Program-made: the position numbers and the translations under genes
Shown: positions 1-64,000 of the stretch, one piece after another
Position numbering within the stretch: position 1 is the first letter of the stretch
How the letters are laid out: the number at the start of each line of letters is the position of its first letter
Notes under the pieces: model-generated
What the model was told of the DNA's origin: nothing
The model's database searches: none
Seen by the model: only the letters and a program-made list of their open reading frames with translations
NCBI GenBank assembly: GCA_036350795.1
Contig: JAZBNV010000046.1
Coordinates: forward strand, 3,089 to 67,088
Length of the DNA stretch: 64,000 bases
Reading direction: 5' to 3'
DNA from: Marinilabiliaceae bacterium
GTDB lineage: Bacteria; Bacteroidota; Bacteroidia; Bacteroidales; VadinHA17

Positions 1-74
1 TTCCGGATAAACGCATAGTATGACCTGAAAATCAATGCATAGGCATCCAGGAGGAAGAGTTTGTTATTTGACAT
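1..74 (-). CDS. polA: DNA polymerase I, 5' end (runs off the window)
   Basis: Not in the ORF track. Reverse complement of 1..74 reads MSNNKLFLLDAYALIFRSYYAFIR, the typical 5'-3' exonuclease N-terminus of Bacteroidetes PolA. Confidence 0.9.
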   Translation of the reverse strand, partial: MSNNKLFLLDAYALIFRSYYAFIR

Positions 75-165
75 ATAGATAGTTGTTTAAAGTTGTTCAA
101 AAGCAATATTTTAAGCACTTCCTGTTTAAACCAAGAAGATCATGCAAAACCATAAAGCTATTATA

Positions 166-612
166 TTAATTATCTGATGCAAACCATTCTGCATATGAAG
201 TAGCTGTTTCAAACAGCTTCAGGTTGTGGAGGCTCACCCCGGCAGGAAGATGCGGCATAATTATCCTGGCAATATCGTCAACCAGGTTTTCGCATGTTGG
301 CTGGTAGTCTACCGTAATAATATTACCGAACATTTTATCAAGTGCCTCTATTCTTTCTCTGTCGCCCGATTTTTCGACCACAACACTATGGTCAAATCGT
401 TTCACAACTTCACGGTTTACTATTTTTTTTAAATCACCAAAGTCAATAACCATTCCATACTTCGGATTTTTCCTGTCGGTAAGTGGTTCTCCTATCAGTG
501 TAACAAATAACCTGTACGAATGCCCGTGTACGTTCTTGCATGGTCCGTCATAATTCCATAATGCATGTGCCATTTCAAAAGAAAATTCTTTTGTTACTCT
601 TATCCTGCTCAT
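166..612 (-). CDS. queD: 6-carboxy-5,6,7,8-tetrahydropterin synthase (queuosine biosynthesis)
   Basis: FEMAH and CKNVHGHSY motifs; C-terminal PTCEN and ETATS motifs. Confidence 0.9.
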   Translation of the reverse strand: MSRIRVTKEFSFEMAHALWNYDGPCKNVHGHSYRLFVTLIGEPLTDRKNPKYGMVIDFGDLKKIVNREVVKRFDHSVVVEKSGDRERIEALDKMFGNIITVDYQPTCENLVDDIARIIMPHLPAGVSLHNLKLFETATSYAEWFASDN

Positions 613-635
613 CTTTTCGCTAATTGATTGTTATA

Positions 636-643
636 CAAAAATA
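636..643 (-). promoter_or_regulatory. Bacteroidetes sigma70 -7 element (TATTTTTG) for queD
   Basis: CAAAAATA on the + strand equals TAnnTTTG on the - strand, 24 nt upstream of the start codon. Confidence 0.5.
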
Positions 644-747
644 ACCAATAATGAACAGTATTGTTAAGTATATACAGGCATTAATTTTCCAATGCTGATG
701 TTTTGCTACAGTATTTACCTATTTTTACGCCCTCATAAAATTAATTA

Positions 748-1977
748 ATGAAATTCACCGAGTTTAAAATACATGAAGATCTGCTGAATTCAATCTCCTA
801 TATGGGTTTTGAAGAGGCCACCCCGGTTCAGATAAAGGCAATCCCTGTAATCCTTGAAGGAAAGGATCTTATTGCCTGTGCACAGACAGGTACAGGAAAA
901 ACCGCAGCATTTGTTCTTCCCATCCTCGATCGCATTGCCCGGGAGCGATATAGCGGAACCAGTACACTGATTATAGTACCCACAAGAGAGCTGGCCATTC
1001 AGATCGACCAGCAGATTCAGGGAATAGGATATGTGCTGGGCCTTAATTCAATAGCAGTATATGGCGGAGGTGACGGGGAAGACTGGGGCCTTGAAAAAAA
1101 GGCACTTAGCTCTGGTGCAGATATAATAGTTGCTACTCCGGGTAAATTGATCTCGCACCTTAATATGGGATATGTTAAGTTCGATAAAATAAAACACCTG
1201 GTTCTTGACGAGGCAGACAGAATGCTCGATATAGGATTCTTTGAAGACATCATAAAGATAATTTCCTTCCTGCCAAAACAGAGACAAACCCTTATGTTCA
1301 GTGCCACAATGGCCCCTAAAATAAAAAAACTTGCAGCACAAATTCTTGTCGACCCCTTCGAAGTAAGTATTGCCGTATCCAAACCGGCCGAGGGGGTATT
1401 ACAGGCAGCTTATCTTGTATTCGACAACCAGAAGCCCGGCCTGATAGATTATCTTATCTCAGACAGACCTGATTATGAAAGTATCCTGATTTTCTGTTCA
1501 ACAAAGAAAAAAGTGGCCGAAATAGCAAGACTGATTAAAAAAACTGAAAAAGAAACTGAGTCTATTTCATCGGATCTTGAGCAGTCGGAGAGAGAAAGGG
1601 TAATGTTACGATTCAAGGCCAGGAAGACCAGGATACTGGTTGCTACAGATGTATTAAGCAGGGGTATTGATATAAAAGACATTAACCTGATAATTAATTA
1701 TGATGTGCCGGGTGATGCAGAAGATTATGTACATCGTATTGGTCGTACGGCAAGAGCCGACGCTACCGGTGTAGCACTTACTTTCATTAATCCCGACGAC
1801 ATGTATGCTTTTTCGAAAATAGAAAAGCTAATTGAGAAGGAAGTCTATAAAATCCCCTTACCCCCGGAGCTGGGAGAGGGACCTGAATGGAAAGTAAGCA
1901 CGAGCCCCGGAAGAAATTACAGGAAAAAACAAGGAAGACCTAAAGGTAAGCAACACGGATATAAAGCAGGAAAATGA
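748..1977 (+). CDS. DEAD-box ATP-dependent RNA helicase (RhlE-like)
   Basis: Q motif TPVQ, AQTGTGKT, PTRELA, DEAD, SAT, HRIGRTARA; basic C-terminal tail. Confidence 0.95.
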   Translation: MKFTEFKIHEDLLNSISYMGFEEATPVQIKAIPVILEGKDLIACAQTGTGKTAAFVLPILDRIARERYSGTSTLIIVPTRELAIQIDQQIQGIGYVLGLNSIAVYGGGDGEDWGLEKKALSSGADIIVATPGKLISHLNMGYVKFDKIKHLVLDEADRMLDIGFFEDIIKIISFLPKQRQTLMFSATMAPKIKKLAAQILVDPFEVSIAVSKPAEGVLQAAYLVFDNQKPGLIDYLISDRPDYESILIFCSTKKKVAEIARLIKKTEKETESISSDLEQSERERVMLRFKARKTRILVATDVLSRGIDIKDINLIINYDVPGDAEDYVHRIGRTARADATGVALTFINPDDMYAFSKIEKLIEKEVYKIPLPPELGEGPEWKVSTSPGRNYRKKQGRPKGKQHGYKAGK

Positions 1978-2735
1978 ATAGAGTCAGAACACTTATTATT
2001 TCTTTTATTTTTATAGCCTTTCTGAACCCTTTTGCCAGGTCGCAGGCCTATGTATCTGTTAGCGACCTTTGTTACCAGGCTTATACAAAAGGCAAGGTTG
2101 AATTGTGGGAGCAGGCCTTATCTTCTGCAGTGGAGATGCACCAGGGCACAGACTCCGATAGTAGCCTGCATCAGTTAATTCTGGTTCAGTATGGTTTTAC
2201 GGCTTATTGTATTTCGGAGAAACAAAAAGAAAGGGCAGAAGAAATACTGGCAGCAGCATATGGTAATCTGGATTACCTTATGGCTAAAGATGCTGAAAAC
2301 GCAGAATATATAGCCCTGAAAGCTGCTTTTCTGGCTTTTGAGCTGAACATACACCCACTTAAAATGACAAAACTGGCGCCGGCATCAATTGAACTGACAG
2401 ACCTGGCCTTTAAAAAGGACTCCAGCCTGCTTATGTCGCTCTCATGCAAGGCCAATATGCTGAATTTTACACCCAGAATTTTTGGAGGTAATCCCGACAG
2501 GGCCATACCTTTCTATTATCGTATAATTGAACTATTTGAAAATGAGGATGTTTATACTAAAAACGACTGGAGGTATATTAATACGCTGGTGATACTTGCA
2601 GATACCTATAATAAAAAGAAAATGTATAATGAGGCCTGTGGTGTATATGAGAGAATAATTAAACACGACAGTACAATAAACTGGGTAAATAATAAATTAT
2701 ACCCTGAATGCAGGGCAAAGCTTGAAAATGAGTAA
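1974..2735 (+). CDS. Secreted helical/TPR-like hypothetical protein
   Basis: Signal peptide (RS/Q), Ala/Tyr-rich helical repeats; ATGA overlap with the helicase stop. Confidence 0.6.
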   Translation: MNRVRTLIISFIFIAFLNPFARSQAYVSVSDLCYQAYTKGKVELWEQALSSAVEMHQGTDSDSSLHQLILVQYGFTAYCISEKQKERAEEILAAAYGNLDYLMAKDAENAEYIALKAAFLAFELNIHPLKMTKLAPASIELTDLAFKKDSSLLMSLSCKANMLNFTPRIFGGNPDRAIPFYYRIIELFENEDVYTKNDWRYINTLVILADTYNKKKMYNEACGVYERIIKHDSTINWVNNKLYPECRAKLENE

Positions 2736-2785
2736 TATAAGTTATCGCCCTTTACTCTAAAAAACCGGATATCAAAAATAATGGC

Positions 2786-2793
2786 TAGCTTTG
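2786..2793 (+). promoter_or_regulatory. -7 element TAGCTTTG for the acyl-CoA ligase gene
   Basis: Exact TAnnTTTG match. It overlaps the TTG used by the ORF track, so the true start is ATG 2821 or 2830. Confidence 0.55.
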
Positions 2794-2820
2794 CAGGGCC
2801 ATACATGTATCACAATAACG

Positions 2821-4479
2821 ATGAAAGCAATGGAAAATAAAATATTAACAATTAAGGATATACTTGAGCATTCCGTAAATAAATTCGGAGAAAGAAATGC
2901 TTTTTCTTTTATTGACGAGGAAGCCATCACTTACGAAAAAACAGGTAACACTGTAAAGTCTTTGCAGCTCTTACTCGAAAAACTGGATATCAGCAAGGGA
3001 GACAGGGTAGCAATATACGCCCAGAATATGCCAAACTGGTCGATAAGCTATTTTGCCATTGCTGCCATGGGAGCAGTAGTGGTACCAATACTCCCCGACT
3101 TCTCGGTTGAAGAAGTCGGTAATATACTGAATCATTCAGAAGCCTCGGCAATATTTGTTTCGGAAAACCTTGCCTCAAAGACGGCAGAAATAAATCTAAA
3201 AATTCCTGTTATAGGAATTGAAGATTTTAATCTTATTTCAGGTGCCGGGACGAATATTGAATATAATGAAAAGGAATTTTCTTCATTAACATATAAGGTC
3301 GATCCCGAGGATCTTGCGGCTATCATCTACACCTCGGGCACAACAGGCAAGTCAAAAGGAGTAATGCTTTTAAACAGGAATATTGCTTCCAATGTGCATC
3401 AATCAAAAGGGATGCAGGACATCAATGAATACGACAGGTTTATTTCTCTCCTGCCCCTGTCGCATACCTTCGAAAATACTGTTGGCATGCTGGTTCCCTT
3501 TATGAGCGGTGCAAGTATTACCTATCTTAAAAAGCCACCCACTGCCCCTGTTCTGCTTCCTGCTCTTGAAAAAATCAAGCCAACAGTACTGGTATCAGTG
3601 CCCCTGATTATTGAAAAGGTCTATTTCAGCAAAATCAAGCCCACATTAACTGCCAATAAATTAATGAGCACCCTGTATGCCTTTCCCCCGGTGCGAAAAG
3701 TACTGCACAGCCTAGCAGGCAAAAAGCTCTATAATACCTTTGGCGGACAGCTTAAATTTTTTGGTATTGGAGGAGCCAAGCTTAACAGGAAGGTTGAGCT
3801 ATTTCTGAAAGAAGGAGGCTTTCCCTACGCAATAGGATACGGTCTTACCGAAACTTCACCTGTGCTTGCCGGTATGGTTCCGCGGAATAAATACAAGCTT
3901 CAGTCAACCGGTACAGCTGTTGAAGACGTGCAGCTAAAAATAAATAATCCCGACCCAAAAACAGGTGAAGGAGAAGTATGGGCAAAGGGTCCGAATATTA
4001 TGAAGGGTTATTATAAGGAACCGGGCTTAACATCAGAAGTTCTGACTGAGGATGGCTGGTTCAGAACAGGTGATCTTGGAGTATTTGACAGGAACAATTA
4101 CCTTTCAATTAAAGGAAGACTTAAGAATGTAATTATTGGTGCTAGTGGTGAAAATATTTACCCCGAAGAAATAGAATCAGTAATAAATAATTTTAAACAT
4201 GTTATTGAATCGCTTGTAATCCACCATAAGGGTAAACTCGTAGCTCTGGTCCATATTAACAGGGAAGAACTTGAGGAAAAATACAGGGACTTCAAGGAAG
4301 AAATGACGAAAAAAGTTGAGGAGAGTATAGAAGAAATACTTGCAGAACTTCATCACCAGGTAAATACAAGAATAAGTAAGTTTTCAAGACTTCATAAAGT
4401 TGTATTACAGCCTGTTCCGTTCCAGAAAACAGCTACAATGAAAATTAAGCGCTATTTATATCACCAGGTAGAGATTTAA
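2821..4479 (+). CDS. Long-chain-fatty-acid--CoA ligase (AMP-binding, FadD-like)
   Basis: YTSGTTGKSKG, GYGLTET, GWFRTGDLG, GENIYPEEIE; start moved from 2791 to the first ATG. Confidence 0.9.
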   Translation: MKAMENKILTIKDILEHSVNKFGERNAFSFIDEEAITYEKTGNTVKSLQLLLEKLDISKGDRVAIYAQNMPNWSISYFAIAAMGAVVVPILPDFSVEEVGNILNHSEASAIFVSENLASKTAEINLKIPVIGIEDFNLISGAGTNIEYNEKEFSSLTYKVDPEDLAAIIYTSGTTGKSKGVMLLNRNIASNVHQSKGMQDINEYDRFISLLPLSHTFENTVGMLVPFMSGASITYLKKPPTAPVLLPALEKIKPTVLVSVPLIIEKVYFSKIKPTLTANKLMSTLYAFPPVRKVLHSLAGKKLYNTFGGQLKFFGIGGAKLNRKVELFLKEGGFPYAIGYGLTETSPVLAGMVPRNKYKLQSTGTAVEDVQLKINNPDPKTGEGEVWAKGPNIMKGYYKEPGLTSEVLTEDGWFRTGDLGVFDRNNYLSIKGRLKNVIIGASGENIYPEEIESVINNFKHVIESLVIHHKGKLVALVHINREELEEKYRDFKEEMTKKVEESIEEILAELHHQVNTRISKFSRLHKVVLQPVPFQKTATMKIKRYLYHQVEI

Positions 4480-6857
4480 ATTAAATCGTATTTAATTCCC
4501 GCCTTTGTTTCGAGCTCAAATTCCCTGTCGCGGTATTTCAGGGTCAGGGTTCCTCCTGCTGCAGATCCGACTTTCAGATCTGTAATTTCTCCTTCTTTCC
4601 ACTCTATATCCACAACAAAGCCACCCCTTGCACAAAGACCCTTTACCGAACCGTTTTCCCATCCGGGCGGAAGAGCGGGTAAAACCCTTATATAAGCTTC
4701 GTGCGATTGCATCAGCATCTCTGCAATGCCTGCAGTAGCTCCGAAATTGCCATCAATCTGGAACGGAGGGTGCTGATCAAAAAGATTTGGATTGGTGCTT
4801 TTTGAATATAGACTTTGCAGATGAGCTGCTGCAGCTTCACCATCCAGTAAACGGGCTGCAAAATTAACCATCCAGGCCCGCGACCAGCCTGTATGACCAC
4901 CCCCATGCTCAAGTCTCTTCTTTATAGTAGCTGCAGAAGCAGCAAAAAGCTCCTTATCGTCAGGGCTAATCTGTGCAAAAGGATGCAAAGCAATTAAATG
5001 AGACATGTGTCTGTGACCTGGTTCTGCCTCCTCATACTCTTCAATCCATTCCATTATTGTACCATCGGCCCCTATCCTTATCGGAGGGATCAATGGCAGG
5101 GCTGCTTCTATTTCTGCTCTTAAAGAATCAATATTACCCCCGATATCCATAGCTTTTAAAGTGCTGCCAAGAACTTCTCTTACTATACTTGAATGATAAG
5201 TTGATCCCTTTGTTATTCTGAGTATTTCTCCTGTACCAGGATCAATAAAGCTATTTTCAGGTGAGGTAGACGGCACTATCACCAGCTTACCACTTTCGTC
5301 CTCAAGCATATAATCAAGCAGAAATCTCGAGGCCCCTTTCAGTAGTGGTAGTGCGTAATCTTCAAGATAATCCTCGTCAAGGCTATACTCATAGTGCCTC
5401 CATGTAGTTAATGACATCCAGGCACCGGGCAGTGGATCGAGCGAGCCATTCATAAATTGTGATTGTATCGTAGAGGCTGATGGTGTGGAACGACCAAAAG
5501 GATTTGTTGCCGTATACAGCATCCAGCCATCAGAATTGTATAATTTGCCGGCACTTATCCTCCCTTTTTCAGCGGCTTTGCTCAGCCACCTTGTAAGCGG
5601 CATAACAGTCTCCGGCAGGTTACATACATCGGCAGGCCAGTAATTCATCTGCAGGTTTATATTAAGGTGGTAGTCGGCCTCCCAGGGAGCCCACATCCTG
5701 TCGTTCCAGATGCCCTGCAGGTTTAAGGGCAGGGTTCCCGGGCTTCTCGACCCCGACATAAGCAAATACCTGCCATAATTAAAATAAAGAGCATTAAACT
5801 GCGGGTCTGCCTTACCCTGGGCAACAGCCATAAGCCTTTTATCTGTCGGCATTCTGCTTATTTCAGTTGTGTCGAGTGATAATTCCACACGATTAAACAG
5901 GCGCGAGTGTTCTTTTTCATGGTACATCCTGATTGCCTGGTAGCTTTTTGCTTTTATCCGGCGCAAAATATCTTCAATCTCTTCCAGGGGTTTGAGCGAC
6001 CTGTCAAAATTCATTTCTTCCAGCTTGTAGTCAGTAGCAGCCGTAAAAAATAATACCAGCCTGTTGCAGCCTGAAAACAAGAGACTGTCTCCTTTGCTTT
6101 CTGTTTTCCCACCACTGGCTCTTGCAATCAGTTTGCCTGCAAACTTCATATGTTCTCCCCCCGGCCCTGAACCTCCGGGGTTATCATCATAAGCTTCGGG
6201 TGCTTCAATATCTATTATCTGGCCACTCATTACCAGGGTATCCTTAAGCGACCTGAAAACAGCATCCTTTTCTCTTTTAATTCTAACAGAGCCACTAACA
6301 GAGTTTTGTGTGTCGGAACTGATTCTCACCACCAGCACATTATCAGGAGCAGAAATAAAATATTCTTTCAGGTATTTTATACCTCCCGTTTTATAGGTCA
6401 CTTTTACAACTCCGCTAACAAGATCCAGTTCCCTGTAATAATCTGTATAATTCTCATTATGCAACATATCAATTTCGATATTGCACAGGGGCTGGTATGA
6501 TCTGAAAGAAGTTGGTTTAGCGGTGAGTTTTTCGAGACCTGTTTTTTTTGCTTCAGAAATTTTACCCTCCAGCACAAGTTTCTGAACCTCCTTTATTCCT
6601 TCCGCGAATTGATCAGGATAGGCTTCAAAGGGCTCCCCGGCCCAGAGGCTCTCTTCGTTAAGCTGCAAAATATCTTTATCAACACCACCATAAACCATCG
6701 CACCCAGCCTTCCATTACCAAGGGGCAGTGCCTCCAGCCACTCTCTGGCAGGCTGCTCATACCACAGGGTGGTTGAGCTGGATTCATCATTCCTGATATC
6801 GGCGACACAGGACTGAAAAAACAGAAGTATCAGGGAAAAATAATGTAAGTACTTCAT
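4476..6857 (-). CDS. Glycoside hydrolase family 95 (alpha-L-fucosidase-like), lipoprotein
   Basis: EALPLGNGRLGAM, YGRYLL, YHLNINLQMNYW, HRHMSHL, HPPFQIDGNFG; lipobox FQSC after MKYLHY. Confidence 0.9.
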   Translation of the reverse strand: MKYLHYFSLILLFFQSCVADIRNDESSSTTLWYEQPAREWLEALPLGNGRLGAMVYGGVDKDILQLNEESLWAGEPFEAYPDQFAEGIKEVQKLVLEGKISEAKKTGLEKLTAKPTSFRSYQPLCNIEIDMLHNENYTDYYRELDLVSGVVKVTYKTGGIKYLKEYFISAPDNVLVVRISSDTQNSVSGSVRIKREKDAVFRSLKDTLVMSGQIIDIEAPEAYDDNPGGSGPGGEHMKFAGKLIARASGGKTESKGDSLLFSGCNRLVLFFTAATDYKLEEMNFDRSLKPLEEIEDILRRIKAKSYQAIRMYHEKEHSRLFNRVELSLDTTEISRMPTDKRLMAVAQGKADPQFNALYFNYGRYLLMSGSRSPGTLPLNLQGIWNDRMWAPWEADYHLNINLQMNYWPADVCNLPETVMPLTRWLSKAAEKGRISAGKLYNSDGWMLYTATNPFGRSTPSASTIQSQFMNGSLDPLPGAWMSLTTWRHYEYSLDEDYLEDYALPLLKGASRFLLDYMLEDESGKLVIVPSTSPENSFIDPGTGEILRITKGSTYHSSIVREVLGSTLKAMDIGGNIDSLRAEIEAALPLIPPIRIGADGTIMEWIEEYEEAEPGHRHMSHLIALHPFAQISPDDKELFAASAATIKKRLEHGGGHTGWSRAWMVNFAARLLDGEAAAAHLQSLYSKSTNPNLFDQHPPFQIDGNFGATAGIAEMLMQSHEAYIRVLPALPPGWENGSVKGLCARGGFVVDIEWKEGEITDLKVGSAAGGTLTLKYRDREFELETKAGIKYDLI

Positions 6858-6906
6858 TGAATTATACATTAAGTCAATTTATGAATCAGCTCAGACTCTT
6901 TATCCA

Positions 6907-8505
6907 TTACTTTTGCTGCTTCTTGTCAGGAATAAACGACATAGCCCTTTCTGATATAGCCACTATGCTAAGGGCCGGATTTACTCCGGGGTTTGCAGAT
7001 ATCACTGATCCGTCACAGATCAGCATGTTTTTGTATCCAAACACCCTGTTACGGCTGTCAATAACTCCTTCTGTGGCATCTTTACCCATTACGGCACCTC
7101 CAAGTATATGTGCAGTAGAAGGTATGCCTAATAGAGGCTCCTGTGCCATTACATGAGGTCGCCCGTTTGCAAGGCGTCCGAACCTTTTAGCCAGGTCTTC
7201 AGCTTCAGGCATAAATGGAGTGGGACTATCTCCTGCCTGGACCGACGATTTAAGTCCAAACCTGCCTTTTCTAAGTCTTAATGTACTGTCAAGGTGCTGC
7301 ATAAATAAGAGTATCTGTGTTCTGGCAGCAAAATTTCTTATAAACAATAATTTTATTGAACGAAGAGGGCTGCCAAACCACAGCAGCATCATTTTAAAAA
7401 TCCTTACAAAAACATTCTTTCCAAGAGTAAAGGGCAGCATTGTAATTCTCCAGAAGCCCGAGCCTTCTGCATACCTTACGGGTTCAAGGTGACTGTTTTC
7501 ATCTGTATGCAGTATTGATCCTATAGCTATTCCCTTTGAAAAATCCTTGCTTTTATCAAGGCTTACCACGCCAATCAGGCTTTCGTTGTTTGTCCTGATA
7601 TCCTTCCCGAGCATATCAGAGATACCCGGAAGGCTTTCTTTTTTAAGACTGTGCATAAGACTGACAGTACCAAGAACACCCCCGGCGAAAATAATTCCTC
7701 CTGCCCTGATGCTATAATGTCTTTTTCGTATCCCGAAAGAATTACGGTAGCTAACAATATAGCCCTCTGAGCCATCTTTACTGCCTCCGGGCAGAATACC
7801 TGTTACCGTATTTTCTGCCAGTATCTCTGCTCCCTTTTTTCTTGCCAGCCAAAGGTAATTTCTATCGAGGGTATTTTTTGCTCCGTGCCTGCAACCGGTC
7901 ATGCAGCCTCCGCAGAAAGTACATCCGCTAACATCCGGGCCTTCACCTCCGAAATATGGATCAGGAACAGGTTTTTCTGCTTCACCAAAGTTCACGGCCA
8001 CCCTGGTGGCTTCGAAATATTCTTCACGTCCCAGCTCTGCTCCGAGCTTCTTAAGCAGAAGATCTCCGTCTTTCAGCTCAGGATTCTGTTCAGCACCAAG
8101 CATTTTCCAGCCCAGCTTATAATAGGGTTCCAGCTCTGTTTGCCAGTCGCACAATTTTGCCCAGCTGCCCGATTTAAAGAATTGTTCCCTGGGTATGGGA
8201 AGTGTATTGGCATAAACCAGCGAACCTCCTCCCACACCGGTACCTGAAAGTATTGTTGCATGCCTTAAAAAGGTGATCTTCATAATTCCCCTGAAACCCA
8301 GGAAGGGTACCCATAGCCAGCGCCTGAGGTTCCAGTTTGTTTTCGGGAAATCGTCTTTCCCGAACCATTTCCCCTTTTCGATTACCAGTACCTTATATCC
8401 TTTTTCTGAAAGCCTCAACGCACATACCGAAGCTCCAAAGCCTGAGCCGACTATAACATAATCATATACTTTAGCTCCCCCGGCCTGTACCCCGGCGACT
8501 ACCAT
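6907..8505 (-). CDS. GMC-family FAD oxidoreductase, cholesterol oxidase ChoD-like
   Basis: GSGFGA FAD motif, GVGGGSLVYAN, CTFCGGCMTGC, AHILGG, DGS..NPGVNP. Confidence 0.8.
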   Translation of the reverse strand: MVVAGVQAGGAKVYDYVIVGSGFGASVCALRLSEKGYKVLVIEKGKWFGKDDFPKTNWNLRRWLWVPFLGFRGIMKITFLRHATILSGTGVGGGSLVYANTLPIPREQFFKSGSWAKLCDWQTELEPYYKLGWKMLGAEQNPELKDGDLLLKKLGAELGREEYFEATRVAVNFGEAEKPVPDPYFGGEGPDVSGCTFCGGCMTGCRHGAKNTLDRNYLWLARKKGAEILAENTVTGILPGGSKDGSEGYIVSYRNSFGIRKRHYSIRAGGIIFAGGVLGTVSLMHSLKKESLPGISDMLGKDIRTNNESLIGVVSLDKSKDFSKGIAIGSILHTDENSHLEPVRYAEGSGFWRITMLPFTLGKNVFVRIFKMMLLWFGSPLRSIKLLFIRNFAARTQILLFMQHLDSTLRLRKGRFGLKSSVQAGDSPTPFMPEAEDLAKRFGRLANGRPHVMAQEPLLGIPSTAHILGGAVMGKDATEGVIDSRNRVFGYKNMLICDGSVISANPGVNPALSIVAISERAMSFIPDKKQQK

Positions 8506-9428
8506 TGCTCGAGTATCTGTATTCTTTCAGCAATAGGCGGATGCGTGGCAAACATTGAAGAAAAAGAAGCTTTTTTCTTTTTATCTCCCGGATTTTCAAT
8601 AAACATCTGTGCTACATCCTGTCGCGTTACCGCTTCAATTCTTGCATCCGAAGAAACTTTCCTGAGAGCTGAGGCAAGTGCCCCCGGCTTATGAGTCAGT
8701 TCGGCAGCTCCGGCATCAGCCATATACTCCCTCTTGCGCGAAAGTGCAAAACGAAACAGGGTCGAAAGCAGCCATCCAATTGCTGCCAGCAGCATTATAA
8801 TTACAAGGGCAGCACCATTTTTATTATTCCGCCTTCCTCCGCCGTACATAAAAGTACGCAAAAGGGCCTGTGTGATAAAAGCGAATATACCCACAAAGAC
8901 TATCGACACGATAAGCAACCTCACATCCCTGTTTCTGATATGCGTTAACTCGTGTGCTATAACTCCTTCCAGCTCATCGTCATCCAGCTTATCAATTATA
9001 CCCCTCGAAAGAGAAATTGTATAGCTTTTATTACTAATTCCGCTTGCAAAAGCATTCAGGCTGTCGTCTTCAATAATATTAACTTTTGGCATCTTTTGTC
9101 CAACCGACATACATAGATTCTCAACCAGGTTATAAACTCTCTTGTTTTCTGTTCGTTCGAGAGGACGGGAGCCGGTAGCGCGGTTTATCATTGTGCTATG
9201 CGAAAACCAGGCAATAATAAACCACAAAGCAACGGCTACGGTTACAAGCGGTAGAGTGCGAAGAGAACTTTGAACAGGATTGGATATTACATCCTCTTCC
9301 TGGAAAAAATCAAAAAGGAAATAGAACACAAAAACAAGGGCATAGAATACAAGTGGGAACATAATGAGCAGAAGCACAGACCTGAAATTATTCTTCCAGA
9401 TCTGTGATTGTAGTCCTACATATTTCAT
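8499..9428 (-). CDS. htpX: HtpX-like M48 membrane zinc metalloprotease
   Basis: NAFA, HELTH (HExxH), REYMAD, THPP motifs and TM segments. Confidence 0.85.
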   Translation of the reverse strand: MKYVGLQSQIWKNNFRSVLLLIMFPLVFYALVFVFYFLFDFFQEEDVISNPVQSSLRTLPLVTVAVALWFIIAWFSHSTMINRATGSRPLERTENKRVYNLVENLCMSVGQKMPKVNIIEDDSLNAFASGISNKSYTISLSRGIIDKLDDDELEGVIAHELTHIRNRDVRLLIVSIVFVGIFAFITQALLRTFMYGGGRRNNKNGAALVIIMLLAAIGWLLSTLFRFALSRKREYMADAGAAELTHKPGALASALRKVSSDARIEAVTRQDVAQMFIENPGDKKKKASFSSMFATHPPIAERIQILEQW

Positions 9429-9434
9429 TTCTTA

Positions 9435-9998
9435 CTAGTTAAAATCAACCCTGGGAGGCTCCTCCATTTGTTCCCTTCTCTCACCGAGATCGAACATGGG
9501 CTCCTTCTTAAAACCAAACATACCTGCCACAATGTTTGAAGGAAAAGATTCAACTGCTACATTAAGTTCTTTTGTAGCAGAATTAAAGAAGCGTCTTACG
9601 GCTGCCAGTTTATTCTCAACATCAGATATTTCTTCCTGGAGATTCATAAAATTCTGATTTGCCTTCAGGTCAGGGTAGGCTTCTACGGCTATCTGTATAC
9701 CTCCCAGTGCACTTGAAAGTGCAGATTCTGCAGCAATTTTTTCATTTATTGACCCGGCCCCCATGGCTCTTGCCCTGGCATTGGTTACCTCGGTCAGCAA
9801 ATCCTTTTCATGCTTCATATATCCCTTCACGGTGTCAACCAGGGTAGGAATAAGATCATGACGCTGACGTAGCTGAACATCAATGTCGGCAAAAGCATTT
9901 TCACGGTTGTTCCTTAGTCTTACCAGCCTGTTATAAGCAGAAATAAGAAAAAGACCTATAAGAACAACCAGTACAATTACAATAATTAATCCTGTCAT
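9435..9998 (-). CDS. lemA: LemA family protein
   Basis: N-terminal TM, YNRLV, RHDLIP, EAYPDLKA, EDVENKLAAVRRFFN, FPSN. Confidence 0.92.
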   Translation of the reverse strand: MTGLIIVIVLVVLIGLFLISAYNRLVRLRNNRENAFADIDVQLRQRHDLIPTLVDTVKGYMKHEKDLLTEVTNARARAMGAGSINEKIAAESALSSALGGIQIAVEAYPDLKANQNFMNLQEEISDVENKLAAVRRFFNSATKELNVAVESFPSNIVAGMFGFKKEPMFDLGERREQMEEPPRVDFN

Positions 9999-10129
9999 AT
10001 TATCTATATTTAGTAAAGATCAAAAATATGAATTTAAGATGAAAAGGGGAAAGTTAAATCACTAATATGGATATCTGGCGAAATTTAGATATTTTTCAGG
10101 ATAGAAGAAATATATAAATCCACGGGTAA

Positions 10130-10894
10130 ATGAATTTCAAATACGCAATATTAAGAAAGCCGTCTAAAAGCCTTTCCGGTGGACTTCGAAGTGTTGATTA
10201 CGGTGACCCCGATTATAAACTGGCTCTTGTGCAACACAGTGCCTATATCCTGGCTTTGCAGGAATGCGGACTGGAAGTAACTATCCTGGAGCCTCTCGAG
10301 GAGTACCCGGATTCAGTATTTATTGAAGACGTGGCCCTCTGTACACCCGGGGGTGCCATAATATGCAAACCAGGGGCAGGCAGCAGGAAGGGAGAAGAAA
10401 TACATATAGTTAATGCTATCCGACAGCATTTTCAGCAGCCTGGTATAATTATTTCTCCGGGAACAGTTGAGGCAGGAGACATAATGATGGCAGGAAAACA
10501 TTTCTATATTGGCTTATCGCAACGGACAAACAGGGAGGGTGCAGAACAGATGATTGCGGCACTGGAAAAATATGGATTCAGCGGATCATGTATCCCGCTG
10601 AAAGGTATACTTCACCTTAAAACAGGTATTTCCTACCTTGAGAACAACAATATTCTTTGCTGGAAAGAGATGTCGCTTTTACCCGAATTCAGCCAATACA
10701 ATAAATTAGTAGTGCCCGATAATGAGAAGTACGCGGCCAACAGCGTTTGGATTAACGGTACCGTGCTTGTTCCCCGCGGAAACCCGGTAAGCGAAAGACT
10801 GATTAAAGAGCACGGCTATAATACTATTGCCCTTGATATGAGCGAATTCAGGAAACTGGACGGGGGCTTAAGCTGCCTGTCCCTTCGTTTTTAA
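10130..10894 (+). CDS. Dimethylarginine dimethylaminohydrolase / amidinotransferase family
   Basis: PDSVFIEDVA, EAGD, LHLKTG and C-terminal DGGLSCLS with the catalytic Cys. Confidence 0.88.
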   Translation: MNFKYAILRKPSKSLSGGLRSVDYGDPDYKLALVQHSAYILALQECGLEVTILEPLEEYPDSVFIEDVALCTPGGAIICKPGAGSRKGEEIHIVNAIRQHFQQPGIIISPGTVEAGDIMMAGKHFYIGLSQRTNREGAEQMIAALEKYGFSGSCIPLKGILHLKTGISYLENNNILCWKEMSLLPEFSQYNKLVVPDNEKYAANSVWINGTVLVPRGNPVSERLIKEHGYNTIALDMSEFRKLDGGLSCLSLRF

Positions 10895-11319
10895 AATGTA
10901 AGAACCTTATAGCCTTTCTTTAGATAATCAGACAGAACACTGCCCATACCTTTTACATCAACACCAAGATTCCCCAGATCGTCATCCACACCATACATCC
11001 TTGCACAGGCTATACATGCTTCCGTTTTTATTCCTATTTCCTGCATTTTCTCAAGTTCTTCCTGCAGCTTCAGGTTTTCAGAAAGAAGCTTTGCAGAAGG
11101 ACCCCAGATAATAAAGCATACTTCGTCAAACCAGCGTGCTTTTTTAGCATTATATACATACATAAAAACCATCTTTTCAGCAACTTCCAGGTCTCCGCTG
11201 GTCCACACAACAACAAGTTTATCATTACCGGGTTCCTTTTCTGCTTTCTCTGTCGCTCCCTGGCCTGATGCTGCCAATGAAATAAGCAGGAATAATGTAA
11301 TTTGAATTATTTTCTTCAT
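10891..11319 (-). CDS. DsrE-family protein with N-terminal signal peptide
   Basis: IIWGPSAKL, EACIACA and YGV motifs; likely start MKKIIQITLFLLISLAASG/Q at 11319. Confidence 0.7.
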   Translation of the reverse strand: MKKIIQITLFLLISLAASGQGATEKAEKEPGNDKLVVVWTSGDLEVAEKMVFMYVYNAKKARWFDEVCFIIWGPSAKLLSENLKLQEELEKMQEIGIKTEACIACARMYGVDDDLGNLGVDVKGMGSVLSDYLKKGYKVLTF

Positions 11320-11329
11320 TTCACATTTA

Positions 11330-12025
11330 TTAGGTTCTGTCATTTAAATCCTTTCTTTTCATATCTGCAATTTCCTGAAGTTCGTGCGACAGGAAAACAG
11401 TTTTTTCATCATTTCGTACCAGCAGTTCTATCATTGCTCTTGCAACATCCCTTCCGTGTATCGCCCTGTAAAATTTCAGCTTGCCTATCAGTAAAAAAGA
11501 AAAGATCTTATAAAAAACTATAGCTGCTTTTTCCATAGGCCTTGATTCCTTCCTTTCTCCAAGTAATAATGAGGGACGGGCAATAAGCACTTTCTCAAAT
11601 GGAAGTTTTTCAATCCCTTTTTCCATTTCTCCCTTTATTCTGCTATAATAAGATCCTGAATTTTCATTGGCCCCCAGGGATGAAACAACAGCAACTTTTT
11701 TTACCCCTCTGCTGAGGGCAGCCTCTGCTATATTCACAGGCATATCCCTGTCAAGTTCTTCGTAACGTTTAATCGATCCTGCCTTTTTCCTGGTTGTGCC
11801 GAGGCAGATAAAAAGATCGTCGCCCCTCAGCTTATCGGCATAAGAAGCTACATCTTCTACATCTACAACATGTTCAATAAGCTTAATATGCTCGATATCA
11901 AGCTTTCTCCTTGTAAATGATTTAATTGCGGTATATCCCATATTCTGGATGAGTTCCTCAACCAGGTAGGTTCCAATAAGGCCTGTTGCCCCAAAAACTA
12001 TTGCTGTTTTATTTACCATCATCAT
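11330..12025 (-). CDS. NAD(P)-binding atypical SDR (CC3/TIP30/YraR-like)
   Basis: VFGATGLIG, CLGTTR, YSRIKGEME, RPSLLLG. Confidence 0.85.
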   Translation of the reverse strand: MMMVNKTAIVFGATGLIGTYLVEELIQNMGYTAIKSFTRRKLDIEHIKLIEHVVDVEDVASYADKLRGDDLFICLGTTRKKAGSIKRYEELDRDMPVNIAEAALSRGVKKVAVVSSLGANENSGSYYSRIKGEMEKGIEKLPFEKVLIARPSLLLGERKESRPMEKAAIVFYKIFSFLLIGKLKFYRAIHGRDVARAMIELLVRNDEKTVFLSHELQEIADMKRKDLNDRT

Positions 12026-12043
12026 TTTATTTTTAAGTTATTA

Positions 12044-12105
12044 AAAGGGGGACTTCCTTGTCCCCCTTTCCACGCCCGGGCGTGGTCTCTTATGTAAGGT
12101 AAGAG
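12044..12105. repeat. Three consecutive intergenic inverted repeats
   Basis: AAAGGGGGAC-N6-GTCCCCCTTT (12044-12069), palindrome CCACGCCCGGGCGTGG (12070-12085), CTCTTA-N7-TAAGAG (12087-12105). Confidence 0.7.
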
Positions 12106-12108
12106 GTT

Positions 12109-13428
12109 TTATAATCCACTAAAATCAACATCCCTGAATACCAGGGTCGGGGTTCTCCATGATGAATTTTCATATGCATCATTTCCTGTTTCCTCAAGGT
12201 TCATCCACAGATCTTTCATATTCCCGGTAATATTCATTTCCGAAACAGGCTGAATCTCTTTTCCCTTTTCAATAAGAAAACCTTCTATCCCATATGAGAA
12301 GTCGCCGGTAGCCCCGTTTGTATTTCCCCCGTTGAAGCCGGTTACCAGGATGCCCCTGTCAATGGTTGAAATAAGCTCTTCAGGTGTCCGGGTTCCTGTT
12401 TCAAAAACCAGATTGCTTATGCTGCCTGAAGTTGGCTCCATACCAAGCTTTTTGCCATAGTAAGTGTCAATAAAGTAGCTTTTCAAGACACCTTTTTCAA
12501 AAACTTTTCTTTTAGTCAGGGCAAGTCCTTCGTTATCGAAATGCTTTGATCCGCGCCCCGAGATAAGAGTCGGGTCGTCTGTAAGACTAAGTTTATCTGA
12601 TCCAAACTTTTTGCCTTTGCTATCAACAAGAAATGAATTTTTCTGCTGAATTGCAGACCCGTTAAGGGCAGAAATCACAGGCGACAATAGCTGGCCGGCC
12701 AGCCTGTTCTCAACTATCATCTTCATTTTACCCGAGGCAATCTTTTTCTGACCAATCTTCCTCTTTGCTCTTAATAATGCAGTCTTTGCCAGTCCTTCGC
12801 TGTTGAGCTTAGAGTGAAAAATCGTGCTTTCACTCCAGCCCGACTGGGGCCTTGCATCGCCACCGTCAACAGATACAGAAGCATAAACCCCAAAGTAAGA
12901 GCCCGAACTGTCTCCTTTAAAACCATTACTTGTAAGCATAACACTGTTGCTCATTCCATCTGAGTAACTGGCTGTTACAGATATAATCTTATCATCTGTC
13001 CCGATAATTTCCTTTTCAATGGCAAAAGCAGTATCAATTTTCGACCGCGGATCAATCGTCTCAATCTCCGAATCGTATGTTTTAAGGTCCTTGCCATCTC
13101 CCTTGTAATATAAGGCAGGATCAGGCAGGGTTCTGTATTCATCCTCTGAAAGATACCTTGTTCCCTCGATGGCCTCGCTTATAAAGCGGGCCAGTTCGTC
13201 CTTGTTGTTCAGCCTGTTGGTTGAATGAACAGAATACTTATTATCTACAAAGAGTTTTATGGATAATCCGGACTGGTTTTCCTGTTCCAGTTTATCAATC
13301 TTATTGTCTCTCACCTCAACGCTGCTGCTTACACTGCTGAATATACTTACAACTACTTCCCGGGCTCCGTTATCAAGAGCCGTCTGCATGGCCCATTCTG
13401 CAAGATCATATTTTTCTTTGATCGTCAT
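12109..13428 (-). CDS. pmbA: TldE/PmbA non-catalytic subunit of the TldDE metalloprotease
   Basis: FDNEG, GDFSYG and TPTL motifs; no HExxxH; directly downstream of tldD. Confidence 0.85.
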   Translation of the reverse strand: MTIKEKYDLAEWAMQTALDNGAREVVVSIFSSVSSSVEVRDNKIDKLEQENQSGLSIKLFVDNKYSVHSTNRLNNKDELARFISEAIEGTRYLSEDEYRTLPDPALYYKGDGKDLKTYDSEIETIDPRSKIDTAFAIEKEIIGTDDKIISVTASYSDGMSNSVMLTSNGFKGDSSGSYFGVYASVSVDGGDARPQSGWSESTIFHSKLNSEGLAKTALLRAKRKIGQKKIASGKMKMIVENRLAGQLLSPVISALNGSAIQQKNSFLVDSKGKKFGSDKLSLTDDPTLISGRGSKHFDNEGLALTKRKVFEKGVLKSYFIDTYYGKKLGMEPTSGSISNLVFETGTRTPEELISTIDRGILVTGFNGGNTNGATGDFSYGIEGFLIEKGKEIQPVSEMNITGNMKDLWMNLEETGNDAYENSSWRTPTLVFRDVDFSGL

Positions 13429-13468
13429 TTTACTTAATTTTTAAAATTTGCTTTTGCATTAATTAAAT

Positions 13469-14995
13469 CTAGGCATTTGTACCACCAACTGTAAGCTTCT
13501 TAACAAGTACGGAAGGAAGTCCGCATGTTACTGGTACCGATTGTCCTCCTTTTCCGCACATCCATGTTCCGTTATCAATCAGGTAATCGTCGGCAGCCAT
13601 TGATATATCTGCAAGTGCCTGCGGTCCGTTGCCAATAATGTTAATATCCTTTATCGGCTGTGTAAGTTTTCCCTTTTCGATAAGGTAACCAGACTTTACA
13701 AAGAAGGTAAAGTCTCCTGCGCCGATTTTAACCTGCCCATTGCTGAAATTATCGACATAAACACCATAATCAACACTGGAAAAAAGATCCTCCCGTGAAT
13801 CAGGCCCTGTTTCCATATATGTAGATCTCATGCGTGGCAGAGGAATATACCTGAAAGATTCCCGTCTGCCATTGCCCGTTGGATTAACATTATAATATTC
13901 AGAGCTGATCCTGTCATGTATATAGCTGTTAAGGACTCCATCCTTAACCAGGTAGGTTTTTTCCACATCGTTGCCTTCATCATCCACATTCAGAGAACCC
14001 CGGTTATTGGTAAGGGTGCCGTCGTCAATAATATTAATAAAGCTTTCTGCTATTTTCTTGCCCATCTTATCGCTGAAAATTGATTCTCCCTTACGGTTGA
14101 AATCAGCTTCGAAGGTATGGCCTATTGCCTCGTGCAAGAGGATTCCGGATCCGCCCGCCCCCATTACTACAGGCATTTCGCCTGCCTTTGGCTTAACTGC
14201 TTCAAAAAGAATATTTGTTCTGTCGACAGTTTCCTTTGCAAGCTCCCCGATAAGTTCATCGCTTAACCATTCAAAGCCCTTCCTGAAAGAGCGGGCAGAA
14301 TAGTTACTTTCAACCTGCTTGTCTTTTTGCATGGTTGACACAACACCAAAACTTACAAGAGGCCTGTAATCCCAGGTAAGCCTGCCTTCAGAATTATAGA
14401 ACAAAACATAGGATGTTTCGTCGTTAAGAAAGGCATTTACCTTTATAAGTTTGTCGTCGAGCGCAAAAACCCTGTCGTTTATTTTCTGAACAAAGGGTAT
14501 TTTATCTTTTACAGAAACATCTTCCCATTTACGGTCAATACGGTAGTATTTTCCGGGCACTTTTTCATCTATTCTGCCTGTTGTAAATTTATTCGGACTA
14601 TTGGCAATCTCTGCAGCCATTTTTGCAGCTTTCTGCATGGCTTCCAGGCTAACTGTTTCAGAATAGGCAAAGCCGGTCTGGTCACCATTCAAAACCCGTA
14701 TTCCCACTCCATAATCTATATTGGAGAAGGCCCTGTTAACCTTACCGTCTTCAAGGCCCAGGCTGTTACTTATCTTATGCTCAAAAAACAGGTCTGCATA
14801 TGTTCCTCCTTTCGACATTGCAGAAGATATTACTTTTCTTAATGTTTCGGCCGAAACTTCAAAATGTTCGAGGTAGCTTTTCACGTCAGGATTTAAATGT
14901 AAATTATTGCACGATTTTAAGAAAGGTGGCAGCAACACTGTCCCTGCTGCAACAGCCCCTCCGGTTTTAATAAATTTTCGTCTGTTAAGGTTCAT
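13469..14995 (-). CDS. tldD: TldD metalloprotease with Tat (and probable lipoprotein) signal
   Basis: LLHEAIGHTFEAD, TGNGRRES, PRMRSTY, CGKGGQ; N-terminus NRRKFIK...LKSC29. Confidence 0.9.
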   Translation of the reverse strand: MNLNRRKFIKTGGAVAAGTVLLPPFLKSCNNLHLNPDVKSYLEHFEVSAETLRKVISSAMSKGGTYADLFFEHKISNSLGLEDGKVNRAFSNIDYGVGIRVLNGDQTGFAYSETVSLEAMQKAAKMAAEIANSPNKFTTGRIDEKVPGKYYRIDRKWEDVSVKDKIPFVQKINDRVFALDDKLIKVNAFLNDETSYVLFYNSEGRLTWDYRPLVSFGVVSTMQKDKQVESNYSARSFRKGFEWLSDELIGELAKETVDRTNILFEAVKPKAGEMPVVMGAGGSGILLHEAIGHTFEADFNRKGESIFSDKMGKKIAESFINIIDDGTLTNNRGSLNVDDEGNDVEKTYLVKDGVLNSYIHDRISSEYYNVNPTGNGRRESFRYIPLPRMRSTYMETGPDSREDLFSSVDYGVYVDNFSNGQVKIGAGDFTFFVKSGYLIEKGKLTQPIKDINIIGNGPQALADISMAADDYLIDNGTWMCGKGGQSVPVTCGLPSVLVKKLTVGGTNA

Positions 14996-15111
14996 CTTTC
15001 CATGGTTTATTATAAAAATTCTGAATAAGATGCAAGTTAAGGGTTTAAACTATGATAGTTATAACCAATTTGACAGAAAAATGTTAAGAGGAAGTTAAAA
15101 AGCAGCGATTT

Positions 15112-15912
15112 TTATTCCGGTTTTCTTTCAAGCAGCTCAGGCGTTTGAATCATTCTTTTAACATACCTGAACAACCTGCCGCCGTGCGAAGCATCAACCA
15201 CCCTGTGATCCATTGCCACGCTTAAGTTCATAAGTCGCCTGGGAACTATTTGATCATTCACAACTGCCGGTTTCTTATATATTCCACCCATTGTAAATAC
15301 AATTGCAACATTCGACGTGGGGAAAAGAGCCGGGTAGCCCACATCCAGGCCTACCGTACCTATATTGGCCACCACGAATGAGCCATAGTTGTTTGCCGAT
15401 ATACCTGCAAAAGAGTAGCCCCAGCTTATTGTTATTAGCTTTATCAGCTTGTAAAACCATCTTCTGAAAGGCCAGGGTATCCGGGCAAGCATACCCTTTT
15501 TTCTCATCTCCCTGTTTTCTTCCCCCGACCTGGTTTCTTTAATTTTTTCAGAAAGGAATTCCGACAATTCTGAAAGGGTCATAAACTCTGCCGACGGAAC
15601 TTTTACAGAACTCATTTCATCTCTCTGGATCATTACACTTATCATTGCATCAACGCTTTCCTTGTGTACTATCCTGCCTCTGCGCACATAAGTATTCAGT
15701 TCCGGAACTTCAAATTTTAAACCTCTTGCAAAAATAAGGGTGAAAATATGTGTCGGTGTTATTTTCAATCCCTCTTTCCTCTTATTTGTAATGTACTTTT
15801 CAAGATCAGTAACATCCACCTCAACCGATCCAAGCATCTTGGAATCAACGGGTTTATTATAAATTGTAGATGCTACTACCCTCCAGTCTGTATTAAAGTT
15901 TATATCTGACAT
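15112..15912 (-). CDS. Stand-alone 2-oxoacid dehydrogenase E2-like acyltransferase catalytic domain
   Basis: DHRVVDA His motif and GSFVVANIG; only 266 aa with no lipoyl or E3-binding domain. Confidence 0.75.
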   Translation of the reverse strand: MSDINFNTDWRVVASTIYNKPVDSKMLGSVEVDVTDLEKYITNKRKEGLKITPTHIFTLIFARGLKFEVPELNTYVRRGRIVHKESVDAMISVMIQRDEMSSVKVPSAEFMTLSELSEFLSEKIKETRSGEENREMRKKGMLARIPWPFRRWFYKLIKLITISWGYSFAGISANNYGSFVVANIGTVGLDVGYPALFPTSNVAIVFTMGGIYKKPAVVNDQIVPRRLMNLSVAMDHRVVDASHGGRLFRYVKRMIQTPELLERKPE

Positions 15913-16058
15913 AAGGTAAAATTATGCCTAAAAATCAATTCCTCCAAAATTTTATCTCCATTAAAGCTTCCAGGCTATAAGGCTGATAACAATCAATTCT
16001 GTACAGGGGCCCGGGGCCTGTTTTTGTTATTTTGGATCAGGTTTTATTTAAAAATATA

Positions 16059-17138
16059 TCAAATACTCTTCAGTGCTTCTTCGAAAAATGCCAGCACATT
16101 TTCAGTTGGAGTGTCGGGTTGTATATTATGTGCCGGAGCAAGTATATAAGCACCCTCTGCACCAAATATATTCTTAATCCTCCTGAGGTGCTGTATTACC
16201 TCCTCCCTGCTGCCGAAGGGCAAAATATTCTGAATATCCACACCACCAAAAAACATTAATTCATGCCCGAATCTATTCTTCAATGATTGAGCTTCCATAT
16301 CCTTTGCAAGTGGCTGAATCGGGTTAAGTATATCAAGGCCTATTTCTATCAGGTCAGGAATAACAGGAATAAGCGAACCGCAGCTGTGATAGGCAATTTT
16401 AATATCAGGATTCAGCTTCTTAATCCTGGAAAAGATATATTCCATCCTGGGTTTGAAGTGCTTTCTCCAGAGATCAGGATCCAGCATCATCCCCGACTGG
16501 TTTCCAATATCATCTCCTGTCCATACAATATCTGCCCCCATTTCAACCATGGTAATGATGTGTGCCAGGTTTATCTCCATTACGCGGTCCATTAGCTCAA
16601 ATATGTATTTTCGTTCCATCAGCAGGTCCATCAGGAATTTTTCAAGGCCTGTCATATACCACGATAGTTCCAGAATAGTGCACTCCTGTTCGGCTATAAT
16701 GGCAAAATCTGAAGCATACTTTTGCACCTGTTCACGGGCAAGAGCAAATTTATCTGTACCTGAGGGATCGGGAAAATTATAAGAGATTATATCGTTTACA
16801 GTCTCTGCATGCTCAAGGGGATGGATGGCCATTTCGCTGTATACCCCGGTATCAATCCAGCCAATTCCCCATTCATCAATAACAATATTATTCTCCCGCT
16901 TCAGTGTAAATCCGTCGGGCCTTCCTGCTGCAATACAAACACAGTCATTCCCCAGGGTAAGCAGGGTATTGGTAAAAGATACCCTTGTCGATAGAAAAGA
17001 ATCAACCGCTTTCTCTGCAGGCAAGCCCAGGTGGGCACAAAGCCTTTCCCCTGCCTGGGGTGTAAAACTGGCAAAAACAGGAGGCCTGTCTACTTTCTGC
17101 CTGTTAATTGCCCTGAGTACTCGTTCCCTTGAATTCAT
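16059..17138 (-). CDS. Uroporphyrinogen decarboxylase (URO-D/MtaA-CmuA) superfamily protein
   Basis: DRPPV, DEWGI, GDDIG, YHSCG, LNPIQP, FGGVD, PAHNIQ. Confidence 0.8.
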   Translation of the reverse strand: MNSRERVLRAINRQKVDRPPVFASFTPQAGERLCAHLGLPAEKAVDSFLSTRVSFTNTLLTLGNDCVCIAAGRPDGFTLKRENNIVIDEWGIGWIDTGVYSEMAIHPLEHAETVNDIISYNFPDPSGTDKFALAREQVQKYASDFAIIAEQECTILELSWYMTGLEKFLMDLLMERKYIFELMDRVMEINLAHIITMVEMGADIVWTGDDIGNQSGMMLDPDLWRKHFKPRMEYIFSRIKKLNPDIKIAYHSCGSLIPVIPDLIEIGLDILNPIQPLAKDMEAQSLKNRFGHELMFFGGVDIQNILPFGSREEVIQHLRRIKNIFGAEGAYILAPAHNIQPDTPTENVLAFFEEALKSI

Positions 17139-17307
17139 TGCTTTCTTCTTTTCCCTAAAAATAATAAATTATACCGGAGCATAAATAAAACATTACCATT
17201 GGCTTATCTTTAAGTTGCAGCAGAAAGCTCAGGAATACAGGCATGCTCCCGGCCCAAAAAGAATCTTCTATTCAAATAATACTTGCTTTTATAAAAACTA
17301 TTATTAG

Positions 17308-17330
17308 CTTTGCATTACAAAGTACTTTTA
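17308..17330 (+). promoter_or_regulatory. Operator copy 1 (CTTTG-N5-CAAAG), overlapping the -7 box TAGCTTTG at 17305-17312
   Basis: CTTTGCATTACAAAGTACTTTTA, ending 10 nt before the ATG; 22/23 identical to copy 2. Confidence 0.7.
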
Positions 17331-17340
17331 AAACACAACC

Positions 17341-17964
17341 ATGGGTGCACAGGAAAAACATACAGATGACCTTAAAATTATAAGGAAAATAATGGAAGAG
17401 TCATCACGCTTTCTGTCTTTAAGCGGACTATCCGGGGTTTTTATAGGTTTATATGCCTTAATCGGGGCGATAGTGTGCAGGTTTATTATTCTGAACGAAA
17501 GCAGCAAGGGAGATTATTCCCTGTTCAGTGCTGAAATATCGCTTAATAATAAAATACTGGCTCTTGCATTTTTTGTACTGATTATGATTATTTCGCTGGC
17601 TACAGCCTACCTGCTGGCACTTAAAAAAAGCCGGTCAAAGAATCAGAAAATATGGAGCCCGGTAACACGTCAGCTCCTGGTAAACCTTTTTGTACCACTT
17701 GCTGCCGGAGCTGTATTTATAATCATATTACTGGTGAATAACAATCCTGAATATATTGGAGCATCCATGCTGATATTTTACGGACTTGCTCTTTTTAATG
17801 CCGGTAAATATACCTTTGGCGAGGTTCAGTACCTGGGTGGCATTGAAATCATTTTTGGTCTGCTGGCCGCCTCTTTCACTCAACTTTCCTTAATATTCTG
17901 GTTGCTTGGCTTTAGTGCATTGCATATTTTATACGGATTGATCCTTTATCAAAAATACAGGTAA
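17341..17964 (+). CDS. Conserved multi-pass membrane protein
   Basis: About six hydrophobic segments; IRKIMEESSRFLSLSGLSG and LHILYG motifs typical of the Bacteroidetes gene that precedes this wHTH gene. Confidence 0.75.
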   Translation: MGAQEKHTDDLKIIRKIMEESSRFLSLSGLSGVFIGLYALIGAIVCRFIILNESSKGDYSLFSAEISLNNKILALAFFVLIMIISLATAYLLALKKSRSKNQKIWSPVTRQLLVNLFVPLAAGAVFIIILLVNNNPEYIGASMLIFYGLALFNAGKYTFGEVQYLGGIEIIFGLLAASFTQLSLIFWLLGFSALHILYGLILYQKYR

Positions 17965-17975
17965 GCGCATAAAGG

Positions 17976-18269
17976 ATGAAGGATCTGATAAATAAGCTGG
18001 ATAAACTCCTTGAAAACAGGGTGAGGCTGGGTATAATGTCTGCTTTAATGGTGAATGACTCTGTGGATTTCAATACCCTGAAAGAATTACTTGGTGTTAC
18101 CGACGGCAATCTTGCCAGTCACCTGAAGGCTCTTGAAAAAGGAGGCCTGGTAAAGATACACAAGCAATTTATCGGGAGAAAACCCAATACAAAATACAAT
18201 GCAAGCGATAAAGGAAAAAAGGTTTTTAACGAACACCTCGGCGCCCTTGAGCAACTTATAAGAAGATAA
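17976..18269 (+). CDS. Winged helix-turn-helix transcriptional regulator
   Basis: RLGIMSAL, FNTLKELL, TDGNLASHLKALE, GRKPNTKY. Confidence 0.88.
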   Translation: MKDLINKLDKLLENRVRLGIMSALMVNDSVDFNTLKELLGVTDGNLASHLKALEKGGLVKIHKQFIGRKPNTKYNASDKGKKVFNEHLGALEQLIRR

Positions 18270-18285
18270 TTTTTTTATTAATATA

Positions 18286-18308
18286 CTTTGCATTTCAAAG
18301 TACTTTTA
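18286..18308 (+). promoter_or_regulatory. Operator copy 2 (TACTTTG-N5-CAAAGTA)
   Basis: CTTTGCATTTCAAAGTACTTTTA, ending 10 nt before the creD ATG. Confidence 0.7.
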
Positions 18309-18318
18309 GTTTAGAACA

Positions 18319-19623
18319 ATGGAAAAAGAAGCCAACAATCAGACAAAGTGGTACGAAACCATGACAGTAAAAATGATCCTTCTGGGCATTATGGCAATAA
18401 TGTTCCTGATACCTCTCCAGCTAATAAAAATGGTAATTCTGGAGCGGGAAAGTAATTCAGAAGCTGTAAAAAATGAAATTTCTGAGAACTGGGGAAAAAA
18501 ACAAACTTTATCAGGTCCGGTTCTGAATGTCCCGGTATATCGTATTCCGGATAACAGCAAACCCGGCCCTGAACTAAACAGGAAAACCTGGCACATCCTT
18601 CCCGAAGAATTAATAATTGAAGGAAGCATTAATCCGGAAATAAGGTACAAGGGAATTTATGAAGCGGTAATCTATGAGTCTGAGCTCCTTGTAAAGGGAT
18701 ATTTTGACCTGCCTGACGAACCCGAAAACTATAAAGCCCTGTGGGATGAAGCATATATCAGTATGGGTATTTCGGATAACCGCGGACTTAAAAATTCTGT
18801 CACTCTCTCGCTCGATAATATAAACATAAGTGCAGAGCCGGGACTGCCAGAAAATGATCTTTTTAGTTCAGGAATATCCTTCCCCGTGCTACCCGGCAAA
18901 GAAAGTACTTTACTTCCGTTTGAAATTCATTTTGGGCTTAAGGGCTCTGAGGGAATGTATTTTACTCCTGTAGGTAAAAATACCTCTGTTAAAATCAGCT
19001 CAGACTGGACATCTCCTTCTTTCAGCGGTCACTTCCTGCCCGAAAAGAGGGAAATAAGCAAGGATGGTTTCAGTGCTCACTGGAATATAACTCATTTAAA
19101 CCGGAATTTCCCGCTCCAATGGCTTGGTCCGGTACATGAAATAGAATCTGAAGCCTTTGGCGTGGATATGATTCTTGAAGTTGATCATTACCAGAAATCG
19201 GAACGAAGTTCAAAATACGGCTTACTGTTTATCGCCTTTACATTTATGGTATTGATATTTATGGAACTCTCTTCAGAAAAAAGAATTCATATTTTCTCTT
19301 ATTTCCTTGTCTCTCTTGCCCTTGTACTGTTTTTCTCACTCCTTAATTCACTTAGCGAACAAATTGGTTTTAACCTGGCGTATATTCTTGCTGCACTGGC
19401 TACGGTAGCATTGATAACTGCCTTTTCGGGCTCAATAATGAAAACACGCAGGGCATATTTCGTAACCGGCGGACTACTCAGCGGCCTTTACCTGTTTTTA
19501 TACTTTCTGCTTGCCCTGAACGAATATGCTTACCTGGCAGGAAATATAGGCTTATTTATCGGGCTTGCGTCAGTTATGTGGATTACATCCAGAACTGAAA
19601 TCTTTAAGAAAAATGAATTCTAA
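18319..19623 (+). CDS. creD: Inner membrane protein CreD
   Basis: LKGSE, WTSPSFSGHFLP, YQKSERSSKYG and LNSLSEQIGF motifs; C-terminal TM bundle. Confidence 0.88.
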   Translation: MEKEANNQTKWYETMTVKMILLGIMAIMFLIPLQLIKMVILERESNSEAVKNEISENWGKKQTLSGPVLNVPVYRIPDNSKPGPELNRKTWHILPEELIIEGSINPEIRYKGIYEAVIYESELLVKGYFDLPDEPENYKALWDEAYISMGISDNRGLKNSVTLSLDNINISAEPGLPENDLFSSGISFPVLPGKESTLLPFEIHFGLKGSEGMYFTPVGKNTSVKISSDWTSPSFSGHFLPEKREISKDGFSAHWNITHLNRNFPLQWLGPVHEIESEAFGVDMILEVDHYQKSERSSKYGLLFIAFTFMVLIFMELSSEKRIHIFSYFLVSLALVLFFSLLNSLSEQIGFNLAYILAALATVALITAFSGSIMKTRRAYFVTGGLLSGLYLFLYFLLALNEYAYLAGNIGLFIGLASVMWITSRTEIFKKNEF

Positions 19624-19690
19624 CTTACATAAATCCAGGATCTTCTGCACAGGAACCAGGCACTGTATATTGAGTCGCCTGGTGTTAAAT

Positions 19691-22540
19691 TCATGGCTGT
19701 TTATCCTCCGGAAATATGGATCCCAGCTCCTGTATATCCATAAGCACCTCGGGCTTAAATAATTCTGAAGACATATAGCCTGTAAGGCTGTGCAATAATT
19801 GTACAGCCTCAGGCCTTTTTTCAGTATTATTTAATAGATCGATACCGGTAACAATAAGCCCGCCATTTAAACACCTTCCCTCAAAAACCAGTGCCAGGTC
19901 CCTGTTTTGAAACCAGTCGTCTATTATTCTTACTATTGTTTCCGGTTTTTTTCTGAATACCTCCATATTAATTGCCGACGAATTACTCATAGCATCCCAC
20001 CACTGCCAGTCCGAATGAAAGCGGGACGGAAATTCTGCCAGAGCAGGGTGCGAAGGATCACATAAAATTCCAAGTGTGTGAGGCTTTTGTCCTCTTGTCC
20101 ATGCAGTATTCCAGAAGATTGATGAAAAACCAAGCCCTATATCTGCCCCTGCCTTTTCTGATAGTGCGTTTTTACCTGTGCAGATTAAAACGTTTTCACC
20201 TCTCTGCAGCGCTTTTATTGCATCAGGGTTTAAACCATTTGTAACAAGAATATTGTTACCTGTCAGTTTATTTTTGTCGGGATATACCCATATATTCCAG
20301 CTATTGCTTCTGCCCTCAACATTCACCTGCAGGGTGTACATGGCAGGCGCTTCAAAATCATGAAGAGGAATGCTGAATACCCCCAGGTTATTCAGGCTTC
20401 CGGTTTTTAACTCAGGCGCGCTAATGTCCCTTTTAAAAATAAGCTCCTCTCCCTTTATAATTTCAATATATGCAGAAGCCTGACTGATATCATCCTTTCC
20501 AAAATATGAAGCCTGGCATTCAACATTAAGGGTGTCGCTGTTATTAAACACCATTCTATCGAGTCTTGCCAGGGGCACAAGTTCACTGCAAAATCTCCTG
20601 AACTCGTCCGGGCTTATATATCCCTTTTCTTCCCAGAAAGCGTTTAAAACGCCAACCAGGGCTGATCCCTGCCCCGGGAAATCGTGTAAATCAAGCAGCT
20701 GAAAACCGGCAAACCCGGGAGTCCGCAGGGCGGCTTCAATTTCAGCTTTATAACAAAGGGCCTGAAGCTTTCCTGAAGCACTGAGGAAAAGTTCAGAATA
20801 CTCTTCAAGTCCGTTGTTCTCAAGAGTTTCCCTGAATATCTCAAAATTCCTGGCTTTCAATACACCGGTGTATTTATTTATTTCCGAGAAATCAGGATAA
20901 ACACACCATTGCCCTATTTCATGGCTTACCACGGGTTTGTCGAAAGCCCTAATCCTGGCCGTCCAATCATAATCTGTTGATGGCCTTTCAGAATTAATTA
21001 TGCTCTTAAGTTCTTCTCCCCAGCCCTGTATTCTTGGTAGTGGAGAATTATGATAATCATTCTTGTCGATTAATGGCCAGCCTGCTCCAGATGTATAAAT
21101 CCTTCGCCTGTCGTGTTCTCTGAAATGATCAATAAACTCACCCAGGTATTCATTCTGGTTGATACCAGCCGGTTCGTTTCCGTATGCCATCATAATAAAG
21201 GATGGATGATTGCCGTAATTCCGGATAATACTTTCTCCCTCCTCAATTAACCACCTGTCAATAGCCTTACCATCGCCTATTGAGCTTCCGCTGTTAGCCC
21301 ACGAGGAACATTCCACCTGCAGGTAAATACCTGCTTTATCTGCTGCCACAAAAGCAGCCTCGGGAGGACACCAGGAATGAAATCTTATATGGTTAAGACC
21401 ATGCGTCTTAATTATTTGCATTATCCGCTTCCATGCTTCCTCATTCGCAGGAGGATAGCCAGTGAGAGGAAATACCGAGCATTCCAGTGTTCCTCTTAAG
21501 AATATTGGTCTGCCATTAATAAGAATCTGCCCGCCTGAAGTTTCTACCTTTCTGAAGCCCAGCACGGTACTATAAAAGCTTTTCCCATTTTTTGAATCAA
21601 GCGATATATCCAGATCGTAGGTGGATGCCGAAAATTCATCCCAGAGAGCAAGATCCTTACCAACCAGGAACTCAACTGAATTCCGGCTCAGGCCCGGATC
21701 GATACTTAAGTGGTATTTCTCTGTTCTGGTTCTTTTTCCCTTCTTTTCATCACTCTTATTACATAGTACTTCAAGCAGGCAGTTAACAGTCTGGTCTCCT
21801 GCATTTTTAATATTAACATCAAGCCATACCGTTCCTGTATTAATATCTGGAAAACAAGAAACATGTTCAATATATACAAGGGGTTCTGAATATATTTCCA
21901 TTTTTCCGGCAATACCATTCCAGTTTCCCTGGGTATGATCAGTTATACTGTGAGAATTAATTCCGGGGTTTATATCCTTTATCCTGTTGTCAATGCGAAT
22001 TGTGAGGCGGTGTTTCCCGGGCGTAGCAAAACCTGTAAGATCATAGCTATGTGGTGTGGCAAGAGTGTTTTGCATTCCCAGCTCAATTGAATCGATCCAG
22101 GCCCGGCTCTCCCAATGACACCTCTCAAGGCTAAGCAGTATACTTCTTTTATCCCACCCCCGCGGAATTTCAATGATTTTTGAATACCAGGCGGCGCCGG
22201 TATATTTTCTATCAGGCTGTAACCAGAAAGGGATTTTAATGTTTCCCTCTTCCCTGTATTTCTTATACTTTTCTTCCGTATACCAGCTTTTATCCACTAT
22301 CTGTCCGGTCCAGAAGGTTGACGTGTCTATCTCATCTCCAAAGCCATTTTCTGCCATTGAACCGGGGAGGTATATGTTTTCATTTAAGCTTTTCTTAAAC
22401 CATTCCTCCCCGATACCCAGGTCGTGCGGATCATCGCAGAACGACCATTCACCTGAAATATCAATATTCCCAACGCGCCTGCATGATAAGGCTGAAACAA
22501 TAATCAGCAGCGTAATAATAATTCTATAGCTTACATCCAT
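19691..22540 (-). CDS. Glycoside hydrolase family 2, lipoprotein
   Basis: Lipobox ALSC; GAAWY, LRGTLEC, NHIRFHSWCPPE, NHPSF..YGNEP, SHEIGQW. Confidence 0.82.
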   Translation of the reverse strand: MDVSYRIIITLLIIVSALSCRRVGNIDISGEWSFCDDPHDLGIGEEWFKKSLNENIYLPGSMAENGFGDEIDTSTFWTGQIVDKSWYTEEKYKKYREEGNIKIPFWLQPDRKYTGAAWYSKIIEIPRGWDKRSILLSLERCHWESRAWIDSIELGMQNTLATPHSYDLTGFATPGKHRLTIRIDNRIKDINPGINSHSITDHTQGNWNGIAGKMEIYSEPLVYIEHVSCFPDINTGTVWLDVNIKNAGDQTVNCLLEVLCNKSDEKKGKRTRTEKYHLSIDPGLSRNSVEFLVGKDLALWDEFSASTYDLDISLDSKNGKSFYSTVLGFRKVETSGGQILINGRPIFLRGTLECSVFPLTGYPPANEEAWKRIMQIIKTHGLNHIRFHSWCPPEAAFVAADKAGIYLQVECSSWANSGSSIGDGKAIDRWLIEEGESIIRNYGNHPSFIMMAYGNEPAGINQNEYLGEFIDHFREHDRRRIYTSGAGWPLIDKNDYHNSPLPRIQGWGEELKSIINSERPSTDYDWTARIRAFDKPVVSHEIGQWCVYPDFSEINKYTGVLKARNFEIFRETLENNGLEEYSELFLSASGKLQALCYKAEIEAALRTPGFAGFQLLDLHDFPGQGSALVGVLNAFWEEKGYISPDEFRRFCSELVPLARLDRMVFNNSDTLNVECQASYFGKDDISQASAYIEIIKGEELIFKRDISAPELKTGSLNNLGVFSIPLHDFEAPAMYTLQVNVEGRSNSWNIWVYPDKNKLTGNNILVTNGLNPDAIKALQRGENVLICTGKNALSEKAGADIGLGFSSIFWNTAWTRGQKPHTLGILCDPSHPALAEFPSRFHSDWQWWDAMSNSSAINMEVFRKKPETIVRIIDDWFQNRDLALVFEGRCLNGGLIVTGIDLLNNTEKRPEAVQLLHSLTGYMSSELFKPEVLMDIQELGSIFPEDKQP

Positions 22541-22704
22541 AAATCAATATTTATGTGGGTTTTGGACATATAAATATAAGCATCAAAAGCCATTAGTAAA
22601 TAGATAGTTCAGGCCAAGATCAATTATTATTATTCCTCTCTGCCCGTCAGACCATAATACCATATCATAAAATTTTACTATTTTGCGGCCTCAAAATTTA
22701 GAAT

Positions 22705-23319
22705 ATGTCACTAAGAACCAAATCTGTTCTGCTTATATTATTGATACTGTTTATCGATCAGGCCTTTAAGATCTGGATTAAAACCACAATGGTTATCGGA
22801 GAAGAAAAAAGTGTGTTCGGGAACTGGTTTGTCCTGCACTTTATTGAAAATAACGGTATGGCCTTCGGAATGGAACTTGGGGGAAAAACAGGCAAATTGT
22901 TCTTAAGTCTTTTCAGGCTTTTTGCCATAATAGGTATTGGATGGTATATTTCACACCTGATTAAACACAAGGTGCCATCCGGGCTCGTGCTTGCAATTAG
23001 TGCTATTATGGCCGGGGCGATAGGAAATCTTATTGACAGTGCTTTTTATGGAATGATATTTTCTGAAAGCTACTTCCAGCCTGCAACATTTTTACCTGAA
23101 GGAGGAGGTTATTCCTCGCTGTTTCATGGAAGGGTTGTTGATATGCTGTATTTCCCGGTGTTAAAAGGAAGCTGGCCGGAATGGTCTCCCTTTAGACCCG
23201 GACAGTCATTTATCTTTTTCCGACCTGTCTTTAATCTTGCTGACAGTGCCGTAACTGTCGGGGTGTTTATAATTATAATATTCCAGAAGAAATTTTTTGC
23301 AGATACCGGCAAAGAATAA
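22705..23319 (+). CDS. lspA: Lipoprotein signal peptidase (Bacteroidetes long form)
   Basis: DQAFKIW, ENNGMAFG, GAIGNLID, VVDML, PVFNLAD. Confidence 0.92.
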   Translation: MSLRTKSVLLILLILFIDQAFKIWIKTTMVIGEEKSVFGNWFVLHFIENNGMAFGMELGGKTGKLFLSLFRLFAIIGIGWYISHLIKHKVPSGLVLAISAIMAGAIGNLIDSAFYGMIFSESYFQPATFLPEGGGYSSLFHGRVVDMLYFPVLKGSWPEWSPFRPGQSFIFFRPVFNLADSAVTVGVFIIIIFQKKFFADTGKE

Positions 23320-23321
23320 AA

Positions 23322-23621
23322 TTAAGATTGTTTACACATACTTACGCAATTAATTATATTCTTAAGGTTTTCATGTTTTAATGAATAATATGTGTTCTTG
23401 CCTTCCCGCCTGGATATCAGAACTCCCTTGTCTTTAAGTATTCCAAGATGATGCGAGGTTGTTGACTGTTCAATACCCAGCTTTTTATGTATCTGGGTTA
23501 CAGACAATTCCTCTCCTCCCTGCAGAAAATCTATTATAGCGATTCTCATGGGATGTGCTATAGCTTTCAGCATGTTTGCCGCCGATTCAAGTTGTTGTGG
23601 ATCGAGCTTAATATTTGTCAT
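23322..23621 (-). CDS. ArsR/SmtB family transcriptional regulator
   Basis: LKAIAHPMR, LSVTQI, STTSHHLGILK, RREGK; start moved to MTNIKL at 23621. Confidence 0.85.
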   Translation of the reverse strand: MTNIKLDPQQLESAANMLKAIAHPMRIAIIDFLQGGEELSVTQIHKKLGIEQSTTSHHLGILKDKGVLISRREGKNTYYSLKHENLKNIINCVSMCKQS

Positions 23622-23737
23622 GATATGAATAATAAAATTAGTTACGGTCAGATTGATAATGCAAATATATATAAATATGTACATAATTGCTATATATCTG
23701 TTATAGGACATTAATGCTTATAGTACTTCTATTTTTA

Positions 23738-23745
23738 TATCTTTG
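23738..23745 (+). promoter_or_regulatory. -7 element TATCTTTG for ispB
   Basis: Exact TAnnTTTG match about 20 nt before the ATG. Confidence 0.55.
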
Positions 23746-23764
23746 CTTCTGATAATAAGCAAAT

Positions 23765-24739
23765 ATGTCCACCTTATCTTCAATCAGATTTCCTGTTAAA
23801 GACGAAATGAAAAGGTTTGAAGGGTATTTTAATGACACCCTTAAAACAGACATACCCCTGCTTAAAATTATTATAAATTATATCCTCAGGAGGAAGGGCA
23901 AACAGATGAGGCCCATGCTCGTGTTTTTGTCTGCAGGACTGAATGGCGGTATCAGCGAATCTACTCATATTGCTGCCACCTTTATCGAATTGCTTCACAC
24001 GGCAACCCTTGTTCATGATGATGTTGTTGACGGAGCTCGCGAAAGGCGTGGAGCATTATCAATAAATGCGCTCTGGAATTCTAAGATTGCGGTTCTCACC
24101 GGAGATTTTCTTCTCTCACAGGGCTTGCTGATAAGCGTACAGAAAAACAGGTACGATATGCTGGAAATTGTCAGCAATGCAGTAAAGGCAATGTCGGAAG
24201 GTGAGCTTCTTCAGCTCCAGAAATCAAGAAAACTCAATATAGACGAAGAGACCTACTTCCAGATTATCAAAATGAAAACCGCAGCTCTTATTGCTGCCTG
24301 TACCGAGACCGGAACAAAATCTGCCACCGATGATGCAGACAGCATTGTGAAGATGAGGGCACTTGGAGAGAATATTGGAATTGCTTTCCAGATAAGAGAC
24401 GACATTTTTGATTACCAGAATAACGGGCTTACGGGCAAACAGGCAGGTAATGATATAAGGGAAAAAAAGATAACCCTTCCCTTGATACATGCCCTGGAGA
24501 AAGTTACAGTTTCAGAAAAGAGAAGAATTCTGAATATTATAAAAGCCGACAGGAAATCAGCTGCTGATATTAAAACTGTAGTGAATTTTGTTAGCGAAAA
24601 CGGTGGTCTTGACTATGCCAGTGAAATGATGGATAAATACAGGGATATGGCCCTTGCCATACTTGACACCTACCCTGATTCAGATTACAAAAAATCATTG
24701 CTTGAGTTTATTTACTTTACAACGTCCAGACACAAATAA
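23765..24739 (+). CDS. ispB: Polyprenyl (octaprenyl-type) diphosphate synthase
   Basis: GKQMRP, HDDVVD..RRG, KTA, FQIRDD, GNDIREKKITLP. Confidence 0.85.
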   Translation: MSTLSSIRFPVKDEMKRFEGYFNDTLKTDIPLLKIIINYILRRKGKQMRPMLVFLSAGLNGGISESTHIAATFIELLHTATLVHDDVVDGARERRGALSINALWNSKIAVLTGDFLLSQGLLISVQKNRYDMLEIVSNAVKAMSEGELLQLQKSRKLNIDEETYFQIIKMKTAALIAACTETGTKSATDDADSIVKMRALGENIGIAFQIRDDIFDYQNNGLTGKQAGNDIREKKITLPLIHALEKVTVSEKRRILNIIKADRKSAADIKTVVNFVSENGGLDYASEMMDKYRDMALAILDTYPDSDYKKSLLEFIYFTTSRHK

Positions 24740-24749
24740 CCTTATTATT

Positions 24750-26141
24750 ATGAAGAAAGTATTTTATTTATTCGCGTTACTTGCGCTAATTTCATGCTCA
24801 TCAGAAGATAAACCAGTAACTTCTGTGCTTAGTGGCTCGGCCCATGGACTTGAGGCTGACTACATTTTGCTGCGGGAAGGCAGAAATACCGACACCCTTG
24901 CACTTGCCGATGATGGAACATTTTCGATATCAAAAAATCTCGAAAAACCTGGTAATTTTTACCTCTTTGCAGGCAAAAACAGGCTTGAAGTATACCTGGC
25001 TCCCGGTTATAACCTTGACCTGAATTTTAATGCTGAGAATTTTGACAGCACTCTTGTATTTGAAGGAGACCTGGCATCCGAAAACTCTTACCTGCTTAAG
25101 CTGGGCGAACTTAACAGGGAGCTTTCATCAGGTATGAGAGATCTCTATGCCGGACCGGCAGAAGAATATCGCTCGGGTGTTGAGTCAATCATGAACTCAA
25201 AAGTAGAGCTGCTTGAAAGCTACCGCAACGAAAACCCTGGCGTTTCTGAAGAATTTGTCAGAGCCCAGATGCTTAATTATGAGTTTTCATTCTATTCATC
25301 CCTAAGCCAGTACGAACCGGCACATAAGTACTATGCAAAAGTCGAAGAAGTTGAACTTCCGGAGAACTGGTATGACTTTGAAAATAAAATCAATATTAAT
25401 AATCCTGAATATATGAATGTGCCTGTGGCACTTGGGGTTATAGGGGGAATAATCAATAAGAATATTGAAAAGAGTGCAGATGTTTCTTCAGACGAAGACT
25501 GGGGTACAGCGAAATTGCTTGGAGCTCAATTCGACTACATCCTGAATAATATTGAAAACCAGGATATGAGAAACTATTTTCTGAATCAGAACATTTCGAC
25601 TGTTGTTGATTATTCAGGTACAGCCGGGATAGAAGATTATGTACAAATGTTTTATGAAAACATTACAGACCAGGAAGCGATTGATGCCCTGAAAGAAAAA
25701 GAAGAAATGTGGGCGCCACTGAAAGCGGGAGAGCCGGCTCCTTTATTTACTATCCCCGATATAGACGGGAACATGGTTTCTTTATCTGATTTTAAAGGGC
25801 AATATGTCTATATTGATTTTTGGGCAACATGGTGCGGGCCCTGTAAAATTGAAATTCCTGTACTCGAAGAAATGGCAGTAAATTATGCCGATAAGAATAT
25901 CAAAATTATTTCTATCTCGGTAGACCAGGACAAGCAGGCGTGGATTGATATGGTTACCCGTGATAAGCCTCAATGGCTGCAACTGCATGATGGGATAAAT
26001 ATGAATGATGATTATCTTGTAAGATATATTCCAACCTTTGTCCTTCTTGACCGTGATGGAAAATTTATTAACGCCAGGGCCCCACGTCCATCATCAGGAG
26101 AAAAACTAACAGAGCTGCTTAACTCTCTCGAGGGAATATAG
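24750..26141 (+). CDS. TlpA-family thiol:disulfide oxidoreductase lipoprotein
   Basis: Lipobox LISC after MKKVF; C-terminal DFWATWCGPC and IPTFVLLD; start moved from 24654. Confidence 0.85.
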   Translation: MKKVFYLFALLALISCSSEDKPVTSVLSGSAHGLEADYILLREGRNTDTLALADDGTFSISKNLEKPGNFYLFAGKNRLEVYLAPGYNLDLNFNAENFDSTLVFEGDLASENSYLLKLGELNRELSSGMRDLYAGPAEEYRSGVESIMNSKVELLESYRNENPGVSEEFVRAQMLNYEFSFYSSLSQYEPAHKYYAKVEEVELPENWYDFENKININNPEYMNVPVALGVIGGIINKNIEKSADVSSDEDWGTAKLLGAQFDYILNNIENQDMRNYFLNQNISTVVDYSGTAGIEDYVQMFYENITDQEAIDALKEKEEMWAPLKAGEPAPLFTIPDIDGNMVSLSDFKGQYVYIDFWATWCGPCKIEIPVLEEMAVNYADKNIKIISISVDQDKQAWIDMVTRDKPQWLQLHDGINMNDDYLVRYIPTFVLLDRDGKFINARAPRPSSGEKLTELLNSLEGI

Positions 26142-26157
26142 AAAACAGTTTATATAT

Positions 26158-26190
26158 AAAAAGCGTAACTTTCGGTGTTACGCTTTTTTT
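26158..26190. terminator. Bidirectional Rho-independent terminator
   Basis: AAAAAGCGTAAC-TTTCGGT-GTTACGCTTTTTTT between converging tlpA and uvrC. Confidence 0.85.
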
Positions 26191-26338
26191 CATTTTTAAG
26201 TGCTTATAGTTGCTTATTTGATGCAGAACCCTGCACGGGAGAATAAATACTAAAACCTGAGACCGTTAATCTCACGTCATGGCCGACACATATGTCTGAT
26301 ATATAAGCTGTTAGGCGACTACATCTGATGCAGGAAAA

Positions 26339-28156
26339 TTACTCAGCCTGTGGTGATTTACGGAAGAATTCCATAATTTTGATAGCTTTTGAAGCTCCTG
26401 CGAGTTTTTCAAGTGTTTCCTGGTCTGCTTCCCTGATTTCAGCAACTGAACCAAATTCCTTCAACAACACCTCCTTGGTTTTTTCTCCTATACCCTTTAT
26501 CTGATCCAGCTCTGAAATAATCATTTCCTTGCTTCTCTTTGCCCGGTGAAAATTTATACCAAAACGATGTGCTTCATTTCTCAATTGCTGAATAATTTTA
26601 AGACTGTATGAATTTTTATCAATATAAAGAGGAACTGAATCACCGGGGAAATATATTTCCTCAAGCCTCTTTGCAATACCGGCTATTGATATTTTTCCCC
26701 GCAGTCCAAGTTTCTCCAGGCTTTTTACCGCTGCGTTTAACTGCCCTTTACCTCCATCAACTATTATTAGCTGGGGTAAACTTTTTCCTTCTTCAACTAA
26801 ACGACTGTATCTCCGCAAAACCACCTCTGACATTGACGCAAAATCATCAGCCCCCTTTACGGTTTTAATATTATAATGACGGTATTCTTTCTTGCTTGGT
26901 CTGCCACCCCTGAATACAACGCACGAGGCAACTGGATTATGACCCTGAATATTTGAATTATCGAAGCATTCAATATGAACAGGCAGTTCCGGCAGCCTCA
27001 GGTCATTTTTAATCTCTTCAAGATTCCTTTTATCCCTTACTTCGTACTTCTTATCCTCTTTCTTCCTTTGTGTGCCGGCTCTGTGCAAAACTGCATTTCG
27101 CAAAGCCAGGTCAATCAACTTTAATTTATCGCCCTTTCGCGGACAGGTATATTTTACTCCCTGCTCCCTGATATCAGGCATAAAAGGTACAATAATCTCT
27201 TTCGACAAACTATTATTTCTTTGCCGTAACTCAGTAATGGCTAACGACATAAGCTCTTCCAGTGATTCATCAATACGCTTTTTTAGCTCAAGTGTCTGGG
27301 TCTGAATAACAGCTCCCTTTATTATCTTGATATAGTTGACGAATACACTGCCTCCACCCTCTACGCTGGCAAAAACATCTGCATTATTTATCCTGGGATT
27401 CACAACCGTAGACCGGCTTCTGTATTTATCCAGAACCTCCAGCTTTTCCTTTATTACCTGTGCTTCCTCAAATTTCAGCTCGGAGGAATACTGCTTCATA
27501 AGCTCCCTCAGGTAACGATTTACACTATGTATATTCCCCCCAAGTATTTCCTTTATCTGGGATATTGATTCATTGTAATCATTCTCTGTTTGCTTCCCAA
27601 CGCAGGGTGCGCTGCAGTTACCAATATGATATTCAAGACAAACCTTATACTGTGAAGATTCAATTTTCTCAGCCGAAAGATTCAAATTACAGGTCCTTAG
27701 CTTATATAACTGTCTTATAAGTCCAAGCAGGGTCTTTACCATCACTACAGAAGTATAAGGACCAAAGTAAACAGACCCGTCACGAATTACATTCCTGGTC
27801 ATATATACCCTTGGAAAAACCTCTTTCCTTACAACAATCCAGGGAAAGGTTTTATCGTCCTTCATCAACACATTGTAACGGGGCTGGTATTTCTTTATCA
27901 GGCTGTTCTCAAGCAGCAATGCTTCTGACTCATTTTCAACAACAATCTCTTTAATTGTTGCTATCTTATTACGCATTACAAGGGTTTTGCCACTGATGTT
28001 TTTCCCAAAATACGACATTACCCTCTTTTTCAGATTCTTTGCTTTACCTACATATATCAGCTTTTGCTCCTTATCAAAAAACTGGTATACGCCGGGCTCC
28101 TCAGCAAGAGAACCTGCGATTTGCTTAAGCTCCTTTATTTTGCTTTCACTTCTCAC
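26339..28156 (-). CDS. uvrC: Excinuclease ABC subunit C
   Basis: GIY-YIG-type YVGKAKNLKKR, CFDNS, DGGKGQ, RNEAHRF, HhH tail. Confidence 0.96.
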   Translation of the reverse strand: MRSESKIKELKQIAGSLAEEPGVYQFFDKEQKLIYVGKAKNLKKRVMSYFGKNISGKTLVMRNKIATIKEIVVENESEALLLENSLIKKYQPRYNVLMKDDKTFPWIVVRKEVFPRVYMTRNVIRDGSVYFGPYTSVVMVKTLLGLIRQLYKLRTCNLNLSAEKIESSQYKVCLEYHIGNCSAPCVGKQTENDYNESISQIKEILGGNIHSVNRYLRELMKQYSSELKFEEAQVIKEKLEVLDKYRSRSTVVNPRINNADVFASVEGGGSVFVNYIKIIKGAVIQTQTLELKKRIDESLEELMSLAITELRQRNNSLSKEIIVPFMPDIREQGVKYTCPRKGDKLKLIDLALRNAVLHRAGTQRKKEDKKYEVRDKRNLEEIKNDLRLPELPVHIECFDNSNIQGHNPVASCVVFRGGRPSKKEYRHYNIKTVKGADDFASMSEVVLRRYSRLVEEGKSLPQLIIVDGGKGQLNAAVKSLEKLGLRGKISIAGIAKRLEEIYFPGDSVPLYIDKNSYSLKIIQQLRNEAHRFGINFHRAKRSKEMIISELDQIKGIGEKTKEVLLKEFGSVAEIREADQETLEKLAGASKAIKIMEFFRKSPQAE

Positions 28157-28221
28157 TCTGCTAACAAAAATAATTCTTTAGCTGAAGTAAATGCCAGGCA
28201 TTGGCATGAAAGAAGATGTTT

Positions 28222-29850
28222 TTACAGCTGTTTTTCTGCAAATAATGAAGTAAACTCAAACTTTATGCCATCAAACAGCCCCTTGTCCCCCAGCTTTAAT
28301 TCAGGAATTACCAGCAGGGCCATAAATGACAGGGTCATAAAAGGTGCCTTTAAATGACTTCCCATATCTTTCACTTTATCAGATAATTCAAGGTATTGAG
28401 AAGCAATTGTTCCACATGGAACATCCGTCATTATACCTGCCACAGGAAGGCCAAGTATACTGGTTTCGCCATCAGAAACAACAGACAATCCTCCTTTCAA
28501 TTCAACTAAGGCATTTATGGCCTTTACAATTGAGTTGTCTTCTGTCCCCACTGCAATAATATTATGACTGTCGTGCGCTACTGAGCTTGCAAAGGCACCT
28601 TTTTTAAGTTGAAACCCCTTCACAAAACCAACCACCGGTGGTCTGTCGTGGTATCGATCCTTAACCACAATCTTTAATATATCCTCCCCAACCGATGCTT
28701 CAAGGATATTTTTGTCGCTCCACTTATATCTCTTTTCGCGGGTCAGAAGTTCCCCGTCCTCTACTTCAATTACCCTCACTAATTTGTGCTGGTTCCTGAC
28801 ACTTATTTCCTTGCCTTTTATAACTGAACAGTTAAACTTATTCTTATGCACCAGGGCAGGTGCAGAAAAATTAACTTTGCCTTGCTTATAAACCATGTTT
28901 CCTTCTATCCAGGTTTCCAGCACATTTATTTCCTTAAGATTGTCCACAACAATAAAATCAGCCGGATCTCCTGCCCTCAGCAGTCCTACATCCAGCTTAT
29001 AATGAAGAACCGGGTTAAGGCTTGCCGCCCTTATTACATCAAAAAAATCATAATCCTTACCAAGCAGGTCTTTTACAGGTCCGTTTATATGCCTTTCCTG
29101 AAGCATCTCGGGGTGTATATCATCACAGCATAACATCAGGCTCCCCGGATAATCTTTAAAAAGCGGGGCCAGTGCCTCCAGGTTGCGGGCAGCACTGCCT
29201 TCCCGTATTAATATCTTCATCCCCCGTTTAAGCTTTTCTTTCGCCTCTTCAAAATCAGATGCCTCATGATCTGTAGAAATGCCTGCATCAATATAGGCCC
29301 TTAATTCTTTACCCCTCAAACCTGGGGCATGTCCGTCTACCATCTTACCACTTTTCCTCGCATATTCCAGCTTCTTTGTCACTTCTGCATCTTTATTGAT
29401 TACACCCGGATAATTCATCATCTCAGCAAGAAAATATATATCATTATCAGCCAGCAATTCTTTAATATCGGCAGAATCGAGAACAGCACCAGACGACTCA
29501 AAAGGGGTTGCAGGCACACATGAAGGTGCTCCAAAATAAAACTTGAATGGCACCGATTTACCAGAGTTTACCATAAAAACCACTCCCTCCTTTCCCAGTA
29601 CATTTGCTATCTCATGCGGATCTGAAACTACAGCAACAGTACCATGCCTGACTGCCACAACAGCAAACTCTGAAGGCACCAGCATAGAGCTTTCAATATG
29701 AACATGTGAATCAATAAATCCAGGCATTATATAGCAGGATTGTTCTTCATCTATCCTGACCACAGATACTATTCTGCCGCCTTCAACCAGGACTTCTGCA
29801 GGATATATCTCTCTTGAAAATACATCTATATAATTTCCTTTTTTTTTCAT
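28222..29850 (-). CDS. ade: Adenine deaminase
   Basis: PGFIDSHVHIESS, DPHEIANV, DGHAPG, TDHE, SVAHDSHN; start moved to MKKKGN at 29850. Confidence 0.92.
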   Translation of the reverse strand: MKKKGNYIDVFSREIYPAEVLVEGGRIVSVVRIDEEQSCYIMPGFIDSHVHIESSMLVPSEFAVVAVRHGTVAVVSDPHEIANVLGKEGVVFMVNSGKSVPFKFYFGAPSCVPATPFESSGAVLDSADIKELLADNDIYFLAEMMNYPGVINKDAEVTKKLEYARKSGKMVDGHAPGLRGKELRAYIDAGISTDHEASDFEEAKEKLKRGMKILIREGSAARNLEALAPLFKDYPGSLMLCCDDIHPEMLQERHINGPVKDLLGKDYDFFDVIRAASLNPVLHYKLDVGLLRAGDPADFIVVDNLKEINVLETWIEGNMVYKQGKVNFSAPALVHKNKFNCSVIKGKEISVRNQHKLVRVIEVEDGELLTREKRYKWSDKNILEASVGEDILKIVVKDRYHDRPPVVGFVKGFQLKKGAFASSVAHDSHNIIAVGTEDNSIVKAINALVELKGGLSVVSDGETSILGLPVAGIMTDVPCGTIASQYLELSDKVKDMGSHLKAPFMTLSFMALLVIPELKLGDKGLFDGIKFEFTSLFAEKQL

Positions 29851-29871
29851 AAAAAGATAAATTAGAAAATT

Positions 29872-29887
29872 TGTTCCACGTGGAACC
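29872..29887. promoter_or_regulatory. parS centromere-like site
   Basis: TGTTCCACGTGGAACC, 15/16 match to the palindrome TGTTCCACGTGGAACA; intergenic. Confidence 0.85.
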
Positions 29888-30027
29888 ATGAAAATAAACA
29901 CTTATCAACATTAAGATATGAAAAATCTGCGTTTATAAACAGTTAATCCTGTTATCGCATTTTATTATGGACTCTGTAAAATATATATCCTATTCCAGCT
30001 AATCCATTATAATAAGCTGAAATACTA

Positions 30028-31917
30028 TCATCTCCCCAGGTACATTAACAATACTGCTACATCGCTTGGCGATACACCACTGATTCTGCTGGCCATCCCT
30101 ATTGTTGCAGGTCTGAATTTTTCGAGCTTCTGTCTTCCCTCAGTAGATATTGATTTTAACTCCTCATAACTTATATCTTCAGGGAGTTTTAAATCGTTAA
30201 GGCGTTTTATTTTATCTGCCACATTTCTCTCTCGGTCTATATATCCCTGGTACTTTATTCCAATTTCCACCGATTCAAGAATTTCAGCCTTTCTGCTTCC
30301 CAGTGCCTCCATCAGCTCACGGCCCCTCTTACTTATTGTAAGCAACTCCTCCAGGCTTAATTGGGGTCGTCCTGCCAGATTTTCAATACTTGCACCGTGC
30401 TTAAGTTCGCTCGTACCTTTCTCCAACAATAAATCTTTTACCTGGTCAGGTTTATATTTTATCTCCTTAAGCTCATTTCTTAGCCTTTTTACCATCTCCT
30501 TCTTTTCTATAAACCTCTTCTCCCGTTCGCTGTCAATCAGCCCGATCTCTTTCCCGACCGGGGTTAACCTTTCATCAGCATTATCCTGTCTGAGAAGGAT
30601 TCTGTATTCGGCCCTCGAAGTAAACATCCTGTAAGGCTCATCCACTCCCTTTGTGACCAGGTCGTCGATTAATACACCAATATATGCTTCGTCTCTTTTA
30701 AAAATAACACTTTCTTCGCCTCTTATCTTTCTTACCGCATTTATTCCGGCAATTAATCCCTGTGCCCCGGCTTCTTCATATCCGGTTGTACCATTAATCT
30801 GTCCGGCGAAATAAAGGTTCTCTATTCTTTTTGTTTCAAGTGTCTGCTTTAACTGCGTGGGCTGAAAGAAGTCATATTCGATTGCATAACCCGGTCTGTA
30901 AATAGCAACATTCTCAAGTCCCGGAATTTTCCTTAAAGCCTTCAACTGAGTCTCAAGCGGCAGGCTTGATGCATAGCCATTTATATAATATTCGTTTGTA
31001 TCCCAGCCTTCGGGTTCAATAAACAACTGATGTGTTTCCTTATCAGCAAAAGTCACTATTTTATCTTCGATACTAGGACAATACCTTGGGCCGATACCTT
31101 TAATCATACCCTGGTATAATGGACTATGCTTTAAGCCTTCCCTGAGTAAATCATGTACTTCCCTGTTTGTATGTACTATATAGCAGCTTCTTTCATCGTT
31201 AATTTCAATTCTATCATGCAGGTACGAAAAACATCTTCCCTCGGCATCACCTTTTTGTTCTGTCATCCTGCCGAAGTCAATTGTTCTTCCGTCTAACCTG
31301 GCACTGGTTCCGGTTTTCATTCGTTCTACCTCAAAGCCAAACTCCCTTAATTGCTCGCTTATTCCTTTCGACGATTCATCTCCGGATCGTCCGCCTTCAG
31401 AGGTACTAAAACCCACATACATCAAACCGTTCAAAAAGGTACCGCTGGCTATAATTACAGCAGATGCCTTAATCCTGGTTCCAAAACTGGTTTCCACACC
31501 CTCAATCTTTCCACCTTCAACTATAAGCTTAGTTGCGCGTTCCTGCCACATATACAGATTATCCCTGTTTTCGAGCAATATTCTCCATTCCCGGCTAAAC
31601 AGGTCTCTGTCACATTGTGCCCTGGGACTCCACATTGCGGGTCCTTTTGACCTGTTAAGCATTCTGAATTGTATCATACTTCTGTCTGTTACAATTCCAG
31701 AAGCTCCTCCCAGCGCATCAATCTCCCTTATAATCTGTCCCTTTGCTATACCTCCCATGGCCGGGTTGCACGACATCTGTCCCAGTTTCGTCATGTCCAT
31801 CGTAATCAGAACTGTCTTCATACCCATCCCTGCCGATGCATAAGCAGCCTCACAACCTGCATGACCACCACCTATTACTGCAACATCATACTCAAAATGC
31901 ATTTCTGTATTCTTCAA
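30028..31917 (-). CDS. mnmG: tRNA uridine-5-carboxymethylaminomethyl(34) synthesis enzyme MnmG (GidA)
   Basis: [40 protein letters not shown]. Confidence 0.97.
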
Positions 31918-32326
31918 GATACTTATCCTCCAGTTTTCTCATAATTTCTATTTCACCTTCGCTCTTATCGTCAAATCCCAATAAATGCAGGACGCCATGA
32001 AGAAGAACCCTTCTTATTTCTTCTGTAAAAGCAATATCAATATTAGTTGCATTAAGCTTAACCGTATCATAACCAATATATATTTCTCCATTAACTATTT
32101 CATTTTCTGAATAGTTAAAAGATATAACATCAGTATAATAATCATGTTCAAGGAATTCACTGTTAATTGCCCTTATTTCTTCATCATTTAGCAAAAAGAA
32201 TGAAATAGTACCGGTAATTTTCGAGTTAGACCTGATTACTCCTTCCAGCCACCTCTTTAAGCTGCCTGTATTTCTTAACCTGTAGTTCGGATACTGATAG
32301 TGAAATGAAATTTTCACGTTATGCAA
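31892..32326 (-). CDS. ybeY: rRNA maturation RNase YbeY
   Basis: TDVISF and [11 protein letters not shown]. Confidence 0.92.
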
Positions 32327-32717
32327 TATTAAAAACCATTCTCACCTGGTTTCCACTGCTGTTGAATTCTATATTGTCAGCAAGATTAGTCATAAGATAA
32401 ACACCTCTTCCATGCAGATTCTCAATATTTGACGGAGCTGTTGGGTCAGGTATAAGTTCAGGATTAAAACCCTTGCCTTCGTCTTCGACAGTAACCATCA
32501 GCCTGCTTTCCTGTATTGTAAAATTTACGCTTACAAACTTGGTATTGTCTGTTTTGTTTCCATGAATTATAGCATTATTAACAGCCTCCATCGTTGCCAC
32601 CAGGATCTTCCCGTAGGCTTCCCTGTTAATTTTTAACTCACTCGATAGTTCGTCAATTAATGCTTCAATTTTCCTTATGTTCGAAATCTCGGATTGTATG
32701 TCAATTTTTCTTTTCAT
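32319..32717 (-). CDS. RsbW-like anti-sigma factor / HATPase_c Ser kinase
   Basis: EAVNNAIIHGN (N box), DEGKGF (G1), GRGVYLM (G2); single domain of 132 aa. Confidence 0.82.
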   Translation of the reverse strand: MKRKIDIQSEISNIRKIEALIDELSSELKINREAYGKILVATMEAVNNAIIHGNKTDNTKFVSVNFTIQESRLMVTVEDEGKGFNPELIPDPTAPSNIENLHGRGVYLMTNLADNIEFNSSGNQVRMVFNIA

Positions 32718-32773
32718 CAGGAACTTCTATATCCTTTGTTTATACTCAATTTATCGCTGAAAAGTTTCAGATT

Positions 32774-33952
32774 CTATTGCTTTTTTGCCAGCCAGATTTC
32801 AGGGTTTTGTTTATCCTTTTCCTTGTAAACCATAAATTTCAGAATACTCTTATTTCCCTCACTTTTATCGAGGTATACATCGCCTAAATTCTGCTTTGTT
32901 ATTACACGATCACCTGGCTTAACCGTAACATTTACAATATTCTGATATACAGACAGGTACTCTCCATGCCGTATAATTACCGCCATATTGCCGCCTGAGA
33001 TTCCAAAAACACTTACTACTGTTCCATTAAAAACCGTCCGTGCTTTTTGTGCAGTACCACTGGTAATCTCAATCCCTATATTATCAATCTTGGTGCCCTT
33101 AAAAACCGGATGATCCTGTACCCCGAATTTACTTGTAATAATACCACGCTCCACTGGCCACGGAAGTCTTCCCATGTTCTTTTCAAAATCATCTCCAACA
33201 ATTTTATCGTCAGGCGAAAGTTCTGACAGCTCTCTTCTCTTTCTTTCTTCCTCAATTACCCTTCCAATTTCCTTTTCTATCTCCTCTGCCATTTTCCTTT
33301 TATCTCTCAACTCATTCCGTAACTGCCGTTGCTTACTTGAAAGCCTGTTTACAAGACCTCTCTGGCTTCTCTGCTCTTTCTGGAGAGTAACTTTCTGATT
33401 TTCCTCCTTTTCGCGTAAAACTTCTATTTCCTTCAAATAGCTTTCCTGTTTTTCGATAGTATTCTGTATTTCTTCCTTAAGCTCTATAATTAACTCGGCT
33501 TCCATTCTTCGGTATCTTGCTACCTGCTGCAGGTACCTGAGCCTCTTATAGCCCTGGTTAAGATCGCGTGCGCTGAAAATATACATAAAATCAGGTTGTC
33601 CCTTACTTTCTTTTTGTGCATGCAATATAGCCTTTTCATACTCTTCTATCAGCTTATCCAGATCTTCCTGCATAAGCTGAATAGACAGATCATTTAACTC
33701 TATCCTGTATAGTACCAGGTCTATTTCCTCCTTTAAGCTGCTCAGTACATTCTCCCTTAGCCTTAGTTTACTATTAATCATATTAAGAGACTGAATACCT
33801 TCATTTGTTTGGTTTTCGGTGTCTTTTAGCAGTTTATCCACATACTCAATATCAGCCAGGGCCTTTTCGCGTTGCGCATTGAGATCTGCAAGCGACTGCG
33901 ATCTGGCACAAACAGATAAAAATGAAAATATTATAAACAGAACAATCCTCAT
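32774..33952 (-). CDS. envC: Murein hydrolase activator EnvC family (coiled coil plus M23 domain)
   Basis: Signal peptide, long coiled coil, LPWPV, degenerate M23 domain (IIRHGEYLSVY). Confidence 0.8.
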   Translation of the reverse strand: MRIVLFIIFSFLSVCARSQSLADLNAQREKALADIEYVDKLLKDTENQTNEGIQSLNMINSKLRLRENVLSSLKEEIDLVLYRIELNDLSIQLMQEDLDKLIEEYEKAILHAQKESKGQPDFMYIFSARDLNQGYKRLRYLQQVARYRRMEAELIIELKEEIQNTIEKQESYLKEIEVLREKEENQKVTLQKEQRSQRGLVNRLSSKQRQLRNELRDKRKMAEEIEKEIGRVIEEERKRRELSELSPDDKIVGDDFEKNMGRLPWPVERGIITSKFGVQDHPVFKGTKIDNIGIEITSGTAQKARTVFNGTVVSVFGISGGNMAVIIRHGEYLSVYQNIVNVTVKPGDRVITKQNLGDVYLDKSEGNKSILKFMVYKEKDKQNPEIWLAKKQ

Positions 33953-34716
33953 TTTATAATTCTGTATTCATTTACCCTTCCGGTTTCAAACATCATATTC
34001 TTATTCTTTCCAAACCTTATATTGGAATACTCCAGTTCGATGTCTATATCCCTGTTAATATTTTTAATATTTATAAGGCACGGCACAAAGAAATCATTAA
34101 ATCTCTGTAATGCACTAAAATTAATAATAGTTGTATCATTATTAAAGCCATATACAGAAACCTCCTTCAGTTTAGCATCACGTCCGCTTACAATAAATTC
34201 AAAGCTTGTATTTTCTCTATTTAAATTATATATCCTGATATCAGAATCATTACTGTCACTTTCCGTCCCGAAACTGAACTCCGGTAAATCGCCCCACAAC
34301 AGATCTGTCAAAGAGGCATCAAGTTCAAATTTACCAAGCATATAGTCAGTACTCTGCATGTAAAGTACACTATTAATCCTGTCATATATTTTTAAGCTGT
34401 CGGCATCCATATATGCCCTTGCAATCTCGATGCCGGCAAGGGATCTGATACTGACAAGCACCTTCCCATCAGATGAATGCTTAATAAATCCACTGGCATT
34501 CTTACTAACATTTTCGTCCTTATATTTAAGCCGGAATCTGCTAATAATGAAGTCCTTATCACCAATATTATTTCGCAACGTAAGCCCGACAAGATCATCC
34601 CCTCCTAAGCTTACAGGCCTTCTTTCTTTCTCTTTTGCTATTCTGCGGGAGCCAGAACAGGATGCAATCGAAACAAACAAAAACACAATTAATAAATATT
34701 TTCCTACTTTATACAT
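33949..34716 (-). CDS. DUF4292-like lipoprotein
   Basis: Lipobox IASC; position between the TPR gene and envC as recalled for Bacteroidetes; GIEIAR motif. Confidence 0.6.
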   Translation of the reverse strand: MYKVGKYLLIVFLFVSIASCSGSRRIAKEKERRPVSLGGDDLVGLTLRNNIGDKDFIISRFRLKYKDENVSKNASGFIKHSSDGKVLVSIRSLAGIEIARAYMDADSLKIYDRINSVLYMQSTDYMLGKFELDASLTDLLWGDLPEFSFGTESDSNDSDIRIYNLNRENTSFEFIVSGRDAKLKEVSVYGFNNDTTIINFSALQRFNDFFVPCLINIKNINRDIDIELEYSNIRFGKNKNMMFETGRVNEYRIIK

Positions 34717-36422
34717 TTTTCTATCTCATCTGATAAATATTCTTTCGAAGCGTCCATTTCCAGTGCTTTTTTCCATGCATTAACCGCTTTATCACATTTA
34801 CCTCTTTTCCTCTTTATATATCCGTAGTGTTCCCAGAGTTCAGGATCATTAATCTGATTCTTTTCATACATATTATCCATTACTTTCTCGGCTTTGCCCG
34901 TCCTTCCAAGTTTATACAGTACCCATGCGTAGGTATCGAGGTAAGTTGGATTGCTTTCTATGCTTATACATTTTTCTATTAATGAAAGGCTTTTCTTAAG
35001 ATCATAGTCTTTCTCGGCCATAAAATATGCGTAATTATTTAATATAAGCGGATCTGAAGGATTATATTCAAGGGCCTTGTCAAACTTTTCAAAGGCCTCC
35101 AGCCACTTGCCCTGACGGTAAAAAATATCGGCTTCGAGCGACAGAATCTGGACCATGTATTCTGCATTTTCGTTAACAAGAATCCTAACCTTCTTCAATT
35201 CGTTAATCGCCAGTTCGTACTCACCTTTGTCAGTAGCTGCAAAAGCCAGCATCAGCTTTGGGACGGGTATCATATTAAACAGACTCGCTGCTTTCCTGGC
35301 ACTATCATAAAGTGCTTTTGTGTCCTGCATTTCATTGTGCAGGAACAATAGCTTTTCCCATATAAAATAATTTCCTTCATCGTAGGCGGTATATTCCTTC
35401 AGCACATTAATCGCATCTTCCTCTCTTCCGATCAGATCATATAGTTCAGCAAGTGCCAGAACAGCCGCAGGCTCATCCTTGTTATCGGCCCTGAGTACCA
35501 GCACAGACATTATAAGTTCATTACTTTTAGATCTTACCAGGCTGGTATCGGTAAATATTTTACCCAGGAGATTAATCTTATCCTCAAAGCCCACATTTTC
35601 ATTAATCAGTACTGTATTTAAGAAAAAGCTTACCTCATCATACTTCTTCTCTGCTAGGATAAAATCAAGGTAGGATAACTGTAAGAGTCCGTTAGCAGGA
35701 TCTTCCTCAAATAATGATCTGTATATATCAATAGCTTTTTCATTATTACCTGTCGACCTGTAAAACTCGGCAAGGAGTCCCCTGTAATTAAGATTTCCGG
35801 GCTCTATACTTATTACTTCCAGGAGTAAATCCTCAGCCTTTTCCATCTGGTTCCGGGCCCGGTAAACATTTACAAGGGGAATCATTATCTCTGCGGTTTT
35901 ACCATATCGCAGCATTAAATCCGTAAATATTTTCTCTGCCTCGTCAAGTTTCCCCGTTTCTGTATATATTGAACCCAGGTTAAACAGTATATCTTCTCTG
36001 TCCGGGTCGTTATTTATAAGCTCTTCATAGTACCAGGCTACAGAATCCGGCATATTGGCCTGGTAATAAAGAGCTGCGAGATTGCTTATATACCAGTTGT
36101 TTCGGGGATCTGCCTTATAGGCCTTCACTCCATATTTTCTCGCCTGCTCAAAATCACCCCTGGCAGCAGTTATCTGGGATATCTGGTAATAGGATGCATC
36201 ACTGGCCGGGTTCATTTTGGTGGCTTGTTCAAAATACTTCAGTGCATCTCCAAAATTTCCAAGCATCTTCTGCTTTAAGGCATCACTATACAAAAGATTA
36301 TATTGTGTTGTATCAAAACCCCTGGTGATAATAATACCCGGATTTGAAGGAATGCTTCTCTTACTACAGGCTGCCATAAGCAGCATGGCGGGTATAATTA
36401 TAATAAAATATATTTTCCTCAT
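34704..36422 (-). CDS. TPR-repeat lipoprotein
   Basis: Lipobox MAAC after MRKIYF; multiple TPRs, LNNYAY, YLDTYAW, WEHYG; start moved from 36461. Confidence 0.85.
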   Translation of the reverse strand: MRKIYFIIIIPAMLLMAACSKRSIPSNPGIIITRGFDTTQYNLLYSDALKQKMLGNFGDALKYFEQATKMNPASDASYYQISQITAARGDFEQARKYGVKAYKADPRNNWYISNLAALYYQANMPDSVAWYYEELINNDPDREDILFNLGSIYTETGKLDEAEKIFTDLMLRYGKTAEIMIPLVNVYRARNQMEKAEDLLLEVISIEPGNLNYRGLLAEFYRSTGNNEKAIDIYRSLFEEDPANGLLQLSYLDFILAEKKYDEVSFFLNTVLINENVGFEDKINLLGKIFTDTSLVRSKSNELIMSVLVLRADNKDEPAAVLALAELYDLIGREEDAINVLKEYTAYDEGNYFIWEKLLFLHNEMQDTKALYDSARKAASLFNMIPVPKLMLAFAATDKGEYELAINELKKVRILVNENAEYMVQILSLEADIFYRQGKWLEAFEKFDKALEYNPSDPLILNNYAYFMAEKDYDLKKSLSLIEKCISIESNPTYLDTYAWVLYKLGRTGKAEKVMDNMYEKNQINDPELWEHYGYIKRKRGKCDKAVNAWKKALEMDASKEYLSDEIEKCIK

Positions 36423-36423
36423 T

Positions 36424-36867
36424 TTACTCTTTCCCTGTATGTCCGAACCCGCCAGGGCCACGGTTTGTTTTATCGAGCGAGTTCACGGTTTTCCATTCAA
36501 TGCTTTCGTGCCTGGCAATTACCATCTGGCAGATTCTTTCGCCATCCTTAATTACAAATTCCTTATCAGACAGGTTTATAAGTATTATTTCTATTTCACC
36601 CCTGTAGTCGGCGTCGATTGTTCCCGGTGAATTAACTGTGCTTATACCGCTCTCAAATGCAAGACCGCTCCGGGGGCGAATCTGTGCCTCATAGCCCTCT
36701 GGCAGCTGAATATACAAACCTGTACCGACGAGGGCCCTTTGCATGGGCTTAAGAACAATATCCTTTTCAATATTTGCCCTTAGATCCATTCCGGCCGAAA
36801 GCTCTGTAGAATATGCAGGATTATGATGCTTTGACCTGTTAACAATCTTTACTTTTAATCTATCCAT
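36424..36867 (-). CDS. dut: dUTP diphosphatase
   Basis: [30 protein letters not shown]. Confidence 0.96.
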
Positions 36868-38349
36868 CTACGCTTTCCCCGGTTTTATAAACTGTGTAAT
36901 TGATTTATCCCTTATTTCAGCATAGGCAATAAAAGAAAGTATAAACAAGGTATTAAAGGCTATCTCGCTGGCAATACTCCCGTAATTAATCCTGTTTACA
37001 AGAATAACTATAATAACTGCAAGTCCTATATACGACAATAATTTTCCTGTTTCATAACTAATAGGATAATGTCTTTTACTCAGCAGGTAGGATACAATAA
37101 CCATTACACCATAACATGCCACATGAGCCCAGGCAGAGGCCCTGTAGCCAAACTTCGGTATAAACAAGACGTTTATCAATATTGTTATTGCTGCCCCGAT
37201 AAAAGTAAGATAAGCACCATATTTGGTTATATCATTTGCCTTATACCATATGCTAAGGTTTACAAAAATACCATATAGCAGGAATCCAAGGCTGATAACC
37301 GGTACCACAAACATTGATTCACGGTAATCTCCGGGTAATATCAGCTGGATAACAGATATATACAAATTCAGTCCCAGGAACAATATCAGAGCATAAATAA
37401 TAAAATATTTCATTGCCGTGGAATATGTTTCTTTGGCGTCTTTCCCTGATAATTTTTCAAAAAAGAATGGTTCCATGGCAAATCTGTACATCTGTATAAA
37501 AAGCGCCATTAATACTGCTATTTTATAACCTGCCCCATAAACCCCAACCTCATAAAAGGGATTATCGCTTTGTATAAGTCGCCTAAGCAGCACCTTATCA
37601 ACAGCGTCGTTTATTATACCGGCCATTCCCGAAATTAACAGGGGTAAAGCATAAATAAGCATGCTTTTCCATACTTTAAATGAAAAATGGCTCTTTATAT
37701 TCAGGGTGCGGGGAAGCAGTATCAGGAAAACTACAAGGCTTCCTGCCAGGTTAGCTACAAAAACATAGCCTACACCAAAATCAGGATTATAAATTGCCGT
37801 AACCAGCCTGTTTCCTTTCTGGTATAGTGCCGGTGCAGCATCAGGAAGATAAAAGAACAGGGCAAGTGAAATAATCACAAGTACATTTATAAGCTTCAGT
37901 AAGCTGAATCTCAGAGGCCTGTTTTCTCTTCTAAGTTGCGCGAATGGTATCGCTGTAAGAGCATCAAGGGCTACAATAAACGAGAATATAATGAGGAATG
38001 TTTTGCTGTCTTCATACTTCATCAAAACAGATACCGGCTCAATAAAAACATTAAAGGCCACAAGAAATATTGCCGTCGTAAATATTAATGATATTATTGA
38101 AGTGCTGTATACCTGTTCGGGCTTATCTGATTTCTGGGCAAACCTGAAAAAAGCTGTTTCCATTCCATAGGTAAGCAGTACAAGCAAGAAAGCGATATAG
38201 GCATATAATTCTGTAACTACTCCATATTCGGCCGGTTCGAATATATTTGCATAAAAGGGTGTAAGCAGGGCATAATTCAGAAACCTGGGCAGCATTGTTC
38301 CCAGTCCGTAGATAAGAGTTTGTCCGGCCAGCCTGTTTAAGTCTTTCAT
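36868..38349 (-). CDS. MOP-superfamily (Wzx/polysaccharide biosynthesis) flippase
   Basis: Many TM segments; YGMETAFFR and AMEPFFF motifs. Confidence 0.75.
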   Translation of the reverse strand: MKDLNRLAGQTLIYGLGTMLPRFLNYALLTPFYANIFEPAEYGVVTELYAYIAFLLVLLTYGMETAFFRFAQKSDKPEQVYSTSIISLIFTTAIFLVAFNVFIEPVSVLMKYEDSKTFLIIFSFIVALDALTAIPFAQLRRENRPLRFSLLKLINVLVIISLALFFYLPDAAPALYQKGNRLVTAIYNPDFGVGYVFVANLAGSLVVFLILLPRTLNIKSHFSFKVWKSMLIYALPLLISGMAGIINDAVDKVLLRRLIQSDNPFYEVGVYGAGYKIAVLMALFIQMYRFAMEPFFFEKLSGKDAKETYSTAMKYFIIYALILFLGLNLYISVIQLILPGDYRESMFVVPVISLGFLLYGIFVNLSIWYKANDITKYGAYLTFIGAAITILINVLFIPKFGYRASAWAHVACYGVMVIVSYLLSKRHYPISYETGKLLSYIGLAVIIVILVNRINYGSIASEIAFNTLFILSFIAYAEIRDKSITQFIKPGKA

Positions 38350-38443
38350 TCTTCAGATTTTCTGCCCTCAAAACCGGAAACACTTCCTGGGTTTTAGAGC
38401 TTAATTAATCCAGCTCTATTCTGATACAAATATACTATCGTAT

Positions 38444-40741
38444 TTATTCTAAGCCCGATTTGTTAAATAAAATGTAGCCGAAATTAATATAATAATACAG
38501 CTTCGTGCTCTCATGGCTGAAATAATTAATTCCTATTCCAACCGGACCAACGGGAGTATGGTAACCCAGCCCGAGTTCAGCAATAAATTCGAACTGGGAA
38601 AACAAGTCCTCTTTTACGGCAACTCCGTCGTTATTTGAGATAGGTCTGAAAGGAGCAAAACAGTACATTCCGCTTCTTACAGATAAATTATCCCTTATAT
38701 AATATATTGGCTTTATCCCCGCCGCAATATAGCTGTTGGAACGCAGGCTTCCACCGAATAATTGCTTGCTGTATTCTGTGGGATAGAACCTGTATGAATT
38801 TATTAATGTAGATGTATAGTTACTTGAAAAACCCTGATTGCTAAGTGTAAAATCAACCAGCGATCCCAGCGTAAACCTTTCACTTAATTTCAGATAGTTT
38901 TCATTTCTAAATTTAAGGCTTAACCACGTATGCCTTAATCCCATGTCCTGTTGAAGCTCTATGGTGTCGTTGCGGCCTTGCTCAAAATATTCAAATCCTG
39001 TATTAAAAAACAAAGCCCCCTCAATTCTATTTCCCGATCGCGGGTAAAGTTTTTCATCCAGCTTATCTCCCTCCAGTTTTAATTTCAGTGTGCCGATAAA
39101 ATATTGTGTATTATCCGGTTCTTTTTCCACATCAAATATGCGGGTCTGGTAATAATCATTGTTAAGCCAGTTAAATGCAATTCCGGCTTTTAAAGTAGTA
39201 TTATTATTTACCGGTTTCCCAACCGTAGTACTGAATGATGTTTCCCGTTTCAATATATACACGGGTGAAAGGGGGTCAAAAAGACTGGTTACGTCGTTGG
39301 TAAAATAATTCCATCGGTTGGTTGTTAAGTCGAGGTCGATTAACAATATATTTTTTCGTGGAACTGCAATCCTGTGTGCAAGTCGCAGCGACGAATAAAA
39401 CCTCCCGAAATAAGTATTGATGCTGAAACGGTTAAAAACATCGCTGAGCGCATAATAATCAAAACCCAGGTAGGCCTGGTTATATCCCGTAAATGATACC
39501 AGTCCTCCCGCCTTAAGATTATATGAGCCTTTAAGTTTAATATTAAGTATCAGATCAAAGGTCTTATCTGTTTCATTATAAACAGCTTCCGGGTAAGCAT
39601 TTATTATGTTCTCTTCTGAGATAAGCCTGAAATATTCTGTTTTAAGCTGATCGAGTGTAATCAGCTCTTCTTCCTTGGCAATAAGGTTCCTGATATATTC
39701 TTCCTGCTGCCCGTCGACTCCATTAATTAAAATATTCCTGAATTTCAGTTCAGGTAACTTCTCCCTGAAAATGCTTCTTTTTTCTGCCAGCTCACTGTCT
39801 GATATTAACCGGGCCTTTTCCAGTATCAGCGGCATCATTTTCCTGGCATTTTCATATCCCGCAAGGAAGAGGGAGTCGGCCTTTTCAAAATCAAGTAAAT
39901 CAACATCCGTAAATTTTGTGTCTATAACCAGCCCAAGTGTATCGGGTATTGAAAAGTTGGTTTCCTGCATTATCATATTCTCCAGCTGAAGAAAAAGATC
40001 TTCCCTCCCAGGCTTTTTTGATTGTCCTGATACTTTACTGCCTATTAGGAAATCAGTATTAAAATCATCCCTTAAAACTTCAAAAGGAAAATTATTATAA
40101 ATACCTCCGTCAAACAACAACCTCGAATTAATAATTACAGGCTCAAAATATAGGGGATAATTCATTGAAGCCCTGACAACATGGGCAAGGTTGCCTTTTC
40201 TGAATATTACTGCCTCCTTTTTATAAATATCGGCAGCAACACACCTGAATGGAATCATCAGCTTATCAAAATCGCGTTCGCATAATGCATTTGCTCCTCC
40301 TGTTAGTTCCATAAAGGCAAAATCCATTACCTGGGAGGGTATAAGATATGTTCTGAATTGAGCTATGGTCCCGTCGTCTTCCCGTTTTAATGGCAAAGAT
40401 ACAATGGACGCATCACCATCCTGGAGATTGTAGGTAAACCTGTACCTGGTTTCTATTTCGCCCGATTTCCACCTGTTGAATTCTTCCGACTTAAAAAGAT
40501 CCAGCATCTCTTCGCAGGTATAACCCATTGCGTATAAACATCCTACGATTGCCCCAATAGAGGTACCCGATATATAATCAATTTTTACATTATTCTCCTC
40601 AAGGGCTTTAATTACCCCGATATGCGCAATTCCCTTTGCTCCCCCGCCACTCAGAACAAGCCCGGTTCCCTGTGCATATAAAGGCTGCTGTATCGCTATA
40701 AACAACAATGCGAGCAATATATTTAAACCAGTATTTTTCAT
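38444..40741 (-). CDS. Patatin-like phospholipase with POTRA-like linker and C-terminal beta-barrel (PlpD/type Vd-like)
   Basis: Signal peptide, GGGAKG, GTSIG, DGG; aromatic amphipathic strands ending YYINFGYILF. Confidence 0.75.
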   Translation of the reverse strand: MKNTGLNILLALLFIAIQQPLYAQGTGLVLSGGGAKGIAHIGVIKALEENNVKIDYISGTSIGAIVGCLYAMGYTCEEMLDLFKSEEFNRWKSGEIETRYRFTYNLQDGDASIVSLPLKREDDGTIAQFRTYLIPSQVMDFAFMELTGGANALCERDFDKLMIPFRCVAADIYKKEAVIFRKGNLAHVVRASMNYPLYFEPVIINSRLLFDGGIYNNFPFEVLRDDFNTDFLIGSKVSGQSKKPGREDLFLQLENMIMQETNFSIPDTLGLVIDTKFTDVDLLDFEKADSLFLAGYENARKMMPLILEKARLISDSELAEKRSIFREKLPELKFRNILINGVDGQQEEYIRNLIAKEEELITLDQLKTEYFRLISEENIINAYPEAVYNETDKTFDLILNIKLKGSYNLKAGGLVSFTGYNQAYLGFDYYALSDVFNRFSINTYFGRFYSSLRLAHRIAVPRKNILLIDLDLTTNRWNYFTNDVTSLFDPLSPVYILKRETSFSTTVGKPVNNNTTLKAGIAFNWLNNDYYQTRIFDVEKEPDNTQYFIGTLKLKLEGDKLDEKLYPRSGNRIEGALFFNTGFEYFEQGRNDTIELQQDMGLRHTWLSLKFRNENYLKLSERFTLGSLVDFTLSNQGFSSNYTSTLINSYRFYPTEYSKQLFGGSLRSNSYIAAGIKPIYYIRDNLSVRSGMYCFAPFRPISNNDGVAVKEDLFSQFEFIAELGLGYHTPVGPVGIGINYFSHESTKLYYYINFGYILFNKSGLE

Positions 40742-40832
40742 TAATACCCCTATAAATCAACTAATTTTTAAACTTTTAGCTATTTTTGACACCTGGTTGT
40801 CTAAAAAATTAAATTTACAAAACATTAACGTA

Positions 40833-41648
40833 ATGAAACAGCTCTCAGTGTTATTTTCGGTAATATCAGGATTTTTGTTAATGTTGCTTTCATGTTCAAC
40901 AGGAAGTGCCGACAGTGTAAAATATGTAAGTTTTGAAACCTCGAAAGGGACTATAAAATTAATGCTCTACAATGAAACCCCGGTTCATAAAGAAAATATG
41001 ATCAAGCTTGTTAAAGAGGGATTCTACGACGGGGTTAAATTTCACAGGGTTATAAATGAATTTATGATCCAGGCTGGTGATCCTAACACAAAAGAAGGGA
41101 TGACAGAAGAAGCTGCTGAAATATATAACTATACTATTTCGGCCGAAATAATTGATAGCCTTTTCCATAAAAAGGGAGTACTTGCCGCTGCACGAACGGG
41201 AGATAATTTTAACCCTGAAAGAAAATCATCAGGAACACAATTTTATATTGTACAGGGCCGCACATTCAACGATAATGAGCTTGATCAGATAGAGAACAGG
41301 GTTAATACAAATCTTAAACAGGCCATTTATTACAAAAACCTGATTAACGAAAAGAAAAGGGTTGTTGAAGAAGGGGATAAAATGACCGATGCTGAAATAC
41401 AGGAATTTGCTGCAGTTGTGTCTTATGATGAAATAGCAGAGATGCAGGACTTTGTAATTTCTCCTCAACGCAGGGAAATATATAAAACAACGGGAGGCAC
41501 TCCTCATCTCGATATGCAATATACTGTATATGGCGAAGTTGTAGAGGGCATGGAAATTGTTGACGCAATTGCCGGCTCGCAAACTGATCAGGACAATCGC
41601 CCGCTTGAAGACATTATTATTTTAAAAGCCCGTATCACTAAGAGGTAA
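40833..41648 (+). CDS. Cyclophilin-type peptidyl-prolyl isomerase, lipoprotein, with internal insertion
   Basis: Lipobox LLSC; FHRVINEFMIQAGD, SGTQFYIV, PHLD..YTVYGEV; -7 box TATTTTTG at 40781-40788. Confidence 0.9.
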   Translation: MKQLSVLFSVISGFLLMLLSCSTGSADSVKYVSFETSKGTIKLMLYNETPVHKENMIKLVKEGFYDGVKFHRVINEFMIQAGDPNTKEGMTEEAAEIYNYTISAEIIDSLFHKKGVLAAARTGDNFNPERKSSGTQFYIVQGRTFNDNELDQIENRVNTNLKQAIYYKNLINEKKRVVEEGDKMTDAEIQEFAAVVSYDEIAEMQDFVISPQRREIYKTTGGTPHLDMQYTVYGEVVEGMEIVDAIAGSQTDQDNRPLEDIIILKARITKR

Positions 41649-41668
41649 AGAAAGTTATATTTTGTAAG

Positions 41669-42709
41669 ATGATTAACAGGATTAAGCTTCTGGAGAAGGA
41701 AATAGAGAGTGCTACTATTGAAAATATGGATTCGCTGGAGGAATTCAGGCTTAAATATTTAAGTAAAAAAGGATTAATTCCTTCATTGTTTTCTGATTTC
41801 AGAAATATTGCCCCCGAGGATAAAAAAGTAGTTGGCCAGCTGGTTAATAATCTGAAAATAAGTGCAACTACAAAATATAATAATGTAAAAGAACGGCTTG
41901 AATCGACAGATTCGGCAGCTGGCTCTGAAGATCTTACAAAACCCGCGACACCTTTTTTCAGCGGATCAAGACATCCACTTTCTATTGTAAGAAATGAAAT
42001 TATTTCTATTTTTTCGAGGCTTGGCTTTACAATCTCAGAAGGACCAGAAATAGAAGATGATGAGCATGTATTTTCGAAGCTTAATTTTCCGCCCGAGCAT
42101 CCCGCAAGGGATATGCAGGATACTTTTTATATAAAAAGAAATTCTGAGGAAGAAAGCAGCCCGGACGATATTTTGTTGAGAACACACACCTCTTCTGTGC
42201 AGGTAAGGGTAATGGAAAGCCAGGATCCTCCTATAAGGACTATCTCTCCGGGGCGTGTTTTCAGAAACGAAGCAATTTCAGCAAGGGCACACTGTATTTT
42301 TCACCAGGTTGAGGGATTGTATATCGACAAAAATGTTTCGTTTGCCGACCTCAAACAAACATTATTATTTTTTGCACGGGAGATGTTTGGCAAAAAAACC
42401 AGGATAAGGCTCAGGCCTTCTTATTTTCCATTTACAGAACCTTCGGCCGAAATGGATGTAAGCTGTACCATATGTGGTGGAAAGGGCTGTAATGTATGCA
42501 AATACACCGGGTGGCTCGAAATACTTGGTTGTGGAATGGTAGATCCTAATGTGCTTGAAAGTTGCAATATAGACAGTAAAGAATATACGGGTTTTGCTTT
42601 TGGAATGGGTATTGAAAGACTTACCATGTTAAAGTACGAGGTAAACGATCTCAGGCTCTATTTTGAAAACGATGTAAGATTCTTAGAGCAATTTCGGTCT
42701 GCCTTCTAA
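41669..42709 (+). CDS. pheS: Phenylalanine--tRNA ligase alpha subunit
   Basis: HPARDMQDTF, LRTHTS, FHQVEG, FPFTEPSAE, GFAFGMGIER. Confidence 0.97.
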   Translation: MINRIKLLEKEIESATIENMDSLEEFRLKYLSKKGLIPSLFSDFRNIAPEDKKVVGQLVNNLKISATTKYNNVKERLESTDSAAGSEDLTKPATPFFSGSRHPLSIVRNEIISIFSRLGFTISEGPEIEDDEHVFSKLNFPPEHPARDMQDTFYIKRNSEEESSPDDILLRTHTSSVQVRVMESQDPPIRTISPGRVFRNEAISARAHCIFHQVEGLYIDKNVSFADLKQTLLFFAREMFGKKTRIRLRPSYFPFTEPSAEMDVSCTICGGKGCNVCKYTGWLEILGCGMVDPNVLESCNIDSKEYTGFAFGMGIERLTMLKYEVNDLRLYFENDVRFLEQFRSAF

Positions 42710-42714
42710 GCCCT

Positions 42715-42783
42715 GCCTTAGGCCTTATGCCTTGTGTCTTGCGTCTTGTGTCTTATCCTTATGCCTTACGCCTTACGCCTCTA
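42715..42783. repeat. Degenerate heptamer tandem repeat (GYCTTRN, about 10 units)
   Basis: gccttag gccttat gccttgt gtcttgc gtcttgt gtcttat ccttat gccttac gccttac gcctcta. Confidence 0.85.
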
Positions 42784-43189
42784 AAACAACCTCGTGTGTA
42801 ATTTTCATTGATTCTTTGTAGGTGTAGCTTACACCGCAATATTTATTCTGGGACAGTTCTATTGCCATATCAATCTTTTCCCTGGGCAGGTCTTTTCCCT
42901 TGATTATGTATTTAATATGCATATTCTCAAAATGCTTTGGGTGTGTTTCCGTCAGGTTGCCGCTAACCTCAACCTTAATATCTTCGAAAGGCACTCTCAT
43001 TTTCCTGAGCATTGACACAAGGTCCATCCCTGTGCACCCGGCAAGCGAGGCCAGCATAAGGCTTTTAGGTTTTGGTCCCTTGTTTTCTCCTCCAAATTCT
43101 TCTGACGAATCTATCATAAATTTATGGCCATCGAGAGATACTTCAAAAGACATTTTTCCCTTTAACTGAATTACTGTTTTCTCGGTCAT
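42773..43189 (-). CDS. OsmC/YhfA family protein
   Basis: GPKPKSLMLASLAGCTGMD and KYCGV Cys pair. Confidence 0.88.
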   Translation of the reverse strand: MTEKTVIQLKGKMSFEVSLDGHKFMIDSSEEFGGENKGPKPKSLMLASLAGCTGMDLVSMLRKMRVPFEDIKVEVSGNLTETHPKHFENMHIKYIIKGKDLPREKIDMAIELSQNKYCGVSYTYKESMKITHEVVLEA

Positions 43190-43271
43190 TTATATTTTAT
43201 ATGCTTTAATAATTTTTTTTCAAAATTACTCATTATTTCAAAGCTAATAACCATCTTTGTATTTAATTAAC

Positions 43272-43287
43272 TATGACTATTGTCACA
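43272..43287. promoter_or_regulatory. Crp/Fnr-type box TATGA-N6-TCACA
   Basis: One mismatch to TGTGA-N6-TCACA, in the divergent osmC/crp intergenic region. Confidence 0.55.
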
Positions 43288-43334
43288 TAATAAATATCTT
43301 GTTTCCCTGACGCTTTGATCAGAGAAAATCATTT

Positions 43335-44045
43335 ATGAAACAAAAGGAAATATACATACCTTTTTGCGATTCCTGCGCTGTAAGATCAAGCTCTGTCTTC
43401 AAAAATTTATCGAGGGAAGAAATAGAACTGATTAATTACGAAAAGGAATTTCGCCATTTTAACAGGGGAGAGCTACTCTATTCTGAAGGAGCCCGTTTAA
43501 GCGGCTTTTTTTGTATTAATAGTGGCATTATTAAAATATATAAAACAGGCATTGATGGTAAAGAACAAATTATACGCTTCGCTAAAAAAGGAGATATAAT
43601 TGCTTACCGTTCAATTCTGAGTAATGAATCTGCCTGTACCTCGGCAAAAGTTATTGAAGATGCCGCTGTCTGTCATATACCTTCTCATCTGCTTATACAA
43701 TTTGCTAAAGAAAATGCAGCCTTTTCCATGGACGTAATGAAACTTACCTGCCAGGAACTTGGCGAAGCAAACGCCTACATTACAGATATAGCACAGAAAA
43801 CCGTAAGGGAAAGACTTGCTGAAATAATAGTACATCTTATTGATGAATTCGGTCTTGACGAAGAAAATTATCTGAGAATTTCACTTACCCGTGAAGAACT
43901 GGCAAATATTGTTGGAACTGCTACAGAATCAGTTATAAGATTACTTTCAGAATTTAAATCTGATAAAATTATCGAGTTAAGTGGAAGGAAAATAAAAATC
44001 CTTGATAAGAGGGTTCTTGATAAAATCAGTAACGTTTTCAATTAA
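43335..44045 (+). CDS. Crp/Fnr family transcriptional regulator (paralog 1)
   Basis: cNMP-binding-like domain, N-terminal CDSC, HTH LTREELANIVGTATESVIR. Confidence 0.92.
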   Translation: MKQKEIYIPFCDSCAVRSSSVFKNLSREEIELINYEKEFRHFNRGELLYSEGARLSGFFCINSGIIKIYKTGIDGKEQIIRFAKKGDIIAYRSILSNESACTSAKVIEDAAVCHIPSHLLIQFAKENAAFSMDVMKLTCQELGEANAYITDIAQKTVRERLAEIIVHLIDEFGLDEENYLRISLTREELANIVGTATESVIRLLSEFKSDKIIELSGRKIKILDKRVLDKISNVFN

Positions 44046-44049
44046 GCCC

Positions 44050-44071
44050 GTAAATACAATTCTGTATTTAC
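44050..44071. terminator. Hairpin between converging genes (terminator-like)
   Basis: GTAAATACA-ATTC-TGTATTTAC perfect 9-bp stem followed by TCTTT. Confidence 0.5.
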
Positions 44072-44085
44072 TCTTTGCTTAATTC

Positions 44086-44256
44086 TTACTCCAGAATATT
44101 ATTGAGTATAATATAAACCAGCAATCCGCCTACAATAAATGCACCGCTAAGAACAAGAAGAGAATTATTTTCGGCTTTTGAAAATTCAGAATAAGCCAGA
44201 ATAATAACACCTGCTATTACGAAAATATATCCGAATCTCTTTAATAAAGCTTTCAT
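44086..44256 (-). CDS. Small (56 aa) two-TM membrane protein
   Basis: Below the ORF-track cutoff: MKALLKRFGYIFVIAGVIILAYSEFSKAENNSLLVLSGAFIVGGLLVYIILNNILE; fills an otherwise empty gap. Confidence 0.75.
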   Translation of the reverse strand: MKALLKRFGYIFVIAGVIILAYSEFSKAENNSLLVLSGAFIVGGLLVYIILNNILE

Positions 44257-44333
44257 AATCAATAATTTAAGATAGTATTTTATGCTAGTTTAATTGGCCA
44301 CTAAATATAATTAATAGAATAAACTTTGCAAAA

Positions 44334-45356
44334 TTAAAACAATAAACCTGTTTCTCCTAATTTCTGCTTACCCAGGTGAATATATGCATTTTCTGTTACC
44401 TCCCTTCCCCTGGGTGTTCGCTTAATATATCCTTCCTTTATCAGGAAGGGTTCGTACACCTCTTCTATTGTTCCACTATCTTCTCCCACTGCTGTGGCTA
44501 TTGTGGTAAGTCCTACGGGTCCTCCCCTGAATTTATCAATTATAACATTGAGTATTCTATTATCCATCTCATCCAGTCCATGTTTATCAATATTAAGAGC
44601 TGACAATGAGTATCTTGTAATATCTAAATCAATATTTCCATCTCCTTTAACCTGGGCAAAGTCACGTACTCTTCTTAACAAAGCATTGGCTATTCTTGGC
44701 GTACCCCTGCTCCGGGATGCTATTTCTTCCGAAGCATTTTTTTCAATATTTACGTCAAGAATATCTGCCGACCTGTTAATAATTGAGCTGAGAATTTTTG
44801 AATCATAATATTCAAGATGCATTTTTATTCCAAATCTTGCTCTTAATGGACTGGTTAAAAGACCCGAGCGGGTGGTTGCACCAATTAATGTAAAAGGATT
44901 AAGAGTAAGCTGCACTGATCTCGCACTTGGTCCTTTATCAATCATAATATCAATCTGGTAATCTTCCATGGCAGAATAAAGGTACTCTTCAACTACCGGA
45001 CTGAGCCTGTGAATTTCATCAATAAAAAGAACATCTCCTTCCTCAAGACCGGTAAGTAAGCCTGCAATATCCCCGGGTTTATCCAGTACCGGGCCCGATG
45101 TAACTTTTATTCCTACATTCAGTTCATTTGCAATAATTGTTGCCAGGGTTGTTTTGCCGAGACCCGGAGGACCGTGCAGTAATACATGATCAAGTGCTTC
45201 CTCTCTCTGGTTTGCTGCCGTAACAAATACCTTAAGGTTCTCAACTATTCGGCTCTGTCCTTTAAAATCGTCAAAAGACAGGGGGCGGAGTTTTTTTTCA
45301 AATTCCTTGTCGGCGGCCAGAAATTTTTCTCTTTTAATATCGAATTCCTCTATCAT
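44334..45356 (-). CDS. ruvB: Holliday junction branch migration helicase RuvB
   Basis: [33 protein letters not shown]. Confidence 0.97.
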
Positions 45357-45366
45357 TAAGGAAATA

Positions 45367-46923
45367 TTATTTAATCAGTTTTACATCACTTTCAGGCAAT
45401 CCCACTTTCACTCCGTTAATTCTCTTTTCAACATCGTCCTTGTAAGTTATCGTCATTACAAGCAATCCTTCAATATCATATTTTTTCCATGACCTCTGCC
45501 TTATTCCGGAACGATAATATTGTTCTTCCTTAATTTTTCCATTTTCCCAGTAATACCTGTGATATCCTTCCGGATTTCCCTGCAGGTAATTACCTTTGAA
45601 TGTAAGATTCCCTTCGTTATCAAAATATTTCCAGACACCATCCCTGAGACCAATTATATAATTTCCTTCTTCCCGGTAATCACCTACCGTATATATCCAT
45701 TCGCCGTTTTTTTCATTATCTGTGTACTGTCCCCGGCTAATAATTTCCCCGGTTTTTGAATATTCGATAAATTCTCCATCCCTTCTTCCCTGGTAATAAT
45801 CTTCTTCTCTCAGGATATTTCCATCGTCATAATACCAGTACCATCTCCCGTCGTTTCTTCCGTTCCTGAATGATCCTTTCTGAATAATCTTCCCCGATCT
45901 GCTGTAGTAATTCCATGTCCCGGTTTTCCTGTTATCCTGGTAAGATCCTTCTTCCATTATATTCCCGTCAGGATAAAAATTGATCCACTTTCCTGATTTA
46001 TTGCCCTCTTCATCTATAATTCCTTCTGAAACTACCACCCCCTCGTCATTATAAACCCTTGAAGCTGTTATTTCTCCATCCTTATTATATTCCCTGTGAA
46101 TTCCAACAGGTATTTCCTTTCTGTAAGGGCCACTGTATATTAATCTGCCTTCACTGTCATACCTGTTTTTTATTTCTATATCAGGATCATCTTCAACACT
46201 CTCTTCTACAAGCTGGCCCATATCATAAAGCATTGCCAGAACCATAATTCCACGTTCATTATATTCCTTGTAATAACCATGCAGAAGGTCATTCCTGTAA
46301 TTCATTTCCTTCTTCAATGTTCCGTTATCATGGAATTCTTTCCAATCGCCCTGTTTTAGTCCTTTATTATCTGTTCTGTTTATCCTTTCGCGGCTTACCA
46401 GGAAATCATTATTATATTCATACAGTGTTATAATATTACCCTCACTGTCGTATTCTCTCGAAAGCCCCTGTTTTTTACCATTGCTATAAGGTAGAGTCTG
46501 CTTAACATTTCCACCAGGAAAATATATTATTGCATTTCCTTCTCTTTTATCGCCGGCAAATAGCTCGCGCGAATAAATATATACACCATAATTATTATCG
46601 CGCTTATACTTGTAATAATAACCGCTTTTTTTACCAAAGAGATAATTTATTTTTTCAAGCGTATCTCCGGTTTGAGTATAAAAAACCCATATACTGTCAA
46701 GCATAAAATTTCTTCTTGCTCCTTCTGATTTCAGTACTCCGGTTACATAATAGCTTTTCCAGTATCCGTCTGGTTTGCCATCTCTTATCGTTCCTTCGCT
46801 GGATATTGAACCATTAGGATATTTAAAAACCTGGTACCCGTCTTCCAGGCTCTGCTGTGCAAGTAAAATATTAATCCCCCCACTTATACAGGTCAATAAA
46901 AGCAGTATGGAAAGTTTTTTCAT
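45367..46923 (-). CDS. Secreted MORN-variant repeat protein (YwqK-like)
   Basis: Signal peptide (LLA/QQ) followed by many GxWxYY..G repeats. Confidence 0.8.
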
Positions 46924-47919
46924 TTAAATACCAAGTTTATCCGATATCTCAAGCATTCTCCTGATAGGTAATGCTGCTCTTTCCATCAGGGCAGGATCCA
47001 TTATTACTTCAGGAGATTCGTATTTAAGAGTATTATAAATCTTATTCAAAGATATAAGTTTCATAAAATTACACTCACTGCATCCACATGTGGAATCTTT
47101 TGGAGGAGCTGCTATAAATATTTTTTCAGGACATGCCTTCTTCATCTGGTGCAAAATTCCTGCTTCGGTGCCAACAATGTATTTTTTAGCACTGTCTTTT
47201 TTAACATAAGCTAACAGGGCTCCGGTCGATCCTATAAAATCAGCAACCATACGTACAGGCAATTCACATTCGGGGTGAACAATTATTGAAGCATCCTGGT
47301 GTTCTGATTTAATCTTAAGTATTTCTTCAAGTGAAAATTCTTCATGTACATGACATGCTCCCTGCCATATTACCATGTCCCTGTCTACCTTACTCTTAAT
47401 ATAATTACCAAGATTCCTGTCAGGAGCAAATATTATTTTTTCATCTTCAGGCAGTGATTCAACAATCTGGAAAGCATTTGATGAAGTACAAATAATATCA
47501 GTAAGTGCTTTTATCTCTGCTGTTGAATTAACATAGGTAATAACTGTCCTTCCCGGGTTATCATCCAGAAACTTTTTAAATTCATCGGGTGGACATGATT
47601 CAGCAAGGGAACAGCCGGCATTTAAATCAGGAATTAATACTTTTTTCTGTGGGGCAAGTAATTTTGCTGTCTCGGCCATAAAATGCACACCTGCAAAAAG
47701 AATAATATCTGCTTTAGCCCTTGCGGCCTCTCTCGAAAGTGCCAGGCTGTCGCCCACAAAATCAGCAATATCTTGTATATCACCTGTTTGATAATAATGT
47801 GCCAGGATAATAGCATTCTTCTCTTTCCTCATCCGTGATATCCCGGATACAACATCAATTTCAGGATCAATTTGAATATCAAGATAACCTTTGGATAAAT
47901 CTTCCACCTTTTTAACCAT
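46924..47919 (-). CDS. nadA: Quinolinate synthase
   Basis: LAHYYQ, GDSL, GVHFMAETAK, AGCSLA, GACHVH, VHPEC, CNFMK; ATG start 47919 preferred over TTG 47922. Confidence 0.96.
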   Translation of the reverse strand: MVKKVEDLSKGYLDIQIDPEIDVVSGISRMRKEKNAIILAHYYQTGDIQDIADFVGDSLALSREAARAKADIILFAGVHFMAETAKLLAPQKKVLIPDLNAGCSLAESCPPDEFKKFLDDNPGRTVITYVNSTAEIKALTDIICTSSNAFQIVESLPEDEKIIFAPDRNLGNYIKSKVDRDMVIWQGACHVHEEFSLEEILKIKSEHQDASIIVHPECELPVRMVADFIGSTGALLAYVKKDSAKKYIVGTEAGILHQMKKACPEKIFIAAPPKDSTCGCSECNFMKLISLNKIYNTLKYESPEVIMDPALMERAALPIRRMLEISDKLGI

Positions 47920-47922
47920 CAA

Positions 47923-48493
47923 TTATTATTATTAATATTATTTAAAATTATTTATGATGATAATAATATGCTGTTGAAACTGTTTAAAGATTTAATGTAA
48001 AACTATTGTCTATTTTGAAATCAATAATAAAAAAACATCTTTTCAACAGACCAAAAACTATACCGTTTTTGATAATCAGTGCATTGTCACTTTTATTAAC
48101 AATGGTTAAGACTTAATTGTTAAACATAGGGCTGCACCAAAATTAATATTTTTAATGTTTACAGGCAGTTAATTAGTTTGTTTTATCTGATGATAAGTAA
48201 GTATTGTTTAAATCCATATTATTATTAAGAAGATATAAAAGGGATAAGAATATGATTATTTATGAAGAAAGGATTCTCTCTTTTTAAACACTTAATTAAC
48301 AGGATTATTTTTTCTGCAGCCATATACATAACAAAAAGATACAGGAAATAAAAAATTTTCGAAGATTTCAATTAGTAAACAAATGCATGTCTGCAATTGT
48401 TGAGGATTAAAGGGATGTTTAAAAATAGAGTTTGAGATATTAAAATCGCTTAATTATTCTTGGTATATTTAAATCAAATCTAATAAAGGAGTT
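47923..48493. other. Candidate chromosomal replication origin (oriC)
   Basis: Longest, very AT-rich intergenic gap; TTWTNAACA boxes at 48040-48048, 48093-48101, 48282-48290 and 48416-48424(-), plus several 1-mismatch copies; gene orientation flips here. Confidence 0.7.
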
Positions 48494-48940
48494 TTGAAAA
48501 AGAAAAGAATTGCACTGGCCGCCGATCATGCGGGTTTCAGAATAAAGGAAAAAATAGGTGTTTATCTTTTAAAAGAAGGTTACGAAGTAAAGGATTTTGG
48601 TTGTTTTTCTGACGAAAGTGTTGATTATCCTGATTTTGCACATCCTGCAGTTGCGGCGGTTGAATCCGGTAAATTTGACTTTGGAATAACTGTTTGTGGA
48701 AGTGGTAATGGTATTAATATGACAGCCAATAAATACCAGGGCATTAGATCTGCACTATGCTGGAATGAAGAAATAAGCAGGCTGGCCAGGGCTCATAACG
48801 ATGCAAACGTATGTTCTCTGCCCGGTAGATTTGTATCTTTATCTGAGGCAATTTTAATTGTAAAGACATTTTTAAGCACCGGCTTTGATGGAGGAAGACA
48901 TGAGCGAAGAATTAAAAAAATACCATTAAAAAGGAATTAA
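48494..48940 (+). CDS. rpiB: Ribose-5-phosphate isomerase B
   Basis: ADHAG, VDYPD, CGSGNG, AHNDAN, GGRHERR; TTG start. Confidence 0.93.
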   Translation: MKKKRIALAADHAGFRIKEKIGVYLLKEGYEVKDFGCFSDESVDYPDFAHPAVAAVESGKFDFGITVCGSGNGINMTANKYQGIRSALCWNEEISRLARAHNDANVCSLPGRFVSLSEAILIVKTFLSTGFDGGRHERRIKKIPLKRN

Positions 48941-48942
48941 AA

Positions 48943-49383
48943 ATGCTTTCCAATACATGTAAATACGGATTAAGAGCAATGGTATATATTGCAGGCAATA
49001 GCCAGGATGGTAAGAAAATAGGAATAAAACAGATATCATCAGATCTTGATCTGCCAATGCCTTTTTTAGCAAAGATCCTGCAGTCGCTGGCGAAACAAAA
49101 ACTATTACTTTCTTCAAAAGGACCAAACGGGGGCTTTTCAATTTCAAGAAATCCAAAAGATATTTATCTCCTTGAGGTTGTGAAAGCAATAGATGGACAG
49201 GATGTATTTTCAAAATGTGTTTTACATAACGATAATTGCAGAAGCGTTGATGAAAACAAAGTAGCATGTGCCCTTCATGGTGACTATGTAAAGCAAAGAA
49301 GAAAAATAGAGAAACTGTTTCAGAGCAAAACTATTTACAGTCTTGTGAGCACAGCAAAAAATTCGGAAGATATACTTATCTGA
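48943..49383 (+). CDS. Rrf2 family transcriptional regulator with three-Cys motif
   Basis: KYGLRA, FLAKIL, SKGPNGGF, C-x6-C-x9-C-x2-H. Confidence 0.9.
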   Translation: MLSNTCKYGLRAMVYIAGNSQDGKKIGIKQISSDLDLPMPFLAKILQSLAKQKLLLSSKGPNGGFSISRNPKDIYLLEVVKAIDGQDVFSKCVLHNDNCRSVDENKVACALHGDYVKQRRKIEKLFQSKTIYSLVSTAKNSEDILI

Positions 49384-49396
49384 AAAAATATAATCT

Positions 49397-50530
49397 ATGC
49401 CAGGTATATACGTTCATATACCATTTTGTAAACAAAAGTGTTTCTATTGTGATTTTTATAAAACACTCGAAACAGATAAAAGGGAAGATTTTGTAAGTGC
49501 TCTTCTAAGAGAACTAGAGATGCGCAAAACCTATCTTGATCCTGCCCAGAATATAGAAACATTGTATTTCGGGGGCGGAACACCATCAGTACTTTCCATA
49601 ACAGAATTAAGAAGAATAATTAAGGCAATAAAAAGCAATTTCAGCTTTGTGGCCAATCCTGAAATTACGCTGGAAGTAAACCCGGATGATATAACGGATG
49701 CTTTTTTAAAAAGCATTAAAAAAGAAGGAGTTAACAGGCTGAGCATTGGCATACAGTCATTCTCCGATAATATACTCAGCATGCTTAACCGGAGGCATAA
49801 TGCAAAACAATCTCTGCGTTCGGTCGAGATGGCCAGAGAGGCAGGGTTTGATAATATTTCTGTAGATTTAATATACGGCATTCCTGGTTTGTCTGCGGAA
49901 AACTGGAAGAAAGAACTGGAAACAGTATTTAAGCTGGATGTGGAACATATTTCCGCCTATCATCTTACAATTGAAAAAAACACAGTTTTCGGCAAAATGA
50001 AAGATCTTGGCGAACTGGATGAAATACCAGAGGAAGTGAGTGAAGAACAATTTGCTATACTTACTCAAACGGCCCGCGATAAGGGGTATGTTCATTATGA
50101 AATATCTAATATTTCTAAAGAGGCCTATATATCAAGACACAATTCTAATTATTGGAAGCAGGTAAGTTATCTTGGTCTTGGACCTTCGGCACATAGTTTC
50201 AATGGTTATTCACGCGAATGGAATATTGCCGATCTTGATACTTATATCCAGAGAGTTACCGAAGGAGAAGCCTTTTCTGAAAAAGAAGAACTCGACGAAA
50301 GAATACGCTATAACGAATATGTGATGACCTCTCTGAGGACGATGTGGGGAATTGATTTAAATTACCTTGAAACGTCTTTCAGCAAGGAAATGCACGATTA
50401 CCTTCTTAATATGTCGGCAAGATTTATGAAGTACGGGATGCTTACACGAAACAAGTCCGGCTGCGTGATACTCACAGAACAGGGAAAGATGATATCCGAT
50501 AATATTATATCAGAATTAATGATGGTATAA
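49397..50530 (+). CDS. hemW: Radical SAM heme chaperone HemW (HemN-like)
   Basis: YVHIPFCKQKCFYCDF, GGGTPS, DLIYGIP, YEISN, HNSNYW. Confidence 0.88.
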   Translation: MPGIYVHIPFCKQKCFYCDFYKTLETDKREDFVSALLRELEMRKTYLDPAQNIETLYFGGGTPSVLSITELRRIIKAIKSNFSFVANPEITLEVNPDDITDAFLKSIKKEGVNRLSIGIQSFSDNILSMLNRRHNAKQSLRSVEMAREAGFDNISVDLIYGIPGLSAENWKKELETVFKLDVEHISAYHLTIEKNTVFGKMKDLGELDEIPEEVSEEQFAILTQTARDKGYVHYEISNISKEAYISRHNSNYWKQVSYLGLGPSAHSFNGYSREWNIADLDTYIQRVTEGEAFSEKEELDERIRYNEYVMTSLRTMWGIDLNYLETSFSKEMHDYLLNMSARFMKYGMLTRNKSGCVILTEQGKMISDNIISELMMV

Positions 50531-51436
50531 CTACCTGCCGGTTAACATAAATTCGCCTGAGCCTATGCGTGCTCCCTCAAGATAAAGATCAACGGTATAA
50601 TTACCTGCAATAAAATCACTGTTATTGTCAACAAAAATGCACATCTCCACATCCTGGTTGAGGTATTCGGCTGTACGGCTTTCGGTATAGATCATGTTTT
50701 CTTCGCCGGAGGTAAATACATTGTCCGGCGATTTTGTAATAACCAGGCCGTCGGGCCTTGTTACCCTGAGAAAGACTTCTTTTTTGCCGGCTTCAGCAAT
50801 GGGGTTTTCACGCAGTGTAAAGCATACCCTCAGGTTTACCATCCTTTCAATCCTGTCGGTCTCCTTCCTTTTCTTGTTAAGGCAAACGGCAATTACATCT
50901 TTAGCCTGGATTACCGAGGCAACTTCAACCTTTGAGGAAAGCTCTTCTTTAACTTTTGACAGTTCCACGTTTGTTTTTTCAACACGGGATATTTCAGCTC
51001 TTATTTCCTGGTTTTCAGCAACAAGTATTTTATTCCTGGTATTAAGCGAATCGATCTGCACTATATAACTTTTCATTATTTCCCGCATTGTGGAAATCTC
51101 TTTTCGATATGTTCTTATGGTCTGGACATTTGATTTATTTATTGCCAGGAGACGCTCAATTTTTAGCTGTTCTTCAGCCAGGCGGGCATTGAGGGTGTCG
51201 TTGTTCGATTTAAGGGTATCATATCCATGCATAAGCAATACCAGCTCGTTGGTAAGCGAATCTTTTTCTTCGGTAAGAAGTTGCTCCATCTCGAACATAT
51301 TGGAGCGTTGAATAAAGAATAATATAACCAGGGCAATAAGCGCCGTGGCCAGAACTCCGGCTATAACAAATAATCCTACCGGTGTTTTCTTTTTTTGTTC
51401 GATGTTTTCGCCTGGTGTGAGCTTGTTCTTATCCAT
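50531..51436 (-). CDS. Membrane-anchored coiled-coil protein with C-terminal beta domain (hypothetical)
   Basis: Single N-terminal TM, about 130-aa heptad region, C-terminal GNYTVDLY strand motif. Confidence 0.75.
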   Translation of the reverse strand: MDKNKLTPGENIEQKKKTPVGLFVIAGVLATALIALVILFFIQRSNMFEMEQLLTEEKDSLTNELVLLMHGYDTLKSNNDTLNARLAEEQLKIERLLAINKSNVQTIRTYRKEISTMREIMKSYIVQIDSLNTRNKILVAENQEIRAEISRVEKTNVELSKVKEELSSKVEVASVIQAKDVIAVCLNKKRKETDRIERMVNLRVCFTLRENPIAEAGKKEVFLRVTRPDGLVITKSPDNVFTSGEENMIYTESRTAEYLNQDVEMCIFVDNNSDFIAGNYTVDLYLEGARIGSGEFMLTGR

Positions 51437-51491
51437 TGAAATATATTGTAAAAATGAGCTATCAAATTTATAAATAATCTGTGAATTAAGT

Positions 51492-51499
51492 TACATTTG
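51492..51499 (+). promoter_or_regulatory. -7 element TACATTTG for purF
   Basis: Exact TAnnTTTG match about 28 nt before the ATG; a divergent box TAAATTTG lies at 51463-51470(-). Confidence 0.5.
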
Positions 51500-51527
51500 G
51501 CCTTCATCTACAAAAAACGAAAATAAT

Positions 51528-52931
51528 ATGAGTGGTTTCTTCGGATCAATTTCTGCTAATGACACGGTGAGGGACGTCTTTTACGGAACAGATTATAATT
51601 CACATCTGGGAACAAAAAGAGCAGGAATGGTTTTCTATAATAAGGATAAAGGTTTTCAAAGAAGAATCCACAACCTTGAAAATTCATATTTCAGAACAAA
51701 ATTTGAGAATGATCTTATTGAGTTTTCGGGCAGCAGGGGAATAGGCGTTATAAGCGATACAGATCCTCAGCCAATATTGTTTAATTCTCACCTGGGACGC
51801 TTTGCTGTTGCAACGGTTAGCAGAATAGTAAATATTGATGATCTGGAAAAACACTTCCTTAAAAAAAGAAAGCATTTTACAGAAAACTTTGAGGGTAATG
51901 TTAATCCTACTGAAGTTGTGGCCAACCTGATTTGCGAGGAGGAGGATTTTGTGTCGGGTATCGAAAATGTATATGAAAGCGTTAAGGGATCGTGCTCAAT
52001 GATTATTCTTACGGAGGACAGAATTATTGCTGCACGCGATAAACTGGGCCGTACGCCAATTATTATTGGTAAAAAGGAAGGAGCCCTGGCCGTAGCGTCA
52101 GAAACAAGTTCTTTTCCCAATCTTGGTTTTGAGATAGAATATTATGTTGGACCCGGTGAAATAGTTGAGATTACAGAAAATGGATATAATATTCTGAAAG
52201 AAAAGAATGAAGAAATGCAGGTTTGTGCCTTCCTGTGGGTATACTATGGGTACCCGCCTTCATATTACGAAGGAATTAATGTGGATGAATGTCGCTACAG
52301 GTGTGGAGCAGCCCTGGCCCGAAGGGATAATGTTGAAGCTGATTTTGTATGTGGCATACCTGATTCAGGCGTGGGTCATGCCATTGGTTATGGAAACGAA
52401 AAGGGAATTCCATATAAACGGGCATATTCAAAATATACCCCTACCTGGCCACGAAGTTTTATGCCCCAAACCCAGGACACAAGAACTCTTGTGGCCAAAA
52501 TGAAGCTTATACCAAACGAAGCACTTATAAAAGGTAAAAGAATGGTGTTTTGCGACGATTCAATAGTAAGGGGAACACAATTGAAAGATAATACCATTGA
52601 CCTCAGGAATGCAGGAGCAAAAGAAGTACATATGAGAATAGCCTGTCCGCCACTTACATTTCCATGCGATTTCCTGAATTTTTCACAATCAAGATCTACC
52701 ATGGAACTTGCAACAAGAAAAGCCATAAGCCAGCTTGAGGGAGGCGAAATACATATCCGGGAATATGCCGATCAGTCTTCTGATCGCTACGCCCGGATGG
52801 TAGCAAAAATAGCCGAAAACCTGGGAATAGATTCGTTGATTTACCAGGATCTTGACGACCTGGTAGACGCTATCGGATTGCCAAAGGAAAAATTATGTAC
52901 CCATTGCTGGGATGGCAGCAGCAGGTATTAA
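51528..52931 (+). CDS. purF: Amidophosphoribosyltransferase, Bacteroidetes type (no N-terminal Cys)
   Basis: GIPDSG, DDSIVRGT, RIACPP, CTHCW; N-terminus MSGFFG. Confidence 0.9.
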   Translation: MSGFFGSISANDTVRDVFYGTDYNSHLGTKRAGMVFYNKDKGFQRRIHNLENSYFRTKFENDLIEFSGSRGIGVISDTDPQPILFNSHLGRFAVATVSRIVNIDDLEKHFLKKRKHFTENFEGNVNPTEVVANLICEEEDFVSGIENVYESVKGSCSMIILTEDRIIAARDKLGRTPIIIGKKEGALAVASETSSFPNLGFEIEYYVGPGEIVEITENGYNILKEKNEEMQVCAFLWVYYGYPPSYYEGINVDECRYRCGAALARRDNVEADFVCGIPDSGVGHAIGYGNEKGIPYKRAYSKYTPTWPRSFMPQTQDTRTLVAKMKLIPNEALIKGKRMVFCDDSIVRGTQLKDNTIDLRNAGAKEVHMRIACPPLTFPCDFLNFSQSRSTMELATRKAISQLEGGEIHIREYADQSSDRYARMVAKIAENLGIDSLIYQDLDDLVDAIGLPKEKLCTHCWDGSSRY

Positions 52932-52941
52932 TAATACTGTA

Positions 52942-53346
52942 TTAAAGATTAAGCGCCCTCAGCACCTCGTCCGGCACAACAGGCTTACCCCCGTTAAGGC
53001 ATGCACCGGTAATTTTGGCCGAAAGAACAGGTTTATTGTCGGGGAGCCTGAAAATATCCTGTATAAAAGCAATCTGGACATGTCCTTCCTTAAGAACATA
53101 TTGTTTTATAATAAACCTGTCTTTGCTCTTCAGGGGCGAACGGTATTTTAGTTCAGCCCTGGTAACAATCAGATCCTTGCCTTCATCGTGCATGGCCGCA
53201 AAATCAACTCCCTTCGACAGGAGGAAGAGATGTCTTGCATGTTCAAGGTAATGCATATAATTAGCATTATTTACAACACCCTGCAAATCAACCTCATAGT
53301 CTCGTACTAAAAATTCAGTTTCAAACTGGTACTCTTTTTCCTTCAT
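52942..53346 (-). CDS. Acyl-CoA thioesterase (YbgC/4HBT hot-dog fold)
   Basis: EVDLQGVVNNANYMHYLEHAR. Confidence 0.88.
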   Translation of the reverse strand: MKEKEYQFETEFLVRDYEVDLQGVVNNANYMHYLEHARHLFLLSKGVDFAAMHDEGKDLIVTRAELKYRSPLKSKDRFIIKQYVLKEGHVQIAFIQDIFRLPDNKPVLSAKITGACLNGGKPVVPDEVLRALNL

Positions 53347-55727
53347 TATTTCCTGCTTAATGTAAGCCTTAGTTTTTCATAAGGTGATGGTCCTGCCGAT
53401 ATCCATACCTCGGGACTCAGGTCTGTCAGATCTTCCTGGTAGGCAAAAATAAATATTTCAATTTCTTTACCTGCATAATCCACGGGGGCAGGAAAATAAT
53501 ATGTATAATCAGATGTTGCTGCCGCATTAACATATTCCCAGGTATTAGATTGATATGATCGTGCCCTGTCGGGGGCTCCCACTAATTTTCCGTCTACCTT
53601 CATAGCCGCATAAGCTCCTTCTTTCCCATGCTTTCCGTTTATGGCAACAGAAAAGTATGAGTTTTTCGAAATTTCATCCGGGGTGAATGATAATTTCCAG
53701 GTTTTTACCGCTGTCATCCCGGAAGGGTGAGCAAACAGGTTACTTGCCCTGAAGTTTTTATTGTTCAGCAACACACCGTCTTTATATGCCCTGATTTCAA
53801 CAAGCCGGTCGGCATATTCCTTAAAACGAAAATATCTTACAGGACCATTAATATAAACCGGCATTCTTTCTCCTGCCAGGTAAGTAAGGGTTTCCCAGCT
53901 TAAAAGATCTTTTGATACCTCAACAAAATTACCTTCGTCCTTAAGCAGGGGTTGAAGTGAATATTCGTCAGCTGTATAAAGTACCACAGAATCTATATCA
54001 ATAACCTGGCCCAGGTCAAGCCTGAAACACCCGCCTTCAATACGTTGATCTCTTTTATATTTCCTCGAAGGGAAAAAGCCTGTCTGCATATCATTGTCAA
54101 AAAGATTCCTGTCCCAGATACCCCGCTTTAAAAAAACAGCCTGGTTGAAAAATGCCTCACGGGCAGCCTTTACTTCATTTATTTTTGTTGGTCCCGACCT
54201 GAGGAGAGACCTTACCTCAAGAGCATTGTTATCTGCTGCGAATACTGTTGCTTCATATAAAGCTTCGGCGTCTTCGGGGATATTGCATTCTTCGGGAATG
54301 CCCAGTTTACGATGTACAGGGAGTTTTAGTTCTTCGCCGGGGAAATCAATTTTTACTACCCGCCCTTTCATCAGGGACAGGGCCTTTTCTCCGTTTAAAA
54401 GCGCATCAGAATAATTATCTGAGTCTTCGAGCTGGATATACGAACTGCTTCCCGGCATACCCAGTATGTCTATTTCAATATTTTCTGTTTCAATATTCTT
54501 TACAAGTTCATACTCGGCCCCAATAATTCCTGGTTCGGAAAATTTCTCTGCACTTACTATTAACATATATGACCTGAATGGAAGAACAGAAACAGGAACA
54601 GATTCGCCCTTCCTGTATATTCCAAGCACCTTCTCGGCCGGGTGAAATTGTCGGAGGTAATACTGGTAGGCATTACCAAGCCCGATTTCACTATCCAGTT
54701 TTATATTATAGGTTTTTGTTTCCCAGCTAAGGTTTCTTAAAGTAATTATCCTGGTTTTTTCATTTCCCCTGCTTACAGCATTGGGGCCATAATTATCAGG
54801 AAGAGTTATTCCATTTATAAGAATATCACGATACTTACGATGAAGATTATAAATCCTTGCAAGTTTCGGAAATTCATCATCCCTCATCAGCCAGGGATTT
54901 CCATAAACCTGGGGAGCAAGAATAAGACTCCTGTTGAATGCCTGCAATACAAGATCATCATCCCAGTAGTCGATACATGATGAAATACATACACCATGAT
55001 CTTCGGTAAGTCTCATTAAATCGGGAGACAAACCCCTTGCCAGCGCTCCGGCCCTGTGATGTGGTGCAGTACTGTTGTTGTTCATAAATACGTCAATATA
55101 TGTCTCGGCACCGCCCATCAGGAAAGTTGTGGCATAGGGTTTAGCCCTGTTCAGCCCGAGCCTGTGATTTAACAATATCAGGTCGGGGCTGTATTTGCGG
55201 GCCTCGGTCATCATTTCTATAAAATAGTCCTCTTTTTCAGGTCTTAGCGGACCACAGACAGCGTCAAACTTAAAGAGGGCAAAATTATAATCGCGGCATA
55301 ACTTAACCATCTGGTCTATCCTCTCCCTGGCCTCCTTTTCAGTGTTGCCAAAGCCATCCGGGCCTCCCCAGATTCCCAGCCGTATACCTATTTCTTCTGC
55401 TCTTTTATATATCGGATCAAAACCACCTGGAAACTGCTTCTTAAACCTGTCGGAATAAATGCTGCCATAGAACCTTTTTCCGTCTATTGCCCCGGCATCA
55501 AATGCGTAAATATCGAGCTGCATTCCATATTCTTTCTTAAGCCAGTCAAAAAAGTCCAGGTTAACCATGGTGTGTTCCATTGTTGCCCCTTCGTTGGTAT
55601 TGTTAATCCACGAGAAATACTGGGCACGCGATGGTGAATTCTCATCAGCTCCCGGAAATATTTCCTTTTCCTGGGCCGAAGCAATGTTTAAAAATAATAT
55701 TGCGATAAGGCTCAACAAATATTTCAT
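53346..55727 (-). CDS. Secreted hypothetical protein, putative clan GH-D-like glycoside hydrolase
   Basis: Signal peptide (ASA/Q); YAFDAG, GIRLGIW, LFKFD and PDLILLN resemble GH27/GH36 barrel motifs. Confidence 0.55.
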   Translation of the reverse strand: MKYLLSLIAILFLNIASAQEKEIFPGADENSPSRAQYFSWINNTNEGATMEHTMVNLDFFDWLKKEYGMQLDIYAFDAGAIDGKRFYGSIYSDRFKKQFPGGFDPIYKRAEEIGIRLGIWGGPDGFGNTEKEARERIDQMVKLCRDYNFALFKFDAVCGPLRPEKEDYFIEMMTEARKYSPDLILLNHRLGLNRAKPYATTFLMGGAETYIDVFMNNNSTAPHHRAGALARGLSPDLMRLTEDHGVCISSCIDYWDDDLVLQAFNRSLILAPQVYGNPWLMRDDEFPKLARIYNLHRKYRDILINGITLPDNYGPNAVSRGNEKTRIITLRNLSWETKTYNIKLDSEIGLGNAYQYYLRQFHPAEKVLGIYRKGESVPVSVLPFRSYMLIVSAEKFSEPGIIGAEYELVKNIETENIEIDILGMPGSSSYIQLEDSDNYSDALLNGEKALSLMKGRVVKIDFPGEELKLPVHRKLGIPEECNIPEDAEALYEATVFAADNNALEVRSLLRSGPTKINEVKAAREAFFNQAVFLKRGIWDRNLFDNDMQTGFFPSRKYKRDQRIEGGCFRLDLGQVIDIDSVVLYTADEYSLQPLLKDEGNFVEVSKDLLSWETLTYLAGERMPVYINGPVRYFRFKEYADRLVEIRAYKDGVLLNNKNFRASNLFAHPSGMTAVKTWKLSFTPDEISKNSYFSVAINGKHGKEGAYAAMKVDGKLVGAPDRARSYQSNTWEYVNAAATSDYTYYFPAPVDYAGKEIEIFIFAYQEDLTDLSPEVWISAGPSPYEKLRLTLSRK

Positions 55728-55930
55728 ATGTTTTGACTATTATATTTATCCGACAATAAATTAATTAAAAATTTGAGAACGAATGGATGTGCTTCGCTCT
55801 CGCATAATGCAATACCTATAACCCTCATAGCAGTTGGATAATACCAATCTGAAAGAGAGGCTCTTTCCCTGTTGGCATATTTTTCAAGCAGGGCGATACT
55901 TTCTTCAAGTATTTCTTTTTCAGTGATCAT
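55724..55930 (-). CDS. Small hypothetical protein (68 aa)
   Basis: ATGA overlap with the next gene; -7 box TATCTTTG at 55952-55959(-). Confidence 0.55.
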   Translation of the reverse strand: MITEKEILEESIALLEKYANRERASLSDWYYPTAMRVIGIALCESEAHPFVLKFLINLLSDKYNSQNI

Positions 55931-56008
55931 GCTTATTAGTCCTAATTATGCCAAAGATATAAATTAGTAACGATAAGACTTTTTATATGCTTATGATAGT
56001 GTTATCAG

Positions 56009-56040
56009 CAGTAAGACTTATCTTTAACAGTAAGACTTAT
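56009..56040. repeat. 13-bp direct repeat CAGTAAGACTTAT x2 (putative operator)
   Basis: Copies at 56009-56021 and 56028-56040; the core TAAGACTT also occurs at 55974-55981. Confidence 0.7.
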
Positions 56041-56073
56041 AAATAGCAGGGTATAAACTAATATTTTAAGAAT

Positions 56074-58728
56074 ATGCGAACCTTTTCTTTTATAATAATC
56101 AGCCTCTTGTTTTTTGCCTGTGGCCGGAACGAAAATACAGCCCCATACAAGAACCCTGATCTGGCCATAGAAAAAAGGGTTGATGATCTCCTGTCCCGAA
56201 TGACACCGGAAGAAAAATTCTGGCAGATGTTTATGATTCCCGGGAACCTTGAGCCAGATATGTCTAAGTATAAGAATGGAATATTCGGACTCCAGGTTTC
56301 GGCAAAAGGACGTAGCGGCAATGCTGCCGGGCAGATGCTGGAATACGGCGCCGAGGGCACACCGGGAGAAGTGGCAGACAGGATAAACAATATACAGAGG
56401 TATTTTATTGAAGAAACACGTCTTGGAATACCTCTTATACCTTTTGACGAGGCATTGCACGGACTGGTAAGGGAAGGAGCAACGGCATTTCCGCAATCCA
56501 TCGCCCTTGCAGCTACCTGGAATACTGAATTAATGGGCGAGGTGGCTGCCAGTATTGCTGATGAGACAAAATCGAGGGGAATAAGACAGATTTTATCGCC
56601 GGTAGTAAATATTGCCCGTGATGTTAGATGGGGCCGCACCGAAGAGACTTATGGAGAAGACCCCTTTCTGTCGGCCAGGATGGGAGTTGCCTTTGTGTCT
56701 GAATTTGAAAAAAGGGGGATAATAAGTACACCAAAACATTTTGTTGCCAACGTAGGCGACGGCGGACGCGATAGTTACCCAATACATTATAATGAAAGAC
56801 TAATGGAGGAGATATACTTCCCGGCCTTCAGGGCATGTTTTAAGGAAGGAGGAAGCAGATCAGTAATGACATCCTATAATTCATACGATGGATCACCATG
56901 TACTGCCAGCAGCTGGTTACTACGCGATAAATTAAAAGGAGAATGGGGTTTTGACGGATTTGTAATTTCTGATGCAGGCGCCACAGGAGGAGCAAATGTA
57001 TTGCATTTTACAGCAAAAGATTATCCCGGATCAACAGCTAATTCAATTAATGCGGGCCTGGATGTTTTGTTCCAGACCTCCTTCGATCATTATCCTTTAT
57101 TCTGGCCTGCTTTCCGGGACGGCTTAATTACTTCAGAAAATATTGATAAGGCAGTTAAAAGAATTCTTAAGGCGAAATTTGAACTGGGCCTCTTTGAGGA
57201 TCCTTATGTTAATCCGGAAGATGCAGTATCTTTAAATGGTAGTGCCGGGAACCGTGAAACTGCTCTTCGGGCAGCGAGGGAATCAATAGTTCTTTTAAAA
57301 AACAACGGCATACTTCCTCTTTCAGAAAAGGTAAAAAAAGTGGCCCTGATTGGTGTGGATGCAAAAGAGGCCAGGCTGGGCGGATATTCAGGTCCGGGCA
57401 ATAGAAAATTGTCGGTTTATAAGGCATTGAAAGAGCAAAATAGCGATTGTGAGCTAACTTATGCCGAAGGACCCGGGCGAAATGATTTAAGATATATAGC
57501 TGTACCACAGGATGTTCTGAAAATGCCCGACAGTGATGAAAGCGGACTGAAAGGAGAATATTATAATAATAATTCTCTTGCAGGAGATCCGGTTCTTACA
57601 CGTAAGGATTCTCAAATACACTTTGGATGGACACTTTTTTCACCAGACACCTTACTTGCTTACGACTGGTATTCGGTAAGATGGACAGGCAGCCTGAGGT
57701 CGCCCTTATCAGGAATGTATGAAATAGGTCTTGAGGGGAATGATGGTTATCGTATGTATATTGAAGACGAGCTTATAATTGACAACTGGCAAAAAAAATC
57801 ATATAGCAGGCTAACTGAGGATTATTATTTTGAATCAGGAAAGGAATACAAGATTAGGATTGAATTTTTTGAAAGCACGGGTAATGCAAGAATAAAACTA
57901 ATATGGAACCAGGGACTTGAACGCAGAACCGAATACAGGATAAATGAAGCTGTTAAACTGGCCCGTGAGGCAGAAGTGGCAGTTTTGGTGCTTGGAATTG
58001 AAGAAGGAGAATTCAGAGACCGGGCTTCACTTGCCTTGCCGGGAGCACAGGAAGAATTAATCTTAAAGATAGCCGAAACCGGTACACCCATGGTTGTACT
58101 TATAGTTGGAGGAAGCGCGGTAACAATGCAAAGCTGGTATAGTAAAGCAGATGCTATTCTTGATATATGGTATCCCGGCGATATGGGAGGTCAGGCCGTG
58201 GCCGAAATACTTAAGGGAGACTATAGCCCTGCCGGAAGATTGCCGATAACTTTTCCGATGGACGAGGCCCAGCTGCCACTGTACTATAACCATAAACCAA
58301 CCGGGAGAGGAGATGATTATTTAAACCTGACCGGTCACCCGCTCTTCCCCTTTGGTTTTGGTTTAAGTTATACCAGTTTTGAGTACTCTGATCTTGAACT
58401 TTCAGATAGTAATATTAATGCCGGAGAAACAGTTAAAATTACGTGCCGGGTAAAAAATACCGGTGCTTATGACGGAGATGAGGTGGTTCAGCTTTATATC
58501 CGCGATGAAATAGCCTCGGTAGCACGTCCGGTAATGGAATTGAAAGGTTTCCAAAGAGTGCACATTAAAAAAGGTGAATCCGAAAAGCTTATATTTGAAC
58601 TCGGAAAAGAAGAACTTGAAATGCTTGATATTAATATGAAGCGGGTAATTGAACCCGGTGCTTTCAGGATAATGATCGGAGCATCGTCAAGGGATATACG
58701 ACTTAGAACACATCTTTATGTAAATTAA
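56074..58728 (+). CDS. Glycoside hydrolase family 3 (beta-glucosidase/xylosidase-like) with PA14 insert and FnIII domain, lipoprotein
   Basis: Lipobox FFAC; EALHG, WGRTEETYGEDP, KHF, VISD nucleophile region, RESIVLLKN, FPFGFGLSYT. Confidence 0.93.
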   Translation: MRTFSFIIISLLFFACGRNENTAPYKNPDLAIEKRVDDLLSRMTPEEKFWQMFMIPGNLEPDMSKYKNGIFGLQVSAKGRSGNAAGQMLEYGAEGTPGEVADRINNIQRYFIEETRLGIPLIPFDEALHGLVREGATAFPQSIALAATWNTELMGEVAASIADETKSRGIRQILSPVVNIARDVRWGRTEETYGEDPFLSARMGVAFVSEFEKRGIISTPKHFVANVGDGGRDSYPIHYNERLMEEIYFPAFRACFKEGGSRSVMTSYNSYDGSPCTASSWLLRDKLKGEWGFDGFVISDAGATGGANVLHFTAKDYPGSTANSINAGLDVLFQTSFDHYPLFWPAFRDGLITSENIDKAVKRILKAKFELGLFEDPYVNPEDAVSLNGSAGNRETALRAARESIVLLKNNGILPLSEKVKKVALIGVDAKEARLGGYSGPGNRKLSVYKALKEQNSDCELTYAEGPGRNDLRYIAVPQDVLKMPDSDESGLKGEYYNNNSLAGDPVLTRKDSQIHFGWTLFSPDTLLAYDWYSVRWTGSLRSPLSGMYEIGLEGNDGYRMYIEDELIIDNWQKKSYSRLTEDYYFESGKEYKIRIEFFESTGNARIKLIWNQGLERRTEYRINEAVKLAREAEVAVLVLGIEEGEFRDRASLALPGAQEELILKIAETGTPMVVLIVGGSAVTMQSWYSKADAILDIWYPGDMGGQAVAEILKGDYSPAGRLPITFPMDEAQLPLYYNHKPTGRGDDYLNLTGHPLFPFGFGLSYTSFEYSDLELSDSNINAGETVKITCRVKNTGAYDGDEVVQLYIRDEIASVARPVMELKGFQRVHIKKGESEKLIFELGKEELEMLDINMKRVIEPGAFRIMIGASSRDIRLRTHLYVN

Positions 58729-58738
58729 AATAATATAT

Positions 58739-59032
58739 ATGCAATTTCTCTTAAGCGCCTACGATGGCACCGACGATATGGCTTTAGAACGAAGAATGAG
58801 AGCCAGGGAAGAACACCTGGCAATGGTACAAAATTTAAAGGAAAGCGGAAATTTTATCTGGGGAGGAGCAATCCTTGATGATAGTGATAAAATGGTTGGT
58901 TCTGTAATAGTCTACGATTTTGAATCAAGAGAAGAACTTGAAAATATGCTGAAAACCGAACCATATATAAAAGGGGATGTCTGGCAGAACATCAAAATAG
59001 AAAACTTCAGGCTTGCGAATATCCAGGCATAA
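58739..59032 (+). CDS. YciI family protein
   Basis: AREEHL, GGAILD, EPYIKGDVW. Confidence 0.85.
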   Translation: MQFLLSAYDGTDDMALERRMRAREEHLAMVQNLKESGNFIWGGAILDDSDKMVGSVIVYDFESREELENMLKTEPYIKGDVWQNIKIENFRLANIQA

Positions 59033-59054
59033 TTCATGCATAAATATTGTTGGG

Positions 59055-59471
59055 ATGGTAAATCGGAATATTTTATTTATTATTTCAGGCTTAATCTGGC
59101 TGGCTGTTGGATTGATGCTGATAAGTTTTGCAAGGATAAGAATTGATGAATATGAAGGCGAATACAGCTGGTTGTTTGTTGCCGCAGGGCTGCTACTGGC
59201 ATTTATCAAGTTCAGGTATATCTTCAGGGCAATGGTTGATCAAAACCTGGCAAGACTTTATTCTCTTCGGGAAAAGGAACATTTTTATAAGTTTCTTCCC
59301 CCCTCAGGATTTGTGCTGGTTGTGGTAATGACCCTGCTGGGTATTTCGATGAGAAAATTTGGCTTGCCCGGGCAATATATTGCCCTTATCGATATAGCCA
59401 TTGGATTTGGGCTGTTTTTCTCAGGTATCAGGCATTTTCAGCGTTATATCAGGTCTGATTGTGCCCGCTAG
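59055..59471 (+). CDS. Small membrane protein (hypothetical)
   Basis: Four hydrophobic segments; start moved to MVNRNIL. Confidence 0.7.
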   Translation: MVNRNILFIISGLIWLAVGLMLISFARIRIDEYEGEYSWLFVAAGLLLAFIKFRYIFRAMVDQNLARLYSLREKEHFYKFLPPSGFVLVVVMTLLGISMRKFGLPGQYIALIDIAIGFGLFFSGIRHFQRYIRSDCAR

Positions 59472-59487
59472 GCAGCTCTGGAATTAC

Positions 59488-60084
59488 CTATGGCTGCAGC
59501 CTTCTTGTGCTCCACTTTTCTTCTTCGTAGAGGTACTCAATACGGGTATGAAAGCGGTCTTTTCCTTCTTCCCAGAATTCAAAGCGATCGGGAACAAGGC
59601 GATAACCACCCCAATCAGAAGGTCTCACAGGATCTTTATCGCTGTAATACCTGTAAGCAGACTCCCGTTTTTCTATATACTTTTCAATGTTTTCTATAGG
59701 CTTGCTTTGGTCTGAAACAATAGCATTGATCCTGTGCCCCTTGTTTCTTGAATTAAAATATGCCTCAGATTCGGCTTCTGCTACTTTTTCAACCGCACCT
59801 TCAATTCTTACCTGTCGCCCTGCCTCTGGCCAGTAGAAAAGCATGGACGCATAGATATTTTCTGCCAGCTGCTTCCCTTTGCGACTGTTATAGCCGGTAT
59901 AGAATACAAAACCTTTGCTGTTATACTCTTTCAGTAAAACCACTCTCGATGAAACTCTTCCGGCAGACGAAGCCGTGGACAGAACAACAGCATTTGAATT
60001 TTCTTTCTCCTTACTGAATATATTCAGGTACCAGCCATTAAAAAAAACAAAGGGATTACTTTCTTCCGCTTCAATATTATTCAT
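59488..60084 (-). CDS. pdxH: Pyridoxamine 5'-phosphate oxidase
   Basis: SRVVLLK, FYTGYNSRKG, RQVRIEG, FEFW, RFHTR, RRLQP. Confidence 0.93.
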   Translation of the reverse strand: MNNIEAEESNPFVFFNGWYLNIFSKEKENSNAVVLSTASSAGRVSSRVVLLKEYNSKGFVFYTGYNSRKGKQLAENIYASMLFYWPEAGRQVRIEGAVEKVAEAESEAYFNSRNKGHRINAIVSDQSKPIENIEKYIEKRESAYRYYSDKDPVRPSDWGGYRLVPDRFEFWEEGKDRFHTRIEYLYEEEKWSTRRLQP

Positions 60085-60150
60085 AGCACATAGCTTTTTC
60101 TATAAAACATTTTTTTGGTGTAACTTGTTTTACTCAAAAACAGGAATATT

Positions 60151-60729
60151 ATGGCTTTTACATTACAGATAGGAGATAAAGCGCCTGCTTTCAGCCTTAT
60201 GGCAACCGATGGTGAAAAGTATTCGCTCAATGATTTTACAAGCACTTACCTTGTTATTTTCTTTACCTGCAATCATTGTCCTTATGTTATTGGATCAGAT
60301 GAGAATACAAGGACTCTTGCAGAAAAATATGCCGGAAGGGGTGTTGAGTTTGTAGCTCTTAACTCAAATAGCCCAAACACTTACCCTGAAGATGATTTCG
60401 ATCATATGGTTTCAAGAATGGAAAAATTTAAGTTCCCATGGAAATATCTTTACGATGAAACCCAGGAGATAGCAAAAAAATACGGAGCTCTCAGAACACC
60501 TCATTTTTATCTTTTCAATAGTGAAAGAGAACTTGTTTATACCGGAAGAGCAGTAGATTACCCCCGCGATGCATCACGGGCAAAGGTTTTTGATCTTGAC
60601 CGGGCAATAGATGAATTAATAAATGGAAAGGGTATTTCCAGGCCGGTAACCAACCCCATAGGCTGTAACGTAAAATGGGATGGAAAAGACGCTCACTGGA
60701 TGCCTGCCGACGCCTGCGACCTGGTATAG
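60151..60729 (+). CDS. Thioredoxin-fold AhpC/TSA-like protein
   Basis: [29 protein letters not shown]. Confidence 0.85.
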
Positions 60730-61005
60730 ATTTAATGAACTTTTACCTCATTAAATAGTAACCTGGCGACCAATTTGATAATTCATTAAAGTGCCGGGAT
60801 AATAAATCTTACCTTTGTTCCGTCTGCTTTCAGAAAGAAAACAGGGGATGCCGACAAAGAAAATAAGCTATAATATTGTGTTGCATATTATGCTTCTCCA
60901 TGGCTGTTAAGCACATAAATATGTATCTGTCGTCAAAAAATTGTTTGTTGTGAAAAAGAATTTACATTTTTGTATTCTTAAGTAATCAACAATTATGACC
61001 GTGAA

Positions 61006-61710
61006 ATGAAAGATCCCTTTAATAATGAAACCGGACTGAACTGTGCACTCTGTAACGAAAAATCATGTGCTACCCTGGTTTTAAATGACGGTCAGTTAAA
61101 TTCGCTCAGCGAAAACAGCAGGGAGACAACAATAAAAAAGGGAGAAATCATTTTAAAATCAGGAGCCCTTACCTCACACATGGTATATCTTAAGAATGGC
61201 TACGTAAAAGAGCATGTTGAGGGGCCGGGCCAGAGATCCAGGATTTTACAGATTATTAAACCACATTCCTACCTTGGGCTCCAGTCGCTGTTTGGAGCCA
61301 GGATTAATCATTATTCATATACAGCTCTCGTAGATCTTAATGTCTGCTATATTGACATTAACCTGTTTATGGAATTTATTAAAGACAGGGGCCAGTTTGC
61401 ATATGAAATGCTAAAATATGTCAGCAGCGAAAGTCTTTATAAGGATTTTCATCTCATTAACCAGGGGCATAAAAAAATGTATGGCCGCTTTGCGGATGCA
61501 ATGTTATACCTCTCGGAAGAAATATTTAATTTAAAGAAATTTGACCTCCTGCTGACACGTCAGGAACTGGCCGAGCTTGCCGGGATGTCGAGGGAAAATA
61601 CAGCCAGGGCAATTTCTTACTTCAAAAATGAAGGTATACTCGATATTAGCGGCAGGAATGTTGAGATTAAAAAAGCAGAATTACTCAGGCAAATTAGTAA
61701 AAACGGGTAA
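61006..61710 (+). CDS. Crp/Fnr family regulator (paralog 2) with FNR-like Cys set
   Basis: C13-x2-C16-x4-C21 and C114; HTH LTRQELAELAGMSRENTAR. Confidence 0.9.
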   Translation: MKDPFNNETGLNCALCNEKSCATLVLNDGQLNSLSENSRETTIKKGEIILKSGALTSHMVYLKNGYVKEHVEGPGQRSRILQIIKPHSYLGLQSLFGARINHYSYTALVDLNVCYIDINLFMEFIKDRGQFAYEMLKYVSSESLYKDFHLINQGHKKMYGRFADAMLYLSEEIFNLKKFDLLLTRQELAELAGMSRENTARAISYFKNEGILDISGRNVEIKKAELLRQISKNG

Positions 61711-61722
61711 AAATTAATTATT

Positions 61723-62202
61723 ATGCGTTCAATACTTATTCTATTCATTGCTACACTTTTCATAGTATCCTGTAGTAATAAAGCAAGCGAACTCAGCGGC
61801 GATGAGCGGCCTGAATTATCCAAAACCGACAGGGAAGAGATAATGAATACTTTTATGCTTACGCAGGAAGCATGGAATAATTATGACATTGAAGGGTTTA
61901 TGTCGGCTTACTGGAACTCTGACAAGCTTGTTTTTACAGGTGTTGGAGGACCAACCTACGGGTACCAGGCAACACTTGAAAATTATAAGAAAAACTACCC
62001 CGACCAGGAAACAATGGGCCTGCTGAAGTTCACGGTTGTTGATCTTTACAGGATTGACAATTCCAGCTCCCTGATGATAGGAAAATTTTATCTTTCCAGA
62101 AAAATGGGTGATCTTGTTGGATATTATACCCTTGTCTGGCAGAAGATCGATGGTAAATGGAAAATTATCAGCGATCACTCAAGTGGCCAGCTGATAAAAT
62201 AA
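61723..62202 (+). CDS. SnoaL/DUF4440-like (NTF2-fold) lipoprotein
   Basis: Lipobox IVSC; AWNNYDIEGFMSAYW and W..IDGKWKIISDHSS. Confidence 0.8.
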   Translation: MRSILILFIATLFIVSCSNKASELSGDERPELSKTDREEIMNTFMLTQEAWNNYDIEGFMSAYWNSDKLVFTGVGGPTYGYQATLENYKKNYPDQETMGLLKFTVVDLYRIDNSSSLMIGKFYLSRKMGDLVGYYTLVWQKIDGKWKIISDHSSGQLIK

Positions 62203-62214
62203 TTTTCTAAAGCC

Positions 62215-63993
62215 ATGGAACCAACCCGTATTTTTGATCTTACAGAAAGAATAAAAAATATCTTTCCCGATAAATGTGCCCTGGCCGGTAAAACCGGTGG
62301 TGAGTGGACCAGCTACTCTGGCTCTGAATATTACGACCTCTCGCAGAAAGTTTGTTATGGACTGGTTAAGATGGGATATAAGCAGGGAGAAAAAATCCTT
62401 ACCATATCCAACAACCGGCCCGAATGGAACTTTATGGATATGGGAATGTCAATGGCAGGCCTTGTCCATGTTCCAGTTTACACCTCTCTTTCCGACGAAG
62501 AATATAAGTATGTTATCGATCATTCCGATGCCTCGCTTGTAGTAGTCAGCGATGCTAAATTTTATGAGCGAATAAACAAAATATGCAAAAGCAGCAAAAA
62601 GGTAAGGGATATATTTACATTTGACGATGTTGAAGGAGCTAAAAACTGGAAGCTAATCCCTGAAGAAGGAAATAATGCTGAAGAGTCGCTCAGGAAGAAA
62701 GCAGAAAATATAAGACAGGCAGTTAAACCCGGAGACCTGGCTTCAATTATTTATACTTCCGGTACCACGGGCAATCCAAAGGGCGTAATGCTTAGTCACG
62801 ATAACCTGGTAAGAAATTTTCTGGCAGCAGCAGCAGTGTTCGGGCTCGGGCCTGAAGATCGTTTTCTTAGCATTCTGCCGCTGTGTCATGTCGGAGGCAG
62901 GCTGGGCAACTACCAGACCCAGTACTCCGGAGCATCGATATATTATGCCGAAAACATGGGCACAATTGCCAGGGACCTGAAGGATATACAGGCTTCTGGC
63001 TTTGATGCCGTACCAAGGGTGCTGGAGAAAATATATGATAATGTAATTGCAAAAGGACGGACCCTGGAAGGATTCAAAAAGAAACTTTTTTTCTGGGCTG
63101 TAAAGCTGGGATTGAGATATAAGCCTTTTGGAGAGAACAGCTTCCTGTATTATATAAAGCTTAAAATTGCCGACAGATTGATCTTTAGTAAATGGAGGGA
63201 AGCACTGGGAGGCAAAGCAAGGCTTGTTGGTTGTGGAGGAGCAAGTCTGCAACCAAGGCTGGAAAGGATTTTCTGGGCCTCGGGTCTCAAAATCCTGAAC
63301 ATGTACGGCCTTACAGAAACTTCTCCTATTATTACAATAAACAGGCAGCATAAGGGAGAATGCAGGCTTGGCTCTGTTGGGGCGCTGATTGACGGGGTAG
63401 AGGCCAGGATAGAAAATGATGGCGAAATAGTATGCAGGGGTCATAATGTAATGCTTGGTTATTACAAGGATGAAGAATTAAGCAGGGCGGCATTTACTGA
63501 TGATGGCTGGTTTAAAACCGGAGATGTGGGTCATTTCGAAGATGATAAATACCTGGTAATAACCGACCGGAAGAAGGAAATCTTTAAACTTTCGAGCGGT
63601 AAATTTATTGCGCCCCAAATAATAGAAAACAGGCTTAAGGAATCTGTATTTATCGACCAGGTAATGGTGATTGGTGAGCATGAAAAATTTGCCAGCGCCC
63701 TTATTGTTCCCGATCATGCCTACCTTAAAGACTTTGGAAGAATAAATAATCTGGAATCTGATATTCATGCCCTGGTAAAAAACGAAAAGGTTATTAAGGC
63801 TATTAACGAAGAAGTAAACAAAATTAATAACTCATTGGCCGAGCATGAAAGAATTATGAGGATACGGATAGTTTCCGATCAATGGTCACCGTCAACAGGA
63901 GAATTATCGGCAAGCCTGAAACTTAAGCGACGCCCGGTAGAAAGCAAATACAGTGAAGAAATAAATAAAATCTACAGAAAACAGCCGGCCTGA
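62215..63993 (+). CDS. Long-chain-fatty-acid--CoA ligase (AMP-binding), second paralog
   Basis: YTSGTTGNPKG, YGLTETSP, GWFKTGDVG, GKFIAP, SLKLKR. Confidence 0.92.
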   Translation: MEPTRIFDLTERIKNIFPDKCALAGKTGGEWTSYSGSEYYDLSQKVCYGLVKMGYKQGEKILTISNNRPEWNFMDMGMSMAGLVHVPVYTSLSDEEYKYVIDHSDASLVVVSDAKFYERINKICKSSKKVRDIFTFDDVEGAKNWKLIPEEGNNAEESLRKKAENIRQAVKPGDLASIIYTSGTTGNPKGVMLSHDNLVRNFLAAAAVFGLGPEDRFLSILPLCHVGGRLGNYQTQYSGASIYYAENMGTIARDLKDIQASGFDAVPRVLEKIYDNVIAKGRTLEGFKKKLFFWAVKLGLRYKPFGENSFLYYIKLKIADRLIFSKWREALGGKARLVGCGGASLQPRLERIFWASGLKILNMYGLTETSPIITINRQHKGECRLGSVGALIDGVEARIENDGEIVCRGHNVMLGYYKDEELSRAAFTDDGWFKTGDVGHFEDDKYLVITDRKKEIFKLSSGKFIAPQIIENRLKESVFIDQVMVIGEHEKFASALIVPDHAYLKDFGRINNLESDIHALVKNEKVIKAINEEVNKINNSLAEHERIMRIRIVSDQWSPSTGELSASLKLKRRPVESKYSEEINKIYRKQPA

Positions 63994-64000
63994 TGGAGAT

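Follow-up and report, generated by a model that had tools for sequence, protein, structure and literature searches.

Our analysis predicts that the TldD/PmbA metalloprotease pair encoded in the window (the whole stretch of 64,000 nucleotides that was analysed) is probably exported as a heterodimer through the Tat pathway, with a twin-arginine signal on TldD and the signal-less PmbA carried along as a hitch-hiker. The prediction draws on the conservation of the arginine pair, on the signal-less state of the partner wherever it could be seen, on the presence of Tat genes and on published vesicle proteomics of the PmbA of Bacteroides thetaiotaomicron. A sequence-only reading of this DNA had proposed a membrane-anchored extracytoplasmic TldDE. 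Tat export with a signal-less PmbA is supported, whereas anchoring is not, the cysteine in question being neither conserved nor set in a proper lipobox. That the published B. thetaiotaomicron vesicle data fit an exported TldD/PmbA has gone unremarked so far. A full-text literature search found no paper on export of this family; a mention in a 2022 review (Microbiol Res 265:127186) is possible.

The gene pair and the TldD signal

All three PmbA_TldD Pfam domains (1st, 2nd and 3rd; PF01523, PF19290 and PF19289) are above cut-off in TldD, and all three are present in PmbA, the homologous partner beside it. TldD matches E. coli TldD (5NJ5_A) at E = 6e-101, while PmbA matches B. thetaiotaomicron BT3649 (PDB 1VPB) at E = 3e-143 and E. 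coli PmbA (5NJ5_B) at E = 2e-41. The pair shares with E. coli TldD/TldE (PmbA; 5NJ5 series; PMC5810440) the fold, the metal site made of HExxxH and a Cys, the Glu/Asp/Lys residues, and the arrangement of a catalytic subunit and a non-catalytic partner encoded alongside each other. The AF2 model of TldD has a pLDDT of 90.4 and a Foldseek TM of 0.95, with an rmsd of 1.6-1.7 A, to 5NJ5 chains A and C.

The metal ligands of E. coli TldD are His262, His267 and Cys454 (PMC5810440). H288, E289, H293 and C480 of the window TldD align with the E. coli metal-site residues, E. coli Cys454 and Lys456 corresponding to Cys480 and Lys482; E296, D298 and K482 are the equivalents of the E. coli structural residues Glu270, Asp272 and Lys456, and every catalytic residue is kept. 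The HEAIGH and CGKGGQ motifs, which had been read as intact, are thus both in place (Table 1). When the Tat-bearing TldDs are aligned, H288 and H293 are invariant and E289 nearly so, and among 26 of them E296 and D298 are invariant and K482 is nearly so. TldD scores 382.6 bits against the NCBIfam equivalog 'metalloprotease TldD' (NF008006), for which the curated cut-off is 513, and on the tree it is placed in another clade than the proteobacterial TldDs; it is a member of the family and not an equivalog of the E. coli-type protein.

Table 1. Positions of the genes, motifs and neighbouring elements in the window
Feature	Position	Strand	Basis or remark
tldD, TldD subunit of TldD/TldE metalloprotease (MEROPS M103, formerly U62)	13469..14995	-	ORF, 508 aa, N-terminal Tat-type signal
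Signal region, aa 1-29: n-region with twin arginine, h-region TGGAVAAGTVLLPPFL, c-region KS, then Cys29	14909..14995	-
Twin-arginine motif N-R-R-K-F-I-K, aa 4-10	14966..14986	-	Read from sequence
HEAIGH, aa 288-293, metal-binding HExxxH with catalytic Glu	14117..14134	-	Aligned to E. coli HEAVGH
CGKGGQ, aa 480-485, third metal ligand Cys480 and clamp-tethering Lys482	13541..13558	-	Aligned to E. coli CGKEGQ
Spacer, tldD stop to pmbA start, 40 nt	13429..13468	.	In-frame TAA 5 codons before pmbA ATG
pmbA/tldE, non-catalytic partner, 439 aa, without signal peptide, without HExxxH	12109..13428	-	ORF, Pfam domains
GC-rich palindrome CCACGCCCGGGCGTGG, just past pmbA stop, possible transcription-unit end	12070..12085	.

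Where the two systems part is the N-terminus. The E. coli proteins are cytoplasmic and signal-less, whereas the window TldD, by alignment about 31 residues longer than E. coli TldD at this end, adds a Tat-type signal. Its N-terminus reads MNLNRRKFIKTGG (fuller start as read from the ORF, MNLNRRKFIKTGGAVAAGTVLLPPFLKSC), in which a motif of the S/T-R-R-x-F-L-K kind, as expected of a Tat substrate, is followed by a moderately hydrophobic h-region rich in Gly, Ala, Thr and Pro. The AF2 model gives residues 1-31 a pLDDT below 50, with a lone helix at 5-19, and superposes the remainder on E. coli TldD; the roughly 31 extra residues lie outside the modelled fold. Pfam TAT_signal gives 22.3 bits on the whole protein, just under its cut-off of 22.7. 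When the first 40 residues are searched alone the score is 26.9 bits, and TIGR01409 gives 19.9 bits (cut-off 16.7), so that the twin-arginine motif picked out in the sequence-only reading lies in a peptide that by itself passes both Tat HMMs. Since a loose detector of Tat N-termini flags just 28 of 3169 long frames of the genome, and since the arginine pair is kept among close orthologues as described below, the Tat N-terminus of TldD is more than a chance match. The 116-nt region upstream of tldD lacks a Bacteroidota -7 box (TAnnTTTG).

For PmbA, the in-frame stop that precedes its start means that it can have neither a signal nor an upstream extension. Its N-terminus has no match to TAT_signal or TIGR01409, which together with the stop bears out the earlier description of this partner as signal-less, and the protein starts at the first conserved helix, as do 12 other partners of Tat-bearing TldDs. 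No canonical terminator was found after pmbA; the palindrome past its stop resembles a terminator only when read on the + strand and lacks a T-run on the - strand, which makes its role uncertain.

Conservation across orthologues, phyla and the genome

The sequence-only reading had held that its proposal would fall if the arginine pair were not conserved in orthologues. The pair is retained in 118 of 119 close orthologues and in 110 of 111 Bacteroides-type orthologues, F8 is nearly invariant among diverse Tat-bearing TldDs, and RR-x-F together with the h-region is kept across TldD clades that are only 31-48% identical. Among 130 diverse representatives of full length, about 30 have a signal of this kind; these are 500-520 aa long, while those that lack it are 455-490 aa long. 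At all 25 loci where a Tat-bearing TldD has a visible PmbA gene, PmbA lies directly downstream on the same strand and is signal-less. These loci span at least six phyla, among them Bacteroidota, Ignavibacteriota, Myxococcota, Fidelibacterota, Eisenbacteria and Pseudomonadota MAGs. The maximal 12-residue hydropathy of the PmbA N-termini at Tat-TldD loci does not exceed 1.36, which leaves the signal on one subunit, as in a hitch-hiker; in related loci the two genes share a strand, with spacers of -79 to +62 nt between them. Three regex matches (L043, L047 and L078) would have given PmbA a signal of its own, but these were artefacts, due to starts chosen too far upstream or to RR pairs inside the protein.

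The genome encodes TatC (224.8 bits) and two TatA/B/E (TatA) genes. It also holds a second TldD/PmbA pair with the same layout, a TldD2 that begins RRKFLE...LVSC and a signal-less PmbA; TldD2 is called by neither Tat HMM and on the tree falls in a TldD clade distant from that of the window TldD. No signal-less TldD was found in the genome, which is 95.8% complete. TatC was found in all of about 25 Tat-TldD genomes tested. A TatC profile also finds it in most genomes with signal-less orthologues, one partial MAG being without it and Dysgonomonas giving a partial match, and since TatC is present almost everywhere, its co-occurrence does not discriminate. The signal itself is clustered on the tree, with 20 changes against 46 in shuffles. 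We rejected a single origin of the signal, since well-supported branches force a minimum of 11 state changes and the genome's own two pairs lie in distant clades.

Signal-less TldDs also occur among the Bacteroidales (Dysgonomonas, Muribaculaceae and other MAGs; L015, L018, L020, L021, L023 and L035). They belong to the same orthologous clade as the window TldD, are 54-62% identical to it (L035, 44%), and have an adjacent PmbA, as in the window, wherever one can be seen in the locus. Stop codons just upstream indicate that the signal is truly missing, and a search for signals hidden by a frameshift or in an alternative frame found none. Presumably these orthologues are cytoplasmic. The enzyme can then work in the cytoplasm as well, and, as signal-less and signal-bearing proteins sit together, the compartment would switch within one clade.

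Proposed export of the pair and alternative explanations

How could a PmbA that has no signal reach the periplasm? We propose that TldD is made with its twin-arginine signal peptide and would then fold, acquire its metal and pair with PmbA/TldE before leaving the cytoplasm. On the TldD signal alone, TatA/TatC would next carry the closed heterodimer, about 100 kDa in size, through the inner membrane. Once in the periplasm, the complex would act like the E. coli enzyme, with unfolded peptides threaded into the shell and cut into short pieces; its substrates are possibly imported oligopeptides or envelope peptide waste. E. coli offers a reason to assemble before export, since TldD there shows no activity in the absence of TldE and forms a very stable heterodimer with it, whereas its homodimer is unstable (PMC5810440).

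Hitch-hikers such as hydrogenase-2 follow the scheme proposed here, with a twin-arginine signal on one subunit and the partner carried in a pre-assembled folded complex, and DmsAB and similar complexes are further cases. Known hitch-hikers are mostly redox enzymes with complex cofactors, whereas TldD/PmbA is a peptidase with a simple metal site, whose co-translocation we infer. The export of E. coli hydrogenase-2 in this manner goes back to Rodrigue et al. (1999, J Biol Chem 274:13223), as cited in PMC9251779.

The orthologous pair of B. thetaiotaomicron, BT_3648/BT_3649, has the signal on TldD only and the gene order of the window. BT_3648 is a TldD of 513 aa, 58% identical to ours, with the signal MDRRNFLKTGGIALLGSLATGSAMA followed by LTT, which is below the cut-offs of both Tat HMMs; its gene lies 31 nt upstream of a PmbA gene that matches 1VPB, that is BT_3649, at 438 of 439 residues, a structure labelled 'putative modulator of DNA gyrase'. 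A published fractionation study (PMC6222051, Table S2) assigns BT_3649 the type 'Cytosol' but lists it as enriched in outer membrane vesicles, and just three of the 122 proteins on that list have this type. Its peptide counts are 1.75 in the IM, 0.5 in the OM, 8 in the OMV pellet and 30 in the OMV Sarkosyl supernatant; those of the soluble periplasmic control BT_0766 in the same fractions are 1.75, 0.75, 5.5 and 66 (PMC6222051), and the two profiles match. Another data set (PMC9397113, Table S2) identifies BT_3648 in vesicles from 30 peptides. Its vesicle/cell ratio there is about 0.8, where abundant proteins of the cytoplasm have 0.06-0.3, but as the two TMT sets behind this ratio were normalised separately, it counts as weak evidence. 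A B. fragilis outer membrane and secretome paper does not mention the pair.

Would the exported pair be anchored? A lipoprotein reading is nested in the export model, with anchoring as the sole difference: signal peptidase II would cut before Cys29 and leave the complex tethered to a membrane that faces the periplasm. We consider this rather unlikely. Cys29 does come where the h-region ends, 75 of 118 close orthologues have a lipobox of the PROSITE type (F-[LM]-Q-S-C), 9 of 22 diverse Tat-bearing representatives have canonical boxes (such as LAAC, LSGC and LTGC), and TldD2, with LVSC, conforms to the classical pattern L-[ASTVI]-[GAS]-C. However, the FLKSC of the window TldD has Lys at -2 and conforms neither to a PROSITE PS51257-style rule nor to [LVI][ASTVI][GAS]C, and the residue that had been called lipobox-like is kept in just 86 of 119 close orthologues (72%), the other 33 having Phe, Trp, Tyr, Gly or Asp. 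Among Bacteroides-type orthologues, whose signals have an A-x-A site, the lipobox is found in only 7 of 110 and the Cys is missing in about 94%. The signal of BT_3648 ends in A-x-A without a Cys, in contrast to the poor lipobox of the window TldD, and BT_3648 is therefore predicted to be soluble; most of the B. thetaiotaomicron PmbA in vesicles dissolves in Sarkosyl, as a soluble protein of the lumen would. The acidic surface-export motif is not present after Cys29. Anchoring thus finds no support as a family-wide trait, and for the window TldD its sequence makes it doubtful; this TldD may be cut by signal peptidase I, lipidated at Cys29 or left anchored by its signal.

The vesicle signal of the B. 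thetaiotaomicron PmbA might instead be unrelated to Tat, arising from lysis, contamination or some other non-classical route, and so say nothing on hitch-hiking. Some contamination there must be, since the other two 'Cytosol' entries are plainly cytoplasmic proteins, ribosomal S21 and KduI, and the OMV-enriched sheet that lists BT_3649 does not list its catalytic partner BT_3648 (PMC6222051). Yet so few entries of that sheet are typed cytosolic, very abundant cytoplasmic proteins are not among the 122, and BT_3649 is the highest-ranked of the three (PMC6222051) and mirrors the lumen control, and we judge this explanation improbable.

Another way to read a PmbA without a signal is that only TldD is exported, PmbA remaining in the cytoplasm as, for example, an assembly or escort factor, and TldD acting in the periplasm by itself or as a dimer of its own. 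Activity has been reported for the TldD homodimer of an archaeon, as cited in PMC5810440. The dependence of E. coli TldD on TldE and the instability of its homodimer speak against such an arrangement, as do the tight coupling of tldD and pmbA in 25 of 25 loci and the enrichment of the B. thetaiotaomicron PmbA in vesicles rather than its retention in cells; we regard this reading as highly improbable. Least probable of all is that the extension plays no part in export, or is just a relic, with both subunits cytoplasmic like those of E. coli: the whole-protein TAT_signal score just below cut-off and the existence of signal-less close orthologues would suit it, but a relic would not have kept RR-x-F and the h-region across so many orthologues and such diverged clades, the signal peptide alone passes both curated cut-offs, and the vesicle data on BT_3649 and BT_3648 oppose it.

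Wider implications and gene neighbourhood

The literature regards TldD/E as a protease of the cytoplasm with housekeeping and microcin-processing roles (PMC5810440, PMC10885120). More generally, and tentatively, we suggest that a large set of TldD/E proteases, which arose several times, may be periplasmic, in Bacteroidota (gut Bacteroides and Parabacteroides among them), Ignavibacteriota, Myxococcota and other phyla, and including both pairs of this genome. They may form the first peptidase class with a hitch-hiking second subunit and may shred unfolded oligopeptides of the envelope, for example peptides from TonB-dependent or SusCD-type import or released signal peptides, into fragments that can be taken up across the inner membrane. 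Should much of the family prove periplasmic, the assumed roles of TldD/E would need revisiting in many phyla, and pipelines that type such PmbA partners as 'cytosolic' would be wrong. A cofactor-poor, closed-shell protease of about 100 kDa would then join the short list of Tat hitch-hiker cargos and provide a clean non-redox model for co-translocation. B. thetaiotaomicron, with its BT_3648/BT_3649 pair, a solved structure of PmbA (1VPB) and good genetics, allows a direct test of the idea. In Bacteroidota, a peptide shredder in the periplasm could also matter for protein and peptide use in the gut and in sediments.

No RiPP cluster or conserved gene neighbourhood was found around tldD/pmbA, nor any microcin or CcdA context, and the earlier statement that no RiPP precursor lies nearby agrees with this. 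Larger neighbourhood clusters were rejected as conserved genes, being antisense shadow ORFs inside tldD and pmbA. The upstream neighbours differ between the two species, with folP and cdaA in B. thetaiotaomicron. The sole recurring neighbour is LemA, present in the closest relatives and in B. thetaiotaomicron, and lying a few kb downstream both there and in the window.

A Tat-type signal on TldD and a signal-less PmbA partner

Both open reading frames of the pair are present exactly as the sequence-only reading had given them, and each product has all three PmbA_TldD domains (Pfam). Residues 58-506 of TldD match E. coli TldD (PDB 5NJ5_A, E = 6e-101); in the alignment HEAVGH of the E. coli protein corresponds to HEAIGH (288-293), Glu270 and Asp272 to E296 and D298, and Cys454 and Lys456 to C480-G-K482, the E. 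coli counterparts being metal ligands and clamp-tethering residues (Ghilarov et al. 2017, PMC5810440). The AlphaFold2 model (mean pLDDT 90.4, pTM 0.87) superposes on chains A and C of 5NJ5 with TM 0.95 and rmsd 1.6-1.7 Å. Its sole low-confidence part, residues 1-31 (pLDDT <50; one isolated helix, 5-19), lies outside the superposed fold, so that the N-terminus is a discrete add-on of ~31 residues relative to E. coli TldD.

This N-terminus reads M-N-L-N-R-R-K-F-I-K, followed by a Gly/Ala/Thr/Pro-rich h-region, TGGAVAAGTVLLPPFL, and then K-S-C. Pfam TAT_signal gives 22.3 bits for the whole protein, slightly below the cut-off of 22.7, and 26.9 bits for the first 40 residues alone, on which TIGR01409 gives 19.9 bits (cut-off 16.7). 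The genome encodes TatC and two TatA-family proteins. A loose detector flagged Tat-type N-termini in 28 of its 3169 long frames, and since most of them make sense as Tat substrates (Gfo/Idh/MocA-type oxidoreductases and one Fe-S protein, for example), a motif of the TldD type is uncommon as background. With ~28 candidates, many of them Gfo/Idh/MocA-like, the genome appears to use Tat fairly heavily.

PmbA begins MTIKEKYDLAEWAMQTAL and lacks HExxxH. Its description as signal-less holds: the N-terminus matches neither Pfam TAT_signal nor TIGR01409, and an in-frame TAA five codons before the start makes a longer form impossible. The genome holds a second pair, in which TldD2 starts MKNDRYMVRDIPRRKFLEMSLKGGLVMASTPALLSQLVSC, with motif RRKFLE and a lipobox-like LVSC end, and PmbA2 has no signal. 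Neither Tat HMM calls TldD2; RR-x-F followed by an h-region is kept by 7/7 TldDs of its clade in the tree described below. No TldD without a signal was found in this genome (3.5 Mb, 95.8% complete, best matches pointing to Prolixibacteraceae kinship).

Features of the window and of the second pair
Feature	Position	Strand	Description
LemA, M48	8499-9998	minus	LemA gene, then M48 (HtpX-like) membrane metallopeptidase
DsrE/DsrF-like	10891-11343	minus	hydrophobic N-terminal segment
pmbA/tldE	12109-13428	minus	ORF, 439 aa; 40 nt from tldD
tldD	13469-14995	minus	ORF, 508 aa
E2-like	15112-15912	minus	266 aa; just upstream of tldD
URO-D-fold	16059-17138	minus	weakly MtaA/CmuA-like
pmbA2	contig C10 (locus L003), 131-1465	minus	second pair, 444 aa
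tldD2	contig C10 (locus L003), 1489-3021	minus	second pair, 510 aa

Distribution and evolution of the signal

The export idea had been staked on conservation of the RR motif in orthologues, and we find it in 118 of the 119 close homologues of full length and 76% identity or more, with RS in the remaining one, and as RR-x-F in 110 of 111 Bacteroides-type TldDs. The exception, P0003 (85% identical; MNLNRSSFLK), may have lost export naturally or may reflect a sequencing error. When 1.84 billion representatives were searched, RR and an h-region turned up in about 30 of the best 130 full-length matches assessed (31-48% identical); those with the signal are 500-520 aa long, versus 455-490 aa for the others. 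Among 80 named genomic loci retrieved, 79 were analysed and 27 have a Tat-type TldD (the call for L046 is doubtful), from Bacteroidota (Prolixibacteraceae relatives, Tannerellaceae, Parabacteroides distasonis, Carboxylicivirga, Bacteroides, Rikenellaceae) and from Ignavibacteriota, Myxococcota, Fidelibacterota, Eisenbacteria, Aminicenantes and some Pseudomonadota MAGs. Of these 27 loci, 25 show a PmbA gene, which in every case follows tldD immediately in the same orientation, and all 25 products begin at the first conserved helix, without a hydrophobic N-terminal stretch. At L037 (an uncultured Bacteroidales MAG) a Tat-type tldD frame of just 425 aa and a 263-nt gap to pmbA suggest a frameshift or assembly error in that copy.

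In the tree, built from 191 TldDs, signal-bearing sequences group together (20 changes versus ~46 with shuffled labels), at least 11 changes are forced by well-supported branches, and the window TldD and TldD2 fall in Tat-bearing clades far apart. Signal-less Bacteroidales orthologues, 44-62% identical, have PmbA adjacent wherever it is visible in the locus, stops just upstream, and RR absent from every frame; they come from Dysgonomonas, Muribaculaceae and other MAGs (L015, L018, L020, L021, L023, L035). From the forced changes and these truly signal-less relatives we conclude, on sequence grounds, that the predicted compartment of TldD has switched repeatedly. Genuine signals are missing from the classical proteobacterial (E. 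coli-type) clade, whose only flagged sequence, P0147, was rejected as a regex false positive. TatC is present in all Tat-TldD genomes tested, and since it is nearly universal its presence is a necessary condition only. In the Dysgonomonas genome TatC is matched only in part, over model positions 1-66, and the 1.5-Mb MAG of L018 has no match.

Anchoring, vesicle data and the route of export

The sequence-only reading had also suggested a lipoprotein. Cys29 lies in the context FLKSC, where Lys at -2 conflicts with the lipobox in its classical form and with a PROSITE-PS51257-style rule. The Cys is kept in 86 of 119 close orthologues, the rest having Phe (28), Trp, Tyr, Gly or Asp, and a lipobox occurs in 75/118 close, 9/22 diverse and 7/110 Bacteroides-type TldDs. 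Judged from these patterns, lipid anchoring is a variable trait among Tat-type TldDs, and for the window protein it is doubtful.

The B. thetaiotaomicron TldD, WP_236092573.1 (513 aa, 58% identical), begins MDRRNFLKTGGIALLGSLATGSAMA then LTT, combining a textbook RR motif with an A-x-A site and lacking Cys. It agrees with BT_3648 in length and annotation ('putative modulator of DNA gyrase'), and its gene lies 31 nt upstream of that for a 439-aa PmbA, 438 residues of which match 1VPB (BT_3649), itself a close orthologue of the window PmbA (E = 3e-143). Valguarnera et al. 2018 (PMC6222051, Table S2) assign BT_3649 to 'Cytosol' in their fractionation, yet it stands on the 'OMVp-enriched proteins' sheet, where cytosol-typed entries are 3 of 122 (2.46%); the authors pass it without comment. 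Its log2 ratios are 5.2 (OMV pellet/OM), 9.1 (OMV supernatant/OM) and 6.7 (OMV supernatant/IM), and its mean peptide counts in IM, OM, OMV pellet and OMV Sarkosyl supernatant are 1.75, 0.5, 8 and 30; BT_0766, used in that study as a soluble periplasmic OMV-lumen protein, has 1.75, 0.75, 5.5 and 66. BT_3648 is absent from that sheet, and two clearly cytoplasmic proteins are also on it. Stentz et al. 2022 (PMC9397113, Table S2) identified BT_3648 with 30 peptides (61% coverage) at an in vitro vesicle/cell ratio of ~0.8, weak evidence since each of the two TMT sets had its own normalisation; EF-Tu, PckA and GAPDH have ~0.06-0.3 and OMV lipoproteins >10. The vesicle data support a periplasmic end point, for the B. 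thetaiotaomicron orthologue only.

How could PmbA reach the periplasm? To our knowledge, only one established route brings the obligate partner of a Tat-signal protein to the periplasm when that partner has no signal, namely co-translocation of the two in folded, complexed form. For this reason we take pairing of TldD with PmbA, then export via TldD's signal, as likeliest, with hydrogenase-2 as precedent (Rodrigue et al. 1999, as cited in PMC9251779). TldD would fold, load its metal and pair with PmbA in the cytoplasm; the complex would leave through TldD's signal and trim unfolded peptides processively in the periplasm. At ~100 kDa it would be no larger than cargos that Tat is known to carry. 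Tat export with PmbA as passenger is favoured by the conserved RR, the signal-less partners at 25 of 25 loci and the vesicle data, while the lipid anchor is the part that fares badly. That a known enzyme family and a known export mode together make a new, widespread compartment for TldD/PmbA seems to us quite probable. Full-text literature searches, with one subscription review outside their coverage, found no paper linking the family to Tat export or the periplasm. Added here are the link of BT_3648/BT_3649 to published fractionation data, the exported type of both own-genome pairs, the disappearance of the signal from close relatives and the poor case for a lipoprotein. Export of TldD/PmbA would be a moderate surprise, and a model organism is at hand in which to test it directly.

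Gene neighbourhood

We found no neighbour of tldD-pmbA conserved beyond the closest relatives. LemA recurs a few kb downstream in the window, at L008/L009 and in B. thetaiotaomicron (L088), a weak trace of synteny. RiPP precursor genes are absent nearby, as had been noted, and so are RiPP modification genes, which fits a housekeeping role. Neither a Bacteroidota -7 box nor a canonical terminator was found around the pair; a GC-rich palindrome directly follows pmbA. The E2-like protein lacks a lipoyl domain; what it shares with 2-oxoacid dehydrogenase E2 acyltransferases is just their catalytic C-terminal portion (PF00198, residues 177-261). For the URO-D-fold protein the best models, far below cut-offs, are MtaA/CmuA-type methylcobamide methyltransferases, unexpected for a Bacteroidota genome. 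The DsrE/DsrF-like protein may, given its hydrophobic N-terminal segment IIQITLFLLISLAASG, be exported, and its gene shares 14 nt with the start of the next.

Follow-up and report, generated by a model that had tools for sequence, protein, structure and literature searches.

The window analyzed here, a 64,000-nt stretch of DNA (contig C46:3089-67088 of a 3.52-Mb draft genome in 188 contigs), contains a long intergenic gap between nadA and rpiB, and this locus raises the question of whether the gap is the chromosomal replication origin (oriC) of an uncultured Bacteroidales bacterium. Bacteroidetes origins are commonly located far from dnaA, according to authors citing DoriC (PMC4755523), and an initial annotation of the window had proposed such an origin, unlinked to dnaA and equipped with a variant DnaA box. 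The gap is very probably oriC. This reading is based on the GC-skew switch, motif enrichment, the conservation and genome-wide uniqueness of an unwinding module, and separation from dnaA, in addition to a parS-like site and mnmG 18 kb away and a gene orientation that diverges at the gap. Two findings that would speak against an origin could be looked for, a skew minimum elsewhere and a lack of motif enrichment, and both analyses came out in favor of the proposal.

All closest relatives of the window's NadA are from uncultured Bacteroidales metagenome-assembled genomes (MAGs). Near-identical sequence is present in public runs from marine-sediment and algae metagenomes, and the best runs, marine-sediment metagenomes, contain a strain 1 to 3% divergent at a word depth of ~6 to 9× as assembled contigs.

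The gap (positions 47923 to 48493; 571 bp) is 77% A+T (~23% G+C), contains no open reading frame (ORF) of ≥50 amino acids, as initially described, and has no match to Rfam families. It is flanked by two divergent genes, nadA for quinolinate synthase A (46924 to 47922, minus strand; Pfam NadA, E = 4e-120) and rpiB for ribose-5-phosphate isomerase B (48494 to 48940, plus strand; Pfam LacAB_rpiB, E = 1.6e-54), and transcription of both leads away from the putative origin. Judging from the start-codon context in an alignment of six same-genus or same-family gaps (alignment A1), translation of nadA probably begins at the ATG at 47919. Of 18 genes between 26.3 and 47.9 kb, 15 are oriented leftward, and past 48.5 kb, 11 of 15 are oriented rightward; the earlier counts (16 of 19 and 11 of 16) were thus roughly matched. 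A parS-like palindrome, TGTTCCACGTGGAACC (29871 to 29886; 15-of-16 match), serves as an origin-proximal marker ~18 kb left of the gap, and mnmG lies beside it (30028 to 31917, minus strand), in agreement with the 16 to 18 kb first given for both. Two exact copies of the variant box discussed below are found within 60 bp after this palindrome (TTATCAACA at 29902 and TTATAAACA at 29933), and the parS-like site and both boxes (29871 to 29941) share the short gap downstream of mnmG. The end of a 3.1-kb contig (locus L107; G000:C64:1-747) carries a further nadA-like gene, truncated and with 59% identity to that of the window, which could be a paralogue or bin contamination (contamination estimate, 2.9%).

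The initial annotation had placed four exact and five one-mismatch copies of TTWTNAACA in the gap and had seen no canonical TTWTNCACA; all nine coordinates were recovered in the motif scan, and the canonical form is absent from 47923 to 48493. Two of the exact copies are predicted DnaA boxes in the nadA-side half of the gap: TTTTCAACA followed by G (48040 to 48049, plus strand), which is TTATCAACAG in relatives and whose columns are invariant in A1, and TTATTAACA (48093 to 48101, plus strand), within which TGTTAATAA is invariant in 6/6 sequences of A1. The other two are both TTTTAAACA, one at 48282 to 48290 on the plus strand and one at 48416 to 48424 on the minus strand, the latter in the poorly conserved rpiB-side half, which is variable in A1. 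The one-mismatch copies comprise a tandem pair at 47972 and 47981, described below, a near-palindromic box at 48118 to 48126 (TGTTAAACA or TGTTTAACA, with one mismatch on either strand and TAACA kept in A1), ATTTAAACA at 48205 to 48213 (minus strand), and TAATTAACA followed by GG at 48293 to 48301 (plus strand). Four exact copies compare with 0.42 expected, and none of 300 dinucleotide shuffles of the gap reached four. Genome-wide, the gap has the joint highest density of TTWTNAACA (4 per 600 bp), tied with a partly coding site on contig C31. A box cluster of the kind looked for in an origin is therefore present only when the lineage form of the box is used, the count of the canonical form being zero.

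Conservation within the gap is uneven. The nadA-side half is conserved in A1 and the rpiB-side half is not. An inverted repeat, CAAAAAC-TATACC-GTTTTTG (48052 to 48071), is conserved between two of the DnaA boxes; its AAAA(C)GGTATA core is fixed at −147 to −151 from the nadA start in eight gaps of the genus and family, and the same word is enriched in a k-mer test of orthologous gaps. An accessory origin-binding protein may recognize this repeat. The window's gap also carries an extra ~60 to 75 bp at 48300 to 48375 that is absent from same-genus relatives (A1 columns 150 to 225), and this insert and 48117 to 48156 form a 40-nt inverted repeat with 75% complementarity. Just upstream of rpiB, TAAATATACCAAG (minus strand, 48440 to 48470) is invariant in 6/6 aligned gaps and is probably the rpiB promoter. 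Bacteroidota promoters have a TAnnTTTG-like −7 element.

The gap and its motif extend across the order. All 23 nadA-carrying genomes of the order have a gap of 350 to 866 bp with 15 to 31% G+C upstream of nadA, and rpiB is the divergent neighbor in most of them. An unbiased k-mer test of these 23 orthologous gaps, with dinucleotide shuffles as the background, returned TATTAACA (39 observed versus 3.7 expected), ATTAACAG (19 versus 0.9), TATCAACA (19 versus 1.2), and TTTCAACA (21 versus 1.9), with TTCAACAG also among the top k-mers, and gave the consensus TTATYAACAG. Position-wise enrichment rebuilds TTATCAACAG, with A, C, and G preferred at positions 3, 5, and 10, respectively; apart from position 6, the rebuilt motif agrees with the classical DnaA box throughout (8 of 9 positions). 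These two enrichment analyses against shuffles were used in place of expectation-maximization refinement of a weight matrix, which stayed on its seed. When all single-base variants of TTWTNCACA were scanned, only the change of C to A at position 6 was strongly enriched (65 versus 11.3 ± 3.4; z = 16), and the canonical form itself showed mild enrichment in the order's gaps (9 versus 3.2). The enrichment that the initial annotation had left to be computed is thus present both in the window's gap and in the 23 orthologous gaps.

Outside the order, in Chitinophagales, the same position is occupied by the textbook motif. The top words of the orthologous nadA gap in Chitinophagales are the canonical TATCCAC (45 versus 1.4 expected) and ATCCACA, so the variant 9-mers of the window's order occupy the place of textbook DnaA boxes, which is the best available argument that DnaA would bind them. 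Boxes with A at position 6 (A6) and boxes with C at position 6 (C6) are both enriched in all four lineage groups compared: 6.0-fold and 2.7-fold, respectively, in the window's order, 3.2-fold and 6.3-fold in other Bacteroidia MAGs, 2.8-fold and 7.8-fold in Sphingobacteriales, and 4.8-fold and 17-fold in Chitinophagales. These values are most simply read as a position 6 that tolerates A or C throughout the phylum, with a drift toward A as the main form in the window's order. Box specificity does not seem to have been newly switched in this order, and of the variant box proposed initially, the dominance of A6 stands, whereas a switched specificity gives way to a relaxed position. The link of the gap to nadA, which the initial annotation had noted for predicted Bacteroides origins, holds across Bacteroidales, Chitinophagales, and Sphingobacteriales. 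The divergent neighbor of nadA varies by order (rpiB, a gene of ~530 amino acids, or a gene of ~710 amino acids), and the long, A+T-rich, box-rich gap persists.

Box preference was also compared with the DnaA protein itself. Base-specific contacts of Escherichia coli DnaA are made by R399, P423, D433, H434, T435, and H439 (PMC7561715, PMC5043019). The DnaA of the window's genome has R, A, D, H, A, and H at these positions, i.e., the changes P423A and T435A, with the other four contacts kept. Residues 423, 435, and 439 are A, A, and H in the window's genome, K, S, and Y in Sphingobacteriales, and K, T, and H in Chitinophagales; Pro423 is lost in all sampled Bacteroidota DnaA proteins and Thr435 in only some of them. 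At group level, lineages with Thr435 favor C6, but there is no clean covariation of the box with the contact residues, and enrichment of both A6 and C6 boxes is seen whether residue 435 is A, S, or T. Three MAGs (L023, L024, and L033) have the same recognition helix as the window's genome and yet three C6 boxes and no A6 box, and one Ferruginibacter genome with Thr435 has seven A6 boxes. T435A as the sole cause of A6 was rejected, as the box type of individual genomes follows neither contact residues nor G+C content (Spearman coefficient, 0.09). Inspection of DnaA domain IV, suggested at the outset, therefore yielded changed contacts and no clean match to box type. P423A and T435A would make a simple case of coevolution of initiator and site, but the present data do not link them causally to the shift. 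The 255-bp gap upstream of dnaA contains no exact box of either form, and there is consequently no sign of autoregulation that would tie the motif to DnaA.

The nadA-side end of the gap carries a candidate unwinding module. The published basal unwinding system (BUS) consists of a DnaA box with ≤2 mismatches to the standard motif located 0 to 16 bp from ≥3 NAN trios, and species-specific motifs are allowed (PMC8287927). Read on the minus strand toward nadA, the boxes at 48093 and 48040 are followed by the tandem pair, the spacer GCAT, the trios, and ~30 bp of A+T. The predicted distal box, CTTTAAACA followed by G (47981 to 47989, minus strand), directly abuts the predicted proximal box, GTTTCAACA followed by G (47972 to 47980, minus strand), in which AACAG is kept in 6/6 sequences of A1; on the minus strand, 47989 to 47972 reads CTTTAAACA(G), (G)TTTCAACA(G). 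A second box in tandem is a BUS feature, present here in the abutting pair. Between the proximal box and the trios lies a 4-nt spacer (47968 to 47971; ATGC on the plus strand, 3'-CGTA-5'), of which the minus-strand form, GCAT, is conserved in the same-genus alignment. The five DnaA-trios (47953 to 47967, plus strand) read 3' to 5' TAA TAA TAG TAG TAT with A central in each, and the minus strand of the run is ATT ATT ATC ATC ATA, the central A being on the complementary strand. The run fits the published rule (.A.){3,} and is kept in 13/23 orthologous gaps, although NAN is a weak criterion in DNA so A+T-rich. The candidate DNA-unwinding element (47920 to 47952; 93 to 97% A+T) extends from the trios to the nadA start codon; no other 30 bp of the gap are as rich in A+T, a pure A+T tract of ~30 bp ends at the start codon, and the same A+T-only tract is found at the equivalent position in relatives. 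By composition, the whole of 47920 to 47967 (93 to 97% A+T), adjoining the tandem boxes, is an A+T-rich element of the kind expected in an origin.

Against E. coli TTATCCACA, 3 and 4 mismatches are counted in the tandem boxes, which would therefore fail the published rule except with a lineage-specific box. For the proximal box GTTTCAACA, the count is 3 to TTATCCACA, above the BUS limit of ≤2, and 2 to the lineage consensus TTATCAACA, within the limit. The combination of tandem boxes, spacer, ≥3 trios, and A+T tract occurs in 13 of 23 gaps, compared with 0.32 in shuffles, and is located at −51 to −87 from the nadA start in those 13. In the strict form of tandem boxes plus trios, it occurs once in the 3.52-Mb genome, at this locus.

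Parallels exist among origins already described. In Prevotella intermedia OMA14 chromosome 1, as in the window, a cluster of DnaA boxes is located at a clear GC-skew transition and not near dnaA (PMC4755523); that origin was predicted with E. coli boxes, one mismatch being allowed, and its neighbors and box variants were not discussed (PMC4755523). Predicted basal unwinding systems of DoriC-predicted origins, including those of cultured Bacteroidales, are compiled in Table S2 of Pelliciari et al. 2021 (PMC8287927). The boxes listed there (5' to 3') for Porphyromonas gingivalis ATCC 33277, TTATCAACA, and Odoribacter splanchnicus DSM 20712, TTATTAACA, are of the A6 form, as here, and the entry for Prevotella ruminicola 23 has tandem boxes, a CGTA spacer, and TAG, TAT, and GAT trios, like 47953 to 47989 (PMC8287927). 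The Table S2 entries score A6 merely as mismatches to the E. coli box, without a lineage consensus (PMC8287927), whereas the consensus used here comes from unbiased enrichment over 23 genomes, and the window's tandem pair is more degenerate than the Table S2 boxes, with G or C at position 1 and T at position 3. Two elements are thus already on record: Bacteroidetes origins far from dnaA, and A6 boxes in a DoriC-based table, scored as mismatches. We found nothing specific in the literature on a link of nadA or quinolinate synthase to oriC, on the variant 9-mers or the TTATYAACA consensus, or on DnaA-trios in Bacteroidetes.

In the incC region of Bacillus subtilis oriC, the elements follow in the same order: DnaA boxes 6 and 7 in tandem, then a short spacer, repeated trios centered on A, and finally a tract rich in A+T. 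The B. subtilis origin flanks dnaA and has canonical boxes and 3'-GAT-5' trios, and its function has been shown, whereas the window has TAA, TAG, and TAT trios, A6 boxes, and nadA as a neighbor, with function predicted from sequence. As in the window, nadA of Chitinophagales and Sphingobacteriales is preceded by a long, A+T-rich gap and faces a divergent neighbor gene; in the Chitinophagales gaps, canonical TTATCCACA is dominant (17-fold) and A6 is secondary (4.8-fold), a relation that is reversed in the window's order (2.7-fold versus 6-fold).

The identity of the protein bound to the 9-mers is a separate matter from the location of the origin. That the enriched 9-mers are DnaA boxes is likely, if less so than the origin itself, and we infer DnaA as their binder and 47920 to 47967 as the site of unwinding. 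Alternatively, the origin could lie in the gap while TTATYAACAG is bound by another protein, a lineage-specific origin-binding or nucleoid protein, and DnaA acts on other, weaker sites. Such a binder would fit the lack of these boxes upstream of dnaA, and DnaA, which differs from that of E. coli at two of six base-contacting residues, may have a different specificity; the inverted repeat at 48052 to 48071, a second conserved element, implies that other factors may act here. Against such a binder, the motif departs from the DnaA box at only one of 9 positions, shows the preferences of the box at positions 3, 5, and 10, and stands where Chitinophagales origins have canonical boxes; A6 and C6 are enriched together in every lineage group, and the geometry of tandem pair, spacer, and trios is that of DnaA-driven unwinding. 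Binding by a protein other than DnaA is accordingly considered unlikely.

GC skew places a replichore boundary at the gap. Skew in the window's genome was read contig by contig. On the window's contig, cumulative skew drops over 51 kb and then begins to rise precisely at the gap, and no other contig of ≥25 kb (47 in all) has so deep a V; the depth of 548 here versus 426 for the next is a modest margin because the right arm, in which skew is weak, is only 18.7 kb long. Longer contigs of relatives are decisive here. In a genome of the same genus (G013), nadA is at 126.25 kb of a 1.02-Mb contig and the skew minimum, taken from a contiguous 280-kb curve, is at 126 kb, the nadA-upstream gap. All 20-kb blocks sampled from 126 kb to 1.02 Mb (0.9 Mb) have positive skew; the rpiB-side arm (C1:1-80000) is clearly negative for only ~50 kb and near zero farther out, and a rearrangement, an island, or a MAG misjoin could account for this. 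In a genome of the same family (G028), nadA occupies 296.5 to 297.5 kb of a 1.9-Mb contig and the minimum, at 298 kb, is again the nadA-upstream gap, with a negative left arm and a mostly positive right arm. The skew minimum asked for when the origin was proposed is therefore found at the gap in the window's contig, G013, and G028. In Pedobacter frigiditerrae, which belongs to another order, the skew changes sign in a basin at 700 to 750 kb that includes nadA (726.5 kb), and dnaA is in the positive arm at 1.668 Mb, 0.94 Mb from nadA.

Adjacency to dnaA or dnaN is common but not defining for oriC, and the gap is not next to dnaA. The dnaA gene of the window's genome maps to contig C131, along which skew rises monotonically with no switch, as anticipated by the description of the origin as unlinked to dnaA. 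Likewise, the 1.02-Mb nadA contig of G013 lacks dnaA, and G028 has the two genes on separate contigs.

A skew minimum at divergent genes might also arise without an origin. If the gap were only the divergent promoter-operator region of nadA and rpiB, with the origin elsewhere, a local V would be expected from gene orientation regardless, the near-equal depth of the V on other contigs (426 versus 548) would be unremarkable, and the nadA promoter must in any case fall within the gap. In relatives, however, the change of sign persists for 0.9 to 1.6 Mb and not merely for a few genes. Furthermore, the neighbor of nadA differs between orders and yet the long A+T-rich, box-rich gap remains, the Chitinophagales gaps are packed with canonical DnaA boxes, and the unwinding module is unique in the genome. 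A role restricted to transcription is thus very unlikely.

The C31 site that equals the gap in box density (G000:C31:16745-17280; 4 sites per 600 bp) is partly in a 462-amino-acid ORF and partly in a 228-bp divergent gap (TTATTATTAACAAGTTTTTAACAAG). It was rejected as an origin, being mostly coding, with a gap of only 228 bp and no unwinding module, and could be a DnaA-regulated promoter or a chance cluster. Least credible of all is that the nadA-rpiB gap is a DnaA-titrating or regulatory box cluster (datA- or DARS-like) or a relic origin instead of an active one: DnaA-box clusters outside origins occur in other bacteria and C31 provides a second dense TTWTNAACA cluster, but titration sites do not coincide with a replichore boundary, as the gap does, and are without a conserved module of trios and A+T unwinding tract.

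With the gap as an active origin, initiation may be envisaged as follows. DnaA would bind ~nine 9-mers with the consensus TTATYAACA(G), i.e., the classical box with A for C at position 6, most of them in the conserved nadA-side half (47972 to 48126). From the tandem pair (47972 to 47989), it would oligomerize over the 4-nt spacer onto the five trios (47953 to 47967). The ~30-bp pure A+T tract ending at the nadA start codon would then be opened and the helicase loaded there, and forks would proceed leftwards through nadA and rightwards through rpiB. A broader scenario is offered tentatively and may well prove wrong: the pairing of origin and nadA could be ancestral in Bacteroidota (Bacteroidales, Sphingobacteriales, and Chitinophagales), with the nadA start ~30 to 90 nt past the unwinding element, so that the same DNA serves both in transcribing nadA and in opening the origin, and the DnaA of the phylum, lacking Pro423, could accept A or C at position 6, which would have let some lineages exchange nearly all canonical boxes for TTATYAACA.

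Fixing the origin of this uncultured marine-sediment Bacteroidales genome helps to orient draft assemblies, to estimate growth rate from coverage, and to build oriC-based vectors. Origin finders that score boxes against the E. coli TTATCCACA will give too low a score to origins of this order, in which the dominant box is TTATYAACA(G), and would need a box adapted to the lineage; the nadA-upstream position and the conserved module of tandem boxes and trios provide alternative search handles. One detail of the published table concerns other Bacteroidales. The “species-specific DnaA box” that Table S2 gives for Paludibacter propionicigenes and for Tannerella forsythia is printed 3' to 5' as ACAAGGTGC, which is 5'-TGTTCCACG, and both entries continue as ACAAGGTGCACCTTGT, the parS palindrome; a ParB site was probably taken for a DnaA box here.
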